Shown here: piece after piece, positions 1-64,000 of the stretch
Numbering within the stretch: position 1 is the first letter of the stretch
How the letters are laid out: every line of letters begins with the position of its first letter
Virus record (IMG/VR): IMGVR_UViG_3300020577_005397
Coordinates: 2,746-66,745 of that record
Length of the DNA stretch: 64,000 bases
DNA from: a virus
Lineage: Duplodnaviria; Caudoviricetes
Reading direction: 5' to 3' (one strand)
The notes under the pieces: generated by a model
What the model was told of the DNA's origin: nothing
Databases searched by the model: none
Seen by the model: only the letters and a program-made list of their open reading frames with translations
Translations under genes and position numbers: made by a program

Positions 1-639
1 GCCCGCAGTGCCCGACGAGGCCGAGCAGGTCAGGCTTGTCACCTGACGAATGCCCATCGTTGCAGCCGGGCTGCCCCCGCCAGGGAAGAAGCGGAACATC
101 TGTCCCACCGTCTCTGCGTTGGCCGGATGTGTGTAGGTCCACGTCCGGTTCGTATTGCCAGCCGCATCTGTGCCCGTAAGGGTCCAGGTAGCAGTCGTGG
201 CACCCGGAGCAGTATAGACTTCGCCAAAGGGCCACACGTTCAGCCCGTTCAGCGGGTCTCGCGCAGCCGTCAGGGTGCCCGGAGTGGTCACGTTCTGGGC
301 CGTCAACGTGGTCGTGTTGAAGCCCGAGCAGGCCCACAGGCGGTCATAGACGTACAACGTGCCCTGCACGCTGCCGACAATGGCCCCCTGGATCAGACGG
401 GACTGCTGTCCACCCGCCGGGTTCGTGAAGTTCCACGCCCCGGTCGTGGCCTTGGTCGGGATGTAGCCGCTGCCCGCAGTGTAGGCAGGCGGGTTTGATC
501 CCGCCACGGGAACAGCCGCCAGCTTCCAGAGGGAGAGGTACGTGCCCGCTCCCTCTGTCGTGGCCGAAGATTTGATGATCTCGAATGCTTGAGCGCCCGC
601 CAGCGCAGCATCCATCTTGGCGGGAGTATCGATAGCCAT
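1..639 (-). CDS. Virion structural protein (fibre/minor tail-like), runs off the left edge
   Basis: Translated by hand: ATG at 639 after a GAGGAGG SD, open to position 1 (MAIDTPAKMDAALAGAQAFEIIKSSATTEGAGTYLSLWK...); Thr/Gly/Ala-rich; absent from the ORF track because it has no stop. Confidence 0.75.
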   Translation of the reverse strand, partial: MAIDTPAKMDAALAGAQAFEIIKSSATTEGAGTYLSLWKLAAVPVAGSNPPAYTAGSGYIPTKATTGAWNFTNPAGGQQSRLIQGAIVGSVQGTLYVYDRLWACSGFNTTTLTAQNVTTPGTLTAARDPLNGLNVWPFGEVYTAPGATTATWTLTGTDAAGNTNRTWTYTHPANAETVGQMFRFFPGGGSPAATMGIRQVTSLTCSASSGTAG

Positions 640-650
640 GTGGCCTCCTC

Positions 651-1292
651 TTAGCCGGAGGTCAGAACCCCGAAGCCGAGCGCATCGAAGGTGATGGCGA
701 AGGTGCCATTCGTAGTGGACTGGTTCGAGCCGAAGTCGATCAGCGCGAGCAGAGGACGAGTGGCATCCGAGGCGGGCGTCCGGTCATAGATGACAGCGTA
801 GCGAGCCGTGATGGTCGAGGAGGTCCACGACGGATCTGCGGCGTCGAACTGAAGGATCGCCACACCGACGTTGGTCCAGACCACAGAGCCATCCGTGACG
901 GTCTGACCCACCACAGTCGGCCACGTCGGGGCCGAGCCCGCTGACGTGCCGCCAACAGTGGCGCGATACAGGTAGCCATTGCCCGCCGAAGGGCGAACGA
1001 TGCGACCCGCCGTGTACGCCGTCGAGGTCGCAGCCGTGGTGGCCCACGAGTTGGCGGCGGTGAGGGTCAGAGTCTTCGACGCAAGCAATGCACCGTTCGC
1101 GGTGTAGCCCGTGCCAGAGACTTCGTTTGCCACCACGTCATCCCAAAAGTCATGGGTGGCGAGGTTCGGCGTGTAGCCCGACCCTACCAGCGCGCAGTAG
1201 ATGTTGTCGCTGAGGAAGTCGATGTTGGGGGTGCCACCGCCTGCGACGGAGCCGAAGGCGTTAGCAATGGCACTCAGATAGAATTGAGCCAT
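651..1292 (-). CDS. Minor virion/tail protein with a PTWPT..TVTDGSVVWT carbohydrate-binding-like insert
   Basis: DDVVANEVSGTGYTANG and FDAADPSW segments resemble phage minor tail proteins; SD present. Confidence 0.65.
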   Translation of the reverse strand: MAQFYLSAIANAFGSVAGGGTPNIDFLSDNIYCALVGSGYTPNLATHDFWDDVVANEVSGTGYTANGALLASKTLTLTAANSWATTAATSTAYTAGRIVRPSAGNGYLYRATVGGTSAGSAPTWPTVVGQTVTDGSVVWTNVGVAILQFDAADPSWTSSTITARYAVIYDRTPASDATRPLLALIDFGSNQSTTNGTFAITFDALGFGVLTSG

Positions 1293-1315
1293 GAGAGATC
1301 TCCAGGCAGTGTGTC

Positions 1316-1678
1316 TTAGGCCGTCTTGTCGGAATGCGAGAAGCCGATCACGCTGACGCCCTTTACGGCGGCATGGAACAGCTTACCGAAACCGATTTGA
1401 CCGCCGAAGGCGACAAGCAGAGCGATGAGCTGGGCCAGGGTCGCGGCGATACCGTCAATGCGTTGCCAGTCGAGTTCGACACCGAAAAGGCGCGCACCGT
1501 AGCCGACCACAACCACAAGCAAGGCAACACCGGCCTGAATGTCCGGGGCCTTGCCGTCCGGGACGAGACCCTGAGACTTGCCGATGTTGATGAGCACAGT
1601 GGTCAACGCGGCGAGGCCGAGCAGCCCGCCAGCGAGCTTGGCGAGATCGAGAAGGATTTGAAGGACTTCTGGGGACAT
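1316..1678 (-). CDS. Holin-like membrane protein
   Basis: 120 aa, about 3 hydrophobic segments, AGGAG SD. Confidence 0.5.
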   Translation of the reverse strand: MSPEVLQILLDLAKLAGGLLGLAALTTVLINIGKSQGLVPDGKAPDIQAGVALLVVVVGYGARLFGVELDWQRIDGIAATLAQLIALLVAFGGQIGFGKLFHAAVKGVSVIGFSHSDKTA

Positions 1679-1681
1679 GGA

Positions 1682-3250
1682 TTACTCCTGAGAGAACTGA
1701 ATGCTTTCGGGGGTTTCTTCGATCACTTCGTAGCCGCCGAACATCTTGGCGACTTTGGGGCTTGGTTTGGCGCGAGTGCCCAGTCCGCGCTCAGAGGTTT
1801 GTGAACGGGCTGTCGGATTCTTAGGCTGGGGCTTGAGCTTGGCCTGCTCTTGTGCGAGCTTCAGCTCCTGCTCTGCGGCCATCGTAGCCTGTACGGCCTG
1901 ATCCTGCGGGGAACCGGGGAACGGCGTGCCCATCTCGGGCTTGGCTTTTTGCGGGGCAGAGGGTTTCTGACCGCTGCCACTTTCACCGTCTTCTGTGAGA
2001 TCCGGTGTGCTGGCAAACGAGGAGGGGATCAGGCTCTTGTCGATGGCAAGCTGCATCGCCTGTTCGAGCGAGATCATGCCTGCGGTGCCCAGCGCCTGGA
2101 TCTGAGCCAGTTGCTGCTGATCGACCGCTAGCTTCTGGAGGTTGTCGCGGTAGTCATTCTCTTCGAAGCCGAAGACCACACGACCGGGGACGACGTTTTC
2201 GTTGATGGCCTGAGCAAATGCGTTCTCCCAGGCAGCGATACCCTTGCCTGATGCCTTGTCGTCGATTACCCGTGCCTGCGCACCAGTGCCGAGAGCACGA
2301 GAAGCGAGAAGTTGTGGGTCAAGATCTTGAGGGTCGAGTCCAATAGCGTTCGCATAGATGAGCGCAGCGCGGCGATACTCCTTCTCAGAGTCGAATCCGT
2401 CCGGCAGTGAAGCGAGTTCGATGGTCTCCATCGTCACGCCCTGGGCCGGATCGATACTCGGGATCACGACGGACCCCATGTAGTAAGCAAGCCCTTCAGC
2501 CGCACGAGCCGTCTTGGCGGTCTCGATAGCCATCAGGGTCTGTTCTTCAGACACGTTGCTGACGAAATTGAGGCTGAGAGGTCTCTGGCCGCTGATCTTC
2601 TCGGTGATGTACTGAGTGATGATCCACGTTCGGTAGATCGCCTCATACGCACGCGAAGCCGCGCAGAGCCCAAGACCGCCCAACGAGTCATCGGGCAGCG
2701 GCATATCGCTGATTGAGATGACCTGCCAGTCCTTGAGGATGTGCTCACGCCCGCTCAGGTCTTGATAGATGACGGGCTGCTGAGGATCGCGGGTTCGAAA
2801 ACAGCGCGAGGAGGGCAGATGGGCAAGTCCGACGATGCGAGATCCACGAGCATTGGAAGCTCGAATGACCTCGATGAAGGCCCCATTGTCGGCCAGCAGG
2901 TAATCGCGCAGATGACGAGAGAGGAAACCGCCCCACCCGCCTCGTCCAACACCGTCCATCAGAAGCTCACGGGCCGCTCGCATCGAGCTTTCGGGGCCTT
3001 TGACCTTCCACTCCTTGCTGGCGATACGCGAGATCGCGGTGTAGACGGACGCCGACCAGAAACTCTCGAAGTGAACGGTGGACGCAAGGGTCTTGTCGCG
3101 TTCCGGGGTCCAGTACGTACCGGGGTCCGGGAGCATCCGACCATTGCCCACGATGCCATTGGGAGACTGCCAGCCGAGCAAGAAGGGACGGCGACCGCCC
3201 TTTTCGTAGTCACCGGCAGTGACTGAGCGTTGGATGACTGAGGTATTCAC
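1682..3250 (-). CDS. Portal protein
   Basis: 522 aa directly after terL with a 4-nt overlap; YLLADNGAFIEVIR and LAHLPSSR segments are portal-like. Confidence 0.8.
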   Translation of the reverse strand: MNTSVIQRSVTAGDYEKGGRRPFLLGWQSPNGIVGNGRMLPDPGTYWTPERDKTLASTVHFESFWSASVYTAISRIASKEWKVKGPESSMRAARELLMDGVGRGGWGGFLSRHLRDYLLADNGAFIEVIRASNARGSRIVGLAHLPSSRCFRTRDPQQPVIYQDLSGREHILKDWQVISISDMPLPDDSLGGLGLCAASRAYEAIYRTWIITQYITEKISGQRPLSLNFVSNVSEEQTLMAIETAKTARAAEGLAYYMGSVVIPSIDPAQGVTMETIELASLPDGFDSEKEYRRAALIYANAIGLDPQDLDPQLLASRALGTGAQARVIDDKASGKGIAAWENAFAQAINENVVPGRVVFGFEENDYRDNLQKLAVDQQQLAQIQALGTAGMISLEQAMQLAIDKSLIPSSFASTPDLTEDGESGSGQKPSAPQKAKPEMGTPFPGSPQDQAVQATMAAEQELKLAQEQAKLKPQPKNPTARSQTSERGLGTRAKPSPKVAKMFGGYEVIEETPESIQFSQE

Positions 3251-4812
3251 AGATTGAGCCTAAGCGCCTCGTAGGCGGCCATGCTGAGAGCAACGGTGAG
3301 GTCGATCTTCATGTATTCCGCTCGCTTCACAATGCGCATCTTCTCGCCCTTGATCTCGGCGTTGGCATTCATGACGTGCTCACGGAGCATCGAATCTCCG
3401 TTGTGAAGGATGCGACCGGAACGAATCAGGTCATACAGGTTCTTGTCTGCGATAAATCGCGTTGCAGATTGATTGAACGGGTTCCACCAGCCCACTCGGC
3501 GCTTCTTCAGACGGGTCGCCATGTCGTGAAGCTGGTACTGGTCATAGGCCCATTCGAGGACTTTGTACTTCTTGTAGATGCGTTGGATCTCAGCCTCGGG
3601 CTCTGCGAAGTCGATCTTGCCGCCCTGGGGCGGATACCACGCCTTGGCGTAGCGTACAACGATCTGATCTTCGGTCTGGTCCTTCTTCGAGCCCCTGACA
3701 CGCTCTACACCGACGATGGCGAAGCAGTCCGAGGACACGCCCGCGTCCACGCCAAACACCAGGGAACGATGGGGCGTGAGGGGTTTGATCCTGCGTTCCT
3801 CAGTTTCCTCGCACGCATCCCACCATTCGATGGGTACAAAGGTCTGTGACGACGAAACCCACTGATTGCGATGGACACGCTGGAACTCTGAGGGAGCCAG
3901 CACTGCCGTCTCTTGTGCGTAGTATTCTGGAGTCTGCCACGGTAGGCGAGGCTGAGTGTTCCAGAGCACGAAAAGACGGGCTGCGTCATTGGCGTACACC
4001 TCCAGATCCGGTGGAGCGTCTGGAAGAGTGAGCTGACGACCCTGTTTGACACCGACCTCGTAGAGCTGTTCGAGGAGAGGGGACTCGCCCGTGAAGCCTG
4101 CGTAGGTCTCTACCCATCGCTGTGAGTAACCGAATTTGTTCGGAGGGAGAGTGGCCTCAGTCCACATGCGCTGCTGGGCCTGCTGATGAGCGCCCCACAG
4201 CTCCGAGAACACGACACCATCGGCGTTCGAACCGGCTTCACCGGACGGGTCAATCGGGATCGACTCGATGAAGGCCGAATTGGGCAGCACGAGCCGGTAG
4301 TTGCGCTGCTTGACGATGTTACGCATGACCGGGTTGAGTTCGATGCCCCGGCGCATATAGTAGCCCACACGAGAGTCGGCTTGCTTCAAGTCGTTGGCGA
4401 CGAGATAAACCGAGCCCCAGGGGGCTCCCCAGGCTCGCCAGAGAGCCACAGCAGCCGCAAGCGTGCTTTTACCGGACTTCTTGATGTCTGACCAGATAAC
4501 CGTACTATACACGAACTTGCCCGCGCTGTCTCTTCGCAGGGCTTCGCGTAGGGCGGCTCGCTGGTACGGGGCCAGATTCATCGGCCCCTTGTTCTCGGGA
4601 ATCCAGAAGTTCTGCTCGATCCACTCGTCCGCGTTCGGATTCCACGGGATACTCTGATTCTTCTGGGCCAGTTGCTGGACCCGTTGCTGAAACAGGTCCA
4701 AACCCTGCTTCGGCGTCAAGTTGCCCAGAATTTCCTGGGGTTGGAGCGGGGAGTTGGTCAAAGGTGTATCCTGCCGCTTCTGCGAGGCTTCGCGCTGTGG
4801 GGTCTCGGGCAA
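3247..4812 (-). CDS. terL: Terminase large subunit (start uncertain)
   Basis: Walker A IKKSGKST, Walker B-like VVFSELW, RNase H-like nuclease motifs GVDAG..D, AYDQYQ and KIDLTVALSMA. Confidence 0.92.
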   Translation of the reverse strand: MPETPQREASQKRQDTPLTNSPLQPQEILGNLTPKQGLDLFQQRVQQLAQKNQSIPWNPNADEWIEQNFWIPENKGPMNLAPYQRAALREALRRDSAGKFVYSTVIWSDIKKSGKSTLAAAVALWRAWGAPWGSVYLVANDLKQADSRVGYYMRRGIELNPVMRNIVKQRNYRLVLPNSAFIESIPIDPSGEAGSNADGVVFSELWGAHQQAQQRMWTEATLPPNKFGYSQRWVETYAGFTGESPLLEQLYEVGVKQGRQLTLPDAPPDLEVYANDAARLFVLWNTQPRLPWQTPEYYAQETAVLAPSEFQRVHRNQWVSSSQTFVPIEWWDACEETEERRIKPLTPHRSLVFGVDAGVSSDCFAIVGVERVRGSKKDQTEDQIVVRYAKAWYPPQGGKIDFAEPEAEIQRIYKKYKVLEWAYDQYQLHDMATRLKKRRVGWWNPFNQSATRFIADKNLYDLIRSGRILHNGDSMLREHVMNANAEIKGEKMRIVKRAEYMKIDLTVALSMAAYEALRLNL

Positions 4813-5113
4813 TCACTTCCAGGGGCACACCGGACGTTTCGATCATGTCCTGGATCTTGCCACGAGCGTCTACTTCGATGGGAGTGGGCACTTTGCCCCA
4901 GCCCCGCTCCAGGATCATCTCAATGGCCTTCTTATCGCCCTTCTCGAAGGCATCCCGGTACAGGACACGCACCAGGGCCTCGACGCGAGTCATCTCGACG
5001 CCCGAGCCCTCGATGATCTCTTCACCGATCTGGCGAAAAAGAGCCGCGAGTTCTCGCCGCCGAGAACGGTTTTGGGGGGTTAGGTCGGTCATCCTGGTAG
5101 TGACATTCCACAC
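4505..5113 (-). CDS. terS: Terminase small subunit (likely ATG at 5092)
   Basis: Upstream of terL; helical RVEALVRVLYRDAFEKGDKKAIEMILERGWGKVPTPIE is typical of small terminases. Confidence 0.7.
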   Translation of the reverse strand: MWNVTTRMTDLTPQNRSRRRELAALFRQIGEEIIEGSGVEMTRVEALVRVLYRDAFEKGDKKAIEMILERGWGKVPTPIEVDARGKIQDMIETSGVPLEVIARDPTARSLAEAAGYTFDQLPAPTPGNSGQLDAEAGFGPVSATGPATGPEESEYPVESERGRVDRAELLDSREQGADESGPVPASRPTRSPAKRQRGQVRV

Positions 5114-5456
5114 GGGCGAGCAGGAAGGCTCCCCAGTAGAGGTGAAAGTGCTCGGGGTGAAACTCGATCCGGTACGGGGAGGCTTCCATGCTGAAGCCTG
5201 GGCGGATCTCGGAACGGTGTTCGATGTGCAGAGGGATCATGGCGCGCAAGGCGTCTTCGATGTGCCAGCGCCAGCGATCAAACGAACTGACCCCGAACTG
5301 GTCAGGAATGTGTTCCTGCCATTCAGGGGCTACTTCGAAGGGGCCATAGACTGGAATGCGATCCATGAGGGGAAGCAGGCCAGGAAGGACATGCGCGGAG
5401 AGAGGGAGCCCATGAGGGGGGAAAGGGGCACGCGCAGGGCAGTCTGCTTCCTTCAC
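5022..5456 (-). CDS. Hypothetical protein
   Basis: Only sizeable ORF between the 5469 -10 element and terS; no clear SD. Confidence 0.35.
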   Translation of the reverse strand: MKEADCPARAPFPPHGLPLSAHVLPGLLPLMDRIPVYGPFEVAPEWQEHIPDQFGVSSFDRWRWHIEDALRAMIPLHIEHRSEIRPGFSMEASPYRIEFHPEHFHLYWGAFLLARVECHYQDDRPNPPKPFSAARTRGSFSPDR

Positions 5457-5468
5457 TGGCCTAGAACA

Positions 5469-5500
5469 ATCTTAGCATACTATTTCCCAAATTTGCGATA
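5469..5500 (-). promoter_or_regulatory. Putative promoter for the terminase/portal operon
   Basis: TATGC-TAAGAT extended -10 in an AT-rich spacer; tandem TCGCAAATT repeat where the -35 should be. Confidence 0.45.
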
Positions 5501-5515
5501 ATTTGCGAATATAAG

Positions 5516-5707
5516 CTAAAGTAAGCCGCGCATCCACAGATATTCGTGGATTTTAGCGGCTTCTAGCGTCTTTCTGCGATTGTAGGTGCGAGAGTCGTGG
5601 CAGTATCCGCACGATCCGTGGTTCCGACAGGATCTGGAGAAGGATTTCGGTCTTCGATATGGCCTTCTCCAGTCCTTTCGGTGGGGATAGAAGTTGTCGA
5701 AGCTCAT
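5516..5707 (-). CDS. Small basic phage protein (RKDWRRPY..SCRNHGSCGYC type)
   Basis: Recognisable SCRNHGxCxxC motif of small phage proteins; ATG at 5707. Confidence 0.75.
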   Translation of the reverse strand: MSFDNFYPHRKDWRRPYRRPKSFSRSCRNHGSCGYCHDSRTYNRRKTLEAAKIHEYLWMRGLL

Positions 5708-5835
5708 AGAGCTGTAATTTCGGCGGGGGGTCTCCAAAACACGCATCCGCAGGCAACGGACTATGGCCGTGCCTTATCTCGGCTGGTGCCCCATGAGATA
5801 CCCCCCCATGTGGTATGAGGCACCGATTGTAGAGC

Positions 5836-5920
5836 GTGAGTAGGTGCCGGGGGCCACGCAGCCCGGTCCTCGGGGTGTCTCCCCCGCGTGCCAGAATGGC
5901 ATTACACTACACCAACTCAC
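5836..5920 (-). ncRNA. Degenerate cloverleaf RNA element
   Basis: GTGAGT-T-GGTG/CACC-T-ACTCAC closing stem with TGCCA/TGGCA, CGGGG/CCCCG and CCGGG/CCCGG arms; no TTCRA T-loop. Confidence 0.5.
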
Positions 5921-5922
5921 AG

Positions 5923-6009
5923 TGGAGGCGGCGGGAATCGAACCCGCGTTTCAGGAGGCCGTGCGGACTCGTCGCCCAGCCGTGCCTACCTGACTGACCA
6001 TTCGCCCCC
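5923..6009 (-). ncRNA. Mini tmRNA-like RNA (tRNA-like domain only, Ala identity)
   Basis: Acceptor GGGGGCG/CGCCTCC+A with G3.U70; stemless D region; helix TCAGG-T-AGGC/GCCT-CCTGA closed by a short hairpin; AAC linker; T arm GCGGG-TTCGATT-CCCGC. Confidence 0.8.
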
Positions 6010-6099
6010 TGGAGGCCCTGCCCCGATTTCAAGTCGGTTGGGGCCTTTCGGGAGAGCATTGCGAGAACCTTCAATTGGAACCCGCTGTCTCTCGCCTGA

Positions 6100-6173
6100 G
6101 TCGCGCAAAGGTATTGACCCTTTTCACTGGCGGGTCTGGGCAGAGACACCAGTGCGTTTCCTAACGGCGCGAC
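6100..6173 (-). ncRNA. 74-nt tRNA-like cloverleaf (non-canonical)
   Basis: 7-bp GTCGCGC/GCGCGAC stem; CGTT/AACG and CACTGG/CCAGTG arms; T-like arm AAAGG-GTCAATA-CCTTT adjoining the 3' strand. Confidence 0.5.
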
Positions 6174-6181
6174 GTTCAAAC

Positions 6182-6406
6182 CTAGTTCTTCACTTCGACG
6201 CTCTCGACTCCTACGAACGAGAGTTTGGTCAGGTCCATGAACTGGATCTTGACCGACTCGTCTTCCACGACCAGGGACTCGATCCGGCCCGACGGCCCGA
6301 GCTTGATCTCCTTGACCGGCTCAGTCCGCTGCAACGTGCCCCGGATCGGCACCCCGTCCACGACCATGACCAGCCGGTACTCCAGGTGAGTCAGCGCCGT
6401 GGTCAC
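6182..6406 (-). CDS. Hypothetical protein (beta-rich)
   Basis: GTG start overlaps the upstream stop (GTGA); C-terminal part of track ORF 6182..6565. Confidence 0.65.
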   Translation of the reverse strand: MTTALTHLEYRLVMVVDGVPIRGTLQRTEPVKEIKLGPSGRIESLVVEDESVKIQFMDLTKLSFVGVESVEVKN

Positions 6407-6720
6407 TTGACCGCTCCCGGAGAGGGCATCCCGAGCCCCAGAAGCAGGTAGAAGATGGTGGACGCGCCCCAGGCGATCAGGAAGCTGTTCAGGTACGGAT
6501 TGACCGCCGGGACATTCAGGGCGACGAAAATGCCCAGCAAGCCCAGCAGGCTCATGATTCGCCACGCGACGACCTCGAAGGTCCAGACCTTCAGGCGAGC
6601 CTTGTAGGCTTCCACCTGGGTCTCGGTGAAGTAGCCGAAGGCTTTGTTCACCATGTCCGGGTTTTGGGACAGTTCATCCAGACGACGCTTTTGTTCGGGA
6701 GTGAGTGTTTCTGTTGCCAT
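6403..6720 (-). CDS. Membrane protein, leaderless
   Basis: Two hydrophobic segments; ATG 6 nt after the -10. Confidence 0.75.
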   Translation of the reverse strand: MATETLTPEQKRRLDELSQNPDMVNKAFGYFTETQVEAYKARLKVWTFEVVAWRIMSLLGLLGIFVALNVPAVNPYLNSFLIAWGASTIFYLLLGLGMPSPGAVK

Positions 6721-6726
6721 GATGTT

Positions 6727-6760
6727 ATCTTAGCACACTTTCTGGCTCTGTCAAGAGCCG
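6727..6760 (-). promoter_or_regulatory. Sigma70-like promoter with the -35 inside an inverted repeat
   Basis: TTGACA-16-TAAGAT; GGCTCT-TGAC-AGAGCC palindrome over the -35. Confidence 0.75.
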
Positions 6761-7053
6761 GTGAGAATGTCGGGCATCCACCCGTCGATAATCGCCTGAC
6801 GGAGCGGGACGCCCGCCGACGAGATCTTCTGATCGGCCTTGCGGCTCTCCTGGAACGCCTTGACCGAGATGTAGGTCATCGTGCTGACCATGAACTCGCG
6901 GCGCTTCAGGCTCCAGTACACCGCCCGGTAGCGGAGCCCTTCGTCGGTCTGGAGCCGGATGAGCAGCCACGGGTTGGGGCTGTTTGGCCTCGCGGACCAG
7001 AGTTGCACCTCCACCGGCACGGGTGGGGTTTTCGGTTTGACTTGCTTAGGCAT
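6751..7053 (-). CDS. Hypothetical protein
   Basis: AAGGA SD; 8-nt overlap with the upstream gene. Confidence 0.7.
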   Translation of the reverse strand: MPKQVKPKTPPVPVEVQLWSARPNSPNPWLLIRLQTDEGLRYRAVYWSLKRREFMVSTMTYISVKAFQESRKADQKISSAGVPLRQAIIDGWMPDILTGS

Positions 7054-7276
7054 AGTCCAGCAGTCCTTCCTTGCTCAGTAGACCCAGCATGTCGTCGGCA
7101 CGACTGAAGCTGTATGGCCCCTCAACATCCACCATGCGTCTCAGGTCCGTCACCCAGACCCTGTAACAGAAATTTTCCAGCTCATAGCGAATGGCGATAC
7201 TGCGCTCCGTGCCGACGATCCGCAGGAAAGGCCGGGAGCGTTGGTCGATCCACTCGATATACAGGAGCTTGTTCAC
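7046..7276 (-). CDS. Small Trp/aromatic-rich early protein
   Basis: GTG with GGAGG SD; C-terminal part of track ORF 7046..7777. Confidence 0.7.
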   Translation of the reverse strand: MNKLLYIEWIDQRSRPFLRIVGTERSIAIRYELENFCYRVWVTDLRRMVDVEGPYSFSRADDMLGLLSKEGLLDYA

Positions 7277-7554
7277 GCTTCTGCCTCCAGCAAGGATTCG
7301 ATGGCTCGTATGGCCGCATCCTCCGTAGGCACCGTCAACTAGACCGTGCCCGAGTCTGGCCTCCAGATCCAGTAGTGCTCCTCGCCCGTGTGGTAGATGA
7401 CTCTTCCCTCCGGGTCTACGTGGCAATCTCGGAGCTGAACCAAGATCCGTTTCTGGAATCCGTTTGCCAATTTTCCGGGCAGATAAAGACTCAGGCCGGG
7501 GGAATGTCTTGGACCCGACCCCTCCGCATACGAGATCTGAGTAATGCACGTCAT
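7273..7554 (-). pseudogene. Paralog of 7551..7814 interrupted by an in-frame TAG at 7339-7341
   Basis: WIWRPDSGTV*LTVPTEDAAIRAIESLLE aligns with WIWKPNDGNCWKTLSTELGVHRAIMDILE (TAG opposite W); the read-through frame ends in TGA overlapping the next GTG. Confidence 0.7.
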
Positions 7555-7814
7555 TGCACCCTTCCTTCCAGTATGTCCATGATGGCTCGATGCACCCCCA
7601 GCTCGGTGGACAGGGTTTTCCAGCAGTTCCCGTCATTGGGCTTCCAGATCCACCAGTTCTTCTTGTTCCCCGCAAACCGCCCTCCGCGCTTTGTCCCGTT
7701 GCGGCGCTCAATGACGATTTCAGGACAGTAGCCGGTGTCCCCGAACTCGCGCTCCAGCGAGATGGTGAGTGCCCCAAACGCGGGCAGATAGGTGATCTTG
7801 GTGATCTTGCGCAT
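7551..7814 (-). CDS. Small Trp-rich early protein, leaderless
   Basis: ATG 7 nt after TATAAT. Confidence 0.75.
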   Translation of the reverse strand: MRKITKITYLPAFGALTISLEREFGDTGYCPEIVIERRNGTKRGGRFAGNKKNWWIWKPNDGNCWKTLSTELGVHRAIMDILEGRVQ

Positions 7815-7821
7815 GGAGGCC

Positions 7822-7851
7822 ATTATACAGCAGGCGTGCTACTCGTGTCAA
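7822..7851 (-). promoter_or_regulatory. Sigma70-like promoter
   Basis: TTGACA-18-TATAAT with TG extension. Confidence 0.8.
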
Positions 7852-8212
7852 CCCCCGAGATCCACCGGTCGATCCTGACTGCGGCCATTTCCTCGAAGAC
7901 AATGAACGTCATGTTGTCGGGGTACTGGAGGGAGTATTCACTCCCGAAGTTCGTGACCCGCAGGAGCCCGCCCGGCCCTACAGCGTCCAGCCAATGCCCG
8001 GCCTCCGTGTAGTATAGGCCATAGGTCAGATGTAGCACGCCGCCGAAGGTAATCTGCACAGGCAACGTGGTCCCATTGACCCGTATGGTGGACCATGTTT
8101 TCTGGACGATCCCCTGCTGCAAGTTGTACTCTTGCAGGGCCTTTTCGAGATCGGCGGTGTTGATTTGTTGAGTGTAGTTTGTCGCCACAGCGCGATAGGT
8201 CGTTGCCATCAA
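7823..8212 (-). CDS. Hypothetical protein
   Basis: GGAGA SD, coupled to neighbours. Confidence 0.7.
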   Translation of the reverse strand: MMATTYRAVATNYTQQINTADLEKALQEYNLQQGIVQKTWSTIRVNGTTLPVQITFGGVLHLTYGLYYTEAGHWLDAVGPGGLLRVTNFGSEYSLQYPDNMTFIVFEEMAAVRIDRWISGVDTSSTPAV

Positions 8213-8391
8213 ATCTCTCCGTTCAGGAATGCTTCGACGTTCTCCAGGACTTCTGGGTAGGAGCAGCCTACCATCTCATCGTTTCCGAGCTTCAGAGTCC
8301 ACCATGTGGGCTGGATATCGCCGACATTCCACACAGATAGCCGACGAGCCCCCGGTAGATCTCCAGGCACTTCTTGCTGTGTGACCACCAT
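8209..8391 (-). CDS. Small hypothetical protein
   Basis: Fills the gap in the operon; stop overlaps the next start. Confidence 0.5.
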   Translation of the reverse strand: MVVTQQEVPGDLPGARRLSVWNVGDIQPTWWTLKLGNDEMVGCSYPEVLENVEAFLNGEI

Positions 8392-8415
8392 ACCCGCACA
8401 ACAGGAACGTATTCC

Positions 8416-8634
8416 TCATCCACGGGTCACCCCCATCCGCTCGGCCAAGTATTCCTCTACTTCTTCAACGCCCTGGTTTGCCCTGACCGGCAGGGATGCG
8501 TAATCCTCCCACACCCACCAGCCACTGCCCCGCTGCTCCACGGCCACCCGGCTGTCATTGAAGACAAAGATGAGCGTCCCGGTTCGAGACTTGACCGTGC
8601 CGGTGGGGTGCCACATCACATACATGAGGTTCAT
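8416..8634 (-). CDS. Small Trp-rich early protein
   Basis: ATG with GGAG SD overlapping the upstream stop; GWWVWED motif resembles neighbours. Confidence 0.7.
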   Translation of the reverse strand: MNLMYVMWHPTGTVKSRTGTLIFVFNDSRVAVEQRGSGWWVWEDYASLPVRANQGVEEVEEYLAERMGVTRG

Positions 8635-8891
8635 TTCTGCTCCAGTTGCATGATGAGCTGGGCGACGACGTATCCCGTCTCGCTGTAGACCGATCCTAAC
8701 TCCCAGCATTCGGGCACATTCGCCGGATAGTACGACAGGAAGAACTTTCCGGCATCGTCGTTCCGTACCCGCACCATCCCCTGGTCGAACACAAACAACA
8801 TCCCCTCCGGCACAGACTGGAACAAAATCTGCTCCAGCTTCTGTTCCCGAGGGATATCACCCCAGCCACGGTCAGTACGTGTGTAAGGCAC
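8631..8891 (-). CDS. Small early protein, leaderless GTG
   Basis: GTG 6 nt after the -10; LFVFDQGMVRV resembles LIFVFNDSRVAV of the next gene. Confidence 0.7.
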   Translation of the reverse strand: MPYTRTDRGWGDIPREQKLEQILFQSVPEGMLFVFDQGMVRVRNDDAGKFFLSYYPANVPECWELGSVYSETGYVVAQLIMQLEQK

Positions 8892-8897
8892 GGGAAC

Positions 8898-8927
8898 AGT
8901 CTAGCACAGATCTGGGGCGGAAGTCAA
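8898..8927 (-). promoter_or_regulatory. Sigma70-like promoter
   Basis: TTGACT-18-TAGACT with TGTGC extension. Confidence 0.7.
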
Positions 8928-8929
8928 GG

Positions 8930-9500
8930 GCCTGGGGCGGATCGGCTATACGGCGGCGGTGGAGTATTATGTAAAGGACACTTTTGGCTGGGGCCAGATT
9001 GTATTTGGGGTGGTCCAGGTCCCATACCCGCGTATGCACATTTGTTTTCGAGCGCGCCCTGCGTTATCTAATAGCATGTTAGATAATGCTATACCCGCCA
9101 TATGTAGTGCTTTTAGGTTTGCCTAATGCCCACGTATAGTGCTTTTAGGACTCTATAACGTGCCAGTCGAGAGCGTAGGGGGCAGGGGCCATAGGGGCAG
9201 GGGCCATACAAGAACGGCCCTAGACGGCCCTACACGGGGCAGGGCGGGACTAGTGGCTATAGGGATAGCCATAGTGCGAGATAAATGGCACAGTGGGGCT
9301 GCTAGGGGCCTTTACAGGGGCCTTATAGAGTGTACCGCCGAATCGGGCCCTGTTCTCCTGGGCGTCCTGGGCGCGTGCATGGGCGTCGTCTCCAGGAGGG
9401 CCCGTAAGGCCCTGGGCGTCAGAACAGGGCGTTCTAAGGCCCAGGGGAATCACGAAGGCCCTGGGACACTCGCCCAGGGCCTTTAGCACGGGCCTAACAA
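8930..9500. repeat. Non-coding repeat-rich block (terminus/pac/origin candidate)
   Basis: GCGTTATCTAA-N7-TTAGATAATGC palindrome at 9061-9089; TAGTGCTTTTAGG at 9105 and 9137; dense GGCCC/GGGCC/CCTGGG. Confidence 0.55.
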
Positions 9501-9511
9501 GGGCGAGGACC

Positions 9512-10072
9512 TTAGATGTCTAGGCCCTGTTCGCACTCGTCGATGTAGGACGACGGCGGACACGATTCGGGCCCGATGCACCGTAGCAGACTGGGAACAT
9601 CCTCGCCCAGACGGCGAAGAGTCGTCAACCGTTCCAGGGCGTTCATATAGCGCCATTCTGAATTGGCGTACTCCTTCGCTTCGTCCCACCGGAGTTCACC
9701 GTAGGCGTCCTCATCTAGGATGGGATAGTCGGCCAGTCTCCTCTGGATTCGTTCTGCCTCCTCGATGGCGCCCAGGTTCGAAGGGTGGATGGCGATCCAG
9801 GAGACCCAACCGACAGCCCAATGGGATTCGGTCACTTCAATAACGTCTTGCCAGTCCTCCCCATGTTCGTCCTCGCTGGCAGGATGCCACTGGGCGAGGG
9901 CGAGAAGTGACTCACGTTGGGCTTGCCAGTTGGAACGGTCTAGCGGGCCCGAATCCCGATGCACGCCGACGGGAGAACAGAACCAACCGTTCCAATTCTC
10001 GCCAAGATAGAAGTCAGGATGTCTCCAGGGCGTCAACGTTGTCGGGCGTGAGAGTGTTTGTGTCGTATTCAT
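9512..10072 (-). CDS. Conserved phage hypothetical protein (RDS..LDRSNW / ESHWAVGWV type)
   Basis: Motifs recognised from phage hypotheticals; CAGGA SD; own promoter. Confidence 0.75.
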   Translation of the reverse strand: MNTTQTLSRPTTLTPWRHPDFYLGENWNGWFCSPVGVHRDSGPLDRSNWQAQRESLLALAQWHPASEDEHGEDWQDVIEVTESHWAVGWVSWIAIHPSNLGAIEEAERIQRRLADYPILDEDAYGELRWDEAKEYANSEWRYMNALERLTTLRRLGEDVPSLLRCIGPESCPPSSYIDECEQGLDI

Positions 10073-10119
10073 TGTCCTGTTTCCTGGGCCCTGGGTGAAC
10101 GTTCCTGGGCCCGAATTGC

Positions 10120-10147
10120 ATCATAGCGGAATCGCCCAAAGAGTCAA
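10120..10147 (-). promoter_or_regulatory. Sigma70-like promoter
   Basis: TTGACT-16-TATGAT. Confidence 0.7.
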
Positions 10148-10171
10148 GTACATAATGTACCAGTTTATAGA

Positions 10172-10357
10172 CTAGTCACTGTCTACACTGTCGGGCCCTG
10201 CCCAGTGTCCAGAGTGACGACGATACCGGATTCTCTGTTCCTGGGCCCTGGGCGTCGTGTTTGGGCGTCCTCGCATGGTCTCCAGGGCCCGACAGAGGGC
10301 CCAGGACGCTAACAGCCATAGCATGACCAGGAACGGAATAGCGAACAGGGCGAACAT
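10172..10357 (-). CDS. Small membrane-anchored protein
   Basis: AGGAG SD, N-terminal hydrophobic segment. Confidence 0.5.
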   Translation of the reverse strand: MFALFAIPFLVMLWLLASWALCRALETMRGRPNTTPRAQEQRIRYRRHSGHWAGPDSVDSD

Positions 10358-10821
10358 GGTAGCACTCCTGGGCCCAGGGCCCGAACTCGGACATCGGGCC
10401 CAGGATAACGGATTCCGGGTTTCCTGTTCGATAGCATCGGTTGGTATCGGTTGGGCCCGTCGTCAGGAACGGATTCCTGTGCGCGAATCGCTCGATAAAA
10501 TAAGCACGATTCGCCCTTCGCTGTAACTAGTTGTTAGGATTCCGGGCCCTGATGGAATCGCCTATATACGCGATATGGCATATACGGAATTTTGAAATTA
10601 GCCGAAAAAACAGGCCCGTTTTAGGCCCAGGGCCTATTTAGTGTCCGTGCGACAATAAGAGCAGAATCGATAAACATTAGACGGTTGTCTAATTGTTTTT
10701 TGGCCGGTTTGGGCCGGTATTTTTCACGTCTGGGCAGTTGGTTGACTCATGAGCCCGTTTGCATATGATGTCTTTTGTCGGTTGGTTGTTTGGTCCTGGG
10801 CCCGACAGAGGGCCCAGGACG
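10285..10821 (+). repeat. 24-nt exact direct repeat flanking an AT-rich segment
   Basis: GGGCCCGACAGAGGGCCCAGGACG at 10285-10308 and 10798-10821; ATTAGAC-GGTT-GTCTAAT palindrome near 10676-10693. Confidence 0.7.
10742..10769 (+). promoter_or_regulatory. Sigma70-like promoter of the rightward early unit
   Basis: TTGACT-16-TATGAT; spacer resembles that of the 14940 promoter. Confidence 0.7.
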
Positions 10822-10834
10822 TTAGGAGGGCCTT

Positions 10835-11182
10835 ATGCGCGAACTCGCCCAATTGGGCGAGACATTCGGAAACCGAATCACGTTCATAGAGTTCATCGAG
10901 ATTCCCTATGATGGGCGTCAGAACGTGAGATTCTACTTCGATAACGGACTCTGTATGTCGGTTGGGTGCAATGGCCGAACATACTCTGACCATTCCGAAG
11001 GACTCTACGAAATTGCTGTTATCGTCCTCAGAGACGATAACGGACACGTCCAACTGATGAACGTGTCCGAATGGCATGGAACAGTCCTAGGATGGCAGAA
11101 CGCTAACGAGATTCGTTATTGGATGGGAAGGGTTTCGAGCGAAGGCTTCGCACTATCGAACGAAGACATAAGGCCCGGTTGA
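10835..11182 (+). CDS. Hypothetical early protein (GLYEIAV type)
   Basis: AGGAGG SD. Confidence 0.75.
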   Translation: MRELAQLGETFGNRITFIEFIEIPYDGRQNVRFYFDNGLCMSVGCNGRTYSDHSEGLYEIAVIVLRDDNGHVQLMNVSEWHGTVLGWQNANEIRYWMGRVSSEGFALSNEDIRPG

Positions 11183-11237
11183 CGGGCCCACCATAGGCCA
11201 TAACTCTAGCGGTTGTGTCCTATGGTGGGAATGTCAA
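11179..11237. repeat. Inverted repeat with 26-bp imperfect arms
   Basis: TTGACGGGCCCACCATAGGCCATAAC versus reverse complement TTGACATTCCCACCATAGGACACAAC; loop TCTAGCG. Confidence 0.8.
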
Positions 11238-11260
11238 GTAACATCAGGAGGATTCCGACT

Positions 11261-11653
11261 ATGTGCGAAAAGTTTAACGGTTGGAGTGACCATGCTACAT
11301 GGTGCCTGTCAATGATTGTTGACGGCAACTACAGCGAGGGCGATTATCACTACTGGCAGGAGACCGTCAACGAACTCGCCCAGAACGCCGACGATCAGGA
11401 TGAACATGCGCGCATGGTCACGGACGCCCTAAGCGACTGGTACGACTCTGCGGTTGACGAACTCGGAATCGCCGGATTCTTCGGCGATATGATGGCGAAT
11501 CCTGAGTTCTGGGAAGTTGGCGAGTCACTCGTTCGCGGTTGGCGCGAGGAGGGCGGCAAATACGCCAGTGAGGAGGAGGAGGACGAAGACAAGGACCTGA
11601 CACCGGATGATGACGACAAAGACAACGGAGAGGGCGGTTTCATGGTTGACTAG
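11261..11653 (+). CDS. Highly acidic early protein (NGW..ATW type)
   Basis: AGGAGG SD; FNGWSDHATW N-terminus; about 37 D/E versus 7 K/R by hand count. Confidence 0.8.
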   Translation: MCEKFNGWSDHATWCLSMIVDGNYSEGDYHYWQETVNELAQNADDQDEHARMVTDALSDWYDSAVDELGIAGFFGDMMANPEFWEVGESLVRGWREEGGKYASEEEEDEDKDLTPDDDDKDNGEGGFMVD

Positions 11654-11720
11654 GGCAGCGGTTGTACTCTGACATTCTGGGCCTAACTAGCGGTTGGGCC
11701 CAGTAGTGAGAGGATAACCT

Positions 11721-11945
11721 ATGAAGATTTATGTTCTGACACAATCAGAAGGCAACGACAGTGAGGAAGGCATTCCCGCCTACTTCACGCCGATAAAGGC
11801 CTTCTACACAGAAGGCGAAGCGGTTGCATGGCGGGATGGTCTGCTAGAGTCGTGGCAGACAGCAGCCAATGAGCACTGGTTGATGCTTCTGCACCCACTG
11901 ACACCGGCCCATTTTGAGATTACGGCCGTTGACCTGGAGCAGTGA
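11721..11945 (+). CDS. Small early hypothetical protein
   Basis: GAGG SD. Confidence 0.7.
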   Translation: MKIYVLTQSEGNDSEEGIPAYFTPIKAFYTEGEAVAWRDGLLESWQTAANEHWLMLLHPLTPAHFEITAVDLEQ

Positions 11946-11946
11946 C

Positions 11947-12231
11947 ATGGATTACAAAGGTTTCCAAGTCCCTGACAGGGACGAACTAGAGCGGTTGGAG
12001 GAACTCGGACAATTGTTCCTATCCAGCGTCTACACTGACGATGGCACGGGCATTCGGGGGATGGTCAGGGTCTGGCTCTGGAAACAGCCTCATGCTATGT
12101 ACGGCGACTGCTATTGTGTCCAGCGATGGGACAGCCAGAACGGCAATGCTAAGGCTCTGACCTTCTGGTACTGGAGCGGTGCGGTTGTTGAGGCATGGCG
12201 CAAGGAACTTGACGGTCTTCTGGAGGGATGA
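11947..12231 (+). CDS. Small Trp-rich early protein
   Basis: GGAG SD, 1 nt after the upstream stop. Confidence 0.7.
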   Translation: MDYKGFQVPDRDELERLEELGQLFLSSVYTDDGTGIRGMVRVWLWKQPHAMYGDCYCVQRWDSQNGNAKALTFWYWSGAVVEAWRKELDGLLEG

Positions 12232-12232
12232 C

Positions 12233-12439
12233 ATGAAAATGTATGTCTGGTACGCGGTTGACGATCCAAACCGGTATTATCAGGGGACCATCATCACCGT
12301 CGCGGATAACCTGGAGGAGGCGAAAGCCAAAATCAGGCGGTTGGGGATGCTCGGTGAAAATGCGTCAAAGCACGATCCTGATGAAGTGATTGACGTGAAC
12401 AGCAAGGATTGTGCCGTCTATGTGGACGGCGGGGAATGA
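12233..12439 (+). CDS. Small early hypothetical protein
   Basis: GGAGG SD, coupled. Confidence 0.7.
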   Translation: MKMYVWYAVDDPNRYYQGTIITVADNLEEAKAKIRRLGMLGENASKHDPDEVIDVNSKDCAVYVDGGE

Positions 12440-12663
12440 GGATTGAAACCATGGATTACTTGACAATGGTGACAGCAGCGAACGATTACGACGGGGTAGC
12501 CGGGGAAGTGCGGTTGCTCTGTGTCGTCGCTCAGAACGGGGACGATGCCAAGAAACAAGCCCTCTGGCACTGGTACATCAAGGGCGTGCCAGTCGGGCCC
12601 ACTGACCTTCTGATTGCCGTTCCCTTGATGGACGTCTGGGACGGCCTGACGGTGACGCCATGA
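12436..12663 (+). CDS. Small early hypothetical protein
   Basis: ATGA overlap with the upstream stop. Confidence 0.6.
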   Translation: MRIETMDYLTMVTAANDYDGVAGEVRLLCVVAQNGDDAKKQALWHWYIKGVPVGPTDLLIAVPLMDVWDGLTVTP

Positions 12664-12750
12664 GCCCTGAAGCAGCATCAATCATCGCTCTAGCGGTTGG
12701 GACTGTTTGGGCCCTTTACACACTCATTCGGGAACGTTGAGGAGGAGAAC

Positions 12751-13038
12751 ATGCGCGCAATCAAGACGATGTACTATGTTGTGGACTGCACTCCTGAGCA
12801 CATTCTGTGCGGTTCAGACGATCCAGAGGAGCAGGGCTGTTTTCTGTGCTCCTCGTGCTACAGAGACGAACGTGAACGCGGTTCGGTTCAGTGGTTGGAG
12901 ACCCTGAAGGGCCCGAACGCCCTGAACGTTCGCTGTGCGGTTTGCGAGTACGAGGACACGGGCGAACGCGACGAGGACGAGGACGAACTGCCCGAACTAT
13001 GGGAATCGCTCCTGGGCGTCGTGTTTGACGAGGACTGA
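12751..13038 (+). CDS. Small Cys-rich (two CxxC) acidic protein, putative Zn-binding
   Basis: GAGGAG SD; CSSC and CAVC. Confidence 0.7.
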   Translation: MRAIKTMYYVVDCTPEHILCGSDDPEEQGCFLCSSCYRDERERGSVQWLETLKGPNALNVRCAVCEYEDTGERDEDEDELPELWESLLGVVFDED

Positions 13039-13041
13039 CGG

Positions 13042-13072
13042 CGGTTGACACCTAACACTCTGGGCCTTATCA
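13042..13072 (+). promoter_or_regulatory. Sigma70-like promoter overlapping a CTGGGCC hairpin
   Basis: TTGACA-17-TATCAT. Confidence 0.65.
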
Positions 13073-13126
13073 TGAGGCGATAGGGCCCAGCAGTTAGCGG
13101 TTGACCTAGTAACAGGAGAAACGATC

Positions 13127-13798
13127 ATGCAGAAGAAGACGGTTGAGTACGAACTGTTCTCGTTCGATGAACTCGAATCGGATGCCCAGGACCGGGCCCG
13201 CGAGAACTGGTATCAGCGGCAAATGGACGACTTCGAGTTCCACATGGAGTGCTTTGTCGATCCCGACAACTGGCCGACGATCCTCAAGGCCCTGGGCTTC
13301 ACGCAGAACACTCGCCGGGCCGTTCTGATGTCCGGCAGGACCGTCCACAAGCCGGACTTCCAATACTCGTTCGGCGGTGGGCCGGAGTTCGTGTCCTTCG
13401 ATGGCACCTGGATGCCTGACGACTTCGACCGAGATGCGGTTGAGGAGATTCGCAAGGACCGGCCCACCGACACGCGGTTGCACTCGATCCTGGACGACGC
13501 CCACCAACTATGGGTGGTTGCCGGACAGGGCGACTTGTACACCATCAAGGGCGAGACTGACCGACGCGGTTGGGATGTCGAACTCGAAGAACGGGCCCAG
13601 GACGACGACGGGGAGACCATCGAATCGGATGACGTGTCGCACAATCTGCTGTCCCTCTGCCACGACCTGGACGTGTGGATGACTCGTCAGGTGAACGACG
13701 AACTGAAGTACCAGACTAGTGACGAAGCCCTGACCGAATGGGCGAACCGCGAGGGCGACGGCGGTTGCATCTTCCTGAGCAACGGGGAGACTCTGTAG
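13127..13798 (+). CDS. Acidic early protein (FSFDELESDAQDRARENW type)
   Basis: AGGAG SD; N-terminal motif seen in phage hypotheticals; D/E-rich. Confidence 0.8.
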   Translation: MQKKTVEYELFSFDELESDAQDRARENWYQRQMDDFEFHMECFVDPDNWPTILKALGFTQNTRRAVLMSGRTVHKPDFQYSFGGGPEFVSFDGTWMPDDFDRDAVEEIRKDRPTDTRLHSILDDAHQLWVVAGQGDLYTIKGETDRRGWDVELEERAQDDDGETIESDDVSHNLLSLCHDLDVWMTRQVNDELKYQTSDEALTEWANREGDGGCIFLSNGETL

Positions 13799-13873
13799 AC
13801 CTGGACGGTCGATCCCTGGGCCTCAATCCCAGTTGGGGCCCAGCATTCGGGAGTTCAGTCAGAGGAGACTAAC

Positions 13874-14239
13874 ATGGAAGACAAAGTGTACACAATCATC
13901 TATCGCGGCACTGACCTGGGAACGATGCGGCACTGCGTCGTCGTGGCTTGCAATATCCGGGGACAGGACTTTGAGGCCGCCAACGTCGCGGTCCTGCCGA
14001 TGGCGGAGCGTCGAAACGTCAGACTCGACGGCTATGTGCAGCACGTCTTCGAGTACAACGGCGGCATGGGACACCTGATGATCTTCGACAATCACGCGGT
14101 TGCGGGGTGCTCTGCCGGGGGCATCCTGGACATTGAACCGGACACGACCGGGGGGATGCCCGTCGTTCTCCGCTACTGGGAAGAAGATGACAGCAGCGAA
14201 GATGCCATCCGCTACGGGAGTGCCTTTCGTGAAAAATAG
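13874..14239 (+). CDS. Hypothetical early protein
   Basis: GAGGAG SD. Confidence 0.75.
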   Translation: MEDKVYTIIYRGTDLGTMRHCVVVACNIRGQDFEAANVAVLPMAERRNVRLDGYVQHVFEYNGGMGHLMIFDNHAVAGCSAGGILDIEPDTTGGMPVVLRYWEEDDSSEDAIRYGSAFREK

Positions 14240-14414
14240 AAACGAGTTCTACTGGGGCCTGTTCGGCGTGCTTGCAGCAACTGCATGGCTCTACGTCATC
14301 GTCGGTGCCATCACGTTCCGGGGTGAATTGCGGGAGAATGGCAGCGGTTGGTACTCGCTCTACCATCAGTCCCGCGTCGAGTTCTGTCTGCCGTTCAATT
14401 CGTGCGGGGAGTAG
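14229..14414 (+). CDS. Small membrane protein
   Basis: Hydrophobic segment; GTG start inferred. Confidence 0.45.
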   Translation: MKNRNEFYWGLFGVLAATAWLYVIVGAITFRGELRENGSGWYSLYHQSRVEFCLPFNSCGE

Positions 14415-14508
14415 TCGCTGGACGGCCTTCCCCGGCCCCTAACCCGTCGCGGTTGGGGGCCCGGCTGGAGAACAGCCCGGCGGTTGAGCAGTACATGGAA
14501 GGAGGCGC

Positions 14509-14715
14509 GTGATGCAATTCGCCCTGCACTACGCATCGGGACGGGCAGAGGACTTCGAGTTCGTCACGATCAACACGGTCGAAGACTTGATGCGGTTGGC
14601 ACAGGAGAGGGGTCATTCCATTCTGGTCAACCCGCCCTCTGACTTTGCCGTGGATCGCCCAGAACAGGCATGGCACTACTGGAATCTGGAAGTCGTGGAC
14701 GACTACCTTGACTGA
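14509..14715 (+). CDS. Small hypothetical protein
   Basis: AGGAGG SD. Confidence 0.7.
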   Translation: MMQFALHYASGRAEDFEFVTINTVEDLMRLAQERGHSILVNPPSDFAVDRPEQAWHYWNLEVVDDYLD

Positions 14716-14725
14716 GGAGGAACAC

Positions 14726-14920
14726 ATGTACACGAAAGAGCAGCTTGCCGATAAGATGGACACGATTATCGGGTTTCTGAATCTGGCGGAGGCGGCCAGC
14801 AGAGACATCGTGGACCCAGCGATGCAGCAGGCCGTTGAGGCTCTGACACAGGCGATTGCAGGGGTTGCCCTGATCGTCACGGACACGCAGGGCCTACGCG
14901 CAAACCCGCAGGACGACTGA
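14726..14920 (+). CDS. Small helical protein, resembles 16146..16328
   Basis: GAGGAGG SD; DPAMQQAVEALT versus DPATVAALESLT. Confidence 0.7.
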   Translation: MYTKEQLADKMDTIIGFLNLAEAASRDIVDPAMQQAVEALTQAIAGVALIVTDTQGLRANPQDD

Positions 14921-14939
14921 AGGAACGCATTCCTGCCTC

Positions 14940-14968
14940 TTGACAAGGCGAGCCGTTTGACGTATGAT
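14940..14968 (+). promoter_or_regulatory. Sigma70-like promoter
   Basis: TTGACA-17-TATGAT. Confidence 0.8.
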
Positions 14969-15016
14969 ATCTCTTGTCGGTGCGGTTGGCGCACTGACAC
15001 AGTAACAGGAAAGCCG

Positions 15017-15241
15017 ATGGACGCCAAACTTCACAAGGAACTGAAAGCCCTACAGCGCAAGGCGGCCCGAACGTTCCGCAACACGCTGGACCTGGACGAC
15101 CAGATCGTCGCCATCGCCCTGCTGGCGGTTAGCCTGGGCATGGAGGCAGGTGACTACGAATCGGTCAAGGCGATGTGCCAAGTCGCGGAAAAGTATTCCG
15201 AGATCCGCGTTCTCAAGGGTCGCCTGAACGGCACCCCGTAA
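15017..15241 (+). CDS. Small helical protein
   Basis: CAGGA SD. Confidence 0.7.
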   Translation: MDAKLHKELKALQRKAARTFRNTLDLDDQIVAIALLAVSLGMEAGDYESVKAMCQVAEKYSEIRVLKGRLNGTP

Positions 15242-15253
15242 CAGGAGCTGAAC

Positions 15254-15496
15254 ATGCTTCACGTTTCATTCACGATCTACTTCAAGAGCAACGCCGACGT
15301 CAAGGCCGTGGTCCGGGCGGTTGAGCGGCTGGAGAAGCGAAGCGAGGTGGTCAGCGCCCATCAACTCTCCAACCAGCACGGCGGCACCGTCTACCAGTTC
15401 ACGGTGGCCGAAAGTCGGGCCGACATCTTCCAGGACGCGGTGCGCGGCGAGAAGGTCGTGCGCGAGTTCGGTCGCAGTGACCGGCAGGAGGACTGA
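15254..15496 (+). CDS. Small hypothetical protein
   Basis: AGGAG SD. Confidence 0.7.
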   Translation: MLHVSFTIYFKSNADVKAVVRAVERLEKRSEVVSAHQLSNQHGGTVYQFTVAESRADIFQDAVRGEKVVREFGRSDRQED

Positions 15497-15497
15497 C

Positions 15498-15722
15498 ATG
15501 GGCAAGAGACACCTGTACACGGTCGTAACCCTTGCCGTCAACGGCAATCACGTTGAGGCGTCGGCGGAAGTGGCGCTGGCCGACAACGAGAACGAGTTGC
15601 TGGGGTCGGCCTACCGCATGGCCGGGATCAAGTATCCCGGTGCCACCGTGGACGTGCGGGTGGGTCGGGTCAAGGATGCCGAGTTCCTGAAGGTGCTGCG
15701 GCAGTGGGCCAAGGAGAGCTGA
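15498..15722 (+). CDS. Small hypothetical protein
   Basis: AGGAGG SD, coupled. Confidence 0.7.
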   Translation: MGKRHLYTVVTLAVNGNHVEASAEVALADNENELLGSAYRMAGIKYPGATVDVRVGRVKDAEFLKVLRQWAKES

Positions 15723-15723
15723 C

Positions 15724-15879
15724 ATGCGAAATCTACTGCGCCTTGCCAATCTTGTGCTGTCCGTTGGGATCGTCCTCTTGGCCCTGACTCAGCTTCACAC
15801 CAATCCGGTTCTTTCGCTGGGCCTGAGTTCGATCATTCTTCTGATTCAGCTCACGTCACTTGAAAGGGACATGGAGTAA
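15724..15879 (+). CDS. 51-aa membrane protein (below the track cutoff)
   Basis: AGGAG SD; MRNLLRLANLVLSVGIVLLAL...; fills the operon gap exactly. Confidence 0.6.
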   Translation: MRNLLRLANLVLSVGIVLLALTQLHTNPVLSLGLSSIILLIQLTSLERDME

Positions 15880-15880
15880 C

Positions 15881-16144
15881 ATGCGCAAGTACACCTATCT
15901 GGAAAAGCCTGTGACGCTCGATCACGCCGAGGGAGAGGTTCTGGTTCTGTCTGACCTGAGCCGGAGCAAGGTCTACTACTTCACGGTGGCACGCGACGAG
16001 CACGGCAACGTGTTTTTCTACGACAAGCACAGCGGCACGACGTTCTTCGGCGCTATGGCGGCGGTTGAGGATGTTCCGGACCCGGATCTGGGGGCGGGGC
16101 CTGTGCTGGTCTGGAGACTGGCCGACGAAGAAAGCAAGGACTAA
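15881..16144 (+). CDS. Small hypothetical protein
   Basis: GGAG SD. Confidence 0.7.
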   Translation: MRKYTYLEKPVTLDHAEGEVLVLSDLSRSKVYYFTVARDEHGNVFFYDKHSGTTFFGAMAAVEDVPDPDLGAGPVLVWRLADEESKD

Positions 16145-16145
16145 C

Positions 16146-16328
16146 ATGGACGAACTGCTGAAGGACGAACTGAACGAAGATCTCAACAACGTGCTGGAGG
16201 GCGTAGAGGACATGAAAAGGCTCTGCGGCGAGGTCCGTGACCCGGCCACCGTTGCGGCGCTGGAGTCTCTCACTCGCATGGTTGATCTTCTGCACGGTGT
16301 TCTTGTGGATCTGGTGGAGAAAGCATGA
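16146..16328 (+). CDS. Small acidic helical protein
   Basis: AAGGA SD. Confidence 0.7.
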   Translation: MDELLKDELNEDLNNVLEGVEDMKRLCGEVRDPATVAALESLTRMVDLLHGVLVDLVEKA

Positions 16329-16495
16329 ACAAGAAGCTGCTGGACGAGTACATGGAGAAGCTGGAAGCCCTGAGCGACAAGGACACCGAACGGTGGCACG
16401 AGGCCGCCGACGAGGTGCTGTGCGATCTGCTTCGCAAGCTGGGCTACGGCCCGCTGGTGGACAAGTACGAGGCCGAAGCAAGGTGGTTCGGATGA
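16325..16495 (+). CDS. Small phage protein (DTERWHEAADEVLCDLLRKLGY type; below the track cutoff)
   Basis: Hand translation; overlapping start and stop on both sides. Confidence 0.7.
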   Translation: MNKKLLDEYMEKLEALSDKDTERWHEAADEVLCDLLRKLGYGPLVDKYEAEARWFG

Positions 16496-16607
16496 ACGAA
16501 GACAAGCTGATCCGTTACGCATTCTATGCGATGGGCTTTATCGCCGGGGTGGCCCTGGCGATGGCTATCGCTCGATTTCTGTGAGGCAACTAGAAAGGAC
16601 AACCGTA

Positions 16608-16928
16608 ATGAACGACACCATCAACCATCTCAATCAGGTCTCGAAGGAAGAGACCGCCCGCATGTTCTCGTCAGTCGAGGGCATCCCGTTCAGCACCGCC
16701 GAGGAGCAGAACGACGCCATGTTCGCGGCGGTGGACGGTGTTCTGACCAACGCCTCCCGGCTCATGGCCTTCGGCGCGAAGCTCGAAGACATGCCGGTCA
16801 TGCAGCTCGGCGCTCTTCTGCACGCGCTCGTCGCGCTGACCAAGGACGGCGACTACCAGACGCTACGTGCCGTGGGCGAGATCGTGCAGCGGGGCCTGAT
16901 CTACAACCTCTCGAAACAGCCGCACTGA
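16608..16928 (+). CDS. Hypothetical helical protein
   Basis: AAAGGA SD. Confidence 0.7.
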   Translation: MNDTINHLNQVSKEETARMFSSVEGIPFSTAEEQNDAMFAAVDGVLTNASRLMAFGAKLEDMPVMQLGALLHALVALTKDGDYQTLRAVGEIVQRGLIYNLSKQPH

Positions 16929-16962
16929 TCGGCACAGTCCACAACTTCATAGGGAAAAGCGA

Positions 16963-16986
16963 AGGCCCCCTCGATCGAGGGGGCCT
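16963..16986. terminator. Hairpin terminator between convergent units
   Basis: AGGCCCCCTC-GATC-GAGGGGGCCT; same arms as 38053-38082. Confidence 0.7.
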
Positions 16987-16988
16987 AT

Positions 16989-17279
16989 CTATTCGTCTCT
17001 ACAGATCCACAGGATCTGCTCCTCCACATCATCCTCGATCTGCCAGCCGGTTACTGTGTCGCCCCACAGTGGGTGCTCGCCCATGTCCTCTGGGGAGATG
17101 AAGTACCCGCATTCATAAAAACCATCGGGGCCACCGTAACTGTGTGGCCCCTGAATGATCGACAGCATCCGACCGTCACTGAAATGTACCTGCAAGTGAA
17201 AGGTGGGCTCAATCACGTACCCGCTTGCCGTCACCACTTGTTTCTCTACCTGAGCCTCCACCCGAGTGATGGTCGGCAT
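16989..17279 (-). CDS. Hypothetical protein (HSYGGPDGFYE type)
   Basis: Plausible composition; last gene of the minus unit. Confidence 0.7.
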   Translation of the reverse strand: MPTITRVEAQVEKQVVTASGYVIEPTFHLQVHFSDGRMLSIIQGPHSYGGPDGFYECGYFISPEDMGEHPLWGDTVTGWQIEDDVEEQILWICRDE

Positions 17280-17433
17280 GTTGCCCCCTTACTAAGACCT
17301 CCGTGAGATCTTGCGCTCGATGTCAATCAGCCTCCAGGCCAGGAGCGCACACCACATGGCGGCTCTATCCGCGCCCGTAAAGCTAACCATCAGCTCCACC
17401 ACCAGCGCCGCGATGACCACGAATGTGATGTTG

Positions 17434-17628
17434 TCATACATCTCGCTTGACCTCCCAGCCCCCAGCGTGCAGGCTCTGAATGAGGTGCGAGGTCTCCTCC
17501 AGGATGGTCGATGGGCTCCCCGGAGAGCGCCCCAGGGCCTTGAGGCCGTCGATATCCTCCTGGGTGAGGCCGTGCTCCAACAGCACGGCCTCGTGGTCAG
17601 TTCGCAGCGGGAAAGTTTGTGGGGTCAT
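17434..17628 (-). CDS. Small hypothetical protein
   Basis: Start overlaps the vWA gene stop. Confidence 0.6.
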   Translation of the reverse strand: MTPQTFPLRTDHEAVLLEHGLTQEDIDGLKALGRSPGSPSTILEETSHLIQSLHAGGWEVKRDV

Positions 17629-18848
17629 CAGTCAGTCTCCATGACAATCGACTCGCCAAAGCCCTCTCGGATCGGGCTGTGGTCGGGCCACAGAATCCAG
17701 AACATCGGGATCGCACACGGGTAGTCGGGATAGTAGCCCTGACCGTCCGTGAAGTAGAACGCAGCCTGATAGGTGCCCGACTGCTGCTGGTTGATCCACT
17801 CAATGGCCGGGCCGAAGTGCGTGCCGCCCCGCCCAACCACTTCTGGCAGCGGGTCGCCCGGCTGCATGTTCGTGATCGAGTGAATGCGAGCGTCGGCCAT
17901 GATGATGGTGGCCTCAGCGTTCAGCTCTTCGAGCAGGCCCTGCACGAATTGCAGGAACATGGCTACCATCTCATCGTCCACCGAGCCCGACGTATCCACG
18001 ACGATGACGATCTTGTCCTCCTCGTCGTAGTTCTCCAAGTACAGGCCCTGGTACAGAAAGCGCCGATCCGGGATGCTCGTGCCGATCTGCATCCGCATCC
18101 AGGAAGCCATTCCCGCCATCCAGGTCTTTCGGATCTTGCCGAGGATGCGAGCGCGGCGTTCCTGGATGTTCCGCAGGATCGCCATCGGCTCAGTGCCCGG
18201 CAACTTGCCCGCCATGTCGGTCACGTTCTCGCTGTCATTGGCGTTGCGCTGGGCCTGAGCCTGAGACTCTTTGCTGAAGCCAGGGGCGGGCTTGTTACCC
18301 TTCTGGCCTTGTCCCTGACCCTGGCCTTGACCCTGCCCGTCGCCGGGCTGATCGAAGCCCTTGCCCCGTGCATCCACCATGCCGCCCAGCCCGAGGCCCT
18401 GACCCTCCCCCTCGCCGCCCTGGGGCTGCTGATCGGGATCGTCGGGGAGACGGTCATAGACCTCCTCCACCGACAGGTTCTCAAGGCTCTCGTCCACCAC
18501 CGACCCCTCGGGCAACGACAGCCCGATGGGTTCCAGCTCGCGGCGCAGATACCCGTTCGTCACGATGTCGGCAGCGGTGTGCCATTTCTTGGCATCCCGG
18601 TTCTCCTGACGCTGCACATGCAGGTAGGCGATGTGATGCAGCTCGTGAGCCAGTCCGATCATGCGCGTGTTCTCGTCCAGCGCCTCGAACTTCTTTCGGT
18701 TCACCTTCACCGTGCCACCGTCAGTCAACAGCGCCTCTTCGATGCTGTTGTCTGTCGTGTAGTTCGTGACCGACGCAAAGCGAGCCAGATACGGGAACGC
18801 TTGCACGGCCTCTTCGTGAGCCTGTCGCACTGCATCTTTCTTCAGCAT
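17628..18848 (-). CDS. HEXXH metallopeptidase-like plus vWA domain protein
   Basis: AHELHH; G/Q-rich linker; MIDAS VVDTSGSV and GRGGTHF, FYFTDG. Confidence 0.88.
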   Translation of the reverse strand: MLKKDAVRQAHEEAVQAFPYLARFASVTNYTTDNSIEEALLTDGGTVKVNRKKFEALDENTRMIGLAHELHHIAYLHVQRQENRDAKKWHTAADIVTNGYLRRELEPIGLSLPEGSVVDESLENLSVEEVYDRLPDDPDQQPQGGEGEGQGLGLGGMVDARGKGFDQPGDGQGQGQGQGQGQKGNKPAPGFSKESQAQAQRNANDSENVTDMAGKLPGTEPMAILRNIQERRARILGKIRKTWMAGMASWMRMQIGTSIPDRRFLYQGLYLENYDEEDKIVIVVDTSGSVDDEMVAMFLQFVQGLLEELNAEATIIMADARIHSITNMQPGDPLPEVVGRGGTHFGPAIEWINQQQSGTYQAAFYFTDGQGYYPDYPCAIPMFWILWPDHSPIREGFGESIVMETD

Positions 18849-18849
18849 G

Positions 18850-19929
18850 TTACGCCTGTTCCTGGATGAGCTTCCGGGCCTTCGCCACGGTCGCGTCGAA
18901 ATCCGCCTGATTGCCCTGGACCGTGACCTTGCTGGTCGAGCCCGTCGAGACCAGCAGCCACGCCGTGTTGGCCGCGTCCTGCTGTGCGATCTTCACCGGT
19001 TCGTTGTTCTTGAGCCGGTCGAGCACGTCCTTCATGCGATCCACGAAGACCTTGAACATCTCGGCCTGATCCTGACCGATGGCCGGAGCCACGGGGCAAC
19101 CGAGTTCATAGAGCTTCGCAGCGAGTTCCCACGAACGCGGCGTCGGGAACTTCTCCTCACCCTTGGCGGGCATGATGAGGAGCGGGCTCTTGTCGTCCTT
19201 CTTCGTGGTGCGGGTCGCCATCACGTAGGCGAGCACCATCGGGCTTCCGAGGTGGGACTGAGCCCAGACACCCCACTCGTCGATGTCGAGCACCACGTCG
19301 AGGTGGATCATCCGGTTCGCCACAGGCGACGGCATCGCATTGACCGAAGCCCCGTGCTCGCGCCGGTTGCCAGCGGCCCAGATGAACCAGCCAGCGGGAA
19401 CCACGTAATCCCCGACCTTGCGATCCAGGATGAGCTGCTGGGCGATGCCCTGAAGGGCGGCACCGGCCTGATTGAACTCATCGAGGAACAGGATGCCCCT
19501 CCCGTCATGGGGATAGTGGGCCGGAGCGTTCCAGCGCGTGAGTCCGTTCTCGACGGACGGCACGCCACGGATGTCGGTCGGGGCGAGCTGGCCCAGGCGC
19601 AGGTCAATGCACCCAATGCCATATCGCTCCGCCAGCCCGCGCACGATGGACGACTTCCCGATGCCCGGTTCGCCCCAGATCATCACCGTGCCCATGAACT
19701 CCTTCTCGATGAACTCGTTGAGGATCTGTTCGAGCTGGCCCGGAGTGAATTTCGTCTGGGCGAGGTTCACGGTCCTACCCACGACGGCGCGGCTCAGGAT
19801 CTGAGCGCCGCGAGTCTGGGCGAGGTTGACCACGCGGCCAACCAGACCGTGATAGTTCGAAGGGACACCTGCCGTGTTCACCGGAGCCTGCGGGTTCTCG
19901 GCGTTCCAGAGCATAAGCGAATCAGCCAT
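18850..19929 (-). CDS. MoxR-like AAA+ ATPase
   Basis: GEPGIGKS, ILFLDEFN, AAGNR, sensor TPRSW; adjacent to the vWA gene. Confidence 0.9.
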   Translation of the reverse strand: MADSLMLWNAENPQAPVNTAGVPSNYHGLVGRVVNLAQTRGAQILSRAVVGRTVNLAQTKFTPGQLEQILNEFIEKEFMGTVMIWGEPGIGKSSIVRGLAERYGIGCIDLRLGQLAPTDIRGVPSVENGLTRWNAPAHYPHDGRGILFLDEFNQAGAALQGIAQQLILDRKVGDYVVPAGWFIWAAGNRREHGASVNAMPSPVANRMIHLDVVLDIDEWGVWAQSHLGSPMVLAYVMATRTTKKDDKSPLLIMPAKGEEKFPTPRSWELAAKLYELGCPVAPAIGQDQAEMFKVFVDRMKDVLDRLKNNEPVKIAQQDAANTAWLLVSTGSTSKVTVQGNQADFDATVAKARKLIQEQA

Positions 19930-19968
19930 GTTTCATCTCCTAGAAAAAGGTTGCTAACAACTTGAGGA

Positions 19969-19997
19969 ATGTTATTCGCTTTTGGGTGAACTGTCAA
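19969..19997 (-). promoter_or_regulatory. Sigma70-like promoter of the MoxR/vWA operon
   Basis: TTGACA-17-TAACAT. Confidence 0.7.
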
Positions 19998-20355
19998 GGG
20001 GCAAATATCGTTGCCAGGGAAGACTCTGCTTGAGCCCCGGAAATTCCCCGTTTTCGATGCGCTCATGGCACGCCCGATGGACCAAGATCACGTTGTCGGG
20101 GTCGAAGAGGGTTTCCCTTCCGACCCAGCGGGGGACAATCTCATGTAGGTCGCCATTCGGTATGTGCCCACCAGATACGAGGCCAGGGCTGCTGCCGAGG
20201 GCCAGATGGCAGACGACACATCGGCCAGATTGTCGAGTGTATAGCTGCCTTCGTAGTTCCAGCCGAGCATCATTCTCTTCCGGCGAATATCGCGCTCGTG
20301 TCTTTCGATGATGTTTTCGAGGTAGCGATGTCGCCTGTACCACGTATTTCCCCAT
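19972..20355 (-). CDS. HNH endonuclease
   Basis: CVVC, DLHE, DPDN, HRACH; GGAG SD. Confidence 0.75.
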   Translation of the reverse strand: MGKYVVQATSLPRKHHRKTRARYSPEENDARLELRRQLYTRQSGRCVVCHLALGSSPGLVSGGHIPNGDLHEIVPRWVGRETLFDPDNVILVHRACHERIENGEFPGLKQSLPWQRYLPLDSSPKSE

Positions 20356-20585
20356 TTGTCTCCATTCTGAAGGCGCTCCCCTCGGCGCAGTTCTGCGGCG
20401 CGATAGCGAGCGCGTTCTTCGTTACGTTCCCGGTAACGGGCCATGTGGCGCGTTTCCTTGGGAATGGATTCCTCAATAGAAGCCACCGCCTTCAGATAGC
20501 TATCTGAGACTTCGGCCTTGTGTGTTTTGCGCGGCTCCCGCTTTGACTTGGAGCGCGGGTCTCGATGAGCGGACGATCTCCGCAT
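20088..20585 (-). CDS. Arg-rich hypothetical protein overlapping the HNH gene
   Basis: GGAGG SD directly after a promoter. Confidence 0.5.
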   Translation of the reverse strand: MRRSSAHRDPRSKSKREPRKTHKAEVSDSYLKAVASIEESIPKETRHMARYRERNEERARYRAAELRRGERLQNGDKWGNTWYRRHRYLENIIERHERDIRRKRMMLGWNYEGSYTLDNLADVSSAIWPSAAALASYLVGTYRMATYMRLSPAGSEGKPSSTPTT

Positions 20586-20595
20586 GTGTTCCTCC

Positions 20596-20636
20596 AGAAT
20601 AAGGGGCTTGACAAGATCTGTCAAGCGTTATAGACT
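20596..20636. promoter_or_regulatory. Back-to-back bidirectional promoter with interlocked -35 boxes
   Basis: TTGACA-AGATC-TGTCAA; plus TTGACA-17-TAGACT, minus TTGACA-17-TATTCT. Confidence 0.75.
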
Positions 20637-20643
20637 TCCTGCT

Positions 20644-20964
20644 ATGACTACCCAAGAGCAACCTTTCTGCCTGATGTACTTCGACCGTTCACTTGGACCC
20701 GAATCGGGTCGGCATGTCTTCTGCCTTCAGCGAGGAACCCAGTGGCTGGAGGACGGCCCCGACGAGAAAGTCCCCGAGCGCCTGTACGAGCTGTTTTTCT
20801 ATACAGACAGAAAGACGGGCGAGCCCATGCTGATGTGGACCGACTGCACCAGCAGGGACGAGACGAGTGTGGGCGAGTGCCCGGCCTCCAGTGATGAGGC
20901 GTGGGAGAAGATCGACCGACTGGGCGAACTCATGCGCGAGGTGGCAAATGGACACTCTGCCTAA
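20644..20964 (+). CDS. Small early protein, leaderless
   Basis: ATG 7 nt after the -10. Confidence 0.7.
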   Translation: MTTQEQPFCLMYFDRSLGPESGRHVFCLQRGTQWLEDGPDEKVPERLYELFFYTDRKTGEPMLMWTDCTSRDETSVGECPASSDEAWEKIDRLGELMREVANGHSA

Positions 20965-21274
20965 CATCAACGCGATGCTGATGTACTATCCCGAGACGGA
21001 TCAGACTCACTTCTGTCTGCTCTTCCATTGGGAGATCTTCGATTCGGAGACTCGCAACAGCCAGCTCTACCGATCCGTGGCGATGGCCCGCTGCGACTAT
21101 GACGGTGGCTGGAAGCTGCGGGTCGTGAACCGCCTCGGCGGCATCCGCACCTACAGCACAACGGGATTTGCGGAAGCCGAGGAAGAATTTTGGCTAGTTG
21201 TTCAGGCCATCCTGAATGGACACCGGATCGTCCTCCGGGTTGGGCCGGAGTGCCAGAATGGATGGAGACCATGA
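20948..21274 (+). CDS. Small Trp-rich protein
   Basis: GAGG SD, overlaps neighbours. Confidence 0.7.
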   Translation: MDTLPNINAMLMYYPETDQTHFCLLFHWEIFDSETRNSQLYRSVAMARCDYDGGWKLRVVNRLGGIRTYSTTGFAEAEEEFWLVVQAILNGHRIVLRVGPECQNGWRP

Positions 21275-21591
21275 GCGCATTCGTCATCCGACGAGTGATG
21301 TGGACCCAGGATAAGCGCATGGCCTGCTGGGACTCGGCGCGCACAGAGAACGCTCTGGAGATCCTGGTCGATGCCCCTAACGGCAAACAAGTGTATGCCT
21401 ATGTGTTCTACGCGGGTATAGGCAAAGGGGACCACTACATCTGGACCCTCTGGACCTACTCGGGCTACCTCTTTCCGGGGTCTGCCTTCGCGGAGTGGGC
21501 ATGGGTGAAGGATCGTCCCGAGGAACTCTCAACAGCCCTGGGCTTGTGGCTGAGTTGGCTGGAGAATGAATATGCGTCTAAGTACCATTGA
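21271..21591 (+). CDS. Trp-rich paralog array member
   Basis: APNG..YAYVF..WTLWT..LSTALGLWLSW. Confidence 0.75.
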   Translation: MSAFVIRRVMWTQDKRMACWDSARTENALEILVDAPNGKQVYAYVFYAGIGKGDHYIWTLWTYSGYLFPGSAFAEWAWVKDRPEELSTALGLWLSWLENEYASKYH

Positions 21592-21886
21592 GTACGTTCA
21601 CGAGCGCCGCATTGAGAAGGTCATGTGGCTCGTGGACGTGGCTATCCCGAATCTCGAAAAGCGAACGGACTGCCTGTACATCGAGTTCACGGCCCCCGAG
21701 GGGATGACGCGCTGCTGGGTATTCCATGACGAGCGCCAATACTGCCTATGGACCGACGAAGAAGTTTACCGGCCCAGCGATGGACGGCGGATCTCGTCCT
21801 GGATTCACGAGGAGGAACCTATCGACCTATGGGATAGCCTCGTGACCTGGATGGAGCAGTATCCGAAGATCAGCGCGAGGAAATGA
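21572..21886 (+). CDS. Trp-rich paralog array member
   Basis: APEG..CWVF..YCLWTDE..LWDSLVTWME. Confidence 0.75.
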   Translation: MRLSTIEYVHERRIEKVMWLVDVAIPNLEKRTDCLYIEFTAPEGMTRCWVFHDERQYCLWTDEEVYRPSDGRRISSWIHEEEPIDLWDSLVTWMEQYPKISARK

Positions 21887-22164
21887 GCAAAGTGCCTAGC
21901 AACATATCAGCAATACTCTGGATAGAGGATATGACTATTCCCGCCGTGGAAAATCCACGAGCGGGTCTCTACGTTCGTGTGGAGACGCCTAAAGGTAATT
22001 GCCATGCCTGGGTTTTTCCGGCTCTTTCAAAACCGTATCTGTTCTGCATCTGGACAGATGAGCAGTGCCTGTACCCCCTCAATCCGATCAGTACCTGGGC
22101 TACAGTAGAAACCGAGGAAGGTCTGTCCATTGCCCTGGAAGAGTGGCTGGAGTATCTGGAATGA
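21883..22164 (+). CDS. Trp-rich paralog array member
   Basis: TPKG..AWVF..FCIWTDE..LSIALEEWLE. Confidence 0.75.
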   Translation: MSKVPSNISAILWIEDMTIPAVENPRAGLYVRVETPKGNCHAWVFPALSKPYLFCIWTDEQCLYPLNPISTWATVETEEGLSIALEEWLEYLE

Positions 22165-22436
22165 TTCTTCAAGTCGAGTGGCGCGAGAAGGAACGCATTC
22201 CTACAGTCGGATACCGATGCTACGATTGCGTCTACGTGGTCGCCCAGGGTCCTCATGTTCCCAAGGCCGAGGCGTGGATCTTCGATGACGGGGATGGAGA
22301 GGGGAACTGCCCTCTCTCCCTGTTCGTGAGGGATTCACGCGACCCTTCGCAGGCGTACTACTGGAACATCGGGGATACCTGGGAACAGATCGTGGTGAGC
22401 CTCACGATTTGGTTGAAGATCATCGAGGAGATGTGA
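22161..22436 (+). CDS. Trp-rich paralog array member
   Basis: AEAWIF..IVVSLTIWLK. Confidence 0.7.
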   Translation: MILQVEWREKERIPTVGYRCYDCVYVVAQGPHVPKAEAWIFDDGDGEGNCPLSLFVRDSRDPSQAYYWNIGDTWEQIVVSLTIWLKIIEEM

Positions 22437-22437
22437 C

Positions 22438-22764
22438 ATGGGGCATTACCAACTGCACCAGCTCGAATGGGTTCCCCCAGACCAGGGAGGACTCTTTTTC
22501 ACCACAACCAAGGGAGAATGGTTCCTGGCGATGCTCTTCACAACGCCGGACAGAATCGCTCCAGGACGCTGGATGATCGTGGAGCAGATTCACAATGGGG
22601 GATTTGTCGTGAGCTGCCAACCCGTAGGAAGGGGAAATTCATTCTCGTACATGATGGGAAACCCCCTATACTACAAGAGCGCAGACGGAGTGATGGGGTG
22701 GATCGAGAACACCCTGGACGAGTACGACAGGTGGATCGAGAAAGCCGGGAGGGTTGATTCATGA
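22438..22764 (+). CDS. Small Trp-rich protein in the array
   Basis: GAGGAG SD, coupled. Confidence 0.7.
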   Translation: MGHYQLHQLEWVPPDQGGLFFTTTKGEWFLAMLFTTPDRIAPGRWMIVEQIHNGGFVVSCQPVGRGNSFSYMMGNPLYYKSADGVMGWIENTLDEYDRWIEKAGRVDS

Positions 22765-23015
22765 GCCTCGTTAACATCAGCTACGAAACCGAACGGTGGA
22801 TTCCGGGCTACTCAACGACTAAGAAGGACTGTGTAGACACCCTGGTGTTTGCCGTGAAGAATGGCAAAGGTTTCGCAAGGGCCTTTATCTTCGAGTTTGA
22901 GGGCGGGTGGATGCTGTGGATCAACTCCGAGGGAGGTCAAGGTGCCCTGGAGTATAACAAGGACTTGCGGCGGGTTGAGCGAGGTCTGATCCGTTGGCTC
23001 GAAGACCCGTTTTGA
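22761..23015 (+). CDS. Trp-rich paralog array member
   Basis: ARAFIF..GGWMLWI..VERGLIRWLE. Confidence 0.7.
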   Translation: MSLVNISYETERWIPGYSTTKKDCVDTLVFAVKNGKGFARAFIFEFEGGWMLWINSEGGQGALEYNKDLRRVERGLIRWLEDPF

Positions 23016-23024
23016 GGAGGGACT

Positions 23025-23315
23025 GTGAAACTAATGGCGGTAACTTACGAGACAAACAAGTCCCTGTGGGGGTATGATGCCTTCTACTTCGTGAGAGCCA
23101 AGAAGGAAACCCGCCACAAGGAACTGCTGTGCTTTGAAATCAGCGAAGAGGCAGGGGTTAGGAAGTTTGCGTGGCTCCTTTACCACAACGGGGGATGGCT
23201 TCTATGGGGACAGATTCCGCACAGGAATTGGTGTGGGCCTTTAGACTGGAGATCCACCGTAGATGCTTTGGAGCCCTGTCTGAGTGCGTTTATCTCCCTG
23301 CCTAGTCTACCCTGA
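23025..23315 (+). CDS. Trp-rich paralog array member
   Basis: GAGGAGG SD; KFAWLL..GGWLLWG; ISYET/VTYET start shared with the previous gene. Confidence 0.7.
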   Translation: MKLMAVTYETNKSLWGYDAFYFVRAKKETRHKELLCFEISEEAGVRKFAWLLYHNGGWLLWGQIPHRNWCGPLDWRSTVDALEPCLSAFISLPSLP

Positions 23316-23318
23316 GCC

Positions 23319-23362
23319 CCAGACACATTACTCCCTATGCAACTAGAGAGTAATGTGTCTGG
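23319..23362. terminator. Perfect 15-bp hairpin
   Basis: CCAGACACATTACTC/GAGTAATGTGTCTGG where the paralog operon meets the RNA 3' end. Confidence 0.6.
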
Positions 23363-23722
23363 AATCCTACTCTACCCTCGTCACTTAGCTCTTAGGCGTG
23401 ACGACGCCTTCCAGATCGAGTAGACGCAATGCCTCTAAGGCAAACTGAATCTACACGCACACAGGGGCTACGGGTCAACCCCACAACGTCAGGCTGAGGC
23501 TCCTCACCTCAACTGCCCAGGTCCGGCTTTACCAGCGAGGGTTGTACGCTCTCGCGTACCTAACTCACCTGACGTGTCTCCTCGATCCGAAGATCGACCG
23601 GGACGGTTATGCCTCTCCTGGCACTCGTCTGGGACACTACACCGTATATGCCACTGGCCGCATCTGGGAAGCCCAGATGTTGGGCTTCCTTATTGGGGCT
23701 GTTCAAACAGGGGAAAAGACAT
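23319..23722 (-). ncRNA. Candidate ~400-nt structured non-coding RNA
   Basis: Own promoter; C(UUCG)G and GAGA-tetraloop 6-bp hairpins; 8-bp long-range ACGTCAGG/CCTGACGT; terminal 15-bp hairpin; no credible ORF. Confidence 0.65.
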
Positions 23723-23728
23723 GTCATA

Positions 23729-23802
23729 AGCATAGCACACTTTTTAGGCTTGTCAAGGGTTTGTAGAAAGTCCTTGACAAACTTTGCAGAATGCTGTATA
23801 GT
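23729..23802. promoter_or_regulatory. Divergent sigma70-like promoter pair (ncRNA leftward, replication operon rightward)
   Basis: Minus TTGACA-16-TATGCT (23756-23729); plus TTGACA-17-TATAGT (23774-23802). Confidence 0.8.
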
Positions 23803-23859
23803 GTTCTGTACAACGTTAGTCCGGGGGATTTTCCCCGGCAACTCGAAAGGCAACGGAAG

Positions 23860-24561
23860 ATGGCATACGAATACTTCAACAGTTTGGCTGACTTGTCGGT
23901 GGTCGAAAAGGACGGCAAGACCCTGTACTCCTGGACGGTCATCAACAAACCTCGCGCCGGGGAGAAGAACGGACCCAAGGCCGACCCGCGTGCGGGCCAG
24001 AGCTTCGTGGCCGAGGTGAACCTGCCCGTCAAGCCCACGGCGGGAACGTGGAAGGTGAACTTCAGCATCAACACCGAGACCGGGGTCTACGAGGCCCGCG
24101 AGCTGACGCCGACCAACGTCCGCGCCAAGATTCGCTTCCTGGGTCTGCCGGATGTCGAGCGTGCGTTGGGCAAGGGCGAGAAGCCGGTGGCCCTGCGTGA
24201 GCCGAAGGTGGCCGAGATGGGCCGCTACATCATCGCCAAGATCGAGCTGGACAGCGGCCCGTGGGCTGGCCTGACGGCGACCTGCTTCCTCAACGCTGAG
24301 CCGATCCATCTGAGCACGTCGAACAAGGGCAAGTTCACCAGAGACTTTCTGCGCTACGGCCTGGGCCTGCCTGCGACCGCCGACATTGTGAAGCATCTGG
24401 CGGAGCTGCGTGGCATCGACGGCGAGAACGGAGTCGAGTGGGTCAAGGTTCACGAGATGTTGCTCCAGCACGGCAAGCGCGTTCAGGAGGGCTCGGCCAA
24501 GTCGGTCCGCGTCCTCATCAACGGCGTCGGCGCGGTGAGCGAGATCTACACCGAGGACTGA
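23860..24561 (+). CDS. First gene of the replication operon, possibly ssDNA-binding
   Basis: GAAAGG SD, strong codon bias, beta-rich; function inferred from position only. Confidence 0.6.
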   Translation: MAYEYFNSLADLSVVEKDGKTLYSWTVINKPRAGEKNGPKADPRAGQSFVAEVNLPVKPTAGTWKVNFSINTETGVYEARELTPTNVRAKIRFLGLPDVERALGKGEKPVALREPKVAEMGRYIIAKIELDSGPWAGLTATCFLNAEPIHLSTSNKGKFTRDFLRYGLGLPATADIVKHLAELRGIDGENGVEWVKVHEMLLQHGKRVQEGSAKSVRVLINGVGAVSEIYTED

Positions 24562-24562
24562 C

Positions 24563-24775
24563 ATGGCGAAGAAACCCGCTCCCAAGCTGACACATGTGTG
24601 GAAGGTGACGTACAAGGTTGGCTGGATGCAGCAGGGCGAGGAGACGGTGGATCTCGTCGCCTATGACGTTCCAGAGCTGCTGGAACGTTGGAAAAAGCAC
24701 GTCGCCCGCTCTCTCAAATACACCCCCTCGCCCGTCATCGTCAAGCTGGAGCGGGGCCAAGAGGTGTACGCATGA
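24563..24775 (+). CDS. Small hypothetical protein
   Basis: GAGGA SD, coupled. Confidence 0.7.
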   Translation: MAKKPAPKLTHVWKVTYKVGWMQQGEETVDLVAYDVPELLERWKKHVARSLKYTPSPVIVKLERGQEVYA

Positions 24776-24966
24776 AGATCACACTGGAGGCGACTGTCAT
24801 CGCCCTGTTGATTGTGCTGGGCATCCTCCTGGCTCTCGGGCTCATGAACGAGCCTCTAGTGGCGACCGGACAGACCGGCCCCATCACTCCGGTGGTGGGG
24901 ACGGCTGTCTGCGCCGGGTATGGCTGCTCAACACCGAGGGCATGGTTGCCCTCGATTATGCGCTGA
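24772..24966 (+). CDS. Small membrane-anchored protein
   Basis: GAGG SD, N-terminal TM segment. Confidence 0.6.
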   Translation: MKITLEATVIALLIVLGILLALGLMNEPLVATGQTGPITPVVGTAVCAGYGCSTPRAWLPSIMR

Positions 24967-24973
24967 GGTCACA

Positions 24974-25384
24974 ATGGCAACTCCTGAATCTATGTTCGAT
25001 CTGCCAGAAGAAGAGAAGAAGCACGTCGTTGAACTCATCGACACGATGATTGCCGACATGCAGGCGCGAGCCGACGAGTTCCTGACGGAAGTCGATGAGG
25101 CCCGCGATCAGATCAACGCAGTGGCCGACCAGCTCTCCCCCGCCGAGGTGGAGCGCCGGGATCTGGTCACAGGTGTCGGCCAGATGAGCGCCGAGTACGC
25201 ACTGGTCCCGCTGCGTTTCCTCAAGCAGCATCGGGAAGCCCTGCTCCGCAACGGCCCCGACCTGATCTTCCTGCTCCGTGACATCATCGTCAACGGCCAG
25301 GAAGGCACTCGCGCCGCCGTGGAGACCTATCAGGCCAACATCGAGGCAGCGGCCCGCGCTCAGGACGAGGAAGATCCCTCATGA
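24974..25384 (+). CDS. Helical/coiled-coil hypothetical protein
   Basis: GAGG SD. Confidence 0.7.
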   Translation: MATPESMFDLPEEEKKHVVELIDTMIADMQARADEFLTEVDEARDQINAVADQLSPAEVERRDLVTGVGQMSAEYALVPLRFLKQHREALLRNGPDLIFLLRDIIVNGQEGTRAAVETYQANIEAAARAQDEEDPS

Positions 25385-26217
25385 TCTACGAGGCTATCGC
25401 TTCCCTTCCGGGCACGCACGCCTACTCGGATTACCTGATGGTGGTCTGCCCGTTTCACGGCGGCGAGAAGCCTAATATGATGGTGTCGCAGCGCACCGGC
25501 AAAGCGTACTGCATGGGTGAGGGACGGTTCTACGAGCTTGAGGAAACCTATTCTCGGCTCCTCACCGCCCCCGCTCCTCCGTCAGTATCCGGACCTGCCT
25601 ACCCAGACAGAGTGGTCCCCATTCGACCTGGAACCTGGGTGGCGCAGGAGCTGCATCACCGTCGCATCACCGACTATTCCCGGCTGGCGATGGGGCCTGA
25701 CGGGAATAGTTTGGCCTTCCTGGACAAGCGTAACCGCGTTCAGGTCTATCGCTTCGGGGATGGCTTTGGCTATCGCACCGTGGGCAAGGATCTGATCTGG
25801 AGCCAACAGGACATCGGGAATGCCTTCCTGGGCACGTTGGTTGTATACGGCATGTTGGATGCGGTGGCCTGTGTGCCTGTCGTCAGTCCGCTGAACATGC
25901 TGGTCGTAACCGGCACACGCGGGCAGACGAGCTACGCGGCTCCCTATCTGAGCCTGCCAGCGCCCATCTGGGTGTGGCCGGATCGGTACGAGGAGCGCAA
26001 CGCCCTTCGGCTTCTGTCTCGATTGGGATGGCGAGCCGGGGGCATGATCGATCCACTGCCCGAGTATAAAGACCCCAGTGACGTGATCTCTGTGATGGGT
26101 CACGACTGGACAACAACTTACGTGTCGTCATATGTCCTGATGGACTGGAGTCGTCGTGGCGAAACAGAAGCTGTCCACCCCGCCGAGTACGAAGCTGTCC
26201 TGGCCGCAGGCCAGTGA
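25381..26217 (+). CDS. DNA primase (Zn finger plus degenerate TOPRIM)
   Basis: CPFHGGEKP..YCMG, YGMLDA, WPD, KDPSD; directly before the helicase. Confidence 0.75.
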   Translation: MIYEAIASLPGTHAYSDYLMVVCPFHGGEKPNMMVSQRTGKAYCMGEGRFYELEETYSRLLTAPAPPSVSGPAYPDRVVPIRPGTWVAQELHHRRITDYSRLAMGPDGNSLAFLDKRNRVQVYRFGDGFGYRTVGKDLIWSQQDIGNAFLGTLVVYGMLDAVACVPVVSPLNMLVVTGTRGQTSYAAPYLSLPAPIWVWPDRYEERNALRLLSRLGWRAGGMIDPLPEYKDPSDVISVMGHDWTTTYVSSYVLMDWSRRGETEAVHPAEYEAVLAAGQ

Positions 26218-27448
26218 AATTGTTGCAGGTCTCATTCTTGCAGGAGACATCTCGCCGCAGGTAGTGCATCCCGAGCACCTGAGCGAGCCGTACAACCGAA
26301 TACCTCAGCTCTCTGTCGAGCTGCAACGCCTGCCAACATCAGGCGAATACGCGGCCAACATTGGCCCCTTGTTTTATGGACGCGCACTACAGGCTCGTCA
26401 AGCAGTGTCAACGTCACCGGCCAACGCCACTGCATGGACGGAAGCCCTACTGGAAGCCTGGAAAACCGAAGCCCTGGCTCGGGAACACACAGCCATCTCG
26501 GATGCACTCAGGGCGGGTCGTCCTTACGATCCATCACGGCTGACGAAGATTGCTGCTGCCAATACCACAAGCTACTGGCAGCAGCTTTCTCAAGTCAGTG
26601 CAGCGCAGACACAATACTATCCCACAGGCGTCAGCTTTATCGACAAGCATGTGGGAGGCTTGCCGAAATCAATGGTGATCCTGGCCGGAGACACCGGCAG
26701 CGGAAAGACCTTCCTGGCCCAGCTCATGGCCGCAGGCAAGGCGGGCCTCGGGGAGAACGTGTACATCTTCAGCCGTGAGATGACGGCTGGTGACATCCGG
26801 TTCCGCATGGATCAGATGGGGGTTGATCCGGCGCGTATGGATCGGATCTTCGTGGATGATCGTCCTCTGGACATCGAGGACATGCGGGCGATCATGCTCC
26901 GGGATAGCGATCAACCCGGACTGATCGTGATCGACTTTGTAGATTACATCGCGGCAGGCAATGCGTCGGAGGCGGAGTTCGCCCGGATCTATGCCTGTGC
27001 AGCGGACATGTACAAGGACCATCGGTGTACGGTCCTGGTGCTGGCGCAGACCAGTCGTGAGGGCACGGGCGTCATGCCCCGCAAGCACGACTTGCGTTAC
27101 AGCAAGATGGCAGAAAGCCTCGGCGCTCTGGTGTGGTTGATCCTGAACCCGCACACGAGCCAGTATGTGTCGAGCGTGCGAGCCCTGTTCCCGGATGTGG
27201 TCCGTGGTCTCAAGCGGGCCTACATCATCCAGGACAAGGCTCGCTACGGTGCCCAGGGCCACAACGAAAGCCTCGGAGTGATCGAAGTCACCTGGGGCGA
27301 TGGTGGCAAGGGGTTCCTGGACGACGGCACGGATGAGTGGCACGACATGACCATCTACGAGAGTGCAGGTTCCTCTCGTGGAAACAAGGAACAGGCCCAG
27401 GCGGCATCCGGCCACCGGGGAGTAAGAGGACCGGGCTATGTATCGTAA
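26156..27448 (+). CDS. dnaB: DnaB-like replicative helicase
   Basis: GDTGSGKT, FSREM, IVIDF, VLAQ, DLRYS. Confidence 0.85.
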   Translation: MAKQKLSTPPSTKLSWPQASEIVAGLILAGDISPQVVHPEHLSEPYNRIPQLSVELQRLPTSGEYAANIGPLFYGRALQARQAVSTSPANATAWTEALLEAWKTEALAREHTAISDALRAGRPYDPSRLTKIAAANTTSYWQQLSQVSAAQTQYYPTGVSFIDKHVGGLPKSMVILAGDTGSGKTFLAQLMAAGKAGLGENVYIFSREMTAGDIRFRMDQMGVDPARMDRIFVDDRPLDIEDMRAIMLRDSDQPGLIVIDFVDYIAAGNASEAEFARIYACAADMYKDHRCTVLVLAQTSREGTGVMPRKHDLRYSKMAESLGALVWLILNPHTSQYVSSVRALFPDVVRGLKRAYIIQDKARYGAQGHNESLGVIEVTWGDGGKGFLDDGTDEWHDMTIYESAGSSRGNKEQAQAASGHRGVRGPGYVS

Positions 27449-29192
27449 GTCACTTGAGAACGGCGTGAACGTGATCTTCAACCCTACCCCCAGTCAGATC
27501 ATCTGGCCGGGAGAGGGAGAGCGTCGGGTCATCGCCGTGGACATCGAGACGGTCGAGGACGATCCGAACCGGATTCACCGGGCCTCGGGCGTCATGAAGC
27601 TCGTGTCCTACACGTTCGATGGCGTGAACGTGTATGTCGAAGAGGCGTTCCCCTCGCAGGGCTATGAGTTCGCCCACGTCTTCTCTGACCACGTTGTGCC
27701 GTCCGCCCTGAACCAGAATTACATCTGGGTCTTTCACAACGGCACGTTCGACCTTGCCTATCTCAAGAAAGATCCGATCCTACGCGACAAGGCGGGCAAG
27801 CTCAATATCCTGCCTCGCTACTTGCGCGACACTCGGTTGATTGAGAAGGCCCTGTATGCGAACTGGTACAAGAGCTTCAGCCTTGCAGCCGTGACGGCTC
27901 GCCGGTTCGACGTGGTGCTCGATAAGGACGTGCGAGAGACCTTTGTGACGGCTACTCGCAACGACCCCATCACGGAGGAACAGATCGACTACGCCGCAGT
28001 GGACGTGGCGTTCACATGGCGCATCTATGACAAGCAGCGTCTTGAGGTTCAGCAGGCACCCCCGAAGCTACGGGAAGCGATCCTGCTGGACAGCAAAGCG
28101 GCCTGGAGCACGTTGCACTTCCGGGGGGCACCCGTCGATGTGGCGGAATGGACAGCCAACGCGGGACGCAACTCCACGGCGCTCGATCAGGAACTGAGGA
28201 GCTTCCCAGCTAATCCTCGGAGCCCCAAACAAGTCCTGGCTTGGCTTGCTGGTCTCGGCATCTATACGCAGACGACATCGGCCAAGGAACTCAAGCGCCT
28301 AGCGTCCAAGCACCCCGAAGTGCAACGGCTCTTGGAGATCCGCAAGCTCTCCAAGCTGACCTCTTCCTACGGGCTGGACTGGCTGAAATTCGTGGACCCA
28401 GACGGGCTGGTCTACCCGTCGTACAACATCTATGGGGCAGAGACCTCGCGCTGGAGCAGTGCCAACCCGAACCTCCAGCAGATCCCGCGAGGCGACTACC
28501 GCAAGATGTTCAAGGCCCCACCGGGCTATGCGTGGGTCATCGCGGACTACTCCCAACAGGAGGTCCGCATCGCCGCATGGATGGCGAAGGACCACAAGCT
28601 GATCGAGCTGCTGGACCGAGGAGATGTGTACACCGAGGTCGGACGGATCATCTATAACGATCCGGCCATGCAGAAAACGGACAAGCGGCGACAACTCGCC
28701 AAGAGCGCGGTGCTGGGCCTGCTCTACGGCCTCACCCCGAGCGGCATGGCGAAGAACCAGAACATCTCCAAGGACAAGGCCAAGGAGGCGTTCGACGGCA
28801 TCAAGAATGCCTTCCCGGCTCTGTGGAAGTTCATCCACGACCACCGGCAGGCCGAGACGGATGGCTACGTGTCCACGGTGATGGGCCACATGTACTGGCT
28901 CAATCTGTGGGCCTGGAACTGGCGCAACAACGCGGCCAACTCACCTGTGCAGGGCTCCGGCTCTGACATGGTGAAGATCGCAGTGTACAAGTACACGCTT
29001 CAGCGCCCGTTCGAGATCGCGCTGGTCGTGCATGACGAGATCGCGGCCCTCGTGCCTGTAGACGAGGCCCCGGCAGCGAAGGCGATGCTGGAGCGGTGTA
29101 TGCAGGAGGCGTTCGAGGAATGCCTTCCCGGTATGCCGAGTGGCAAGGTGGCCGAGGCCCACATCGGAGCCTCCTGGGCGGACAAGGAGTAA
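27438..29192 (+). CDS. polA: Family A DNA polymerase with 3'-5' exonuclease
   Basis: DIET, HNGTFD, YAAVD; RWSSANPNLQQIP, DYSQQEVR, AKSAVLGLLYG, VQGSGSD, VHDEI. Confidence 0.95.
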   Translation: MYRKSLENGVNVIFNPTPSQIIWPGEGERRVIAVDIETVEDDPNRIHRASGVMKLVSYTFDGVNVYVEEAFPSQGYEFAHVFSDHVVPSALNQNYIWVFHNGTFDLAYLKKDPILRDKAGKLNILPRYLRDTRLIEKALYANWYKSFSLAAVTARRFDVVLDKDVRETFVTATRNDPITEEQIDYAAVDVAFTWRIYDKQRLEVQQAPPKLREAILLDSKAAWSTLHFRGAPVDVAEWTANAGRNSTALDQELRSFPANPRSPKQVLAWLAGLGIYTQTTSAKELKRLASKHPEVQRLLEIRKLSKLTSSYGLDWLKFVDPDGLVYPSYNIYGAETSRWSSANPNLQQIPRGDYRKMFKAPPGYAWVIADYSQQEVRIAAWMAKDHKLIELLDRGDVYTEVGRIIYNDPAMQKTDKRRQLAKSAVLGLLYGLTPSGMAKNQNISKDKAKEAFDGIKNAFPALWKFIHDHRQAETDGYVSTVMGHMYWLNLWAWNWRNNAANSPVQGSGSDMVKIAVYKYTLQRPFEIALVVHDEIAALVPVDEAPAAKAMLERCMQEAFEECLPGMPSGKVAEAHIGASWADKE

Positions 29193-29195
29193 CAG

Positions 29196-29696
29196 ATGGT
29201 CACAATCATGGTCGCACGCTTGGCCTATCCCATCACTGAGGATCGCAACGCGGAGCCCATCTATCTGGCCCCGAAGGATCTGCCCGAGGACGAGATCAAG
29301 AAGGCAGTCACGGGGCGGACAGGCGGGCTACGCGGGGTCATCGTGGACCTTCAGGAGCTGATCGGGGACGAGATCCAGATCCTGGTCATGTTCCCTGGAG
29401 GCTGGGCAGGCAAGAAACCCCCGGCAGATCTGGTCGAGGAGCGTGTCAGCAACTACTTGACTCTTTGCCAGGAATCTGCTATTGTAGTGGCTGGCGCGAC
29501 GGTCTGTAACTTCTTCGGTCCGAAGATCTACAAGACCTACGCGGGAACGGCCTGCAAGGACTTCGGTGTGTGGCTTTATCCGGCCCCGCATCCTGAAGAC
29601 CTGCTCAACAGTAACAACGTAACAGTTGGCGATCTGGTCATCGCCCTCAAGAAAGCGAGTATGGTAAATGGACGAGTATCAACGCAAAATGCGTGA
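29196..29696 (+). CDS. Hypothetical protein
   Basis: AAGGAG SD. Confidence 0.7.
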   Translation: MVTIMVARLAYPITEDRNAEPIYLAPKDLPEDEIKKAVTGRTGGLRGVIVDLQELIGDEIQILVMFPGGWAGKKPPADLVEERVSNYLTLCQESAIVVAGATVCNFFGPKIYKTYAGTACKDFGVWLYPAPHPEDLLNSNNVTVGDLVIALKKASMVNGRVSTQNA

Positions 29697-30321
29697 GGAG
29701 ATCACGAACGGCATTGGCGAGGCTGTCGAAGACCTCAAGGAACACCAGGACATGGGTCGCTGGTGGGGCTTCTTGGGCACGCTTCAGGCGATGACGAAGG
29801 CCGGGGCCTACGGCGTCATGCTGGGCATGGCGAAGGGTTGGGAGACCATCAACAACAACCATGCCGCTTTCGATGGCATGAGCCGCGAGGACTACCTGCG
29901 CCAAGGACAGGCCAACCTCAACATCGATCCGGCGACCGGTGATCGCTACATGCGCACCGTGAGCCTGTACGAGCGCGAAGACTTTGTGGGCCTGGACGAG
30001 CCCGTGCTGGAGCAGCTTCAGGCGCTGCCGGTGCAGTGGCAGATCCGGGTCATGCAGTCCCTGGGCGACACGCCCATCACCGAGGAAGTTGTCAAGGACA
30101 TCCTCTCTTCGGGCTCGTTCGAACAGCTCAACGAACGGCTGCGTCTGCGCAAGGGCGGCAAGCCTCGCACGGGCACGAGCTTTTCGATCAACCCGACCGG
30201 CGAGGTCTTCGCCTACTATGACGGCGACATTGTTCAGGGTGGACCCGTGGCGGTCTGGATGGGCCGCACCGACAGTCGTGAGTACGCCGAGTTCCTTCGG
30301 CGGCTCGGAATCAGGAGCTGA
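29668..30321 (+). CDS. Hypothetical protein
   Basis: Phage-like codon usage, within the operon. Confidence 0.75.
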   Translation: MDEYQRKMREEITNGIGEAVEDLKEHQDMGRWWGFLGTLQAMTKAGAYGVMLGMAKGWETINNNHAAFDGMSREDYLRQGQANLNIDPATGDRYMRTVSLYEREDFVGLDEPVLEQLQALPVQWQIRVMQSLGDTPITEEVVKDILSSGSFEQLNERLRLRKGGKPRTGTSFSINPTGEVFAYYDGDIVQGGPVAVWMGRTDSREYAEFLRRLGIRS

Positions 30322-30323
30322 CC

Positions 30324-30656
30324 ATGACGAGTGAACCGGGCTATCCAAGCGAAGAAGACCTCGCTCGCATTCACAACTGGAAGATCTACGGTCCCCGCGA
30401 CATCCGTGCCCTGTTGGCCTTCGTGCAGCAGCGGTGGGAATACTCCAGCTATTTCGATCCCATCCCGCTGGGCGAGCAGGAGTTCCAGGTGCACACTGGG
30501 GGCTGGAGCGGCAACGAAGACCTGATCGCGGCCCTCGAAGACAATGAGATCTTCTGGATGGTGTGTTGGCAGGCCACGAGGCGAGGAGGGCACTACACCT
30601 TCTCGATCCCGAGCCTGCCGGAGATCCCTGACGATGCTGACACCCAACCAGAATGA
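30324..30656 (+). CDS. Phage hypothetical protein (TGGWSGNE..RRGGHY type)
   Basis: Recognisable motif; AGGAG SD. Confidence 0.75.
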   Translation: MTSEPGYPSEEDLARIHNWKIYGPRDIRALLAFVQQRWEYSSYFDPIPLGEQEFQVHTGGWSGNEDLIAALEDNEIFWMVCWQATRRGGHYTFSIPSLPEIPDDADTQPE

Positions 30657-30933
30657 CATCACACGACAGGCTCTGCTGGACGCGGGGTGGACTGCTCACT
30701 ACCTGGACCTGGAATACGTCTACGGGAAGTCCATCGGTCCGGTGGTTGCCAGTCCCTCGCTGGGCAAGCACCTCTTCTACGTGAAATGGGATCGGGAGAA
30801 CAAGGACATCATCCGAGAGATCGGCTGCATCGAGGACACCGGAGAGTTCTCCGACGAGACTGTACACGCGACGAACATCCACAACATGTACGAACTCATG
30901 CTGTGGGTTCGCCTCACGGGAGAAGAGGCATGA
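30634..30933 (+). CDS. Hypothetical protein
   Basis: GGAG SD, coupled. Confidence 0.65.
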   Translation: MLTPNQNDITRQALLDAGWTAHYLDLEYVYGKSIGPVVASPSLGKHLFYVKWDRENKDIIREIGCIEDTGEFSDETVHATNIHNMYELMLWVRLTGEEA

Positions 30934-31175
30934 CGCCGACCGATCCGCTTTCCATTTTCCTGATTTCCTACGGAGTGGGGCTCTTCCTCGTGTTCGGAGG
31001 GATGACGGTCCTGCTGTCCTACCAGGATGAGGAGGAAAGTGACGTTCCTCCTCTGGTCATTGCGGCGGTGTGGCCCCTGGTGCTGCTCGGCACTCTTGTG
31101 TACATTCTCTACATTGCAGTGGAGTGGCCTTTCGTTCTGCTCGGCAGATGGCTACGGACACGGAGGTATAAATGA
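30930..31175 (+). CDS. Small two-TM membrane protein
   Basis: Two hydrophobic segments; ATGA overlaps. Confidence 0.7.
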   Translation: MTPTDPLSIFLISYGVGLFLVFGGMTVLLSYQDEEESDVPPLVIAAVWPLVLLGTLVYILYIAVEWPFVLLGRWLRTRRYK

Positions 31176-32128
31176 CGCCGACTGACATGTATGAAAGGGT
31201 ACAAGCCACCGTTGGCCTTGTGCCCATCCAGCGCACCGGTCTTCCCTCCCTCGATGACGCGCTCGGGGGAGGGCTCCGGCGCAAGAGCCGAATGGAGATT
31301 GCAGGCCCCGAGTTCAGCGGCAAGACAACCCTCTCAATGGCTCTGGCTGCAAGGGTCTCCGCTCCCGACAAACGTATCTTGCTGGTAGATCTGGAAGGGG
31401 TAGGGGACGGTGGCTACGCGATCCAGATCTCGGGTGCCTACAAGCCCTGGCAAGGCGATCTGTGGGTGGCTCCAATGGAGCACAAGGTCAAGGGAGAGTT
31501 CCAGCCCACCTCCCACACCGACCGGGCCGACTATGCCCTCAAGGAGTTTGCCGAAGAAGATGTCGTGGCGATGGTGTACGATAGCCTTGGAGCCCATAAG
31601 GCAGCTTCATCACTGACGGGCTCCATCGGTGACGCGAACATGGGCAAGGATGCGAAGGAGATCTCGAACTTCTACAGCATGTTCTGGAACGTGGCCGGGA
31701 TCAAGAACGATGCGTATCTCTTCGCCATCAACCACTTGCATCCGAAGTTGAACGGAATGGGCGGAAGCGAGACTTCCCGAGGCATGGCCCCTCGATACCA
31801 CAGTGACTACCGCCTCCGGGTCTGGACGAAGCACGACGAGGATTACTGCTGGACGATCCAGGGCACGGTCTACAAGAGACGTTCAGCAGGCACGGGAGAC
31901 TTCGCAGTCGAGATGGTTCCCCAGGAGGGCATTCACTGGGGACTGAGCGCGGTGCAAGATTGTCTTCGCTGGAAACTTGCCAGTCTGGATCGCACGATCA
32001 AGATGGACGGCAAGAGCTACGGATACTACTCCAAGGTCGTTGAGAACCGGAACGACGACGACCTTCTGCAACCTTTCGTAACAGCAGCCAACAAATACGT
32101 TGATGAAAGGTGGCCCCTCACATGCTGA
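31172..32128 (+). CDS. recA: RecA/UvsX-like recombinase
   Basis: TGLPSLDDALGGG, GPEFSGKTT, VYDSLGA, AINH, GG..TSRG. Confidence 0.85.
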   Translation: MTPTDMYERVQATVGLVPIQRTGLPSLDDALGGGLRRKSRMEIAGPEFSGKTTLSMALAARVSAPDKRILLVDLEGVGDGGYAIQISGAYKPWQGDLWVAPMEHKVKGEFQPTSHTDRADYALKEFAEEDVVAMVYDSLGAHKAASSLTGSIGDANMGKDAKEISNFYSMFWNVAGIKNDAYLFAINHLHPKLNGMGGSETSRGMAPRYHSDYRLRVWTKHDEDYCWTIQGTVYKRRSAGTGDFAVEMVPQEGIHWGLSAVQDCLRWKLASLDRTIKMDGKSYGYYSKVVENRNDDDLLQPFVTAANKYVDERWPLTC

Positions 32129-32766
32129 TCTATGTTGCCGGACCCTACTCGGAGTACGGCGAGTTCACGGTTGCGAAAAACATCGCGGAGGCGAAAGAGA
32201 TCTCGGCTCGCCTGTGGGAGAAGGGACATGCCGTGATCTGTCCCCATATGAACACGGCCTTCTTCGAGAACGAGGCCAACGTCAGCTACCAGCAGTACAT
32301 GGACGGCGACTTCATGATGGTCCGCCGCTGTGACGCGATGGTGATGAACCCGCGTTGGCGCGACAGCAAAGGGGCCAAGATGGAACACGAGTATGCCCGA
32401 AGCCTGGGCATCCCGATCTACTATTGGCCCGACGCTCCCGATCTGCATCTGACCGAAGTCCGCTGCCCCGAACAGGCGAGGGCCTTCTCTGAGCTGGTTG
32501 GAAAGATGTATCGCGTCCACCTGGACAAGAACGCCGACTACTCGCCCGCGAACATCCTGCTCACCGGCAACGTCGGAGCTGCTGTGCGCATCTGGGACAA
32601 GACGGCCCGCATCCTCAACCTGCTCGGCTTCGACCTCAAGGTCAACGTTGGCACCTTCTCGGGTGCTCGCTCTCCGAAGAACGAGAGCTTGCTGGATGCC
32701 TTCATGGACCTCGCGGTCTATGCGATCATCGGCTGGTTGCTCCTGATCGACAAGTGGGGGAAGTGA
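32122..32766 (+). CDS. Fusion of an NDT-like (IYVAGPYS) domain and a KNADY nucleotide-modification-associated domain
   Basis: IYVAGPYS, CDAMV, SKGAKME; KNADY, DKTAR, DLAVYAII. Confidence 0.75.
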   Translation: MLIYVAGPYSEYGEFTVAKNIAEAKEISARLWEKGHAVICPHMNTAFFENEANVSYQQYMDGDFMMVRRCDAMVMNPRWRDSKGAKMEHEYARSLGIPIYYWPDAPDLHLTEVRCPEQARAFSELVGKMYRVHLDKNADYSPANILLTGNVGAAVRIWDKTARILNLLGFDLKVNVGTFSGARSPKNESLLDAFMDLAVYAIIGWLLLIDKWGK

Positions 32767-32770
32767 CGAG

Positions 32771-33361
32771 ATGACCAGCTACGAACATCTCTTCGAGTCA
32801 CAGCTACCTATTATCAACACGGCTCCGTGGATGGCCGCTACGATGACCAGCGCCGAGGACGAGCGCGAGATGGAAGAGATCGGGTGGGAGGTCATTCACT
32901 ATTCGTTCCGGCTTTCGGAGCTGGCCGAGTTCGATGTCGAAGCCTTCGATCCGGGCTACGCGAGCATGGGCATCTGCACGATCCACTACGGACAGGTGGA
33001 TCTCTACCAGTGCGACATGCGAGCAGGCAATACCAAGCCGAGCGCCCCCGAGATCGCTCGCCGCATCTACAGTCTGTATCTGGCCCTTCCCAATGTGGGC
33101 TACGCCAACCACAGCGTGATCGAGAACGCTGCATTCGGCAAGCCGCATGGGCAGGCCAACCTGGGGCTGGTGCGGGGCATCCTCTCGGGCCTTATCATCG
33201 GGAAGGGCGGGGGGCTTGTCTTCTACACGCCCAGTCAGTTCAAGAAGCTCGTCCACGGCACGGACAAGGTGGACTATCACAAAAAGTCAAAGCACTACAA
33301 AGACGCCGTGGCGGCTTATGCAATGGCTTTGGCTCGGTGCAAACAACTGGAAAAGAAGTGA
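32771..33361 (+). CDS. ruvC: RuvC-like Holliday junction resolvase
   Basis: AFDPG, VIEN, TPSQFKK, DAVA. Confidence 0.8.
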   Translation: MTSYEHLFESQLPIINTAPWMAATMTSAEDEREMEEIGWEVIHYSFRLSELAEFDVEAFDPGYASMGICTIHYGQVDLYQCDMRAGNTKPSAPEIARRIYSLYLALPNVGYANHSVIENAAFGKPHGQANLGLVRGILSGLIIGKGGGLVFYTPSQFKKLVHGTDKVDYHKKSKHYKDAVAAYAMALARCKQLEKK

Positions 33362-33364
33362 CCT

Positions 33365-33568
33365 ATGTATGCTGAGATGCTTGCCGACGTTCTGCGAAAG
33401 TACGGATACTGCTGCGGAGACACCCTTACCGGGGAGGAGAGTCGTTCCGCAAACGCCGAGTTCGACGCTGCCTTCAATGACCTGCTGTACAAGCTCCGGC
33501 GCGTCGATGTCTTGAACGACCGCGAAGTGCTGGAGCTGCAAAGGGAGTTCATCGGCAATGGCGAGTGA
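33365..33568 (+). CDS. Small hypothetical protein
   Basis: Within the operon. Confidence 0.6.
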   Translation: MYAEMLADVLRKYGYCCGDTLTGEESRSANAEFDAAFNDLLYKLRRVDVLNDREVLELQREFIGNGE

Positions 33569-34184
33569 TAACAAGCAGCCCCTGATCGCGGCCCAGCTCA
33601 AGCAGGCCCTGAAGCTCCAGGACATCGACCGGGATGATCTGGTGCTATGGGCCTGCATCGCGGCAATGGCGCAGATCAGTGAAGCACTGCACGGGGTGTA
33701 TCTTCACCGCAACTGCGACCGCCGATTTTCCGCGACGGTGATGATGATCCAGAGGGCAGGCCGCATGGCCCACAAGCTCCGCAATGAGAAGCCCAGCCGA
33801 GGGTCCGTGGAGTTCGTGGAGAGCTATGTGGACGACGAGTTGGCCGAGGCGTTGGCGTACTTGTTCCTGGCCGCAAAGGAACGCCCAACGCTTCAGTTCC
33901 GAGCGGCACGCTGGGCTCGGAACATGGTAGAGGCATCCGAGGAGGAGGTATTGGACGACCTGACAACCGAGGACGACGAAGAGATCGCTGCCTGGGAGGC
34001 AGTAAGCAATGAAGCTCTCGACCTTCTTGAACAAGATATCCGGGCCAGCCGCGTGGATGCTGGTCGGGATGCTCTTGACATTGACCCTGTTGTTCTTGAC
34101 GAAGGAGACTTCTGGCGAGGTATGGGTGACGGCCCTGATGGCGGGAGTGCTCGGGTTCGTGGCGAAGATCCATCCGGCCCGTGA
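33558..34184 (+). CDS. Acidic helical hypothetical protein
   Basis: GGGAG SD; 3' end overlaps the next gene by 176 nt. Confidence 0.6.
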   Translation: MASDNKQPLIAAQLKQALKLQDIDRDDLVLWACIAAMAQISEALHGVYLHRNCDRRFSATVMMIQRAGRMAHKLRNEKPSRGSVEFVESYVDDELAEALAYLFLAAKERPTLQFRAARWARNMVEASEEEVLDDLTTEDDEEIAAWEAVSNEALDLLEQDIRASRVDAGRDALDIDPVVLDEGDFWRGMGDGPDGGSARVRGEDPSGP

Positions 34185-34716
34185 GCCGGATGAGGAGTAC
34201 CTTGCGGACCCCGAGGACTACCAACCGACACACAGAGACATTGTGATGGACCCCCGGCGAGTGCCCGACATCCAGGATGTGGTGGACCAGCCGGGGGAGT
34301 TCGAGGACTATGACGAAGGTGGGGGAGAGATCGTTCGCCACTACTATGAGCAAAGCGGCGACTTCATCAACCAGCAATCGTGGCGGCTCCTCATGCGTTC
34401 GTATGTAGCCGTGGCCGAGACCTGTAGCCCTCCGGGGTCGTTCCGCAAAGTGCAGGCCAGCATGGGGTGGCATCCCCGCGAACAGCGGATCTTCAGAGAC
34501 ATGCTGATCGGCGCTGGGCTGGCCGTGGTGGATGCAGGCGGCACCCTGGCCTGGACATCGACCAAAGCCCAGCGGCGCACATGGCTCGCCAACGCAACCT
34601 TCCCTTCCACACCGCCCCCTGTCCAAAAAGCCCCCTGCCCTACCGAAAACCCCTCTCCAGAAGTGCTGGAACACCCCGAAAATCCTGGCACACCCGAAAA
34701 CACCGAAGAATCGTAG
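34009..34716 (+). CDS. Two-TM membrane protein with a cytoplasmic domain
   Basis: GGAGG SD; two N-terminal hydrophobic segments. Confidence 0.7.
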   Translation: MKLSTFLNKISGPAAWMLVGMLLTLTLLFLTKETSGEVWVTALMAGVLGFVAKIHPAREPDEEYLADPEDYQPTHRDIVMDPRRVPDIQDVVDQPGEFEDYDEGGGEIVRHYYEQSGDFINQQSWRLLMRSYVAVAETCSPPGSFRKVQASMGWHPREQRIFRDMLIGAGLAVVDAGGTLAWTSTKAQRRTWLANATFPSTPPPVQKAPCPTENPSPEVLEHPENPGTPENTEES

Positions 34717-34823
34717 GGGTGTGCCAGAAGGGGTCGGAGTTGGTACAGCAGTGTTCCAGGTTTCTGCCCTCTTGGAACACCCCTGTACCAACTTTTTGAT
34801 TCTCCTGGCACACCCCTGTGCCA
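34667..34823. repeat. Phased operator/iteron-like array TGGNACA-N4-TGTNCCA
   Basis: Full sites at 34741, 34773 and 34806; half-sites at 34667, 34686 and 34720. Confidence 0.8.
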
Positions 34824-34835
34824 GAATTTTGCCCC

Positions 34836-34864
34836 TTGACAGGTAGGCTGGAACGCCCTATACT
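34836..34864 (+). promoter_or_regulatory. Sigma70-like promoter followed by a leader hairpin
   Basis: TTGACA-17-TATACT; 12-bp stem TGAGGGGGCCGT (34875)/ACGGCCCCCTCA (34917). Confidence 0.75.
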
Positions 34865-34946
34865 CGCCTTCAAGTGAGGGGGCCGTGGCACGGGACATCC
34901 GGTTTCGGCCTAGGGAACGGCCCCCTCATTCTGAAACGGGAGATTT

Positions 34947-35174
34947 ATGGGCCGACATCCTGACGACAAGGAGCTGTTCAGCATCGTCTTTCCTGGCCGG
35001 TCGGGCTTCTCGATCCGCTGGGCACTGGATGGCTCCTGGTTCATCACCGACAAAGGATTTGGCACGTACCATGAACTGATCGCCCTCATGTACCTCAAGG
35101 GCGAACGACCGTTCCGGGCTATCCAATTCGGTGTGGGGCCGCTCATGCTCGCGTTCTACTGGATTGTCGAATGA
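34947..35174 (+). CDS. Small aromatic-rich protein
   Basis: GGGAG SD. Confidence 0.6.
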   Translation: MGRHPDDKELFSIVFPGRSGFSIRWALDGSWFITDKGFGTYHELIALMYLKGERPFRAIQFGVGPLMLAFYWIVE

Positions 35175-35270
35175 ACGGCTACTTCCTGATCGGGGCACAG
35201 CTTGCAAACACGATCATCGTTCTGTTAGGGCTTGTGGTGCTCCAGGCCCTGACGAAAGTACGGAGGCTGT

Positions 35271-35817
35271 GATGGACACGGAAGCCGAGCTGGCGAGACT
35301 GCGCTACGCTTGCCGGAAGAACGACAACGACATTGAGCAGGTACTTGGCCGCGCACTCGGATACCCGAGGTACTGTGACGACCAGATCAACTTCCCAGGA
35401 TCGACGGACGCGGACGGCGTGTGTGTCGGGGATCAGGTCGCAGCCAGTCTTGCCATGCAAGCGGCAGACCGAATCAAGGCACTCACTGCCGAGCTGGAGC
35501 AAGCGCGGGCCGACGCAGACACATGGAAGAAACGCTACTTCGACGCAGGGCGGAGCGAAGATGCGTTCGCGGCAGACATGGCTCGTGTGATGGTTAGCGT
35601 CTTCAAAAAAGACGAGGCCCTGTTAGCCGAGCTGGAGGCGATGACGGCCCGCAAGGACAGCTGGCGGCGAGCGGCACTGTACTGGCGAAAAGAGTGGGGC
35701 CTATACACAGGGGCGCTCCTTGGAGACTCGTATGTTGCGAGATACCTTGTTGGACGGTCTGTGTCCCAAAGGAACATCAGGCGCAAGCAAGCCGAGCGCG
35801 GCCAGGATCGGAGTTAA
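35271..35817 (+). CDS. Phage hypothetical protein (LGRALGYP..DGVCVG type) with coiled coil
   Basis: GGAGG SD; recognisable motif. Confidence 0.75.
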
Positions 35818-36044
35818 CATGGCAGGAGCTATCTTCTCTCTACTCGTCTTGCTACTGTGGGTCGGCATCGGGCTCATGTTCCTGGCGGCGCACTACGTGC
35901 CGCACACAACGGAGGACGAATGACAGGCTGGAACGGTAAGCGGCCCAACAGGGATGTTCGCGGCATCGTGATCGACGTGATTGTGTTCGTCGTGGTTGCC
36001 GTCGCCTTCCTGCTCGTCACGTTCCATCAGACAGGATACTGGGG

Positions 36045-36374
36045 ATGAGCAAGCTGACGTGGCATGTGCCGGTGGCGTCGAAGAACTACCGGCTCTCGTT
36101 TCAACGACACGCGGCCCGGCAGGGTGGAGGCGAAGCACGGGAATACGTTCCTGTGAACTTCCACCTGCCGGGGAGCGTCACGAACCTGAGAACGTTCTGC
36201 ACCGACAACCTCGATCTGTATCGAGGCAAGGCCATCGTGGTTGTGTATGACCGCCACCAGCCCGATGACATCGTGCGAGACGATCCGCACTGGGCAGGCG
36301 TGTACGGCGAAGGCGGAAACCCGAATGCGTTCGAGCGGCTTCTGAGTGAAGACCGCTGGAAGTTCAGGAGCTGA
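36045..36374 (+). CDS. Hypothetical protein
   Basis: Coupled to the small TM genes 35819..35923 and 35920..36048. Confidence 0.65.
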   Translation: MSKLTWHVPVASKNYRLSFQRHAARQGGGEAREYVPVNFHLPGSVTNLRTFCTDNLDLYRGKAIVVVYDRHQPDDIVRDDPHWAGVYGEGGNPNAFERLLSEDRWKFRS

Positions 36375-36375
36375 T

Positions 36376-36582
36376 ATGCCTGAGTGGCTTCAAGTCGTCT
36401 GTGTGACTCTGGGGATGGTCTGGGCTTTGGCGGCACTCGTCTGTTTCTTGTACGGCCTTGACAACCATGACACGGGGGCTGTGTTCGTGGGGCTGTTCCT
36501 GCCCTTCTTTATCCCCCATCTCCTGGTGAAAGCGTTCCGCTTCTGGTGGAGGGCGTTGAAAGACGCGGCAACGGAGGACTGA
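36376..36582 (+). CDS. Small two-TM protein
   Basis: AGGAG SD. Confidence 0.65.
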   Translation: MPEWLQVVCVTLGMVWALAALVCFLYGLDNHDTGAVFVGLFLPFFIPHLLVKAFRFWWRALKDAATED

Positions 36583-36583
36583 C

Positions 36584-37327
36584 ATGCTGACCGAAAAGAA
36601 TCACACGGGGCTCGCTGCTGTCGCCCGCTTCTGGATGGGCGTGGCTCTGAGCGGCACGTCGAACTGGCTCATCCTGTGCAACATCCTGCTCACCTCGATG
36701 GGCATGGTGGCCGCATTGGCGGGCGGGGGAAACGTGACGTGGGACGGTCTCTTCCCGGTCATCGTTCTGACGGGGGCCACGAGCCTGAGCCTGCTGGCGG
36801 GATGTCTGCTGGGAATCATCTCCTCGATTGTCGAGGTGTTGTACTGGCGCGGCGACCTGGACATGCACAATGCGTCGTTCTGGATGCGAGCCACCATCGT
36901 CAGCATTCTGGGCTTCGACATCCTGAGCACCGTCTGGGCGTTGACGAACGGCATCTTCTTCGAGCCCGACAACGCCATTCCTTCGCTCGTGCGAGTGGCG
37001 ATGGCTCTGGCCGTGACGCTGTTCGCCTTTTCAGTCGGCGCGGAGCGATGGATGGTGCTGGGCGTGCAGCTCATCGCCAACAACTGGGAAGAGGCGCTGA
37101 TGACGATGAAGTTCATCCCGCGCAAGAAGAAAGACAAGGGATGGCAACCGAAGGGCGAGAACGTACACCTGCCTCCGACGAATGGGGCACCATACCCTCA
37201 GCCCCCACAACATCAACCGAGTGAGGCCGAGCGTCGAGAGATGCAGAGCTACAAGGATCGTATGCGTGCTGAGGCGGAAAGGCGCAATCAGCAAGCACAA
37301 CAGCAACACGGAAAGGGAAAACGATGA
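36584..37327 (+). CDS. Multi-TM membrane protein with a Q/P-rich tail
   Basis: GGAGG SD; 4-5 hydrophobic segments. Confidence 0.75.
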   Translation: MLTEKNHTGLAAVARFWMGVALSGTSNWLILCNILLTSMGMVAALAGGGNVTWDGLFPVIVLTGATSLSLLAGCLLGIISSIVEVLYWRGDLDMHNASFWMRATIVSILGFDILSTVWALTNGIFFEPDNAIPSLVRVAMALAVTLFAFSVGAERWMVLGVQLIANNWEEALMTMKFIPRKKKDKGWQPKGENVHLPPTNGAPYPQPPQHQPSEAERREMQSYKDRMRAEAERRNQQAQQQHGKGKR

Positions 37328-37632
37328 ACGCACGGATCTACTTCTGCAAGATGGGTTTGCTCGGGCAGGGCAAGTTTGGGCTGGCGCTGACGGACGCCTC
37401 CATACGCCCCAAGGAGGGCGCAGTGCTATCGCCGGAAGACGAGTCCGGCGCACAGGACATGCTCAACGCGCTGCGGCGCTACATGCGGTCCTGCGGCTAT
37501 TGGGAGGTTCCGGCATGGCTGTACAGCCTGCTCGAAAAGCTCTCGGACTTCTACTCCACCCTGCTCGGCAAGGAGCCCGAGACGGGTTCGTGGCACAGTG
37601 ACCGGCCCCACGAAGGAGAGCTGCCGAAATGA
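37324..37632 (+). CDS. Hypothetical protein
   Basis: ATGA overlap. Confidence 0.7.
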   Translation: MNARIYFCKMGLLGQGKFGLALTDASIRPKEGAVLSPEDESGAQDMLNALRRYMRSCGYWEVPAWLYSLLEKLSDFYSTLLGKEPETGSWHSDRPHEGELPK

Positions 37633-37823
37633 AGCTCAAGTCACTGGAGGACGCCAAGGCGAAGGTGGCCGCCTTTAACAAAAAGGCCAGGGCTCTTCAG
37701 AAGCAGGAGAACGCCCTGACCGATGCGCTGGAGGCACTGGGCAATGAGATTCTGGATCTTGTAGACGACATGAACCACGTCTACACACCCGACGACGAAC
37801 GGGAGGACGACAATGACGACTAA
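37629..37823 (+). CDS. Small coiled-coil protein
   Basis: GGAG SD. Confidence 0.7.
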   Translation: MKLKSLEDAKAKVAAFNKKARALQKQENALTDALEALGNEILDLVDDMNHVYTPDDEREDDNDD

Positions 37824-38049
37824 GAAGACTCGCAAGCCGAAGTTCCCGGTGCCCGAGATCCAGGTCAGGTCGAAAGACCCGGTGGTGAAGGCGCTGGTCA
37901 AGGCGATCAAGAAGAAGGCCGACGAACTCAGCGTCATCCGGGACGATCTAGCCAAGCTCTCTGAAGAGGCTGAGGCCCTGGAGTACAACACCACCGAGGC
38001 CATCTACCGACTGGACGAGGCCGCCGACACTCTTTCGGAACTCGTCTGA
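37813..38049 (+). CDS. Small coiled-coil protein
   Basis: GGAGG SD. Confidence 0.7.
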   Translation: MTTKKTRKPKFPVPEIQVRSKDPVVKALVKAIKKKADELSVIRDDLAKLSEEAEALEYNTTEAIYRLDEAADTLSELV

Positions 38050-38052
38050 ATC

Positions 38053-38082
38053 AAAAGGCCCCCTCCGACGAGGGGGCCTTTT
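38053..38082. terminator. Bidirectional intrinsic terminator
   Basis: AAAAGGCCCCCTC-CGAC-GAGGGGGCCTTTT between convergent genes. Confidence 0.9.
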
Positions 38083-38610
38083 CTATGCTGGTCCTGACAC
38101 GGTGGTTGTGGTGGAGGTCGTGAACTCCTGCACCGTCATTCGAGTGTGTAGCTCTTCGAGGAGCCTGCGCTGCTCGTCCAAGTCGTGCTTCAGTCGTTCG
38201 TTCTCCTCCTGCTTCAGCTTGTGAGCAGCCATGAGCAACTGGTACTCCTGAAGGATCGCGTCGTACTTCTTCTGGACATCCATCAGGCGCTCTTCCAAGA
38301 TCCGCTTGTCCTCTCGTAGCCCCCGCTGGTCTTCCCGGAGTTCCTTGATCTCGGCCTTCATCTCGGTCATACGACGTTCGAGTTCGTCGTTGAGTCGGAT
38401 CATCCCTGCCTGGACTTCATTGTCGGCCTGGGCTTTTCGAAGATTCCCCTCCTCAATCACACTTCTCGTTTCTGCCGCTATCTTATTGCGAGACTGAGAA
38501 GCCGCGTAAGTCACTCCCAAAAATGTCAGCAATCCAGTGGCGACGGTCCCGCATAAGCCAATGATACCCACAAGGATCGTCGTCAGGTCGAGGCTACTTA
38601 GAAATTCCAC
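38083..38610 (-). CDS. N-terminal TM plus coiled-coil protein (holin/lysis-like)
   Basis: GTG with AAAGGA SD. Confidence 0.6.
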   Translation of the reverse strand: MEFLSSLDLTTILVGIIGLCGTVATGLLTFLGVTYAASQSRNKIAAETRSVIEEGNLRKAQADNEVQAGMIRLNDELERRMTEMKAEIKELREDQRGLREDKRILEERLMDVQKKYDAILQEYQLLMAAHKLKQEENERLKHDLDEQRRLLEELHTRMTVQEFTTSTTTTVSGPA

Positions 38611-39112
38611 GTCCTTTCTTCCTTCGCCGGACGGATTTCCGGCTTCGGGGCATGGGACATCCGTCCATGACCCAATGGATAGAATCACTCACCAGCAAAC
38701 CGAGGACCATCCACCCTAGATAGCTTGCCAGTTCCGGTGAGATAGATACCAGAGCAGCAGGCCATACCCGAAGAGCGAACATAGCCAGAGAAGCAACAGT
38801 CCCCAGATAAGCAATACGGAGACAAGTTCCGACAATAGGAACATGGGAAAGCCAACTCCGATGAGGCATGAATCGAGAGTAGGGATACCAGATCATGACC
38901 CACAAGAAGCCCAGTCCGAGCGTGTACTTCACCAGCTTGTGCTCGAAGCTGTTCAGGGTTTCTTGGTCCAGGTCAGGTGTGAGAGCAATGCCGAGGAGAG
39001 ATCCCCCTGCGGCACACACAGCCGCAGGGAGACCGAATGGTAGACCGATTATGGGGACGAGGGCGATTGCCGCTGTGACCGAGGCTTTGGCGTGGTCTGC
39101 TCCGCTGGACAC
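38594..39112 (-). CDS. DUF2227-like membrane metal-binding protein
   Basis: GADH, TPDLD, HRSWLSH, SDSIH. Confidence 0.75.
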   Translation of the reverse strand: MSSGADHAKASVTAAIALVPIIGLPFGLPAAVCAAGGSLLGIALTPDLDQETLNSFEHKLVKYTLGLGFLWVMIWYPYSRFMPHRSWLSHVPIVGTCLRIAYLGTVASLAMFALRVWPAALVSISPELASYLGWMVLGLLVSDSIHWVMDGCPMPRSRKSVRRRKKGRGISK

Positions 39113-39333
39113 CGGTAGTATACCTTTCCGTCTGGGGCTTTTCGTTTGACCAGCGTGCCCGCAGCCAGATCCTTGTTGAGCTGTTCGTACATTGCGTACT
39201 TCGTCAGGCCGTGCTCTCGTCCTTTGGCGAGCAGTTCCTTCGGCGTGATCTCGCCGGGGCGGCGATCCCAATCCGACTTCCGCTCTTCGCTCTGTTGCTT
39301 GTATCGCTTGAGGATGTTTTCCCAGGCGCTCAT
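39049..39333 (-). CDS. Small putative winged-helix DNA-binding protein
   Basis: ITPKELL..AGTLVKRKAPDGKVYY. Confidence 0.55.
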   Translation of the reverse strand: MSAWENILKRYKQQSEERKSDWDRRPGEITPKELLAKGREHGLTKYAMYEQLNKDLAAGTLVKRKAPDGKVYYRCPAEQTTPKPRSQRQSPSSP

Positions 39334-40091
39334 CTCGTCACCCCGCGATTGTATTGCCACGGGACGCGCCACATGTGATGGGACAGTTCGTTCGTGCTCG
39401 GTGTGTAAACGGCTACGCCGATCCAGGGACAAGGCGTGAAGGGCACGGCCTTGAACCCATAGCGTGTCTTGAGTTGCCAGGGAGGACAACAGGTTACTTT
39501 GATCTCGCGCTGATTTCCCTTGCGATCAAAGTACCGATGCCCGCCCGTCGCGGGGCTGTGCCAGTGCCCGTACATCCAGATGTCAGGAATGCGTTCCCCG
39601 CTTTCGAGACAGTCCATGTAGATGTCAGCGGCAGTCGTGTTTAGTGCGTTGGCTCGCCCGCGAGGAGAGACCGCAGGCTTCGGTCCGTGGTGCGTGTGCC
39701 AGATGTGCCGACCGTCGAGGGTGAAGCGAACCTCTTCAGAGCGATCTTCAATTCCGAGGACGCGGGCCACTTCGTTGTCGGCCTTCCCGTCGTCCGTGTG
39801 CCATGCGGTGCCTCGAACCATGTGAACTCTGTCAGCCAGTTCCACGACAGGTTGCCACAGCTCCACGGCCAGAGACACACTCAGCAGACCTTTCTCCGTG
39901 AACTCCCCACCTCCGCCTACCCAGATGCGGTAGTTCTGCTTGGCCTCCCGCATGGCCTCGATCATCAGATCCCACTTGCGTGCCGCCCACTTCTGCGGCT
40001 TGCTTCCTTTGGGATCTGGGGCGAACTCGGAACCTGCGTGCAGGTCAGTCAGGTTCCAGAACTGCCAAGGTTTTTCGGTTTCGATTTCCAC
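39330..40091 (-). CDS. Calcineurin-like metallophosphoesterase
   Basis: DLHAG, GGEFTE, RGTAWH, HTHHG, GHWH; GTG with AGAAAGG SD. Confidence 0.8.
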   Translation of the reverse strand: MEIETEKPWQFWNLTDLHAGSEFAPDPKGSKPQKWAARKWDLMIEAMREAKQNYRIWVGGGGEFTEKGLLSVSLAVELWQPVVELADRVHMVRGTAWHTDDGKADNEVARVLGIEDRSEEVRFTLDGRHIWHTHHGPKPAVSPRGRANALNTTAADIYMDCLESGERIPDIWMYGHWHSPATGGHRYFDRKGNQREIKVTCCPPWQLKTRYGFKAVPFTPCPWIGVAVYTPSTNELSHHMWRVPWQYNRGVTR

Positions 40092-40120
40092 TTGACAAAC
40101 CTTTCTCTTTCGTATAGTAT
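40092..40120 (+). promoter_or_regulatory. Sigma70-like promoter, leaderless
   Basis: TTGACA-17-TAGTAT; ATG 7 nt downstream. Confidence 0.7.
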
Positions 40121-40127
40121 AACACAC

Positions 40128-40460
40128 ATGCAGATCCGTATTCAGATTACCGCTAAAGACATAAGAGTTGCGTTAGACCGCCACCGGAAGGGCTGGACCA
40201 TCGAGAGTCCAGTATCCGTGGCGCTGGAAAGGCTAGGCTACAAAGGGGCAGTCCACAGCCCTGACGGAAAGCATCTGTGGTGTTATGACGTGACCGGGAA
40301 GACGTACCTGAAGGTGGCCTACTCGAAACGCCTCCACCGGACGTTGGTTGTGTGGCGGAAATCGCAGGTATGTATTCCTGCCACTTACATTGTCGAAGCT
40401 CACGAGGTTCTTTCTGAACCTCATTTCCCTGGATACTCCCAGGAAGGAAAGGCACAATGA
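40128..40460 (+). CDS. Hypothetical protein
   Basis: Leaderless ATG; stop overlaps the next start. Confidence 0.65.
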   Translation: MQIRIQITAKDIRVALDRHRKGWTIESPVSVALERLGYKGAVHSPDGKHLWCYDVTGKTYLKVAYSKRLHRTLVVWRKSQVCIPATYIVEAHEVLSEPHFPGYSQEGKAQ

Positions 40461-41005
40461 AGAAGCTGTTCGCACTTGGTTTGGTCTTGATTGTCGTCGT
40501 GTTGCTCGGGGGCACCCTCATCGCCAATGCCCTCAGCGGTCACGGGACCACCTACACATTCGGGGGTATCGGTCCGGCTGTGTCGGGCTACGTTCCCAAT
40601 GCCAGCGTGCAGTCGATCCAGGTCCACGGCGAGGCCCAGGTTGCGATGGTGTTCAAGGTGAACGGTGTCACGTACCCGTGCGTCTGGAAGCCGCAGTACA
40701 ACGCCTATCACTGCGACACGCCTCTCTTGCCGCCCACCTTCTATGGCGTCTACCCGTACATCGAGATCCAGACCCAGACCGGCTCGTACTGGTGGGTGGA
40801 CGTGAATGAATACACGTCTGGTCGTTACATTCACCTGATCCCGGAGCTGATCCGCGACGGCACAAGTGCGCCGCGCACGCCCGGCAAGACCAACACCCCG
40901 ATCCCGACGGACCAACTACCGTTCTCGGTCGGCACGCCCGGTCCCGTGGACCATCCCTACGAGGGCGGATCGACCGTGACGATTTTCACACCGGAGGCAC
41001 CATGA
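40457..41005 (+). CDS. Secreted/anchored beta-rich protein
   Basis: MKK plus hydrophobic signal peptide; AAGGAAAGG SD. Confidence 0.75.
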   Translation: MKKLFALGLVLIVVVLLGGTLIANALSGHGTTYTFGGIGPAVSGYVPNASVQSIQVHGEAQVAMVFKVNGVTYPCVWKPQYNAYHCDTPLLPPTFYGVYPYIEIQTQTGSYWWVDVNEYTSGRYIHLIPELIRDGTSAPRTPGKTNTPIPTDQLPFSVGTPGPVDHPYEGGSTVTIFTPEAP

Positions 41006-41304
41006 GCGGCGGAAGCTGGGGCTACATGTATCACGGGCTGGAAGATGTCGCGGACGCTCTCCAAGCCTCGGAGTATCCGCACCGTCGTCTTCTGGCCCCG
41101 GTGTTTCGCAATCTGGCGAAGATCATGCACGACGTGGAATGGCTGGACAGCGGCGACTACGGCCTGGACGATCTGCCCAGAGAAGAGGCATTGATCCGCG
41201 AAATCCTGGGGGACGAGGCGTACAAGAACCTCATGCTCCAGGACATTCAGGTTCGGCAGGACGCGATCCAGGCCGACATCGACAAGCTGAAGGAGATACC
41301 ATGA
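41002..41304 (+). CDS. Phage hypothetical protein (MSGGSW.Y type)
   Basis: GGAGG SD, motif. Confidence 0.75.
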   Translation: MSGGSWGYMYHGLEDVADALQASEYPHRRLLAPVFRNLAKIMHDVEWLDSGDYGLDDLPREEALIREILGDEAYKNLMLQDIQVRQDAIQADIDKLKEIP

Positions 41305-41469
41305 CCTGCCCAGCAAGCCCTGCGAGTGATTTCCTGCTGTGGCTCATGATAATCCCCTTCTCGATTTTCTTGTGGATGGTGCTCATCTACTTCGCCCATC
41401 AGTTGATCTGGGTGAGCGTCATGCACGAACGCTGGCCCTGGCAGAAGAAGAAGGACGAGGAGGACTGGT

Positions 41470-41985
41470 ATGGGGAAAAGGAGTAACTTCCAGCGAGTTC
41501 CCAGGGACTTCTACGTGACCCCGCAAGAGGCCGTGGTGCCCCTTCTAAGCCATCTCCCGCGCAAGACCCGGTTCGTAGAGCCCTGCGCGGGAGATGGAGC
41601 CCTGGTGAGGCATCTGGAGGCCGCTGGGCATGTCTGCATCGGGGCCTATGACATCGAGCCCAGAGGGCCGGGGATCGTCAAGAAGGATGCCCTCAAACTG
41701 GTCGAGGCATCAGGCGGGATGTACATCACGAACCCGCCCTGGAGTCGGGATGTGCTCCATCCCCTGATTGACCATCTCCGCGTCCAGAAACCGACCTGGA
41801 TACTCCTGGATGCGGACTGGATGCACACGAAGCAGGCCAGTCCTTACCTGGACTACTGCAACGAGATTGTGAGTGTGGGCAGAGTGAGGTGGATCGAGGG
41901 CAGCAAGATGACTGGGAAGGACAACTGCTGCTGGTATCTGTTTCTAGCTCGTGCTCCCATCGCCACGGCCTTCTATGGGCGTTAG
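41470..41985 (+). CDS. DNA adenine (amino) methyltransferase
   Basis: DFYVTP, EPCAGDG, ITNPPW. Confidence 0.88.
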   Translation: MGKRSNFQRVPRDFYVTPQEAVVPLLSHLPRKTRFVEPCAGDGALVRHLEAAGHVCIGAYDIEPRGPGIVKKDALKLVEASGGMYITNPPWSRDVLHPLIDHLRVQKPTWILLDADWMHTKQASPYLDYCNEIVSVGRVRWIEGSKMTGKDNCCWYLFLARAPIATAFYGR

Positions 41986-43712
41986 CGATTGTCCTTCCCG
42001 CCCGCTGCCTTGAACGCAGCGATCTCCTGTGCTGACCAGTTGATATCGGTCAGTGCAGGACCGCTGTAGGGCTGGGTACGGAACGCCGGAGTAATCGTAA
42101 TCCCGGCCCTCGTAATCATCCAGTCTACGATCTTGTCGTTCGGATATTTCAGGGCCGTAGCCGCCTCGAACACATCGTTGATCCAATTCTGTCCGGTGTA
42201 CGGCTTGACAGGGGCAGGAAGAGTCACACCCATAAACTCCTGGAGAGCCAACAGGTCTCCGTCGAATACGTCCAGGTCAACGGGATACCCAATCCCGTCC
42301 ACATAGCCGATGCTCGAATACTGCCAGAACTTGAAGCGCCCAAAGGGCGCCAGCTCCGGGGGATCATACGTCCCAGTCTGAAGCTGTGTAATCGCGGGCA
42401 CCGTAGACGCGAAGGGATAACGGGCAATCCAGAGTGGATACCCGATGGCCCACTGACAATACGGGCGGATCTGATTCCAGATGTCAGGACGGGTGTAGAT
42501 GATCGGCTTCTTACGGAACACCGGCTCAATTGTGTCTACCCACTCCTTGAGAGCCAGTGCATACGCCTTGGGGTCAGGTGCATACTGCTCCACGTCCACG
42601 ACCGGTGGCATCTCTCCCAGGTCGCCCTTGTCCGCCCGAGACAGCATGAACTCAGCCTGAGCCTTGCCCGAGAAGGTATAGCGCAGGTACTGGTACTGGC
42701 TACGAGGAAGCACGCCCCGGAACTGAAGCCAGTGCTTGGCGAACTTGTCGTCCGGCCAAGGAATCGAATCCGCGTTGCGAATAAAGACAAACTGAAATCC
42801 AGCCGCCTTTACCCTTGACGGATCGGTCACATTCTGGTAGCTGGAGATGTCCAGTCCTCGCGTATATGATCGCGCCATGATCGCCTCTGTGAACCTCTTA
42901 TTGAACTGGGGAGCGTTGCGTAGTTCGTGCTTCTCCCATCGGCTGGTGCCATTGTAGGTGAAGATGAACGCAGCCACGACGTAGGGATCTTTCTCAAGCT
43001 CCGCCGCATAGTCGCGCATGTACTCCCAATACTGATCCTCGCTGACACCCTGATCGCGCCAGCCTCCGCCGACTGTCTGCCCACCGACGTTGATCTGATC
43101 GAACCCGCACTCCGTGATGAGCCACAGGAATGCCTTCCCGCGACCCTGAGCCAGTCGGCGGTGTCCGAGCATGTTGTATAGATCCCGGCCCGCAGGCAGG
43201 GTAGCCAGTCCGTACTCGTGCAGGCCAATCAGACTCTTCGTGCTGCCGCCAGCCGCCAAGTACGAAATCAGGAACGCCTCGAACATGTCCGGCTCGATAG
43301 CACCCGTAGCGAAGTTCCCGATCACGGCGGTGTTGCCATGAGCTTCTAGGATCTTCGAACGTTCCGCCTCGTGAATGCCAAACCACAGAGCCAGCTCTGC
43401 CGTGTCGATCTTGGGCTCATTGATCCCCTCGAAGTACATGTTAGGGATCGGGGTGTTGGCGTTGTACCTCTCCACGACCGAAGCGCAAACCCTGGGGTCC
43501 GGCCATCGATTCATCCAGTCCGATAGGTTCTGGAGATCTCCGGGCTCGGCCTTGCGATAGACGATTCGTTTCGTCGGGTAAGCCCTGGCCCAGCCATAGG
43601 CTACATCCGGGGAGTTGACGAATTTTACCCACCCCGCTCCTTTGTCCAGGAGGGGTTTGACCTGTTCAGAAACCTGACCGTTCCACAGATCGGCATGGAT
43701 AGAGAGTTTCAT
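41982..43712 (-). CDS. Endolysin: N-terminal GH clan-A-like barrel plus GH25 muramidase
   Basis: GINEP, HEYG, ITECG; GLDISSYQ, VDVE, LWIARY, FWQYS, VDLD. Confidence 0.85.
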   Translation of the reverse strand: MKLSIHADLWNGQVSEQVKPLLDKGAGWVKFVNSPDVAYGWARAYPTKRIVYRKAEPGDLQNLSDWMNRWPDPRVCASVVERYNANTPIPNMYFEGINEPKIDTAELALWFGIHEAERSKILEAHGNTAVIGNFATGAIEPDMFEAFLISYLAAGGSTKSLIGLHEYGLATLPAGRDLYNMLGHRRLAQGRGKAFLWLITECGFDQINVGGQTVGGGWRDQGVSEDQYWEYMRDYAAELEKDPYVVAAFIFTYNGTSRWEKHELRNAPQFNKRFTEAIMARSYTRGLDISSYQNVTDPSRVKAAGFQFVFIRNADSIPWPDDKFAKHWLQFRGVLPRSQYQYLRYTFSGKAQAEFMLSRADKGDLGEMPPVVDVEQYAPDPKAYALALKEWVDTIEPVFRKKPIIYTRPDIWNQIRPYCQWAIGYPLWIARYPFASTVPAITQLQTGTYDPPELAPFGRFKFWQYSSIGYVDGIGYPVDLDVFDGDLLALQEFMGVTLPAPVKPYTGQNWINDVFEAATALKYPNDKIVDWMITRAGITITPAFRTQPYSGPALTDINWSAQEIAAFKAAGGKDNR

Positions 43713-44176
43713 ATAGCAAACCAAGCAGACAGAGAGAAGCCGTCTCCGGTGCCAATGACCAGGGCCGGGGTAATACCCAGGTTCCCTGATTGATTATCGA
43801 CGGTGAAGAACAGGTTACTAGTGCTCACGGTTCCACGTACCACTCCCACCCGGTGAACCGCACCGGAGGTGTCATAGTACGTAAATGTTCCGCCAGAAAA
43901 CGAGCGGCTGAAAGGAACCCCATAGGGGATCGCGCCCACCTCGATGAGACCGGACCCTGCACTGTTTCCCGTAACAGAAAACCGGCAGGACAGAAACACC
44001 AGCCCACCCACAGATTCCCACCGGCTGTCTGTTACGGTGGCGGCAATTCCCACTCCGTTCTGGATGAGGGTTGGATACCACTCCACCTTACGAGGTGAAC
44101 GAGTCCGGGATTGTAGGTCTCGCAGTTCTTTTTCCAGCGCCCGCAGGCGAATTTCGTGATCGACAATAGGTTCCAT
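43709..44176 (-). CDS. Minor tail/fibre-like protein
   Basis: Short coiled-coil N-terminus then beta-rich; coupled to the tail genes. Confidence 0.6.
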   Translation of the reverse strand: MEPIVDHEIRLRALEKELRDLQSRTRSPRKVEWYPTLIQNGVGIAATVTDSRWESVGGLVFLSCRFSVTGNSAGSGLIEVGAIPYGVPFSRSFSGGTFTYYDTSGAVHRVGVVRGTVSTSNLFFTVDNQSGNLGITPALVIGTGDGFSLSAWFAI

Positions 44177-45234
44177 TAGTAGCCTTCCAGACACACGAAT
44201 GACACTGAGGGCTCTTCGGCCCCTTGCCACTGGATAGAGTAGCCTGCCACGGTCATCGAGTACATGTTGTTGTTGTGCAGGATGGTCAGGCTGTCCCCGT
44301 ACCCAATCTTCTTTCCCCAGAAGTTAGACACTGGTCCAGCCCCTTCGATGATGAGGCCAGTGCGGGGGCGGCGCTCCTGATAGTTCGATTGAGCCGCCAC
44401 TTCCAGTGCGTCGAGATCATCCTCGTTTCCAAGCGGGACAATCTCTTCCTTGAAGAAGAAAGGGTTAGCCGCAGTGATAACCGGAGTCGTAGTGGGGTAG
44501 GTCGAGTATAGGGCAAGGCTCCCATCTCCCGAGCCCAGTGCCGTGACTTTCTCTGCCGCACCATCCGCCTTATGGCTCTCTCGGATGGAGAACCCGTATC
44601 GAGAGAGCTGGGCGGACGTGATAGTGTGTTCGCGGCCCATGCGTCGAGCCACAACTGCCCGGAACTCATTCCCACCCAGTGGGGACACGATCAGGTCCAC
44701 CACAAACGGGTTATCTGTTGCCCGGCCATAGGACATGAGATCGGCGAACACATCCCACAGTTTCTTCCAGGCCACCTCACCTTCCCATGCGGAGAATCCC
44801 ACCAGGAGGGAGCCTGGAGTGCTGTAGAGCTGGAGACCAGGGACGTTCCGGTAGGTCTGCGCCGAAGAGATCATCTGCTCATTGATGATCTCTGCCGCAA
44901 CGCTTTGTGGGTAGTCTATCTTGTACCCCTGGGCTGTGTCGTTGTACGCAAACACAAACCTCTTCTCGTACAGGTACTTCCCGTCCTTGGCTGCAACGCT
45001 CAGCAGCCGCTGATCTCCGACAGCCACTTCTTCTGTGTCCGTGACGATCCACAGCGTTTCAGACTCTCCCGGCATGTCCACCACGATCCGGTAGTCTGGA
45101 GCGATGACACGCGGGATCTTGCAGGTGACTTCCAGCGTTCCAACCTGATCGATGTGCCTACTGATTGAGCACGACACCTCCTCCAGACGTTGGAGGGTTC
45201 GACCGCTAGGATCGCACAGGTACAGGGGGATCAT
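44176..45234 (-). CDS. Minor tail (hub/Tal-like) protein
   Basis: Follows Dit; KIGYGDSLT C-terminal pattern. Confidence 0.7.
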   Translation of the reverse strand: MIPLYLCDPSGRTLQRLEEVSCSISRHIDQVGTLEVTCKIPRVIAPDYRIVVDMPGESETLWIVTDTEEVAVGDQRLLSVAAKDGKYLYEKRFVFAYNDTAQGYKIDYPQSVAAEIINEQMISSAQTYRNVPGLQLYSTPGSLLVGFSAWEGEVAWKKLWDVFADLMSYGRATDNPFVVDLIVSPLGGNEFRAVVARRMGREHTITSAQLSRYGFSIRESHKADGAAEKVTALGSGDGSLALYSTYPTTTPVITAANPFFFKEEIVPLGNEDDLDALEVAAQSNYQERRPRTGLIIEGAGPVSNFWGKKIGYGDSLTILHNNNMYSMTVAGYSIQWQGAEEPSVSFVCLEGY

Positions 45235-48131
45235 TAGATGGTGCCCTTCTCGATGGTGAGCGCCGATGTCGGCACGATCATTTCCACCAGCGGAACGAAC
45301 AGATCGTCCGTGAGCCCGCCAGAGTAAGTGGCCTCGTAGACAATCACATGGCCGGAAACGGTAGAACCTCCAGCCGCTGCCGCCGACAGAACCCGCACGC
45401 TGGAGTTAGGAGTAGCCACAGCCGTCGTCGAGGCCGTAGCCAGATTGAACGAGTAGTTGCCCGAAGTGCTGCTGTGGCGGGACTGGATGGTCATCGTTCC
45501 GCCTGTCACGCTGAACCGGATGCGCCCCGTGAAACGGTAGGTGTACAGGTTCTCCAGTTCAACGTGCCGGATCGCATTCGCCCAGGCCAGGGACAGGGAG
45601 GTGGTGTAGGGAGCCCACAACGTGTTGACCTGGGTGACGATACTGTTCACCCCAGGATCGAGAGTGAACACCCCGCTCGGCCCCCGGTTCTCTAGAAGCA
45701 CAAAGTCTTCGGGCAGGAACGGGTCCATCGGGTCGAACGACAGTTCCTCACCGGGCCGCAGAGTGCCGCTGATCGCAAGGCTCGATCCATTCGTCTCATT
45801 GATGATCCTACCGACGTAGGTGATTGCCCCGCCACCCACAAAGCGGATGATGGGCGACAGCCTCACTGACGACGGGTTCGTGATTGTCGTCTGAATGGGC
45901 AGGGTTCGATAGGGGTTGTTATAGCTCTCCCGCACCAGCTCCCAGTTCTCACTGGCGTACATGCGGCGAGCTACCGAGGGCAACAGTTTCCCGTCCGCGC
46001 TGTATTCCACGGACCCTGACAGCAGTCGGTTCTTGTAGGTGAAGTTCGTTCGCCCACCATATAGAGCTGTCTCTTGCGGAGACCAGCCATGCGTGTTGCC
46101 GAACTTGTCTGTGAAGGCGAGGTGGGCATTGCTGGGGTCGCCGGTCAGGGAGTTATCGGGGACCTGAACCACGCGCTGGTTCTGGATGTCCGAGATCTCC
46201 AGCACGTAGGGGGTGTAGCTGCTTGATCCCTGGGCATAGAAGGCATAGGGAACGCCCACACCCTTGGCTCGCTTTATCAGATTGTCAACGACGTAGCTCT
46301 CGGTAGAGTGCGTGCTGTTCTCGTCCAGGTAGGCCATCGGGGAGAAGGCAGGCGTGCCCGCTTCGTTGTACGTGAGCTTGCTGACGATGACCCGATCATC
46401 TCCCACACCGCCCACCGAAGTGAGCATACGCAGGTAGACATTCCCGCTGTCGTCCGTCTCGATCTGAGGGCGCGGGTTGCTGGACGTATCCCCGAAGTAG
46501 GCGTTCGAGTTGATCCCGGTAGCCGTGTTGAAGAAGGTGTCCGTGTAGAAGACCGAGCTGGCACAGGTGAAGTCACTGCCTGCCGAAACACCGCCGAAGG
46601 TGACGTTGGCCGTCGTGGTGAACCACAGCCGCGTGCCTTCGGCACGTACCCGCGTGATCTCCACATTCGCGTTGGAGCTGGTCATCGCACCGATGGTTGT
46701 CAGAGATCCGGTGCGGCTGCTCCACAGACAGATCCCCGTGGCCGGAGCCGAGAACTTTCCGTAGATCAGCACGTCCCCGTTCTTCATGGGGATAATGCCA
46801 TTGACATCCGCCTGTAGTCCGTGGGTCACAGCAAAGGCGGTGGGATAACCAGAACCTTTGTAGAGACGATAGATGTAGCGTGATGTGGCAGACGGGGTAA
46901 CGGAGTTCTGGTAGGCCAGCACGTCGGCAGGCTTGCCCCACACCCACAGGTTCCCCTCGGCATCTTCGACAGCGCCTCCCTCAACCAGAGAGTACAGAGT
47001 GCCCGAGCCCGTCGTTCGCGCCGAGCGATAGGGCTGGTTCTTGTAGCGGAAAGCGTACCTATCGTAGCTGAACGTCACCGGAACAGCCGGATCATTCGTG
47101 GAAGCCAAGGCCCCAAGGGTTTTGACGTTCAGGCTCGAAGGGGCATAGTAGATCAGGGGGTCGAGCTGACGGAAGTCAAGACTGATGTCCTGGCTGTAGT
47201 TCGTCGTCCGCTGGATGCCCAGACCGCCCGTGTACGTACACTGGATGAAGCCCCAGTCCCCGATCCACTGATCGCACTTAGAGCGGCGGTGGCCGAGCAC
47301 GAAGGAGGTTCCCTTGCCACTGATCGCGGCAATCAATGCCGCCTTCTTGCGGTCCAGGTTAGCCGAGGAGGCGTCTGTGATCGAGCCCGTGATGGAGAAG
47401 TCCTTGGCTACTGGTGTCGAGGAAAGCAAACGATCCTCGCCTGTTGGCAAGGTAATCGTGTTGTTCTGGGGGTTCTCGTAGCCGAGGCCCACCACCGACG
47501 ACATGACAAAGCCATAGTCCGATAGCGGGGTCATCTTCAGCATGAGTCCGGGAGCCGCCACGTAGGGAGGCTGCTGAGAACTCAGGTCGAAGATTTTGAG
47601 GGCCGCTGCCTGGGGCATCGGGATGTGCAGATCGATGGGGGTCGAGGTCACGCAGATGTTATCGACCAGCACATCTCCGGTGCAGGTGAAGCGAAGAACG
47701 TGGGTAATGCCGGTGGGGACGTAGTTGAACTGGATCTGCGTCCACTCCCCCAGGGTCACGGTCGTGATCTTGGAAGACAGTGTTCCGCCACCGTAGGAGG
47801 CCGCCATCTGTACGGTCAGGCTGGCCGTGGCACCCGAGGCGGACTTCGCATCGAAGGTCAGATAGCACCGCTGGTAGCCTGTGATAGAACCATCCGTTGG
47901 AGACTCTAGGGTCTGCCACAGCACGTTGCCGGACGGTATCCGGGCCGCGTGTCCACCGTACTTCCCGGTCTCAAGCCAGCCGTCCAGGGCGAACCCCCAG
48001 AAGTCCTGGCCGATCTCGAACCCTCCGTTCCTGATGTAGTTCTTCGTGTCCACTTGGGACACGATGTAGAACTCACTTCTATCTTCGATGTAGCGGGCAT
48101 CTTGGTCCCGAGGGATGAAGACATTTGCCAT
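45234..48131 (-). CDS. Large distal tail (Dit-like) protein with inserted binding/propeller-like domains
   Basis: After TMP; NYIRNGGFE CBM-like start; DFRQLDPLIY and TLDPGVN Dit-like segments. Confidence 0.7.
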   Translation of the reverse strand: MANVFIPRDQDARYIEDRSEFYIVSQVDTKNYIRNGGFEIGQDFWGFALDGWLETGKYGGHAARIPSGNVLWQTLESPTDGSITGYQRCYLTFDAKSASGATASLTVQMAASYGGGTLSSKITTVTLGEWTQIQFNYVPTGITHVLRFTCTGDVLVDNICVTSTPIDLHIPMPQAAALKIFDLSSQQPPYVAAPGLMLKMTPLSDYGFVMSSVVGLGYENPQNNTITLPTGEDRLLSSTPVAKDFSITGSITDASSANLDRKKAALIAAISGKGTSFVLGHRRSKCDQWIGDWGFIQCTYTGGLGIQRTTNYSQDISLDFRQLDPLIYYAPSSLNVKTLGALASTNDPAVPVTFSYDRYAFRYKNQPYRSARTTGSGTLYSLVEGGAVEDAEGNLWVWGKPADVLAYQNSVTPSATSRYIYRLYKGSGYPTAFAVTHGLQADVNGIIPMKNGDVLIYGKFSAPATGICLWSSRTGSLTTIGAMTSSNANVEITRVRAEGTRLWFTTTANVTFGGVSAGSDFTCASSVFYTDTFFNTATGINSNAYFGDTSSNPRPQIETDDSGNVYLRMLTSVGGVGDDRVIVSKLTYNEAGTPAFSPMAYLDENSTHSTESYVVDNLIKRAKGVGVPYAFYAQGSSSYTPYVLEISDIQNQRVVQVPDNSLTGDPSNAHLAFTDKFGNTHGWSPQETALYGGRTNFTYKNRLLSGSVEYSADGKLLPSVARRMYASENWELVRESYNNPYRTLPIQTTITNPSSVRLSPIIRFVGGGAITYVGRIINETNGSSLAISGTLRPGEELSFDPMDPFLPEDFVLLENRGPSGVFTLDPGVNSIVTQVNTLWAPYTTSLSLAWANAIRHVELENLYTYRFTGRIRFSVTGGTMTIQSRHSSTSGNYSFNLATASTTAVATPNSSVRVLSAAAAGGSTVSGHVIVYEATYSGGLTDDLFVPLVEMIVPTSALTIEKGTI

Positions 48132-48134
48132 GAC

Positions 48135-51100
48135 TTAGACCGCCGTGAACTGCATTTGCCGGAACGAGTTAGCGAGCACGTTTCGGCTCTGCGAGGATTG
48201 GACCTGAAGCTGGTAGTTGTTCGTGATGTTCGTTGTCTGCTCCACGTTCGGGGTAGACGAGGACTTTCCCGGAGTGCCTGGGGTGGACTGGAAGCTGGGG
48301 ATCTCGATGAAGTCGATGGTTGCCACATCCGGGAGCCAGGGGATGGCGTTATACGTCTCGATGAGTTTGTTGACCAGAGCGATCATGTCGTTGACGTATC
48401 CTGCGCCCTGCTGATAGGCATCGCGCATAGCGTCCACGATGGAGGTCTTGACGTTCTGGAACATGGTGTGGAGCTTGTCGTACCACGGCCCGAAGGTCGT
48501 CTCCGTCTCCACCACCCAGGCCCCGAAGAGCCGAATGACCTCATCCTTAGCATCCTGCACGTAGCCGATGACTTCGGTTTTCATCGTCTCGAAGTCACCC
48601 GTCACCCCGCCCTTGATGAGCGAGGCGCTGATGAGCACCAGGGTCGAGAGAACCGTGAACGCCATCGCAATACCGCTCTTCGCTGCCTGCGAGTCTGCCA
48701 GGGCGAGGTTCAGGGCGTCCCCGAAATCGATGTTGAACTTCTTCATCGTTCCCATGACGCTCAGGCCAATCCCGCCCACTACCGCAGACCCCACACCGCC
48801 CAGCAGCGCGTTCTGCACGCTCTCGGGCAAGGTGTCCCAGGCTTTCTTCATGCGATTTATATTGCGCTCCATCACGTCTGCCACCATGACGCTGGAGGGG
48901 TTGATCCCGGTGATGATCGTCACCAGATAGCTGGTATTGAAGTCGTTGACCGCCCCTTCGACACCCTTCCAGAACTCATCCCAGTCTTTCTGGAAGAGGG
49001 CCATCTCATCTCGCCACGGCTTGAAGATGTCCCACTTCTCGGACTTCTGCTTGCCCGTGAAGGGCTCCTCTCCACCGAGCAGACTCATGATGTCATCAAT
49101 GGCATCGCCTGCCGCCCCCGCCGCGTCCGTGAGGGCCTTGGTCAGATCCTTGAGCGCGTCCTGCTGATCGTTGATGAGATCATTCTGCTGCTGGTAGAAG
49201 TCCAGCATCATCTTCGCAGCGGCGAGCTGCTCGTTCCGCTTGTCCTGCTCCAGCTTGGCCGCGTCCAGTGCAGCCTGAGCAGCGGACACCTTAGCGTCCC
49301 GCTCCTCTTCCACCGCTCGCTTTGTCTTCGTGAGCCGCAGCTCTTCGATGCGAGCCCGAGCCTGGGCCTTGCGGTCCGCGCTCGTGAACTGGCTGTTCAA
49401 GATCAGGTTGAGCTTGCGAATTTCGACATCATCGGTGATATCTTGCTGGGTATTCTGAAGTGCCTTGATCCGGGCGTCCAGATCCCCCAGAACGTTCTCG
49501 TAGTATTTCGTGATGTTGGCGAGATTGCGCTCGGCCTTCGCCACTGCATTTGTCGCGGTCTGTGCGTTGAGCAGGGCCGTGACGTAGTTCTGGACGATGG
49601 GAGCAGCCGAACCGAACATGCCGACGATCCGGTTCTGGATGTCGGTGATTCCGCTCCCGCTGGCGTATCCCTTGATGAGATCGCCCAGGGCCTCATTGAG
49701 CCCCATCAGGGCTGTCGGCAGGACGGCCTTGTCCTCGATGTTTGCCATCAGCCCACGCATCAACCCACCCAGGTCGCTGCTGAGGGTGGAGAAGACGCTG
49801 TTGGCGTCGGCCTGGGTGAAGCCGAGGAGCCACTGCTCCATCGTCTCCTTGCCCCAGTCATCGATGTCGGGCAGGATCAGCGGAGGCGAATGGGGCTTCA
49901 GGAACTTCATGACGAGCCGCCCGATGTTCGCCAGCGCCTTCAGCACCTCGCGGCCAGCACGGATGATACCGTTCCCGTACTGCACCATGAGGTTATAGCC
50001 CCAAGAGAAGGCATTCTTGGATTTGTCCAGTCCCTGCTTGACCTTCTTGGTTACGTCCTGGTCAAGCGAGCCGAACATCCAGTCCATCGCGCCCTTGAAC
50101 GCATTCCCCAACTGCTTACCCCAGTCCCGGATGGTTCCGATGGTACGGGGGTTCGTGAAGAAGTCCACGACTTGCTGTAGGCGCGGGATGAGGGCACCGA
50201 AGAGACCTTCCATCTCACCGGTCGCATAGTTGATGGGGCCGAAGAACTCCTGAAGGAGCATCGGCCCGATGTCGCCCAGGGACGAGAGCAGACCCGTGAA
50301 GGTCGTCATCGAGGCGCGTTGACCCGCACCTTCGAACTCAGCGAACAGTTCCTTCAGGGCAGGCAGCAAGACCTCGGTCGTGAGCTTGCCTTCCTTCGCC
50401 ATGTTGGCGAACTCTTGCTTCGTCACTCCGAGCTTTTCTTGCAGCTTGGTCATGAGCGGGAGGCCCGAGTTGACCAACTGCCGGATCTCTTCGCCTGTTG
50501 CTCGCCCGCGTGCAATGATCTGGGCCACGGCCAGCGAAGCCCGGCTGGCCTCAGCGCCCGTCACCATGAAGGCCGAGGAAAGGTCGATCATACCCTTCGT
50601 CAGCTTGGCCGCTTCCGCTCGCGTCAGACCGTAGGCCGCATACGTTCGGTAGATGTCCTGAACGTCAGAGATGCTGAACGGGCTGTAGATGGCGAGCTGT
50701 CGAACGACCGCGAGGTACTTAGACGCTTCGCGGCGGGCCGCAGCCATCGCCGCAGCCGGGTCCATGCCCTTCGACTGGTTTTCGAGAGAACCCTGGGTGG
50801 TGAGGCTGATGAACAGCCGCTCCACTCCTGCAACGGAATCGACCGCCGTCTTGATCCCGTTCTGGATCGTGTTGACGAACCACAAGGCCGTGTCGCGCAG
50901 TAGCACGCCGACCGCTACTTGCAGGCTCCGACCAATCCAGTTGATGGCCGAGCCCATCGCGTTCTTGAACGCATCCGCAGCCCCGGTCAGCCCCTTGGAC
51001 ACGTAGGCCCCGAGCTTGCCGAGAATACTGCCCGGACCCGTGATCCCGGACAGCAGGCCCTGCATGGTCTTGAGGATGTTGGGGCCACCCCAGTCATTGA

Positions 51101-51626
51101 CAGACTGAGTGGTCGCGGCCATCATGCCCTGCGGGGCACCGTTCAGCCAGCTCAGGCCCGAGCGGATCTTGGCTTCGTTAGCCAGCCGGATCTTGAACTT
51201 CGCATCCTCGGCCCGCTCTACAGCCTTGACCTGAGCGTCCAGGTTCCTCTGCTCGTCAGCCAGCTTGGCGGCTTCAACCTTGGCCTTGAGCGCCCTGGCC
51301 TTCTCCTCCTGCTTGAAGAGGTTGTTGGCCTTCTGCTGCTCAAGGGCAGCACCCCTGGCAACGTTCTTCTGCTCTTCGTTGAACCGGCCCAGCAGCTCCT
51401 TAGCCGCCTCCCTGCCCATGCGCATTTGGAGACGGAGCTGATCGCTCAGGCGCTTCTCTGCCGCCTTGAGCTTGCGAGCCTCAGCAGCCTCGGCCTGACG
51501 AACGCTTTGATTCTGGATAACCCCCAGTTGCTTCGCGGCAGCTCTGGAGTCAGCCAGGAGTTTCTGAATGCCCTTTGGATCGTACTCTGTACGAATGACG
51601 ATCTTAGGATCTCGTCCGTCAGCCAT
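48135..51626 (-). CDS. Tape measure protein
   Basis: 1163 aa helical; LAIYSPF, GEEIRQL, TTFTGLLSSLGD tape-measure domain motifs. Confidence 0.92.
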   Translation of the reverse strand: MADGRDPKIVIRTEYDPKGIQKLLADSRAAAKQLGVIQNQSVRQAEAAEARKLKAAEKRLSDQLRLQMRMGREAAKELLGRFNEEQKNVARGAALEQQKANNLFKQEEKARALKAKVEAAKLADEQRNLDAQVKAVERAEDAKFKIRLANEAKIRSGLSWLNGAPQGMMAATTQSVNDWGGPNILKTMQGLLSGITGPGSILGKLGAYVSKGLTGAADAFKNAMGSAINWIGRSLQVAVGVLLRDTALWFVNTIQNGIKTAVDSVAGVERLFISLTTQGSLENQSKGMDPAAAMAAARREASKYLAVVRQLAIYSPFSISDVQDIYRTYAAYGLTRAEAAKLTKGMIDLSSAFMVTGAEASRASLAVAQIIARGRATGEEIRQLVNSGLPLMTKLQEKLGVTKQEFANMAKEGKLTTEVLLPALKELFAEFEGAGQRASMTTFTGLLSSLGDIGPMLLQEFFGPINYATGEMEGLFGALIPRLQQVVDFFTNPRTIGTIRDWGKQLGNAFKGAMDWMFGSLDQDVTKKVKQGLDKSKNAFSWGYNLMVQYGNGIIRAGREVLKALANIGRLVMKFLKPHSPPLILPDIDDWGKETMEQWLLGFTQADANSVFSTLSSDLGGLMRGLMANIEDKAVLPTALMGLNEALGDLIKGYASGSGITDIQNRIVGMFGSAAPIVQNYVTALLNAQTATNAVAKAERNLANITKYYENVLGDLDARIKALQNTQQDITDDVEIRKLNLILNSQFTSADRKAQARARIEELRLTKTKRAVEEERDAKVSAAQAALDAAKLEQDKRNEQLAAAKMMLDFYQQQNDLINDQQDALKDLTKALTDAAGAAGDAIDDIMSLLGGEEPFTGKQKSEKWDIFKPWRDEMALFQKDWDEFWKGVEGAVNDFNTSYLVTIITGINPSSVMVADVMERNINRMKKAWDTLPESVQNALLGGVGSAVVGGIGLSVMGTMKKFNIDFGDALNLALADSQAAKSGIAMAFTVLSTLVLISASLIKGGVTGDFETMKTEVIGYVQDAKDEVIRLFGAWVVETETTFGPWYDKLHTMFQNVKTSIVDAMRDAYQQGAGYVNDMIALVNKLIETYNAIPWLPDVATIDFIEIPSFQSTPGTPGKSSSTPNVEQTTNITNNYQLQVQSSQSRNVLANSFRQMQFTAV

Positions 51627-51632
51627 GCCTCA

Positions 51633-51914
51633 CTACCTTTGCGCAGACTTGCGCTTCGCCTGTCTGGTCGCGTCATCGTTGGCGACTGCTTCCATCATGT
51701 TGCTGATTCTGTACAGTGCCACGACCTCAGACTGCTGGTATCCATCCAACGCACAAAACCCCTCCCACGTATAGTTGGCCCACTGAGCGGCCAGCCGATG
51801 CTCCACTTCAGCTACGTAGCTGAAGTCGGAAGGCGGCAACCTATACGAGAAGAGGGGTCGGCCCTTGAAAGTGGGGTTCCACCGTTCGATTGTGTCGTCA
51901 ATCGCTTTTGGGGG
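51633..51914 (-). CDS. Tail assembly chaperone frameshift extension (T-like)
   Basis: +1 frame open from CCCCCAAAA at 51906-51914 to 51633; no good SD at the TTG. Confidence 0.65.
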   Translation of the reverse strand, partial: PPKAIDDTIERWNPTFKGRPLFSYRLPPSDFSYVAEVEHRLAAQWANYTWEGFCALDGYQQSEVVALYRISNMMEAVANDDATRQAKRKSAQR

Positions 51915-52344
51915 TGGGCACGGATAGGCCCAGCACCTCCTGCATCAGTTCGGTGAGATCGCCCACCGTCGGGGCGGCGACATAGTAAACCCACTGCTCC
52001 AGCTCGGTATCGCCCGAGGGCTCAATGCCGAGTTCCTTCATCACGAGCAGCACGTTCTGGAGTTCGGCGCGATCTTCGTCAGTCAGGGTGTAAACGACAC
52101 CCAACCGGACCAGGATCTTCTGCGAGAGCTTCATCTGCGCGACTTGCTGGTCTTCGAGCGCCTGGAGGTAATCCGGGTGCGCGTAGTTGGGCTCCAGCCG
52201 GACCTTGCCATCCAGCTCCACTTCTTGCATCGGGGGCTTCGGAGACTTGATCGTGGCTTGCGCGTCTTGCATCAATTGCTGAGGCACACGGCGCACTTGC
52301 ACCGCAATGCCGGAACCAGGGAACGTAAAGGGCTTGGTATCCAT
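51898..52344 (-). CDS. Tail assembly chaperone (G-like)
   Basis: Between the tail tube gene and TMP. Confidence 0.75.
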   Translation of the reverse strand: MDTKPFTFPGSGIAVQVRRVPQQLMQDAQATIKSPKPPMQEVELDGKVRLEPNYAHPDYLQALEDQQVAQMKLSQKILVRLGVVYTLTDEDRAELQNVLLVMKELGIEPSGDTELEQWVYYVAAPTVGDLTELMQEVLGLSVPTPKSD

Positions 52345-52391
52345 CCGTCAGTGACTTTCTGCCCATCAGGGCGAGGGGAGAGGGGTACATT

Positions 52392-52422
52392 GGGAGGGAG
52401 GATTTAGCTCCTCCTCCCTCCC
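52392..52422 (-). terminator. 11-bp hairpin after the tail tube gene
   Basis: GGGAGGGAGGA/TCCTCCCTCCC; no U tract. Confidence 0.5.
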
Positions 52423-52434
52423 GTCCAGACAGAA

Positions 52435-53970
52435 TTAGCGGGCGCTCGAAGCGCCGATCACGATGATGCCATCCGTGCCACCGGAGCCGAGGCCGCCGAG
52501 GGCAATGCGATTGGCCGCAATCGAGATGTGAGCGTTCGGGATCGCCACGCGATTGAAACGATTGACGGTCGGCAGGTTCTGGATGCGCGGAGCCGCGTAG
52601 GCCCAGTCCTTGCCACCGTTCCAGGTCGAGAAGACGCGGCCCAGAGGAGCAGCCGTGTCGTGCAGGATGAAGCCGACTTCATCGTTAGCGAACACGATGT
52701 CGCGGACCTGTCCGGCACCATTGCCCGAGAAGCCCTGCTGCGCCCAGGTCTCGCCACCGTCCAGCGTGTAGACCACGCGCCCGTTGGCTCCACCGACCCA
52801 GTAACGCTGCTTGTCGAGCACAGCCACGGCCTGGATGTTCGTCGAGGTCGAGAACGCAGCCGCAGTCGTGACCGAGAAGCTGACGCCCCGGTTCACACTC
52901 TTGATGACGGTGCTGGACGCGCCGACCGCCACAATCGTGTCATCCTCGGCGTCGATGCGGAGCAGGTTGTTGGCCGTGACCGAACCCGCAGCACCCGTCG
53001 CCGTCACGCCAGCCGTGATGTCCGAGGACTTGTAGACGTAGCCACCGTTGCACGCAAAGTAAACTTCGCGGGCGGACAGGGCAACCACGTCGTTCGGGGC
53101 CTGAGCCAGCGTCACCTTCGTGAAGGTGCCCGGCACGCCCCGGCTGTTCAGGTCGGCCCAGAAGTAGCCCGACTCCGCGTTCGAGACCACGATCAGGCGA
53201 TTGCCAGCGATCTCGATAGCGTTGACCGCACTCGCCGCAGCGATGCCGTCAATGCTCTTCTCCAGCCACGTCGCCCCGCCGTCCAGCGAGTACACGACCT
53301 CAGCCGGGAGACCCGGAGAGCCCGCGCCCGAAGTCGTGGCGATGGCGTAGACGCGCTGGGTGCCGTCATCCGTCGCACCGCAGTCGCCGCAGCTCTCGCT
53401 GCCGCCGTACACGATGTCGATGACCTCGCGGTCAACCTGAGCGCCCGCGACCTCACCGAACGACAGAGCGCCAATCGGGAACACGTCCGTCAGCGTGACG
53501 CTGAGGCTGTCTTCCAGAACGGTGTCCGTGTCCCACGGCGAACGATTGCCCAGGTCCTTGCTGGTCACGACGGCCCCACCGAGCACCAGAACGTAATCGC
53601 TCCAGCCGCCCGTGAAGTCCGACAGGTCCACACACGCGCCGTGGTTCATGTACAGGTTGAACCCACAGCCCTGCTTCTGAAGTTGCGAGGGGATGCCGCC
53701 GTGCCGCTCCATCAACTTGATGGTGGCCGTGGGCAGATCGCCCGGAGAGTAGGTCCGCGAGATCAGGCGATAGGAACCCGACTTGCGGGGGTCATGCACA
53801 TACCGGGGCTCGATGGTGCCAAGCTCGCTCACCGTCAGAGCTTCGACAGCAATGTACGAGCTGTCCTGCCCCGCGAACTGAGCGGCGTTGTTCGGGCGAG
53901 CCTGCCCGAACTGGATATAGGTTCGGACGTGGCGGCTAGAAACCACCTCATCCGCATTCGGCTTTGCCAT
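52435..53970 (-). CDS. Major tail protein with a C-terminal Asp-box/BNR beta-propeller
   Basis: Position; high codon bias; SLDGGATW, TLDGGETW, TWNGGKDW, SVNRGVSF. Confidence 0.75.
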   Translation of the reverse strand: MAKPNADEVVSSRHVRTYIQFGQARPNNAAQFAGQDSSYIAVEALTVSELGTIEPRYVHDPRKSGSYRLISRTYSPGDLPTATIKLMERHGGIPSQLQKQGCGFNLYMNHGACVDLSDFTGGWSDYVLVLGGAVVTSKDLGNRSPWDTDTVLEDSLSVTLTDVFPIGALSFGEVAGAQVDREVIDIVYGGSESCGDCGATDDGTQRVYAIATTSGAGSPGLPAEVVYSLDGGATWLEKSIDGIAAASAVNAIEIAGNRLIVVSNAESGYFWADLNSRGVPGTFTKVTLAQAPNDVVALSAREVYFACNGGYVYKSSDITAGVTATGAAGSVTANNLLRIDAEDDTIVAVGASSTVIKSVNRGVSFSVTTAAAFSTSTNIQAVAVLDKQRYWVGGANGRVVYTLDGGETWAQQGFSGNGAGQVRDIVFANDEVGFILHDTAAPLGRVFSTWNGGKDWAYAAPRIQNLPTVNRFNRVAIPNAHISIAANRIALGGLGSGGTDGIIVIGASSAR

Positions 53971-53992
53971 TGTTGAGATCTCCTAATGAGTG

Positions 53993-55246
53993 CTAGGCAG
54001 GTACGCCACGAAGCAATTTACGAGACTTGGCCTGCTTCCAGGCCCAGATTGCCCCACGGGATGTACCAAAGGGGCAGGTCAGATCAGCGTCCGTTGTCTT
54101 GAAGTTGTCGCCGTCTTCGATCTCTGCCGCCAAATCCCACTGCCAGCGATAGAGTTCCTTATTGGCTTCAGCGCAGGCGCACACCCTGCGGGCCAAGTCA
54201 CCCATCGCCATTCGTGCGACCATCTGTGCATAGATCGTCGGCATTCGCCCGTTCACGTAGGGTACGCCACTGACGTAGCGGATCACTACCTTGTCGGGCT
54301 CCACACTGCCACAACACCATGGAGAGTTGAGCTTCCAGGTGCTGGTTGTGCTATCCCAGAGGGCCAGATCGGGGGTGACGATACCGGCCTCTCCATTGCG
54401 GATGCCGGAGCGCCCAACCGAGTAGTATTCCGTGCCGGGCTCACCCTGGTGACTTGAGGCTTCGTTGCAGTACCAGCCTCCGCCGCAAGGGTGGCTTTCC
54501 CAGCGCAGGATCGCGGCCCCATCCTCTTCGGTCTGCCCAGACTCATATTCCACCTTGTAGATGGTCAGTCGCTTCACGAACGAGTCTGGGTCGTCGGGAT
54601 CGATGTTGGACATCTGGGTACGTGTGTATAGCTCAGGACGGACCAGAAGCCACACATTACCCTTTACCGTCGCGCGCCCACCCGAGATCGTGATCTGGAC
54701 AGGGCGGATCGCATAGTCCCGTTCCTCTCCGACGACGCGATCATTCGAACTGATTTCGACCGAGAAGACACTGGGGTCGGTCTCGGTCGTCGCAAAGGAC
54801 AGACGGAACACATCGTCCAGACAGGTGGTGCCCGCATCGGCGCTGGCTTTGATGGTCACGGGGTACGTACCAATTTCGGTACGCTTCTCATGACCGATAG
54901 CCTGCACCTTGCCGTAGCGCAGACGGAGGCTCACACGCGAGCCATCCGCTTCCACGTTCTGATAACGATGGACACCACTGTCCGCGAAGTGCGGCCAGGG
55001 CACGACTTCTTCGATGTACTTGGGACCGGGCCAGTAGTTCAGGTAGCGAGCGAGGGTATCTTCAGCCGCTTCGATGGATCGGAGGATATCCTGCCGACCC
55101 GCTGCATCGAAGCCCTGCCAGCCGTACTCGTAGACCACGCCATTGCACGCAGAGGTCGGGGCCTTGCTCCCATTCGAGAGACCCCAGAAATGCCACGGGT
55201 TATAGCCGAGAACTTGCCGGAACTCTTCGAGGGAGAGGAGAGCCAT
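53993..55246 (-). CDS. Head-tail connector/virion protein
   Basis: LLSLEEFRQVLG N-terminus; structural operon. Confidence 0.6.
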   Translation of the reverse strand: MALLSLEEFRQVLGYNPWHFWGLSNGSKAPTSACNGVVYEYGWQGFDAAGRQDILRSIEAAEDTLARYLNYWPGPKYIEEVVPWPHFADSGVHRYQNVEADGSRVSLRLRYGKVQAIGHEKRTEIGTYPVTIKASADAGTTCLDDVFRLSFATTETDPSVFSVEISSNDRVVGEERDYAIRPVQITISGGRATVKGNVWLLVRPELYTRTQMSNIDPDDPDSFVKRLTIYKVEYESGQTEEDGAAILRWESHPCGGGWYCNEASSHQGEPGTEYYSVGRSGIRNGEAGIVTPDLALWDSTTSTWKLNSPWCCGSVEPDKVVIRYVSGVPYVNGRMPTIYAQMVARMAMGDLARRVCACAEANKELYRWQWDLAAEIEDGDNFKTTDADLTCPFGTSRGAIWAWKQAKSRKLLRGVPA

Positions 55247-55632
55247 TAGGGGGAACTCTTCGTAGCCGCGTAGCGGGCTACGTTGATACGCGCAGTCTCA
55301 CGGTCTTCATGTCGGCGGCAGAGCTGGACCACCCCTGCCAAACTCAGCCAAACCACAACCAAGCCGAGATTGAGGCGCTGGACGATACAGGCCGACAAGA
55401 CGAGCGAGACCCAGAAGGACAAGCAGTAGAAACAGGAGAAGCCTTCGGCCACCCATTGCCACCTTGCGCTCCGGCTGTAGAGGAATTTGCGCCATCGCTT
55501 GAACAGGTGCATGGGGCCGTCTTCCTCCACCAACATGGAGGAAACGCGGTAGATCGCCAAGGCGGAAAGGAGATAGAGCCACAGGTCAGGCAGGTTCAGG
55601 TTCAGTAGGCTGTTCGGATTTAGGGTCGGCAT
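55246..55632 (-). CDS. DUF1360-like membrane protein
   Basis: YRVSSMLVEEDGP, CFYCLSFWVS. Confidence 0.75.
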   Translation of the reverse strand: MPTLNPNSLLNLNLPDLWLYLLSALAIYRVSSMLVEEDGPMHLFKRWRKFLYSRSARWQWVAEGFSCFYCLSFWVSLVLSACIVQRLNLGLVVVWLSLAGVVQLCRRHEDRETARINVARYAATKSSP

Positions 55633-55993
55633 CTTGCCCTGGCTTTCGCTTCGCAGTCGGCAACTTGATCTTCACGGGCGGTGTCTGGAGATCGACCGCC
55701 TGTCGCTGCACGACCACCTCCCACTGCCCCGTGTTGAGGAGCCACTGAACGTCCTCCACCGGAACTTCTTTATACAGGTCCGTGAGGTTGTTCCCGCCCC
55801 AGTACACAGCGCCCGAAGGCGTTCGGCCCGGACCCCCGAAGGGAATCGAGCCTTGCTGTGGGCCAATGAACTTGAGTCGAGCCATGTTGTCTCCAGTATC
55901 TGCGGCAAGCATAGCCAGGGGATCGAGCCCCAGGAACTCCTGCCGCGCATTGAGGATGTCTTGAACGCCGCTTTGGCCGCAACCGCAACCCAT
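55586..55993 (-). CDS. Small protein with an MGCGCG N-terminus
   Basis: AGAGGAAAGG SD. Confidence 0.7.
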   Translation of the reverse strand: MGCGCGQSGVQDILNARQEFLGLDPLAMLAADTGDNMARLKFIGPQQGSIPFGGPGRTPSGAVYWGGNNLTDLYKEVPVEDVQWLLNTGQWEVVVQRQAVDLQTPPVKIKLPTAKRKPGQDADPKSEQPTEPEPA

Positions 55994-55994
55994 A

Positions 55995-58196
55995 TCAGCC
56001 TTTCCTCTGCCGTGTACGGGTGCTGGTGGACTGTCGAACGTAGAGAAGGGGCTGGGGAAGTCTCACTCCGTAATGCCCTTCTTGATACATTCTAACATAG
56101 AAATCCCTGTCCTCCAGGTGTTTTGCAGCCGTCCACGCAGGAATCCATTCCTTGGGGATCAACGCCGTCACGGGATTCAGCAGGGTTTCGCCCGCTTCTG
56201 GCCCATAATCCGGGCTCTCCATGACTTCTTCTGTTTCGTCCACAACCCAGTCGGTGTACACATACAGCCCTGTTTGACGATGCAGAGCCAGCATACGTTC
56301 GAGAGCTTCGGGGTGGAGATAGTCGTCGGCGTCCAGGTAGACCACGTATCGTCCCTGGGCCAGCTCTGTTCCTGCCTGTCGTTTAGGTCCGGGCTGTCCA
56401 TCTTTCACCAGATACCGAGCGTAGGGCTTGTGGGGTGGGGTCTGGAAGCCTCGATTGACGACCAGGATCAGCTCCCAGTTTCGGAAGGTCTGTCCTTCCA
56501 TGCAGGTGAAAATACTGTCGAGAAGGTGTTCGTGGGCCTTTCCTACGGGCACTACCACCGAGATCTCAATGGGGTAGGCCGAGACTACATGATAGCCTTG
56601 AACCGGAGCCGCCAACGGGAACAGCTTGTCCTGCACCCAGGGGAGCCAAGTATCGATTGGGACGTATTGCTTCGTGCGACTGGCCGAGCCGGAATGCAGT
56701 CTGTAGTTGAACAGGCCGTCTTCGGTCACACGTCGGGCAGTGAAGCCCGTAGCCAGCCCACGAGTCCAGAACTCCGCGTCCTCGCCCGGAGCATATTCTT
56801 GTCGATAACCTCCGGCGCGTTGCCACATCTCCTTGCGGAACATGGCCCCAGCCGGGATGCAATTTTGCGGAGGAACGCCACCAGCCGCCTGAACGTCCCA
56901 CGAGAACTCCGGTGGCCACTCGGCCAGCCGGGGCTCTACGCCCTCCTGAATCATCATCAGTCCGGTGTAGGCAACACCGAGGGCATACTCTCTGCGGAAC
57001 GCGGGGATGAGGGTATCCGCGTAGTTAGGAGCGAGGTAGTCATCAGCGTCCAGGCATACGATCAGGTCTCCGGTAGCAGCGGCGATACCATCGTTTCGAG
57101 CAGCCGCCACTCCCTCATTATCTCGCTTTGAGATGAGCTTGTCGGGCGTGTGAGCACGAATGACTTCCAGGCTGTTGTCGGTCGAGGCATCATCCACGAC
57201 CACCACCTCAGCTCCGTTTGCCTTCGCGCTGTCAATCGCCTGACCCACGTACTTGCTGTAGTTATGATTTGTAACGACAACCGACAGCTTGTGGGGCCGC
57301 TTCATGGAGTACGCATCGTGATAACAACGTGCGTACTCTCGTGCGGCACGGTCCCAGGTGAAGTGCTGGGCTGTCTGTCGAGCTGCCGCCGAGCACTCGT
57401 CATAGTGCTCCAAGATCCAATGGTAGCCCCGCAGCAGGTCGTCATAGTCATAGGGCCGACACAGGTAGCCCTCAAACTTGTGCGTGACGAGATCCCGAGT
57501 GCCGCCCCAGTCAAAGCCCAGAATAGGCTTGCCCATCGCCATCGCTTCCACGGTGCCAATCCCGAAGGTCTCTTCCGTGGTGGCGAGGTACATCAGCGAG
57601 TTGGACAATACCTCGCGCATGTCCCCGTCCCCCAGCGGTCCGAGGACGCGCAGAGACGAGGGGCCTGACTTTGTGAAGGTACTCCAAACGTCAATGCCCC
57701 CGGCTGCAAGCCAGTCCGCAGGCGAGGGGTCACACACGTCTTGAGGTCGGTTCTTGTTCCAGAGGACATAGGAGCCCTTGGACGTGCGGTGATTCGAGTA
57801 GAGAGGAACGTCGATGCCGTGTCCAATCACACGCGGCGTAATGCGCATGTCTCGCTGGAAAGGATAGGCAACCCAGTCAGATGGGACCGTGATGATCTTG
57901 GCGTTCCGGGAGCTTTCGATGATCTCCTCGTTGATCCCGTGGTGCCAGCGGTCATAGCGGAACCCGCGCTCCTCGGCGTCGGCTGTCCAGTAGATGCCGT
58001 GCAGGTGAAGCACGTCGATCCAGGGCAACTCGCCCATGCGCGTGTGTGAGGCGATGACCTGGGCCTGATCCGAGGAAGCAACCAGCTCGATGTCGTACTT
58101 AGGCAGGTACTTGTACTGTGCGTGAACGACCCGGCCAATACCATTGTTTGCTTCGATCTGTTCCGGGTGCGGCCACAGATACACCTTCAGCGCCAT
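55995..58196 (-). CDS. Multidomain glycosyltransferase (GT4 plus two GT2 domains)
   Basis: EETFGIGTVEAMAMGKP; SVVVTNHNY, VVDDASTD, CLDADD; second SVVVPVG..YLDADD. Confidence 0.88.
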   Translation of the reverse strand: MALKVYLWPHPEQIEANNGIGRVVHAQYKYLPKYDIELVASSDQAQVIASHTRMGELPWIDVLHLHGIYWTADAEERGFRYDRWHHGINEEIIESSRNAKIITVPSDWVAYPFQRDMRITPRVIGHGIDVPLYSNHRTSKGSYVLWNKNRPQDVCDPSPADWLAAGGIDVWSTFTKSGPSSLRVLGPLGDGDMREVLSNSLMYLATTEETFGIGTVEAMAMGKPILGFDWGGTRDLVTHKFEGYLCRPYDYDDLLRGYHWILEHYDECSAAARQTAQHFTWDRAAREYARCYHDAYSMKRPHKLSVVVTNHNYSKYVGQAIDSAKANGAEVVVVDDASTDNSLEVIRAHTPDKLISKRDNEGVAAARNDGIAAATGDLIVCLDADDYLAPNYADTLIPAFRREYALGVAYTGLMMIQEGVEPRLAEWPPEFSWDVQAAGGVPPQNCIPAGAMFRKEMWQRAGGYRQEYAPGEDAEFWTRGLATGFTARRVTEDGLFNYRLHSGSASRTKQYVPIDTWLPWVQDKLFPLAAPVQGYHVVSAYPIEISVVVPVGKAHEHLLDSIFTCMEGQTFRNWELILVVNRGFQTPPHKPYARYLVKDGQPGPKRQAGTELAQGRYVVYLDADDYLHPEALERMLALHRQTGLYVYTDWVVDETEEVMESPDYGPEAGETLLNPVTALIPKEWIPAWTAAKHLEDRDFYVRMYQEGHYGVRLPQPLLYVRQSTSTRTRQRKG

Positions 58197-58849
58197 CAGA
58201 AGCCTCGATCCTGCCACGAATGGCCGACATGATCCCACAATGTTTCCGTGCGTAGGTTGACGGGAATGCCCACAACCGGGGCCATCAGATCCAGCTTGCC
58301 CAGGTCGATACAGTTGTGGCAGAAGCCCTCCTCAGTCTCACCGAGCTTCAGGCCCTCTGGGTACAGCCCATAGTACGCATGGAAGGAAATGTTCTTGAGG
58401 TGCGGGCGATTGCTGGGGATGTACACTTCCGGGCTGTCCCAGCGCACTCGCCAGTAGTTCCCCACGAGGCGGGCATCGAACGAGTGAGCGGCCACGCCCA
58501 TGAGCCGAATCCACTTCACCGGGTTGAGCGGATCGCGGAGCACCTTGATATGGTCATCCACGTCCAGCGGATCTCGAAGCCAGTGGTCATCGTCCATCTG
58601 GAGGATGATGTCGGTCTCCTGGTTGGCCGCTCGCAGTAGCGTGTTCAGGTTGTTGCCCAGGAACCGGCTCTCGGGCTTGATGACAGTCACGTTGGGCTGT
58701 CCGTCGAACTTCTCGGCTACGTTGTCCGTGCCTGCGTCCCCAATGAAGAACTTGATCTCCTCCTGGGTAATCAGGTTGCTCTTGATACGGACACACGTTT
58801 CCCACAGCAGATCACGTCGATTGAAGGTGGGGAGGACTACCGCGATCAT
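58196..58849 (-). CDS. GT2-family glycosyltransferase
   Basis: VVLPTFNR, QMDDDH; TGATG overlaps on both sides. Confidence 0.85.
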   Translation of the reverse strand: MIAVVLPTFNRRDLLWETCVRIKSNLITQEEIKFFIGDAGTDNVAEKFDGQPNVTVIKPESRFLGNNLNTLLRAANQETDIILQMDDDHWLRDPLDVDDHIKVLRDPLNPVKWIRLMGVAAHSFDARLVGNYWRVRWDSPEVYIPSNRPHLKNISFHAYYGLYPEGLKLGETEEGFCHNCIDLGKLDLMAPVVGIPVNLRTETLWDHVGHSWQDRGF

Positions 58850-59418
58850 CAGTCGTTCTCTTTCTTGGCACCCTTGCCGAAGATGCGGCCCTTGTACTTC
58901 AGGCGGAACCAGCGAATGCTGTCCACATACGGCATTTCCTCGAACTCGTAGGGCGAGTCTCGCAGGAAGTCTTCCAGAGCCGCGTTGACTTCCGGGGCGT
59001 TCTCGCGCACCACGCCTGGGTTCTCCCAGGAGTAGCAATCATGCACGGCCAGGATGCCGCCCTTCTTGAGATGGCGAGTGTAGCGCAGGTCATTCAGCGT
59101 CTGCTGATAACTGTGCCCACCATCCACGAAAAGCACGTCCACGTAGCGAGCCCACCACTCGTACTCGCTGTCCGAGTCGCACTGGATGAGCTGAACGTTC
59201 GGGACCAGATACTTCCACTTGGATGTATCGATATCGATCCCAAACACAGAAACGTCCCCTCGCGGGGACAGGAAACAGATCAGACTGGCCCCGAACTCCA
59301 CGCCGATGTTGAGGATGCTGGGGAAAGGCTTCTCGATGCTCTTGGAGATGTCGTACAGAAGCTGTCGTTCTTTTTCGGTGAGCCAACCCGGAGCCGTCTT
59401 GTAGTCGATGTCAGTCAT
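58849..59418 (-). CDS. Class I SAM methyltransferase (Methyltransf_24-like)
   Basis: LNIGVEFGAS, GIDID, FVDGGHSY, GGILAVHD. Confidence 0.85.
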   Translation of the reverse strand: MTDIDYKTAPGWLTEKERQLLYDISKSIEKPFPSILNIGVEFGASLICFLSPRGDVSVFGIDIDTSKWKYLVPNVQLIQCDSDSEYEWWARYVDVLFVDGGHSYQQTLNDLRYTRHLKKGGILAVHDCYSWENPGVVRENAPEVNAALEDFLRDSPYEFEEMPYVDSIRWFRLKYKGRIFGKGAKKEND

Positions 59419-59425
59419 GGAAGGA

Positions 59426-59451
59426 GGGGGAGGGACCAAAGCCCCTCCCCC
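59426..59451 (-). terminator. 9-bp hairpin between the MCP and methyltransferase genes
   Basis: GGGGGAGGG/CCCTCCCCC; no U tract, so probably leaky or a processing site. Confidence 0.5.
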
Positions 59452-59474
59452 TTGACCTTTCTACTAGCTCGCTA

Positions 59475-60959
59475 TTAGCGAGGAGTGCCGAGGCTCGGGA
59501 CCGAGCCAGCGGTCGTGCGGCCACCGTTCACGTAGAAGCTGGTGTTAGCGGTGTCCCAGCTTCGGAAGTTCACGAGCGGCGTGTACTTGACGTTGTTGAT
59601 GCGGCCCGCGAGGTGCGGGGTGAGCAGGATCAGGCGAGGCTCGGTCGCGGCCAGCATCTGCACGCAGAAGTTCTGCGCGGGTTTCTTATGCCAGATGAAG
59701 CGGCCATTGTCCGAGGTCCAGAACATGCCATCGGGAGCCAGCGCCCGAGCGGCATCCATCGCGCCACCATTCTGATCGAACGGCAGGTATTCCATCCAGG
59801 TCACGACCTGTCCGCCGAGGACAGTCATCGGGACGAAGTAGATGCCAGCCGTGTAGCTGCCACCCGCGCTGCCGGTTTCCGTGATACCGTCATCCAGGAT
59901 GACCGGGATCTGGCGACCATCGACCAGCAGGTACTGGCCGGTGCGATTCACCATGTCGCCGCGCATCTGATCGGTCATTTCCGTCAGGAAGCGCCGATCC
60001 AGCTCAACCGAGGTGCCCGAGCTGATCGAGCAGCGAGCCGTCTGGTACGAGCACGGCCAGATAGCTGAGATCTCGTAGAACATCGCGTGCGGCATGACCA
60101 CCGCCCACTGAACGGGATCGAGGCCCGTGCGAGCCGCAATGAACTGGAGCTGGCGAACCATCGAGGTGATGTAGTTCACGAGCTTCGTGCCATTCGCGCC
60201 CACGACCGAGATGTCCAGCGAACCGAAGTCCATCAGGATCGAGTCAGCCGCCGGGGCGAGGATGCCGGTCTCAGCGTCCTTGTAGCCCGTGTTGATGAGG
60301 TAGTCGAGGCCATAAAATTCCTTATAGCCCCCACCAGCCGTGTTGTTGGTCGGGTTGCCCGTGTAGAGCTTGCGGGCGAAGTCGCGCTGCCACGCCACCG
60401 CAAGTTCGAACAGGAGCTTGCGAATGTCGCTGTTGGCCGCGCCGATGTTGCCGCCGCCTTCGCCCGTGGTCGGGGTGAAGAAGTCGCCAGCACCAGCCGG
60501 GTTGCCATAGAACTGGAAGTCCGAGAACTCGGCCCTGTTGTTCCGGCGATTGAAGCGCGTGATGTCATAGACCTGCGTCATGCGCGAGAAGCGGCCCCAC
60601 GCAAACGTGTGGGTCATCATCTTCGACAGGCCCGACACAGGCGGGTCATCGCAGACGTTGACGGGTTCATTCGAGCCCGTCGCGCTCGAAGCAGTCACGC
60701 CCGTGAACAGACCGTAGAGGGGGCTCTCGGTGTTCGAGGGGCGCAGGGGCAGACGATTCTGGAGGCCAGCCGACGGCAGGGTGAAGGCCGAGAAAATCGG
60801 GCGCTCCATTCCGGGAGTCGAGAAGAGGCCACCGCGACCGTGAGCCATGATTCCAGGCGGAGCGTAGGTCGAGGGGAAGCCCTTCTCGGCCTTGATCTCC
60901 TTCGTGCGGGATTCCAGAATGGCATCCGCCAGTTTCTGGTAATCGATCTCGTTAGGCAT
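59475..60959 (-). CDS. Major capsid protein
   Basis: 494 aa, strongest codon bias, follows the scaffold; GGAGA SD. Confidence 0.8.
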   Translation of the reverse strand: MPNEIDYQKLADAILESRTKEIKAEKGFPSTYAPPGIMAHGRGGLFSTPGMERPIFSAFTLPSAGLQNRLPLRPSNTESPLYGLFTGVTASSATGSNEPVNVCDDPPVSGLSKMMTHTFAWGRFSRMTQVYDITRFNRRNNRAEFSDFQFYGNPAGAGDFFTPTTGEGGGNIGAANSDIRKLLFELAVAWQRDFARKLYTGNPTNNTAGGGYKEFYGLDYLINTGYKDAETGILAPAADSILMDFGSLDISVVGANGTKLVNYITSMVRQLQFIAARTGLDPVQWAVVMPHAMFYEISAIWPCSYQTARCSISSGTSVELDRRFLTEMTDQMRGDMVNRTGQYLLVDGRQIPVILDDGITETGSAGGSYTAGIYFVPMTVLGGQVVTWMEYLPFDQNGGAMDAARALAPDGMFWTSDNGRFIWHKKPAQNFCVQMLAATEPRLILLTPHLAGRINNVKYTPLVNFRSWDTANTSFYVNGGRTTAGSVPSLGTPR

Positions 60960-60981
60960 GATGTGATTCTCCGATGAGTGC

Positions 60982-61593
60982 TTACTGGGTGGGAATCCCC
61001 GCCCACTTGGCGAAAGCGTCGAACGTGTCGGCGGGCTGAACAGCCACGAGATCCTTCACGTTCTCCTTCTGAATGACGGTCTCAGGAGATTCGGTCGCCC
61101 GATACTCCACCTTGAACTCTTTCTGGGTAGCCTTCGGCTGGAGCCCAATCAGGCGCTCCAACGCACCGGCCACGATGTCAATCTTGGCGTTCAGCTCCTT
61201 GATCTGGACGGCCTGCTCGTCACGTTCCTTGCGGACCTGTTCGAAGGCCGCATTCACGTCCGAGAAGCCCTTCTCAATCGGAGCCATATCGACGGTGACT
61301 TCCTTGGTCTCACGAGCCTTCAGGGTCTCCACGTTCTCCACGATTTCAGTCAGGAGTTCGGCAAGACCTTCGGGATCGATCTCCAGTTCCTCTTCCACAG
61401 GGGCGTCTTTCTCGGCTTCTGCCGTGGCCTCCGCAGTCTCCGCGACCGCGCCGACCTCGGCTTCCTTCTTGGCGAGATCCAACAGAGCGGCCTGAGCAGC
61501 AACATCGCCCTCAGACTTCGCCTCGGACACAGCCAGGGCCGCGTCAGCCGCTTCCGGGGCCTTGGCCTTGAGCCAATCGAACTTCCATTTCAT
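60982..61593 (-). CDS. Capsid scaffolding protein
   Basis: Acidic, Ala/Glu-rich coiled coil between the protease and MCP genes. Confidence 0.7.
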   Translation of the reverse strand: MKWKFDWLKAKAPEAADAALAVSEAKSEGDVAAQAALLDLAKKEAEVGAVAETAEATAEAEKDAPVEEELEIDPEGLAELLTEIVENVETLKARETKEVTVDMAPIEKGFSDVNAAFEQVRKERDEQAVQIKELNAKIDIVAGALERLIGLQPKATQKEFKVEYRATESPETVIQKENVKDLVAVQPADTFDAFAKWAGIPTQ

Positions 61594-61594
61594 G

Positions 61595-62419
61595 TTATGC
61601 TCCAATCTCAACGAGGGTGAGTGGGTTCGACGCACGGCCTTCAGGCAGCAAGCTCACTTCGTAGATATTCGCCACGGTGAACTCTTTTCCCTCGATGAGA
61701 GAGTCTGCTGGGTACGTGAACCCAATGCTGGAACCGAGTTCGTCTGTGTGTGCGAGCAGACCTTCCCCGATTCGCTTGTCAGAGAACGTGCCCTCCATGC
61801 AGAGGGCGTCCTGGGTGTAGTATGCGCGGTCGGCCATGCCGAGTTCGATCCGCGCCTTAGTCTTGTGGTCATACATGTGCCACCAGACGAGGGGAATACC
61901 CGCGTTTGGATTGGCCTCGGCCCAGCCCTTCAAGGCACGCTCTGTGACCCACTGGCCGTCCTTGTCAGGACCGTAGGGGGTCGAGGCGATCAAGCGCCAG
62001 CGCAGCGTGTCCTTCTGGACGGTCAGGACAGCTTCTTTCTTCTTGCGCGAGCGAGCATTGCCGAAGAGCTTGTTCACCTTGCCCGCAAGACCACCTGCGC
62101 CGTGAGTGGCTTCATCCACCGAGCGCCGCTGACGAGCCTGCCAGATGGCGCGGAAACGATTGATGGTGGTCTTGTAGTCGGCGCGGGAAAGAGTCTTGGA
62201 ACCCAGTCGCTTGTCCACGTAGGACGAGAACTTGTTCCGACTCTGACTCACGGGCTTGCGCTGATTGCGTTTGCTGAAAGCGAAGCCACCGAACTTGATG
62301 AACTTGCCCTCTGCGGTGCGTGGCTGGCGACCGGCGACCTTATTGGGTCCGGTCTTCTGCGCGTCTTCTTTCTTCGCGCAGCCTTTCTTCTTCATCATGC
62401 GAGAACGAACGTCCATCAT
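61595..62419 (-). CDS. Prohead protease with a basic N-terminal extension
   Basis: DKDGQWV, LVWWH, SSIGF, EVSLL. Confidence 0.75.
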   Translation of the reverse strand: MMDVRSRMMKKKGCAKKEDAQKTGPNKVAGRQPRTAEGKFIKFGGFAFSKRNQRKPVSQSRNKFSSYVDKRLGSKTLSRADYKTTINRFRAIWQARQRRSVDEATHGAGGLAGKVNKLFGNARSRKKKEAVLTVQKDTLRWRLIASTPYGPDKDGQWVTERALKGWAEANPNAGIPLVWWHMYDHKTKARIELGMADRAYYTQDALCMEGTFSDKRIGEGLLAHTDELGSSIGFTYPADSLIEGKEFTVANIYEVSLLPEGRASNPLTLVEIGA

Positions 62420-62934
62420 ACGTTCCTTAGAGCCCGTATAACCCGGCCCACGGCTTCCTTACGATATTTGCGGAGCAGTATCCCGGACCAGTTACGCGGC
62501 TTGATGCCAGGATGGTCAACGTGCATGACACGCGAAACCCAGGACGAGCCTGACTTGTACGTGTCTCCGCTACCAGCTCCTGGCTTGAGGGAGCGCGAAG
62601 TCTTCGGGATGTGCTGACCACGTTTGCGATTGCTGGCCCAGGGGAACGACATACCCAGCGCGGAGTGCGCGTCGATGGAGTGTTCCTTAGTGCCTTTATC
62701 GAGCCAGAGGAACCGCTTGTCTCCGCAGAGGAGATCGTAGTTGCCGAGGCTCTTGCGGTGAATGGCGGTGCTGAGGGGATCAGAGAACTTCTGAGTGGCT
62801 GTCTGGAGATCCGTATTGGCATCGACCAGCAGGCTGTTCGCCACCCGGTCTATGGCCGTCTCGGTTCTCTTGATCTTGTCTTGGACAGCCGCTTCGAAAT
62901 CGGAGAGGTCGAACTGGATGAGAGGGACGGTCAT
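62416..62934 (-). CDS. Head/neck morphogenesis protein (basic)
   Basis: LDKGTKEHSI..VDHPGIKPRNW segments; structural context. Confidence 0.55.
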   Translation of the reverse strand: MTVPLIQFDLSDFEAAVQDKIKRTETAIDRVANSLLVDANTDLQTATQKFSDPLSTAIHRKSLGNYDLLCGDKRFLWLDKGTKEHSIDAHSALGMSFPWASNRKRGQHIPKTSRSLKPGAGSGDTYKSGSSWVSRVMHVDHPGIKPRNWSGILLRKYRKEAVGRVIRALRNV

Positions 62935-63317
62935 CAGACCCTGCTCACATCCAGGTCCACTGTAAGGGTGCCGTCCTGGAGCGTCTTCTTGAGGGTGGGG
63001 CTCCATGTGACCTGAATGTCATATTCGAGGACGGCTGCGGCGGTCATTGAGTCTGTCGCAGTCGGAGGGACCACGACATCCGCAATGTGCGTTTCGCCCG
63101 GAGTGGCCCGAATCACAATCGCTCCGCCCGTCGTCGTGATCTGGAAGACACCGGGATCGGCGTCCGAGATCTTGTACTTGGCAGTCATCACGATGCTCGC
63201 CCCCGTGAGAGGGAACGGGCTCGTCACGCCATTGACGGTGCGATAGGACGCGAAGGAGAACTCTAGACTATCCCCGCGCTTCATGCTGAGGTGTACGGTC
63301 GGGCAGGTGTCGCTCAT
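62934..63317 (-). CDS. BppU-like baseplate/Ig-like virion protein
   Basis: RGDS, FPLTGASI, YDIQV, LQDGTLTV. Confidence 0.65.
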   Translation of the reverse strand: MSDTCPTVHLSMKRGDSLEFSFASYRTVNGVTSPFPLTGASIVMTAKYKISDADPGVFQITTTGGAIVIRATPGETHIADVVVPPTATDSMTAAAVLEYDIQVTWSPTLKKTLQDGTLTVDLDVSRV

Positions 63318-64000
63318 GGGGTTTCCGTGGTGCCGTACTCAACGGGGGAGAAGACCGAGGTGTGTTCTACGTCTTCTCTACTCATTGTATACGAGATTTC
63401 GCCATATTCACTAAAATGTGCTACCTGTGACATCTGGGTGGGGTAGGACACCACATCCAGGAGGGCCAGGGACACCGTTCCGGGCTCGATTGGCCCAGTC
63501 AGGATCAGGCTGTCCCGTGTCGGCCAGCCGATTGCAGGAATACATTCCTCGGAAAGCGTGCTACCGAGGGAGGTAGACTGCCCGGTCGGCCAGCCCACAG
63601 CCAGGACTGCGGTGTCTTCCGCACCGGCCCCGAGGCTCACAGTCTCTGTCGTGCGGTGAGTCTGTCCGGGGGCAGCAACGTCCAGGAGCGTAGTGCCGAT
63701 CAGAGCAGCACTGACGCTGAACAGAGTCCAGGCAAGAGAAGGACTGTCGGGGGAGGTAATCCCCAGGCTCAGATTGTCTCTGCTGTCGTATCCTATTGCC
63801 GGAGCTGCCGTGTCCTGTGGCGAGCTGCCCAGGGACAGAGAATCTTGAGTGACCAGCCCAAAATTGGCGCTGGCTGTATCATTGAAGCTAACAGTGGCCC
63901 CAACCGAGACTGCATCGACAGTGGGAAGAGCCAGCGCAAGAGATGCCGTATCGGATCGAGTTATACCCGCCGATACCGCGTCTTGACTGGAATGCCCCTG
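63314..64000 (-). CDS. Ser/Thr/Ala-rich virion protein, 5' end beyond the window
   Basis: Frame of track ORF 63314..63640 stays open to 64000; recurrent D-x-x-S/A-L spacing. Confidence 0.7.
   Translation of the reverse strand, partial: QGHSSQDAVSAGITRSDTASLALALPTVDAVSVGATVSFNDTASANFGLVTQDSLSLGSSPQDTAAPAIGYDSRDNLSLGITSPDSPSLAWTLFSVSAALIGTTLLDVAAPGQTHRTTETVSLGAGAEDTAVLAVGWPTGQSTSLGSTLSEECIPAIGWPTRDSLILTGPIEPGTVSLALLDVVSYPTQMSQVAHFSEYGEISYTMSREDVEHTSVFSPVEYGTTETP

Follow-up and report, generated by a model that had tools for sequence, protein, structure and literature searches.

The 64-kb stretch of DNA analysed here (64,000 nucleotides, hereafter the window) carries on its minus strand, at positions 5923 to 6009, the gene of an RNA that consists of a tRNA-like domain (TLD) only. 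We put at about 90% the probability that this RNA is a mini-tmRNA of the DS6A type, encoded by the phage, tag-less and devoid of pseudoknots and of a tag frame. A molecule of this kind is already on record, since Hudson, Lau and Williams (2014) list a tmRNA of ‘Mycobacterium phage DS6A (TLD only)’ (PMC4131195), and the 2025 tmRNA database holds nine ‘Standard, no CDS’ sequences among 97,179 (PMC11915505). DS6A is the one phage TLD-only tmRNA of the published record. Our result is therefore confirmatory and does not define a new class, and the novelty conveyed by the initial annotation of this DNA was overstated.

What is new is the family to which the element belongs: a conserved, covarying and virtually phage-restricted set of RNAs, mostly unannotated, which keeps the alanine identity set. 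A full-text literature search found no description of this wider phage family. New as well are a test for selection on G3.U70 and A73, the covariation of helix 2 on an alignment made blind to structure, the near-absence of such elements from bacterial genomes, and the conservation and interior swapping displayed by close relatives of this phage.

Anatomy and identity of the RNA

The features of the element are the following.

5923–6009, minus strand: whole gene of the TLD-only mini-tmRNA, 87 nt, with G1 at 6009 and the discriminator A at 5923
6003–6009, minus strand: 5′ strand of the acceptor stem, GGGGGCG (RNA 1–7), with G3 at 6007; pairs with 5924–5930
5994–6002, minus strand: D-loop analogue AAUGGUCAG, stemless (RNA 8–16), with A8 and GG at 11–12; unpaired in the MFE fold
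5951–5993, minus strand: helix 2-like rod (RNA 17–59, 43 nt) of 17 bp, with UCAGG-U-AGGC...GCCU-CCUGA at its base and, in the MFE fold, bulges at U22, A27, U32 and A48
5969–5973, minus strand: GACGA pentaloop capping the rod in the MFE fold
5948–5950, minus strand: linker AAC, 3 nt (RNA 60–62); the family consensus is NAC
5931–5947, minus strand: T arm GCGGG-UUCGAUU-CCCGC (RNA 63–79)
5924–5930, minus strand: 3′ strand of the acceptor stem, CGCCUCC (RNA 80–86), with U70 at 5926
5923, minus strand: discriminator A, equivalent to A73 (RNA 87), followed by CUG

Folded without any constraint, the RNA adopts exactly this structure as its MFE fold, at −46.6 kcal/mol (z −3.3), and none of 200 shuffled sequences was as stable. 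Sequence and fold agree on an acceptor stem of seven base pairs which includes G3.U70. The D-loop analogue aligns to the segment GAucuGG of the Rfam tmRNA consensus; its GGUCAG differs from the usual GGUUUCGAC. The acceptor with G3.U70, the stemless D region, the helix 2-like stem, the AAC linker and the T arm were all recovered on the minus strand where the initial annotation had placed them. It had also remarked that CCA is not encoded, which is correct: CUG follows the discriminator A, so that CCA addition must be post-transcriptional.

The helix 2-like rod occupies the place that pseudoknots and tag frame hold in a full tmRNA. Only 43 nt separate the D analogue from the linker, all of them engaged in one stem-loop, and the mRNA-like domain (resume codon, tag frame and stop codon) is absent. 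The early claim to this effect therefore stands, the interior leaving no room for pseudoknots or a tag ORF. This interior is more stable than shuffled interiors (z −2.9), and its fold contains neither a 7-nt loop of the anticodon type nor a single-stranded stretch fit for a tag frame. A hidden tag frame was considered and rejected: frame 3 runs to a UGA at RNA 57–59, but it lies wholly within the stem.

Among the Rfam families, the best match is the tmRNA family RF00023, with 42 bits and an E-value of 3.6e-15 in a search of 1 kb, and with an E-value of 5.7e-17 when the whole phage genome is searched. The match runs end to end, over model positions 1–374, with 48 nt standing in for 328 internal positions; the model positions of the pseudoknots PK1–PK4 are gone in the cmscan alignment, which also leaves helix 2a of the element unmodelled. 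Because the missing positions are those of pseudoknots and tag frame, the score falls below the gathering cut-off of RF00023, which is 47 bits. At gathering thresholds Rfam consequently reports nothing in the window, and the element is seen with E-value thresholds. Other families of the tRNA clan scored below tmRNA, and their overlapping matches were dropped.

A best fit to an ordinary tRNA model had been named in the initial annotation as an outcome that would speak against it. In the Infernal search the best model is tmRNA, not tRNA, and ARAGORN calls neither tRNA nor tmRNA anywhere in the 64-kb window. A tRNA-Ala would present a 7-nt loop with an NGC anticodon, a D arm and U8, whereas the element has GACGA as its apical loop, no pairing in the D region and an A at position 8; the alanine anticodon loop is lacking, as had been noted. 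The element unites a complete TLD, the standard gene order, a hairpin-closed helix 2 and a size of less than about 100 nt, which together are the marks of a DS6A-type TLD-only tmRNA. Its identity as the TLD of a tmRNA thus follows from the best end-to-end match to RF00023 with the middle missing, from the agreeing fold and from the lack of a tRNA call.

The source record is a complete virus genome of 66,745 bp with direct terminal repeats, of which the window covers nearly all. The phage is tailed, with its large terminase TerL at 3247–4812 (minus strand), and it also encodes a tape measure protein, a family A DNA polymerase (PolA), a DnaB-type helicase, a GH25 lysin and glycosyltransferases. 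Its proteins are at most about 27% identical to those of any cultured phage; the best matches are weak (23–27%) and lean to phages infecting Actinobacteria and other Gram-positives. When the locus and 20 kb were compared by BLAST with 50,697 phage records, no match emerged. The 87-nt element alone matched only through a generic 27-mer of T arm and acceptor, present in hundreds of records; four of these 27-mer matches were examined (Calle_1, Marzo, SirSheldon and Tunturi_4) and none is a standard-order TLD-only element. A search for syntenic relatives based on TerL returned one locus (L002, 47% identity), which is without the element. No SmpB is encoded in the phage genome, and the RNA must therefore use host partners.

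The element lies in a 435-nt gap between two small minus-strand ORFs, 6182–6565 and 5516–5746, in the same orientation as the terminase and about 1.1 kb upstream of it. The overlapping ORFs 5907–6179 (minus strand) and 5888–6451 (plus strand) are not real genes, as they would be broken in relatives by a 1-nt deletion at 6010 and by an 88-nt deletion of 5831–5918. This non-coding block of 435 nt holds two further cloverleaf-like folds, at 6100–6173 (z −4.0) and at 5831–5921 (z −2.1). A scan for promoters and terminators detected no promoter-like site and no terminator adjoining the element, and the mini-tmRNA is probably cut out of a longer transcript.

A family of TLD-only elements in phages

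Viral contigs were searched with a pattern that holds only the most conserved letters of the TLD, with G3 and U70 fixed and a gap of 30–60 nt. At least 41 distinct elements of 69–87 nt, from 52 loci, were found. When acceptor and T arm are constrained, nearly all of them take a common shape: acceptor, loop of about 10 nt, central helix, 3-nt linker and T arm. In 37 of 42 elements the interior helix has its 3′ strand directly against the linker, and the interiors beat shuffled interiors in stability (mean z −1.5), while their length and sequence vary freely from member to member. Tag-like frames, running from GCN to a stop, are family-wide no commoner than in shuffled interiors. ARAGORN, run on 41 members, made no tmRNA call and two forced tRNA calls. 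The Rfam tmRNA cut-off was passed by 12 of the 20 members tested (47.9–77.7 bits) and missed by the other eight; tRNA was the best model in none of them. About a third of the elements are found inside phage tRNA arrays, a location which fits tRNA-like expression and processing. Across the 41 loci there is no conserved protein neighbour, the largest cluster being made of four related loci.

A model, R1, was seeded with the window element and 40 viral elements, DS6A being left out. It scores the window element at 65 bits and finds the DS6A element with 47.7 bits (E 1.8e-6). A second pattern led to the locus L060, which represents the closest subtype; there the same unusual D analogue as in the window, GAAUGGUCAGUC, accompanies a DS6A-like interior. 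BLAST with L060 then revealed unannotated copies in three cultured Streptomyces phages, BRock, LuckySocke and Alone3, where they lie within tRNA arrays; R1 attributes 42–55 bits to these copies. These phages make function testable in a tractable host.

Covariation was assessed on a structure-blind MAFFT alignment (A4) of a 17-member subfamily that includes DS6A and the three Streptomyces phage copies. All four helices covary: 89.7% of the cells are paired, against 73.4% in shuffles, and covariation scores 0.426, compared with 0.131 for shuffles (none of 500 reaching 0.426) and 0.07–0.12 with the partners slid. Each pair of helix 2 shows 5–8 double-sided changes. Helix 2 was judged on this subfamily alignment, being out of register in an earlier, structure-fitted alignment (A3), where 53% of the cells are paired. 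Covariation across related phages had been proposed at the outset as a check of the structure, and it is now found for all helices. Among the elements of the family, at positions which the search did not fix, the acceptor pair 5:68 is GC in 18, CG in 14, AU in eight and UA in one; the pair 6:67 is UA in 26, CG in nine, UG in four and AU in two; and the second pair of the T stem is UA in 16, CG in 13, AU in nine and GC in three.

The pair G3.U70 is the AlaRS determinant, and a G.U pair is only one transition away from G-C. The scan was repeated with no constraint on the 3′ strand and any base allowed at position 3, which gave at least 47 distinct matches with formed acceptor stem and T arm. Among the matches listed, the pair 3:70 is G.U in 42 of 47 and the discriminator is A in 44 of 47; three of the five exceptions at 3:70, among these same matches, are ordinary tRNAs caught by the loose pattern. 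The copies in Streptomyces phages, for which similarity had been the search criterion, changed 4:69 from G-C to U-A and kept G3.U70. That G3.U70 persists while adjacent pairs change freely argues that AlaRS charging may well be under selection. CCA is encoded in 18 of the 47 matches listed, so that many members, that of the window included, must rely on host CCA addition.

The same family pattern was also run on 185,579 bacterial and archaeal species, one genome each. It gave 28 matches, all in MAGs. Most are chance matches inside full-length tmRNAs, with a 3′ motif of the CUAAGCAUGUAG type and often an unpaired ‘acceptor’; three or four resemble true TLD-only elements, and one of these lies on the same contig as a viral record. 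The TLD-only form is essentially phage-specific.

Close relatives of this phage were found in metagenomes, where the stretch is present in contigs from river, freshwater, activated sludge and wastewater. A freshwater contig, about 95% identical, has no difference over 5919–6009, with 12 changes in 6010–6400 and 16 in 5600–5830. The divergence of the flanks is 3–7%, and at a flank rate of about 4.5% the chance of zero changes in 87 nt is roughly 0.02. The element, unchanged while its flanks diverge, is thus under local purifying selection. This freshwater contig and one contig from a wastewater run join 5830 to 5919, the 88 nt situated 3′ of the element (5831–5918) being deleted. A short wastewater contig keeps 5921–5954 and 5997–6026, and 5955–5996 is replaced there by 68 other letters: the frame of the TLD is constant and its interior exchangeable, and likewise in the wider family. 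Short contigs in activated sludge, with a depth of 165 to 1100, cover only the 28 nt of 5922–5949, which indicates that this stretch is shared with abundant bacterial tmRNAs.

Possible modes of action

Bacteria rescue ribosomes and control protein quality mainly through trans-translation, which is also a drug target. To our knowledge, its handling by phages is almost unstudied. The question raised here is whether a viral tRNA-like decoy shuts off host ribosome rescue or substitutes for it, and whether alanine charging is needed.

In the mechanism that we propose, host RNase P would cut the 5′ end of the mini-tmRNA out of a longer transcript and the 3′ tRNA-processing nuclease its 3′ end, the CCA-adding enzyme of the host would add CCA, and host AlaRS would charge the RNA with alanine via G3.U70 and A73. 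The mini-tmRNA would bind host SmpB through its elbow and helix 2, like the TLD in the solved SmpB–TLD structures, and in its charged form it would also bind EF-Tu. It would then compete for SmpB and for stalled ribosomes with the full-length tmRNA of the host. Host trans-translation would be weakened, and the products of broken or non-stop messages would escape the ssrA degradation tag during infection. We favour by a narrow measure this mechanism, in which the RNA would be an alanine-chargeable decoy and a competitive inhibitor of host tmRNA.

Published work on comparable molecules is in line with such a role. SmpB binds the TLD and the pair mimics tRNA, TLD fragments having served for the crystal structures (PMC3022190). 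According to PMC4131195 and PMC11915505, a similar TLD-only molecule strongly inhibits tmRNA, perhaps by titration of SmpB, and the second of these papers says of the DS6A form that its expression in E. coli inhibits the tmRNA of the cell. The initial annotation had left the function as an alternative between a block of host trans-translation and tag-free rescue, and both terms would fit the literature on this one published example.

The same literature contains an observation of importance for the choice between them: according to PMC4131195, the inhibitor is effective whether chargeable or not, an uncharged TLD already inhibiting tmRNA. If titration of SmpB were all, the near-invariance of G3.U70 and A73 would be needless. 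This points to a step on EF-Tu or on the ribosome beyond simple SmpB titration, and leaves room for tag-free rescue. We consider tentatively, as a proposal of lesser probability than competition, that the mini-tmRNA would not be a passive SmpB sponge: charged with alanine, it would act on the ribosome and clear stalls, or cap the products with alanine only, without the ssrA tag, and its exchangeable interior would be a second functional module, for instance one on which a factor of the phage or the host docks. Should the RNA indeed act on ribosomes, the family would be a widespread viral system reprogramming bacterial ribosome rescue, and would offer a minimal substrate, of natural origin, with which to study the tRNA half of trans-translation.

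Tag-free rescue is the main rival of the competitive mechanism; it appears to us possible but clearly less probable. The charged mini-tmRNA, with host SmpB and EF-Tu, would enter stalled ribosomes, take over the nascent chain and add one or several alanines; the chain would be freed through drop-off with Pth, through ArfB-type factors or through splitting of the ribosome, with fast recycling and products unmarked for proteolysis. The maintenance of G3.U70 and A73 in very divergent members, set against the inhibition by uncharged TLD (PMC4131195), suggests that charging and ribosome entry are selected, and the third of the members located in phage tRNA arrays would belong to a translation toolkit. 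CDS-less tmRNAs, conserved together with SmpB in jakobid mitochondria and in some plastids, are thought to act in this way, helping to deal with incomplete mRNAs (PMC11915505). However, there is no known route for the release of the peptidyl-RNA without resume and stop codons, no gene for a release factor, Pth or ArfB recurs beside the elements, and the sole experimental report on such a molecule describes inhibition and not rescue.

A role outside trans-translation is unlikely. The RNA could divert anti-phage nucleases or modification enzymes with which the host attacks tRNA or tmRNA; it could be an RNase P/Z ‘punctuation’ mark of a polycistronic late transcript, or the carrier of a working interior. 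The two other cloverleaf-like folds of the non-coding block would agree with this, as would the free variation of the interior and its swap for 68 letters in a relative. Yet a signal or a decoy has no need of A8, of a stemless D analogue, of the geometry of helix 2, of G3.U70 or of A73, and the neighbouring cloverleaf is deleted in relatives in which the element is unchanged.

That the element is a functionless leftover, either a decayed host ssrA once captured or the tmRNA-derived core of an attP site, is very improbable and already largely refuted. The ssrA gene is a frequent integration site of phages, which carry its 3′ end with them, and the 28 nt shared with abundant bacterial tmRNAs could be taken for such a remnant. 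But an attP core comprises the 3′ part of ssrA only, whereas the 5′ acceptor strand and the D analogue are present here and the pairing is perfect; no tyrosine integrase (Phage_integrase match) is found in the complete 66.7-kb genome; and the lack of differences in the element between diverging flanks, together with the compensatory changes in the family, also runs counter to decay.

Scarcely credible, finally, is that the element is the acceptor piece of a two-piece (permuted) tmRNA whose coding piece lies just downstream: the match to Rfam tmRNA_permuted (RF04321) at 5876–5947 that suggests it, which combines T arm and 3′ acceptor strand with a GGGGGAG located downstream, has 26.7 bits against a cut-off of 47 and is taken as a by-product of the shared T arm, GGGGGAG would give an A-G mismatch where the upstream GGGGGCG pairs perfectly in standard order, DS6A yields a like spurious permuted match (22 bits), tag-like frames do not exceed those of shuffled interiors, and contigs from two runs delete the downstream segment, GGGGGAG included, with the element kept, a deletion which excludes the two-piece reading.

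Relation to known tmRNA systems

The closest known relative of the window element is that of DS6A (tmRNA Website tmID 11587), an 80-nt sequence at 28478–28557 of JN698994. Both are phage-borne and in standard, non-permuted order, with 80 nt in DS6A against 87 nt in the window, and neither is annotated in its record. They share the G3.U70 acceptor, A73, the lack of an encoded CCA, the stemless D analogue, a helix 2 capped by a hairpin, the 3-nt linker and the T arm. They also score alike on RF00023 (43.2 bits for DS6A, 42 for the window) and are both matched by R1. They differ in the interior: DS6A and many relatives have a helix 2a of 6–8 bp, a GAAA-type internal loop and a CCGC-ACG-CGG hairpin, whereas the window element has its bulged rod of 17 bp and its GACGA loop. 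The D analogue is GGUGGUCGAC in DS6A and GGUCAG in the window. The phages themselves are unrelated, that of the window coming from river and wastewater metagenomes.

With bacterial tmRNA (SsrA, RF00023), the element has in common its TLD, including G3.U70 and A73, the UUCGAUU loop of the T arm, A8 and the GG in the D analogue. The partners of bacterial tmRNA, AlaRS, SmpB, EF-Tu and RNase P, are presumably needed by the window RNA too. The difference lies in all the rest, about 350 nt against 87 nt, since the window RNA is without PK1–PK4, resume codon, tag frame and stop codon.

The TLD fragments engineered for the SmpB–TLD crystals, cited in PMC3022190, come close to the phage RNA in architecture. 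They comprise acceptor, D analogue, T arm and a helix 2a closed by a loop, and they bind SmpB 1:1. They are laboratory constructs, whereas the phage RNA has a longer helix 2 and comes from a natural gene on which selection acts.

The CDS-less organellar tmRNAs, namely the jakobid mt-tmRNA and the plastid forms of about 65 bp in Mallomonadaceae (PMC11915505), likewise hold little beyond an alanine-accepting TLD and have no tag frame. The mitochondrial ones are encoded by permuted two-piece genes, work with an imported SmpB and are the sole tmRNA of their organelle. The gene of the phage RNA, in contrast, is in standard order, and its product acts where a complete tmRNA is already present in the cell; competition between the two is therefore the expected outcome.

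RNA folds on either side of the mini-tmRNA

The TLD-only RNA gene (TLD, tRNA-like domain) of the window phage lies between two other compact RNA folds, both on its own strand:

5831-5921 (-), three-armed cloverleaf RNA of about 88 nt (MFE fold)
6100-6173 (-), tRNA-shaped fold of 74 nt (fold z -4.0)

The first begins 2-4 nt past the mini-tmRNA; its three arms are closed by a stem of 10 bp, and the fold reaches an MFE of -41.6 kcal/mol at z -2.1. Scanning with ARAGORN and Rfam gave no tRNA call. In contigs of two runs, exactly 5831-5918 is missing while the mini-tmRNA is retained, and this RNA is therefore a dispensable, insertion-like module.

The second fold, 90 nt upstream of the mini-tmRNA, has a closing stem of 7 bp, a first arm of 4 bp, a central arm of 8 bp and a third arm of 5 bp with a 7-nt loop, and none of 200 shuffles equalled its stability. 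A UUCGA-type T loop is absent, and ARAGORN and Rfam did not recognise the fold. Across these 74 nt, three relatives display a single substitution, at the unpaired position 6124.

The structural arm of this tailed phage carries unusual cargo:

55995-58238 (-), 747-aa protein with glycosyltransferase domains of two kinds, group 1 and family 2

Structured RNAs in other mini-tmRNA-bearing contigs

Four further viral contigs each bear a mini-tmRNA together with another structured RNA. In L042, the GOLLD RNA is directly upstream of the mini-tmRNA.

L042:2512-2590, mini-tmRNA
L042:2604-3013 (-), GOLLD RNA (173 bits)
L029:794-1003, HEARO RNA (171 bits)
L019:3130-3201, Pistol ribozyme (44.8 bits)
L014:5839-5903, type II hammerhead (39.7 bits)

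tmRNA-like features in named phages

The annotated 'tmRNA' features of Cellulophaga phage Calle_1 (L056) and Stenotrophomonas phage Marzo (L057), 360-375 nt long, overlap tRNA genes or CDS, have an internal T arm and look like automatic permuted-tmRNA calls. R1, our covariance model seeded with the window element and 40 viral elements, found no standard-order TLD-only element in either locus (22.8-26.4 bits).

Tunturiibacter phage Tunturi_4 (PP885687) carries a tmRNA-like piece consisting of D-loop, T-arm and 3'-acceptor with CCA encoded, the 5' acceptor strand being absent from the immediate surroundings. A small gene, whose product bears the annotation 'RF-1 domain peptide chain release factor', stops 17 nt short of it at this locus:

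L059:216-627, Tunturi_4

The gene product, of about 115 aa, is ArfB-sized; the piece could represent a tmRNA, either permuted or partial, adjoining a ribosome-rescue protein gene.

Three cultured Streptomyces phages with genomes of 112-116 kb harbour unannotated TLD-only mini-tmRNAs within a tRNA array:

L179:701-777, Alone3
L180:687-764, LuckySocke
L181:676-753, BRock

The neighbours are tRNA-Val, then tRNA-Ser, in Alone3 and LuckySocke, and tRNA-Val on one side with tRNA-Cys next in BRock. The acceptor stem reads GGGUCUG/CAGAUCC in the former two and GGGUUUG/CAAAUCC in BRock, all retaining G3.U70, the AlaRS determinant pair. They can serve as laboratory models.

Follow-up and report, generated by a model that had tools for sequence, protein, structure and literature searches.

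A one-strand array of GCGGTTG heptamers under nucleotide-level selection in the putative early-gene arm of a phage lineage

The heptamer GCGGTTG occurs in 26 exact copies, all on the + strand, between positions 11209 and 16067 of the window (the whole 64,000-nucleotide stretch of phage DNA analysed here), and it is strongly supported that selection at the level of the nucleic acid, rather than of the protein, maintains this array. We propose tentatively, with somewhat less than even confidence, that GCGGTTG serves in one orientation as a site for binding or control of the DNA, which would be stoperator-like in action yet is not a stoperator.

An exact scan of the window and of the full 66,745-bp record reproduced all 26 positions listed in a preliminary description of this DNA (Table 1), with no reverse copy inside the array and no further + strand copy beyond it. 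Dinucleotide-preserving shuffles give an expectation of 9.74 ± 2.95 copies per 64 kb on both strands and of ~0.37 for one strand of the 4.86-kb interval, in agreement with the ~0.5 estimated previously. No other 7-mer of the genome comes close to GCGGTTG in local clustering, and the density of copies peaks toward the promoter-proximal end of the arm. The word is an asymmetric heptamer of 4 G, 2 T and 1 C, whose conservation is limited to these 7 positions, the flanks being random (information of 0.07 bits). Each 1-mismatch variant occurs at most 4 times, versus 26 for the exact word, and none is enriched. Such a restriction to the exact word, together with random flanks, is typical of a sequence-specific reader.

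The same word is found on the same strand of the same arm in three related phages, L016, L186 and L187, with strand ratios of 20:1, 19:0 and 28:1, respectively. The four array phages carry 19-28 same-strand copies in one 4-6 kb block, amid otherwise unrelated early genes; the arm of L016 is nearly unalignable to that of the window, with which it shares a single stretch of ~220 bp. In L016, 18 of the 20 copies are in sense orientation within early transcription units and the other two, a small sample, lie past a clear bidirectional terminator, antisense in convergent genes, which indicates that the polarity follows the DNA and not the local mRNA. The arms are mosaic between strains, with similarity islands or junctions on motif-bearing spacers (12678-12713, 14441-14461 and 11660). 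No array of any word was observed in 80 loci of more distant relatives (TerL ≤63% identical), and no such array in 80 loci of unrelated phages, as would fit a lineage-specific, phage-encoded reader. Full-text searches of the literature gave no description of such one-strand heptamer fields in phage early regions.

The preliminary description had attributed the pattern to selection on the nucleic acid, from copies both intergenic and in all three frames, and had proposed a codon-preserving shuffle as a check. Using self-trained gene calls, we assigned 9 copies to spacers and 17 (65%) to coding sequence, the latter distributed as 9, 4 and 4 over frames 0, 1 and 2. The density amounts to 11.2 per kb in spacers versus 3.2 per kb in coding sequence, which fits a "more is better" signal held back by coding constraint. 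Against the 17 coding copies, synonymous-codon shuffles yield 1.63 ± 1.20 and codon-order shuffles 0.70 ± 0.82, and in 1000 shuffles the observed count was never attained; the word is ~10-fold enriched. When the window is compared with L186, over DNA diverged by 9.5%, only 3 of 133 motif positions have changed versus 12.6 expected (P = 0.001), two gains of the word are GCC-to-GCG synonymous changes, and freshly inserted gene cassettes bring copies with them. In the other 57 kb, GCGGTTG is depleted (1 versus ~8.3 expected, P = 0.003), significantly so in the antisense orientation (0 versus 5.1, P = 0.002) and not in the sense orientation (1 versus 3.2); a depletion of this kind would follow if misplaced sites did harm. 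Overall, the codon shuffles, the conservation across unalignable arms, the reduced substitution of motif positions and the synonymous gains bear out the earlier claim of selection on the nucleic acid.

The array sits inside predicted sigma70-type early transcription units, starting ~440 bp downstream of promoter P1 and past the first gene. The sigma70-type promoters, the small orphan genes and the position of the arm suggest that it is an early region, and it likely, though on a weak indication, encodes takeover or anti-defence genes. None of its genes matches a PHROG or Pfam family above threshold, the gene at 11261-11653 giving a sub-threshold Tad4-like match. A 1.9-kb non-coding, palindrome-rich region adjoins the arm. 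The arm displays a strong positive GC skew, and the orientation of the array coincides with the direction of transcription and with the rise of the cumulative GC skew from ~8-10 kb. None of the 26 copies overlaps a Shine-Dalgarno or ribosome-binding site. As for the spacer hairpins, the first (predicted at -29 kcal/mol, z -5.6) has a homologue in L016 that carries ACGGTTG; the second shows compensatory stem changes in L016 and a flipped loop in L187; and the third stands at a junction of the mosaic between strains, as an island where similarity is retained. The family of the 74-aa acidic protein is found in array-bearing phages only.

Table 1. Coordinates of the GCGGTTG array and of neighbouring features in the window
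Feature	Position	Strand	Remarks
GCGGTTG array	11209..16067	+	5.4 per kb; 23 of 26 copies within 11209-14598
GCGGTTG starts, first 13	11209, 11450, 11535, 11658, 11690, 11820, 11991, 12181, 12254, 12337, 12510, 12693, 13041	+	
GCGGTTG starts, last 13	13097, 13436, 13474, 13566, 13761, 14096, 14344, 14449, 14480, 14592, 14982, 15317, 16061	+	
Sole GCGGTTG outside the arm	55980..55986	-	Sense in a late gene
Array-bearing arm	10835..16928	+	~20 small orphan genes, putatively early/takeover; self-trained gene calls
Promoter P1	10742..10769	+	Sigma70-type, TTGACT-16-TATGAT; heads the arm
Promoter P2, internal	13045..13073	+	Sigma70-type, TTGACA-17-TATCAT; -35 overlaps the copy at 13041
Promoter P3, internal	14940..14968	+	Sigma70-type, TTGACA-17-TATGAT; leader holds the copy at 14982
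Bidirectional terminator-like hairpin	16960..16986	.	Closes the arm versus convergent genes
Spacer hairpin, first	11189..11227	+	Copy at 11209 makes up the inner helix's 3' side and apex
Spacer hairpin, second	11677..11703	+	12-bp stem; contains the copy at 11690
Spacer hairpin, third	14434..14461	+	Contains the copy at 14449
74-aa acidic early protein	11721..11945	+	Highest conservation among the arm's genes, 75-82% identity in L016 and L186
223-aa early protein	13127..13798	+	In all four arms, 27-91% identity; gene contains four copies
186-aa protein	9512..10072	-	Divergent from the arm; widespread uncharacterised phage family

In the model that we favour, GCGGTTG would be a positively selected, orientation-specific cis-acting word marking the early-gene arm of the lineage. 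Each copy would be recognised by a sequence-specific factor, presumably a protein, probably phage-encoded and lineage-specific, on duplex DNA or on an exposed non-template strand, and the arm would be subject to the joint, polar action of many same-oriented sites. Most plausibly, this action would be a timed shut-off, or an insulation, of the transcription of early genes by host RNA polymerase, in the fashion of stoperators. Copy number would count more than any one copy, so that copies would accumulate in spacers, hairpin apices and synonymous sites, and the word would be excluded from regions outside the arm, being harmful there. In predicted RNA accessibility, the copies do not exceed composition-matched controls. 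Against a DNA site, 7 bp is short for a stand-alone protein site, and the proteins conserved among the array phages include no nucleic-acid-binding family, their models being poor or without match; the 186-aa protein divergent from the arm is a speculative candidate for the reader. In addition, apart from the two past the L016 terminator, every copy has the sense orientation within transcribed DNA, which leaves room for a reader at the RNA level.

Stoperators are oriented, multi-copy elongation blocks in phages; in cluster A mycobacteriophages (L5 gp71, TipsytheTRex repressor), they are asymmetric 13-bp sites present in >20 copies, whose orientation follows transcription, and they lie at promoters and in short intergenic spaces over the whole genome of temperate phages, where they are bound by a two-domain immunity repressor composed of an HTH and a stoperator domain, which once bound blocks elongation according to site orientation (PMC9283540). 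The GCGGTTG array resembles them in its copy number above 20, its asymmetry and an orientation tied to transcription, 26:0 in the window and comparably skewed in the relatives. An action on elongating host RNA polymerase is known for stoperators and, by analogy, only proposed for GCGGTTG. Unlike stoperators, GCGGTTG has 7 bp with random flanks instead of 13 bp, 17 of its 26 copies are inside genes, and all are confined to one 4.9-kb arm, with depletion elsewhere. No integrase, repressor or HTH family was detected among the ~50 phage proteins scanned, which cover part of the small ORFs. The source phage, uncultured and from wastewater/freshwater, looks virulent. With neither repressor nor integrase found and this virulent look, a lysogeny-type silencer is unlikely and a shut-off factor of the lytic cycle must be assumed. 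Among the mechanisms that the preliminary description had offered, oriented binding sites controlling the first-expressed DNA fit all the findings, but the word does not qualify as a true stoperator.

GCGGUUG could instead be a tag of early mRNAs, read in the sense transcript. A small RNA, an RNA-binding protein or a sequence-specific endoribonuclease would then restrict early expression or set its timing. We regard this as unlikely. In its favour, all 26 window copies, like 18 of the 20 in L016, have the sense orientation in early units, the word is enriched in spacers, where several copies lie within stable, conserved hairpins with compensatory stem changes, and its depletion from other genes would prevent mis-targeting. 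However, the copies show no excess of predicted single-strandedness over controls, the orientation significantly depleted outside the arm is the antisense one, and two of the L016 copies follow a terminator. CAACCGC, moreover, is absent from the phage transcripts, with the single exception of an mRNA running antisense to the sole reverse copy (55980). No Rfam match was obtained and no RNase was recognised in the phage, most early ORFs being orphans. The phage T4 nuclease RegB inactivates early mRNAs at a 4-nt target, GGAG, located mostly in Shine-Dalgarno regions. Like this target, GCGGTTG is a short sense-strand word of early transcripts for which a role in the timing of early expression can be proposed; unlike it, it has 7 nt, stands outside ribosome-binding sites, is mostly coding and is not predicted to be accessible, and a RegB-like nuclease was not recognised in the phage.

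Another alternative, which we consider distinctly improbable, is a Chi-like island, i.e. a site of the host RecBCD, AddAB or AdnAB enzyme that, packed in one orientation, would load recombinase and halt degradation arriving from a double-strand end on the right-hand side of the arm. Chi is an over-represented, replication-skewed word across the host genome, which RecBCD/AddAB recognises when coming from a double-strand end on its 3' side, and known Chi sites include AGCGG and GAAGCGG. GCGGTTG is similarly short, G-rich, asymmetric, sharply specific, indifferent to reading frame and of strict single orientation; in L016 it shows the behaviour of a DNA-level feature, its orientation runs with transcription and with the GC-skew rise from ~8-10 kb, and the highly mosaic arm has its similarity islands centred on motif-bearing spacers. 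By contrast with Chi, it is confined to one arm and depleted in the other 57 kb, where it is neither neutral nor enriched. We know of no phage exploiting Chi that confines it to a 5-kb island or avoids it elsewhere. No over-representation versus the reversed control was found in 5 MAGs that carry TerL relatives, nor in 151 genomes of Chloroflexota, all of them candidate hosts only; in the best-case candidate, G101, examined in depth, GCGGTTG ranks 284 of 5,226 with a strand split of 45:32. Furthermore, relatives with TerL ≤63% identical lack an array of any word, the phage has RecA-like and RuvC-like genes of its own, and the contigs give no sign of a genome end beside the arm and no doubled depth over it. 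The Chi-like mechanism raised in the preliminary description hence finds no support in the depletion elsewhere, the 156 candidate-host genomes or the distant relatives.

Less probable still is a signal for DNA entry or protection, in which the arm would be the first DNA to enter the cell. Its oriented sites would load a KOPS/SRS-like translocase, or would keep a protective coat on this leading segment as long as anti-defence genes are not yet expressed. The array is polar, acts as a DNA-level feature, is limited to the ~5-kb arm beside the 1.9-kb palindrome-rich region, a possible terminus, and is densest promoter-proximally, and the likely takeover or anti-defence genes of the arm would weakly fit. 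Yet coverage is not doubled as for a long terminal repeat, the first-step-transfer DNA of T5 has no comparable array, and forward copies elsewhere should do no harm, whereas none was found. KOPS and SRS are polar sequences that orient FtsK and SpoIIIE, chromosome-wide and skewed toward dif; to our knowledge, they have no link to phage DNA. As 7-8-mers, G-rich and polar, they resemble GCGGTTG, and a translocating motor reads them on duplex DNA; GCGGTTG, by contrast, forms a local array.

We give little credence to the proposal that the copies are hotspots or boundary signals of the phage's own recombination, promoting the exchange of early cassettes. It would account for the mosaic arms with several junctions or islands on motif-bearing spacers, for the RecA-like and RuvC-like proteins, and for the related GCGGTT-core arrays of L363 that adjoin exonuclease/ERF genes. 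However, two-thirds of the copies are within genes, and neither the strict polarity nor the depletion elsewhere is predicted; note that junctions generally track gene boundaries and that spacers are motif-rich, so that the two effects are confounded. An orientation bias of Type III or Type ISP restriction sites, of the type of T7 versus EcoP15I, in which all sites share one orientation with no enrichment, was rejected: the single orientation would agree, but the word is ~10-fold enriched under selection and reverse copies are tolerated. Finally, an array without function, as a by-product of composition, of codon or dipeptide usage, or of a decayed repeat family, could appeal to the strong positive GC skew of the arm and is refuted, to a negligible residual probability, by the conservation across unalignable arms, by codon-preserving shuffles that never reach the observed count, by the purifying selection seen as reduced motif substitution, and by copies in every frame and in spacers with flanks nearly devoid of information.

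The oriented DNA-level site may illustrate a more general phage device, a possibility to which we assign less confidence than to the site itself: a short polar "early-arm word" proper to each lineage, spread across unrelated early genes, in every frame and in spacers, and kept out elsewhere, would let a lineage-specific factor address the whole arm for shut-off, insulation or protection, with word and reader co-evolving and new cassettes having to acquire the word. The array is an unusually clean instance of nucleotide-level selection that overrides codon choice in ~20 orphan genes. If it were of the Chi type instead, it would represent a new "Chi island" strategy and would reveal the recombination hotspot of a host that is uncultured. 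If GCGGTTG is a control signal, it would provide a sequence handle for the early (takeover, anti-defence) genes of uncultured phages and would raise the question of how the early programme is switched off.

An exact scan of the window located GCGGTTG 26 times on the plus strand between 11209 and 16067, at precisely the coordinates listed in the preliminary description, with no reverse copy in this interval and no further plus-strand copy in the window. The only other occurrence is a lone minus-strand copy at 55980, and the whole 66,745-bp record contains the same 26+1 copies. Dinucleotide shuffles predict ~0.37 copies on one strand of the array interval, and GCGGTTG displays by far the strongest local clustering among all 7-mers of the genome. 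Information content is nil in the 20 bases flanking the copies on each side, and each single-mismatch variant occurs at most four times in the arm, indicating that the array unit is the heptamer itself, with sharp limits, rather than a fragment of some longer repeat. Copies are present in spacers (9) and in genes (17), where all three reading frames are used; their density is 3.5-fold higher in spacers (11.2 per kb) than in coding DNA (3.2 per kb), and the first 3.4 kb is the densest stretch. Codon-preserving shuffles, with synonymous codons exchanged among arm genes, gave 1.63 ± 1.20 coding copies and codon-order shuffles 0.70, versus 17 observed, a count reached in 0 of 1000 shuffles. The array exceeds chance and composition.

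The window spans bases 2746-66745 of an IMG/VR viral contig (66,745 bp) whose ends overlap by 77 bp, indicating that the contig assembled as a circle. The array occupies a putatively early arm of small orphan genes, beginning ~440 bp 3' of the first promoter, past the first gene (see table). Neither integrase nor repressor was found among about 50 proteins scanned, and the phage therefore looks virulent. The second arm gene (11261-11653, plus strand) resembles the Thoeris inhibitor Tad4 at a level below threshold (E 0.0035, 18 bits versus a cut-off of 25). The divergence region is packed with GGGCCC-type palindromes and also contains AT-rich ones; several contigs from other runs break within it, and the cumulative GC-skew minimum of the window lies at about 8-10 kb. 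The divergence region may serve as an origin, or else in packaging or as a terminus. Outside 10800-16950, 7-mers containing the palindromic restriction-type words AAGCTT, AGGCCT, CACGTG, CCWGG, CCCGGG or CCGCGG are fully absent despite 6-14 expected copies, which suggests strong restriction-site avoidance. Large multi-domain glycosyltransferases (GT1 + GT2) are encoded inside the structural gene block, at 55995-58238 (minus strand) and in two other phage loci (L014 and L015), hinting at virion glycosylation.

Features of the window, from a gene map built with a self-trained coding model, and of two more distant phage loci
Feature	Position	Strand	Details
Genes including portal and TerL	up to 10072	-	gene calls
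Gene for 186-aa protein	9512-10072	-	large, widespread uncharacterised phage family
Divergence region	8930-10830		1.9 kb, non-coding, GGGCCC-rich, almost ORF-free
Sigma70-type promoter	10147	-	divergent from that at 10742
Direct repeat, ~24 nt	about 10283 and 10796		in divergence region
Three strong sigma70-type promoters	10742, 13045, 14940	+	driving arm
Arm	10835-16928	+	~20 small orphan genes; gene calls
Terminator-like hairpin	16960-16986		bidirectional, closing arm
Convergent genes	beyond arm	-	including DUF2201/VWA + MoxR-type AAA protein
Replication arm			primase-like, DnaB-like helicase, PolA, RecA-like and RuvC-like proteins
L363 array	L363:7880-9014		about 25 copies, ~48-bp spacing; same contig as L296
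L448 array	about 7700-8070 on reverse complement of locus (about 5950-6320 as stored)		10-bp tandem units + scattered copies

No cultured phage matches this one at the nucleotide level, and the nearest cultured relatives share only about 25% identity in PolA and TerL; metagenomes contain many relatives of the TerL. Some of these (L011:10001-12619, which is the TerL of the L016 phage, and P0002, P0005 and P0015) are 760-870 aa long versus the usual about 500 aa, match only 56-94% of the window TerL length and in one case also match a LAGLIDADG family, which suggests intein or homing-endonuclease insertions. Three further phages of this sublineage were recovered, arms included. L016, from a separate sample and with a TerL about 80% identical, carries 20 forward and 1 reverse copies in 4.45 kb; the mosaic relative L186 has 19 forward and 0 reverse; and L187, a strain with 97-98% identity that bears an insertion of 860 bp, has 28 forward and 1 reverse, the latter being a hairpin loop flipped between unaltered stems. 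The window and L016 arms share a single alignable gene of ~220 bp, and BLASTP pairs only four L016 arm proteins with counterparts encoded in the window's arm; despite this, one word on one strand fills the corresponding arm in both.

Where the window and L186 can be aligned (9.5% divergence), 3 substitutions fall at 133 motif positions versus 12.6 expected (P=0.001); 16 of the 19 aligned copies are intact, the other three being lost through point changes. Two copies gained in L186, one of them shared with L187, arose via a GCC-to-GCG synonymous change, and newly inserted arm cassettes bring copies of their own. These data provide direct evidence that selection acts on the nucleotide word, with the number of copies mattering more than any individual one; together with the shuffles and the relatives' arrays, they strongly support the earlier proposal of selection at the nucleic-acid level. 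Comparison of strains reveals pronounced mosaicism of the arm, with short similarity islands centred on motif-bearing spacers. The L187 insertion (L187:12742-13603, opposite window position 14461) adds two small genes and coincides exactly with a spacer hairpin that bears the motif, and lower-depth variants in metagenome run X2 swap several other arm cassettes. That the word is a recombination hotspot is nevertheless an explanation to which we give very little credence.

The copies are limited to the arm and not evenly spread over the genome: outside it, synonymous shuffling predicts 8.3 copies of GCGGTTG and only 1 is present, a depletion with P=0.003, and the plus strand of the remaining 57 kb lacks even the hexamer GCGGTT. 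Three panels were screened: 80 loci selected through the MoxR-type gene (1.28 Mb), 80 TerL relatives (41-63% identity) and 138 loci selected through the 186-aa gene. None of the panels contained a one-strand heptamer array that is dispersed, lacks conserved flanks and matches this one in strength, which marks the array as an innovation of a narrow sublineage. Three apparent analogues (L040, L025 and L147) and almost all of the 120 listed IMG/VR triple-copy matches are repeats, either tandem or within coding sequence, whose flanks are conserved and whose spacing is a multiple of three. Two more distant phages, each with a homologue of the 186-aa gene (L363 and L448), display tight, mostly non-coding, iteron-like one-strand arrays with the consensus G-GCGGTT, that of L363 directly upstream of PD-(D/E)XK exonuclease and ERF recombinase genes. 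Their architecture differs from that of the window array and the way in which these loci were found confounds any link with the 186-aa protein; the common 6-mer core is unlikely to be due to chance. Other words stand out elsewhere: TGGAAAC in a 66%-GC phage (L354:9667-13403; 19 forward, 0 reverse; low flank conservation, spacing not in multiples of three) may form an analogous array, TGCCGGT is sparse in L015 (11:1 over 6.3 kb), and the palindrome ACGGCCGT and its 7-mers reach an extreme excess, about 70-76 times per strand, in the 20.6-kb locus of a TerL relative (L126). No publication combines the heptamer with 'phage', and a broader term search returned nothing relevant.

Stable hairpins are predicted around three of the spacer copies; in L016, the stem of one of them (11677-11703) has changed in a compensatory manner and GCGGTTG is retained, as would suit an RNA tag. 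We consider such a tag rather unlikely, since the predicted single-strandedness of the copies in three arms is no higher than in composition-matched controls and two same-strand L016 copies lie past a textbook bidirectional terminator, antisense within convergent genes. Combined with a depletion outside the arm that concerns chiefly the antisense orientation, and with the lack of any Rfam family match, these observations tilt the balance, only moderately, toward a DNA-level signal. GCGGUUG is present in helix 45 of E. coli-type 16S rRNA, a resemblance judged coincidental because no extended match follows downstream. A promoter role was rejected, there being no -10-like signal at a fixed distance; two copies overlap -35 hexamers. 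Likeness to the Haemophilus uptake sequence (GCGGT core) was rejected on composition and absent flanks.

The preliminary description had offered host Chi-like sites or oriented binding sites; the tests run lend no support to the former. Although the word resembles Chi in being G-rich, asymmetric and sharply specific, it is depleted elsewhere in the phage, and the array is absent from relatives presumably facing similar nucleases. TerL relatives occur in MAGs of Chloroflexota (3/7), Acidobacteriota, Saccharibacteria and others; TerL and PolA weakly resemble actinophage counterparts. Compared with a reversed control, GCGGTTG is over-represented neither in five MAGs with TerL relatives nor in 151 Chloroflexota genomes. 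The best case, G101, is unremarkable (rank 284 of 5,226, strand split 45:32), as are the counts in G043 and G150, two of the 151 genomes, and apparent one-strand runs in Chloroflexota genomes are a listing-order artefact, as a control word lists identically. A Chi-like island is accordingly doubtful. An entry or protection signal is improbable, as T5 first-step-transfer DNA has no comparable array; a T5-like collapsed terminal repeat at the arm was rejected because contig depth there is not doubled. Metagenomes in which the phage is present come from wastewater, rivers and activated sludge.

Near the arm, a 74-aa, a 186-aa, a 223-aa and a 61-aa protein and the MoxR/VWA pair are conserved among array phages; none has a recognisable nucleic-acid-binding domain. 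The 74-aa acidic protein (75-82% identical) belongs to a family found in array phages only. The 186-aa family, represented by hundreds of sequences in metagenomes from soil, freshwater and sludge but with no Pfam or PDB relative, has invariant residues including S-H-W-A-V-G-W and D-Y-P-x-L-D-E blocks. The model of the 186-aa protein is unusable (pLDDT 44), and that of the 223-aa protein (pLDDT 63) has no fold match; searches of the Atlas, PDB profiles and Pfam along this structural route also returned nothing.

Overall, the array appears to work like an oriented multi-copy control site. Its nearest analogues are stoperators (PMC9283540), from which it differs in site length, location, genome-wide spread and the repressor (none found); membership in the Chi, RegB-type or KOPS-type classes is established for none. 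The oriented-site proposal is thus the one that leads, if tentatively: GCGGTTG would be a polar DNA-level binding site, through which a lineage-specific factor may control the early arm.

Follow-up and report, generated by a model that had tools for sequence, protein, structure and literature searches.

We found that a 64,000-nucleotide stretch of phage DNA (hereafter, the window) contains a locus that is predicted to be the gene for a stand-alone folded non-coding RNA of ~415 nt. The RNA is read from the minus strand, and its central part is treated here, from its sequence and conserved pairing, as a divergent homolog of the EGFOA family (Rfam RF02955), with a score below the curated threshold of that family. 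We consider it quite probable that this is an autonomous RNA gene having a divergent EGFOA core, whose product would act in trans by virtue of its fold. The source record of 66,745 bp, of which the window covers most, has direct terminal repeats and is rated complete.

The locus lies in a 545-nt gene-free gap between a plus-strand gene ending at 23315, which is the final member of an array of small genes, and the plus-strand gene starting at 23860. The latter opens the replication operon, whose products are, in order, a 233-aa protein, a primase-like protein, a helicase resembling DnaB and a DNA polymerase of family A. The zinc-ribbon match of the primase-like protein is weak and below the cut-off. 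The 233-aa product gave no match in Pfam and PHROGs and no usable match in the Protein Atlas. Two promoter-like sites were found in 900 nt, against 0.3 expected by chance. The minus-strand site, predicted to be of the sigma-70 type, is directed away from the replication operon and toward the structured region. Its −35 hexamer is invariant across the five lineages sharing this slot, while the −10 hexamer reads TATGCT or TAGGAT. The locus is delimited by the following features.

23774-23802, plus strand: predicted operon promoter TTGACA-17-TATAGT from the motif scan, back-to-back with the RNA promoter
23729-23756, minus strand: predicted RNA promoter TTGACA-16-TATGCT with a TG extended −10, matching 10 of 12 consensus positions
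23309-23722, minus strand: predicted transcript of ~415 nt, its ends placed from the promoter and the conservation pattern

The 5′ end of the transcript was set ~7 nt after the −10 box and the 3′ end where the conservation among the relatives stops, past a 20-pair hairpin. The first ~12 nt are variable (with a 9-nt deletion in the relatives L198/L199), and the conserved structured part begins near 23705. Its overlap with genes is limited to the last ~7 bases of the convergent upstream gene, and hence practically no coding sequence lies antisense to it. The RNA gene is present in a single copy in the phage genome. Its parts, listed from the 5′ to the 3′ side of the RNA, are as follows.

23667-23689, minus strand: 5′ hairpin Pa, GGAAGCCCA / UGGGCUUCC, 9 pairs, running straight into CCCAGA at 23669-23664
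23486-23640, minus strand: EGFOA-like core of 155 nt, from Rfam RF02955, model R1 and the reciprocal model R2
23610-23623, minus strand: linker hairpin UGCC-loop-GGCA between CCCAGA and CCGUCC, an insertion relative to the Rfam model; both sides changed in 3 of 4 pairs
23598-23606, minus strand: CCGUCC and CGG, containing the 5′ strand of the pseudoknot
23582-23597, minus strand: P1 hairpin UCGAUC-UUCG-GAUCGA; both sides changed in 5 of 6 pairs (in L198, L210 or L207)
23486-23575, minus strand: P2, 8 pairs, ACGUCAGG (23575-23568) / CCUGACGU (23493-23486), closing the core; both sides changed in 5 of 8 pairs, 100% of cells paired
23537-23566, minus strand: P3, base GAG/CUC and top GUACGC-GAGA-GCGUAC; both sides changed in 5 of 6 top pairs
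23512-23536, minus strand: P4 GCUG/CAGU with the signature loop GGUAAAGCCGGACCUGGG (23533-23516); covariation in the family
23495-23511, minus strand: P4a UGAGG-UGAGGAG-CCUCA, between P4 and the 3′ strand of P2; both sides changed in 3 of 5 pairs
23464-23482, minus strand: P5 GGGG-loop-CCCC, the loop containing ACCCGUAG; read by eye
23421-23453, minus strand: P6 UAGAUUCA/UGCGUCUA with inner UGCCU-UAG-AGGCA; both sides changed in 6 of 7 outer pairs
23376-23406, minus strand: P7 CGUCGUCAC / GUGACGAGG with the conserved loop GCCUAAG-GCUAA; both sides changed in 4 of 8 pairs
23317-23364, minus strand: terminal hairpin P8, 20 pairs including U-G; both sides changed in 6 of 20 pairs, 95.8% of cells paired

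The order within the core is CCCAGA, the linker hairpin, CCGUCC, the pseudoknot strand, P1, and then P2 enclosing P3, P4 and P4a. CCCAGA occurs twice: the copy at 23634-23629 is aligned by both the Rfam and the R1 models, and the other (23669-23664) follows the hairpin. Pa is near-invariant in the five close lineages, with a one-sided change of A-U to G-U in L210 as the sole difference, and therefore it is uninformative for covariation. P3, whose top hairpin lies at 23559-23544, is larger than in the Rfam model. The pseudoknot joins 23604-23598 to CCGGAC at 23526-23521 in the P4 loop, and this loop is invariant in the clade save for two pseudoknot letters in L207. For P5, the variants GGGG/CCCC, AGGG/CCCU, UAGGG/CCCUA and GAGC/GCUC were read by eye, the computed count being blurred by a one-column shift in the alignment. 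In P6, the pairing is poorer in the inner stem (76% of cells paired), and a weak closing helix of 4 pairs shows no covariation. P8 directly adjoins the convergent plus-strand gene at its stop codon (23313-23315) and has no U tract after it; a sequence scan of the RNA region found no canonical or U-tract terminator. P8 likely marks the end of, or stabilises, transcripts coming from either side.

Most of these elements had been picked out in an earlier sequence-only reading. The minus-strand promoter TTGACA-16-TATGCT is indeed present at 23756-23729, with a TG, and the two hairpins UCGAUC-UUCG-GAUCGA and GUACGC-GAGA-GCGUAC were recovered at 23597-23582 and 23559-23544. The helix described as enclosing ~75 nt is ACGUCAGG/CCUGACGU, which encloses 74 nt; CGTCAC/GTGACG lies within 23406-23376, and GTAGA/TCTAC with its inner TGCCT/AGGCA at 23453-23421. 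The terminal hairpin held up while its length did not, as it has 20 pairs including U-G (23364-23317) and not 15. We dropped the proposed pairing of ACGGT with ACCGT: ACCGU overlaps the CCGUCC pseudoknot strand, and RNAalifold pairs UACGG with CCGUA at 23472-23468.

Next, we consider the strand and the structure. The fold is more stable than shuffled sequences on both strands (z = −5.6 for the minus and −6.2 for the plus strand); hence the energy shows structure and cannot pick the strand. The minus strand is settled by the UUCG and GAGA loops, by 47 G-U cells in the alignment of the relatives that become A-C mismatches if read on the other strand, and by the covariance-model matches (Rfam and R1), which occur on the minus strand only. 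The earlier reading had likewise placed the tetraloops on this strand.

Covariation was counted on the EGFOA-style structure, pseudoknot included. Among the close relatives, 97% of the cells are paired over 99 pairs in 15 helices, and 21 pairs have double changes, compared with 11.6 ± 2.2 in shuffled alignments (0 of 500 reached 21) and 0–3 in slid controls. Upon addition of L210 and L207, 91% of the cells were paired and the double changes rose to 40 of the 99 pairs, as against 14.6 ± 2.8 in shuffles (0 of 500) and 8–13 in slid controls; the sample comprises six lineages, five of them close. In L207, the pseudoknot reads UGG/CCA in place of the CGG/CCG of the window, a compensatory change from C-G to U-A (pair 291:377). 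The search for homologs and covariation that had been proposed along with the first reading thus yielded both: related phages retain the stand-alone structured RNA of ~400 nt, which has its own promoter opposite the replication operon, and its pairs covary.

On the strand of the RNA, a frame of 57 aa opens within the −10 box; as its ends vary among the relatives and L207 lacks it, we rejected it as coding. A coding reading is ruled out since the indels are 1–9 nt long and no frame is common with L207. Metatranscriptome contigs from three runs cover 23759-23979 and 24125-24319 and none lies on 23309-23722, at a depth too low to weigh either way.

The relatives came from assembled metagenomic sequences. 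With the region as query, blastn found nothing among 50,697 phage records. IMG/VR gave no related loci for the two flanking proteins and 0 matches to an exact 26-nt motif of the clade. Homologs of the 233-aa and primase-like proteins were found in JGI and Logan assemblies, and seven phage contigs, syntenic or related, carry a homologous RNA. A gap of 543–572 nt is kept in seven relatives (L198/L199, L201, L202-L205, L210). The RNA region aligns at 88% mean identity, with the promoter conserved and the conservation ending directly past the last hairpin. Matches in the sequence index came from runs labelled wastewater, activated sludge, sludge and freshwater, and the DNA run X4 contains a variant that is 91–99% identical, with 59 differences in 22900-23553.

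L207 is more distant, its primase being 58% identical. Its RNA, at ~1690-2158, scores 70.3 bits with model R2 and is preceded at the matching place by TTGCAG-16-TATACT with a TG, a promoter read by eye. This RNA is on the same strand as the replication genes, that is, in the orientation opposite to that in the window, and it resides in a divergent gap beyond the small-gene block, ~1.4 kb from the 232-aa gene. As both position and strand differ, the RNA gene appears to have moved and flipped as a unit. This arrangement argues against a cis-regulation tied to the replication operon.

The small genes around the RNA were also compared. The plus-strand array (20644-23315 in the window) is upstream of the RNA, and its counterpart in L207 (2218-3475), where the genes encode 80–92 aa, is downstream, which suggests a transfer of the RNA gene between the two ends of the array. 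Within L207:1496-2217, a gene call of 166 aa, starting with the TTG at 1975, overlaps the 3′ domain of the RNA, and the ATG at 2218, past the RNA end, looks like the true start of this gene.

The relation to EGFOA was observed with Rfam and with models of our own. At gathering thresholds, Rfam gave no match in the whole window, in line with the earlier statement that signatures of RNase P, introns and tmRNA are absent. GOLLD, ROOL, OLE, RNase P, tmRNA, group I and II introns and the known ribozymes were without a match, both in the window at gathering thresholds and in 22900-24100 up to E = 10. Under permissive settings, the sole meaningful match was EGFOA (RF02955) at 23638-23485 on the minus strand, covering model positions 1–108 with 27.6 bits (E = 0.01 for the region and 1.3e-4 for the genome), whereas the gathering cut-off is 37.7 bits. 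Five other lineages gave full-length matches of 35.7, 31.5, 29.9, 28.6 and 28.1 bits to this model, with no other family at the site. All six lineages thus score under the gathering cut-off, and the clade falls outside formal Rfam membership.

The conserved letters that align are UCCCAG, ACCGUCC, GAGG after the first hairpin, and UGGUAAAGCnnGACCUGGGCA. Three insertions, namely the linker hairpin, the larger P3 and P4a, lower the score. True EGFOA members also have insertions at those three sites: a hairpin at the linker position is found in many of them, and one at the position of P4a in Bacillaceae-type loci and L104. The register of P1, then GG, then P2 enclosing P3 and P4 is present, and P1 and P2 covary in the clade as well as in the family. 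The P4 stem covaries in the EGFOA family, and the P4 loop GGUAAAGCnnGACCUGGG is present at 23533-23516; the constancy of this loop among the family loci follows from their selection, as they were retrieved by the loop motif. In 76 distinct family sequences, the letters that follow CCGUNC covary with two variable P4-loop letters: pseudoknot pair 66:186 shows 6 pair types and no unpaired cell, and pair 67:185 shows 5 types and 3 unpaired cells. The window matches this pseudoknot with CGG after CCGUCC against CCG in the P4 loop.

EGFOA loci were collected by DNA patterns, 5 from IMG/VR (38.5–78.8 bits), together with ~38 loci from genomes (Bacillaceae, Paenibacillus, Gaiellales, Thermoleophilia, Caldilineaceae and others) and ~90 from metagenomes. 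A 16-nt loop motif retrieved 55 loci from IMG/VR, and among those scanned (18 were left out) only five reached at least the EGFOA cut-off, so the motif is unspecific when used alone. From 28 EGFOA loci we built model R1, for which the structure was supplied by hand, as MAFFT and RNAalifold on the 28 cores recovered only P4. R1 matched the window core with 27.4 bits (E ~4e-4, a rough value owing to the shortened calibration), the sole match in 64 kb below E 0.1; divergent genuine members of the Bacillaceae type score 31–36 bits with this model.

The reciprocal model R2 was made from the core of this clade only (5 sequences, 36 pairs). It produced full-length matches at true EGFOA sites: 42.6 bits in L191 (E ~2e-11, equally rough), 42.1 in L104 (Neobacillus paridis), 40.0 in L139, and 33.7 and 32.5 in L092 (Peribacillus deserti). 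The 28 true members ranged from 42.6 to 20.5 bits, all above the best of six loop-motif-only controls (9.4–20.3 bits). When the RNA was compared with all the retrieved EGFOA loci by blastn and nhmmer, the loop motif alone aligned, and the motifs AGUUUGCC, CUGGAAGG and CCUAAG of the 3′ domain occur in at most 3 of 73 EGFOA loci. Since these motifs are clade-specific, only the core is demonstrably shared. Because this core carries the EGFOA motifs, helices, pseudoknot and reciprocal model matches, a new class is unsupported. The "new phage ncRNA class" envisaged in the sequence-only reading therefore gives way to a divergent form of EGFOA, in substance a known Rfam family though matched below its threshold.

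Beyond the core, a hairpin directly before CCCAGA was also seen by eye in the EGFOA loci L073 and L092, which we regard as a resemblance. Many EGFOA loci have 100–200 conserved nt on the 3′ side of the Rfam model, including a long hairpin whose 3′ strand starts with AAGGG or AGGGG. A hairpin of at least 12 pairs 3′ of the core is found in 57 of 73 loci against 23 of 73 shuffles, an excess too weak for homology with P8. A full-length alignment of 38 actinobacterial-type loci is very gappy. From their sequences, natural EGFOA RNAs look 2–3 times longer than the catalogued motif, and the latter looks like the core of these longer RNAs.

In comparison with EGFOA, the window RNA has the same order of elements (CCCAG, CCGUCC, GG after P1, loop GGUAAAGCnnGACCUGGG), the helices P1–P4, the pseudoknot joining the P4 loop to the letters that follow CCGUCC, a location in a gene-free region of unusual size, an occurrence in phage contigs, and covariance-model matches both ways (Rfam and R1 to the window, R2 to EGFOA). 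It differs in its score (27.6 vs 37.7 bits for the cut-off), in the three core insertions (linker hairpin, enlarged P3 and P4a), in the second CCCAGA after the 9-pair hairpin and the clade-specific 3′ domain of four hairpins, and in a transcript ~4 times as long as the 108-position Rfam model. According to a cryo-EM preprint (bioRxiv 10.64898/2026.07.01.735769), two EGFOA members, studied as constructs of <200 nt, formed RNA-only oligomers in vitro, either a trimer or a strand-exchanged dimer; for the discovery of the family, the preprint points to its reference 41. EGFOA is unmentioned in the main text of Weinberg et al. 2017 (PMC5737381), supplements aside.

Other large RNAs also offer a comparison. 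GOLLD and ROOL are often borne by phages or prophages. Together with OLE, they are large ornate RNAs forming RNA-only homo-oligomers (Kretsch et al., Nature 2025, PMC12286853). The window RNA is likewise large and highly structured. Unlike them, it is smaller, has an EGFOA-type core and gives no match to their Rfam families.

We weighed four other explanations. In one of them, the RNA would prime replication or activate an origin through its transcription, in the manner of ColE1 RNA II or of transcription at phage origins. The RNA does adjoin the primase-helicase-polymerase module, with divergent promoters, in the five slot-sharing lineages. However, no iterons or repeated boxes were found in 23200-23900, 23001-24000 has no marked AT-rich tract (GC 0.535), and the RNA of L207 is ~1.4 kb away from the 232-aa gene, across the small-gene block. 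Moreover, the neighbours of EGFOA in other phage contigs are capsid or portal, cell-wall hydrolase, exonuclease, helicase and Zot-like genes; as these neighbourhoods vary, the family is not tied to replication genes. We hold this explanation to be unlikely. It is quite unlikely, in our view, that the RNA is an unrelated new class that resembles EGFOA by chance or convergence. The sub-threshold Rfam scores throughout, the lack of blastn-level similarity to EGFOA loci and the peripheral domains having no sequence counterpart in the family would fit such a class. Chance or convergence would then have to account for all the near-invariant EGFOA positions, present in the right order and spacing, for the retained pseudoknot complementarity, for reciprocal matches to E ~1e-11, well over the loop-motif-only controls, and for six diverged lineages choosing the same family in the same register.

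The RNA could also be mainly a cis element, either a bidirectional terminator and insulator or a leader or antisense regulator of its neighbours, which we judge to be very improbable. The 20-pair hairpin at the stop codon of the convergent upstream gene speaks for a terminator, and the RNA of L207, being co-oriented with the genes downstream, is readable as a leader. A terminator, however, requires one hairpin and not 15 covarying helices with a pseudoknot; the antisense overlap is the ~7 bases mentioned above, the conserved promoter of the RNA is directed away from the adjoining operon, and the RNA is found in two distinct genomic settings. A self-cleaving or otherwise catalytic RNA would fit the core, which is compact and pseudoknotted and keeps many unpaired nucleotides invariant. 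Against this stand the absence of any Rfam ribozyme match up to E = 10 and the accessible part of the EGFOA preprint (bioRxiv 10.64898/2026.07.01.735769), in which cleavage is unmentioned, and we give a catalytic function hardly any chance.

We therefore return to the autonomous RNA gene with an EGFOA core. Its sigma-70-type promoter, placed back-to-back with the promoter of the replication operon, would transcribe an RNA that folds into ~15 helices, with the central 155 nt taking up a divergent EGFOA fold. Alongside P1–P4, the 3′ end of CCGUCC pairs into the P4 loop GGUAAAGCnnGACCUGGG as a pseudoknot. The core is enlarged by the linker hairpin, the bigger P3 and P4a, and flanked by the 5′ hairpin and the four-hairpin 3′ domain. 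Such an RNA would act in trans through its three-dimensional fold, unlike a cis-regulator or antisense RNA. By analogy with the two EGFOA members studied by cryo-EM, we infer a trans-acting, possibly self-assembling RNA. A bolder version, which we regard as rather doubtful, is that the natural unit is the full ~415-nt RNA and not the catalogued 108-nt piece whose structure has been solved: it might be a self-assembling particle, with the EGFOA core as an oligomerisation hub and the clade-specific arms as binding surfaces. Its own promoter would drive early synthesis, and the particle would then target the host, perhaps serving as a decoy or scaffold while defences are countered and replication proceeds.

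The family itself was already known as an orphan; what is new is a well-supported enlarged variant of it. The locus provides a well-delimited natural context for EGFOA, in which the phage genome is complete, the promoter is predicted and the 3′ end is placed from conservation. It adds six diverged lineages with strong covariation for an RNA ~4 times the length of the Rfam model. The relocation in L207 is evidence that the RNA gene moves as a module of its own among related phages. The locus reveals neither a new class nor a function. It offers a concrete full-length construct for the study of EGFOA, and the clade sequences could widen the Rfam model, which now misses this clade.

Some minor observations were also made. 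The 221-nt metatranscriptome contig at 23759-23979 begins ~50 nt upstream of the predicted plus-strand transcription start, which may reflect DNA carry-over, read-through or another start. In the relatives, a gene for a 73–76-aa Acb2/Tad1 hairpin-domain protein is located 0–1 genes after the 233-aa gene (L201:3210-3440, L202:2328-2558, L203:2137-2367, L204:3204-3434 and L210:3166-3387), with a PF24729 match of 51.9 bits in L201. Members of the Acb2/Tad1 family act as sponges for cyclic nucleotides against CBASS and Thoeris. The 70-aa frame at 24563-24775 of the window gave no PF24729 match, and judging from the sequence the window phage seems either to be without this gene or to have had it replaced.

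Among the distinct EGFOA loci, 42 of 110 share GGGGGCAG, often extended by UGCGCCUCG, at ~40–160 nt on the 3′ side of the model (for example, L073, L111 and L160). This motif is the 3′ strand of a long hairpin and is followed by a conserved tail ending in CCGGCAG. Some Bacillaceae genomes were found with 2–3 EGFOA copies within a few kb.

L101:161-235, L101:4056-4131 and L102:119-191: EGFOA copies in Niallia sp.
L092:3317-3391 and L092:4934-5008: EGFOA copies in Peribacillus deserti

Finally, L044 (10,350 bp, with terminal repeats and rated complete), like L167 and L107, carries a strong EGFOA RNA (71.3 bits) and a gene for a Zot-like assembly ATPase, which suggests that EGFOA also occurs in small filamentous-phage-like elements.
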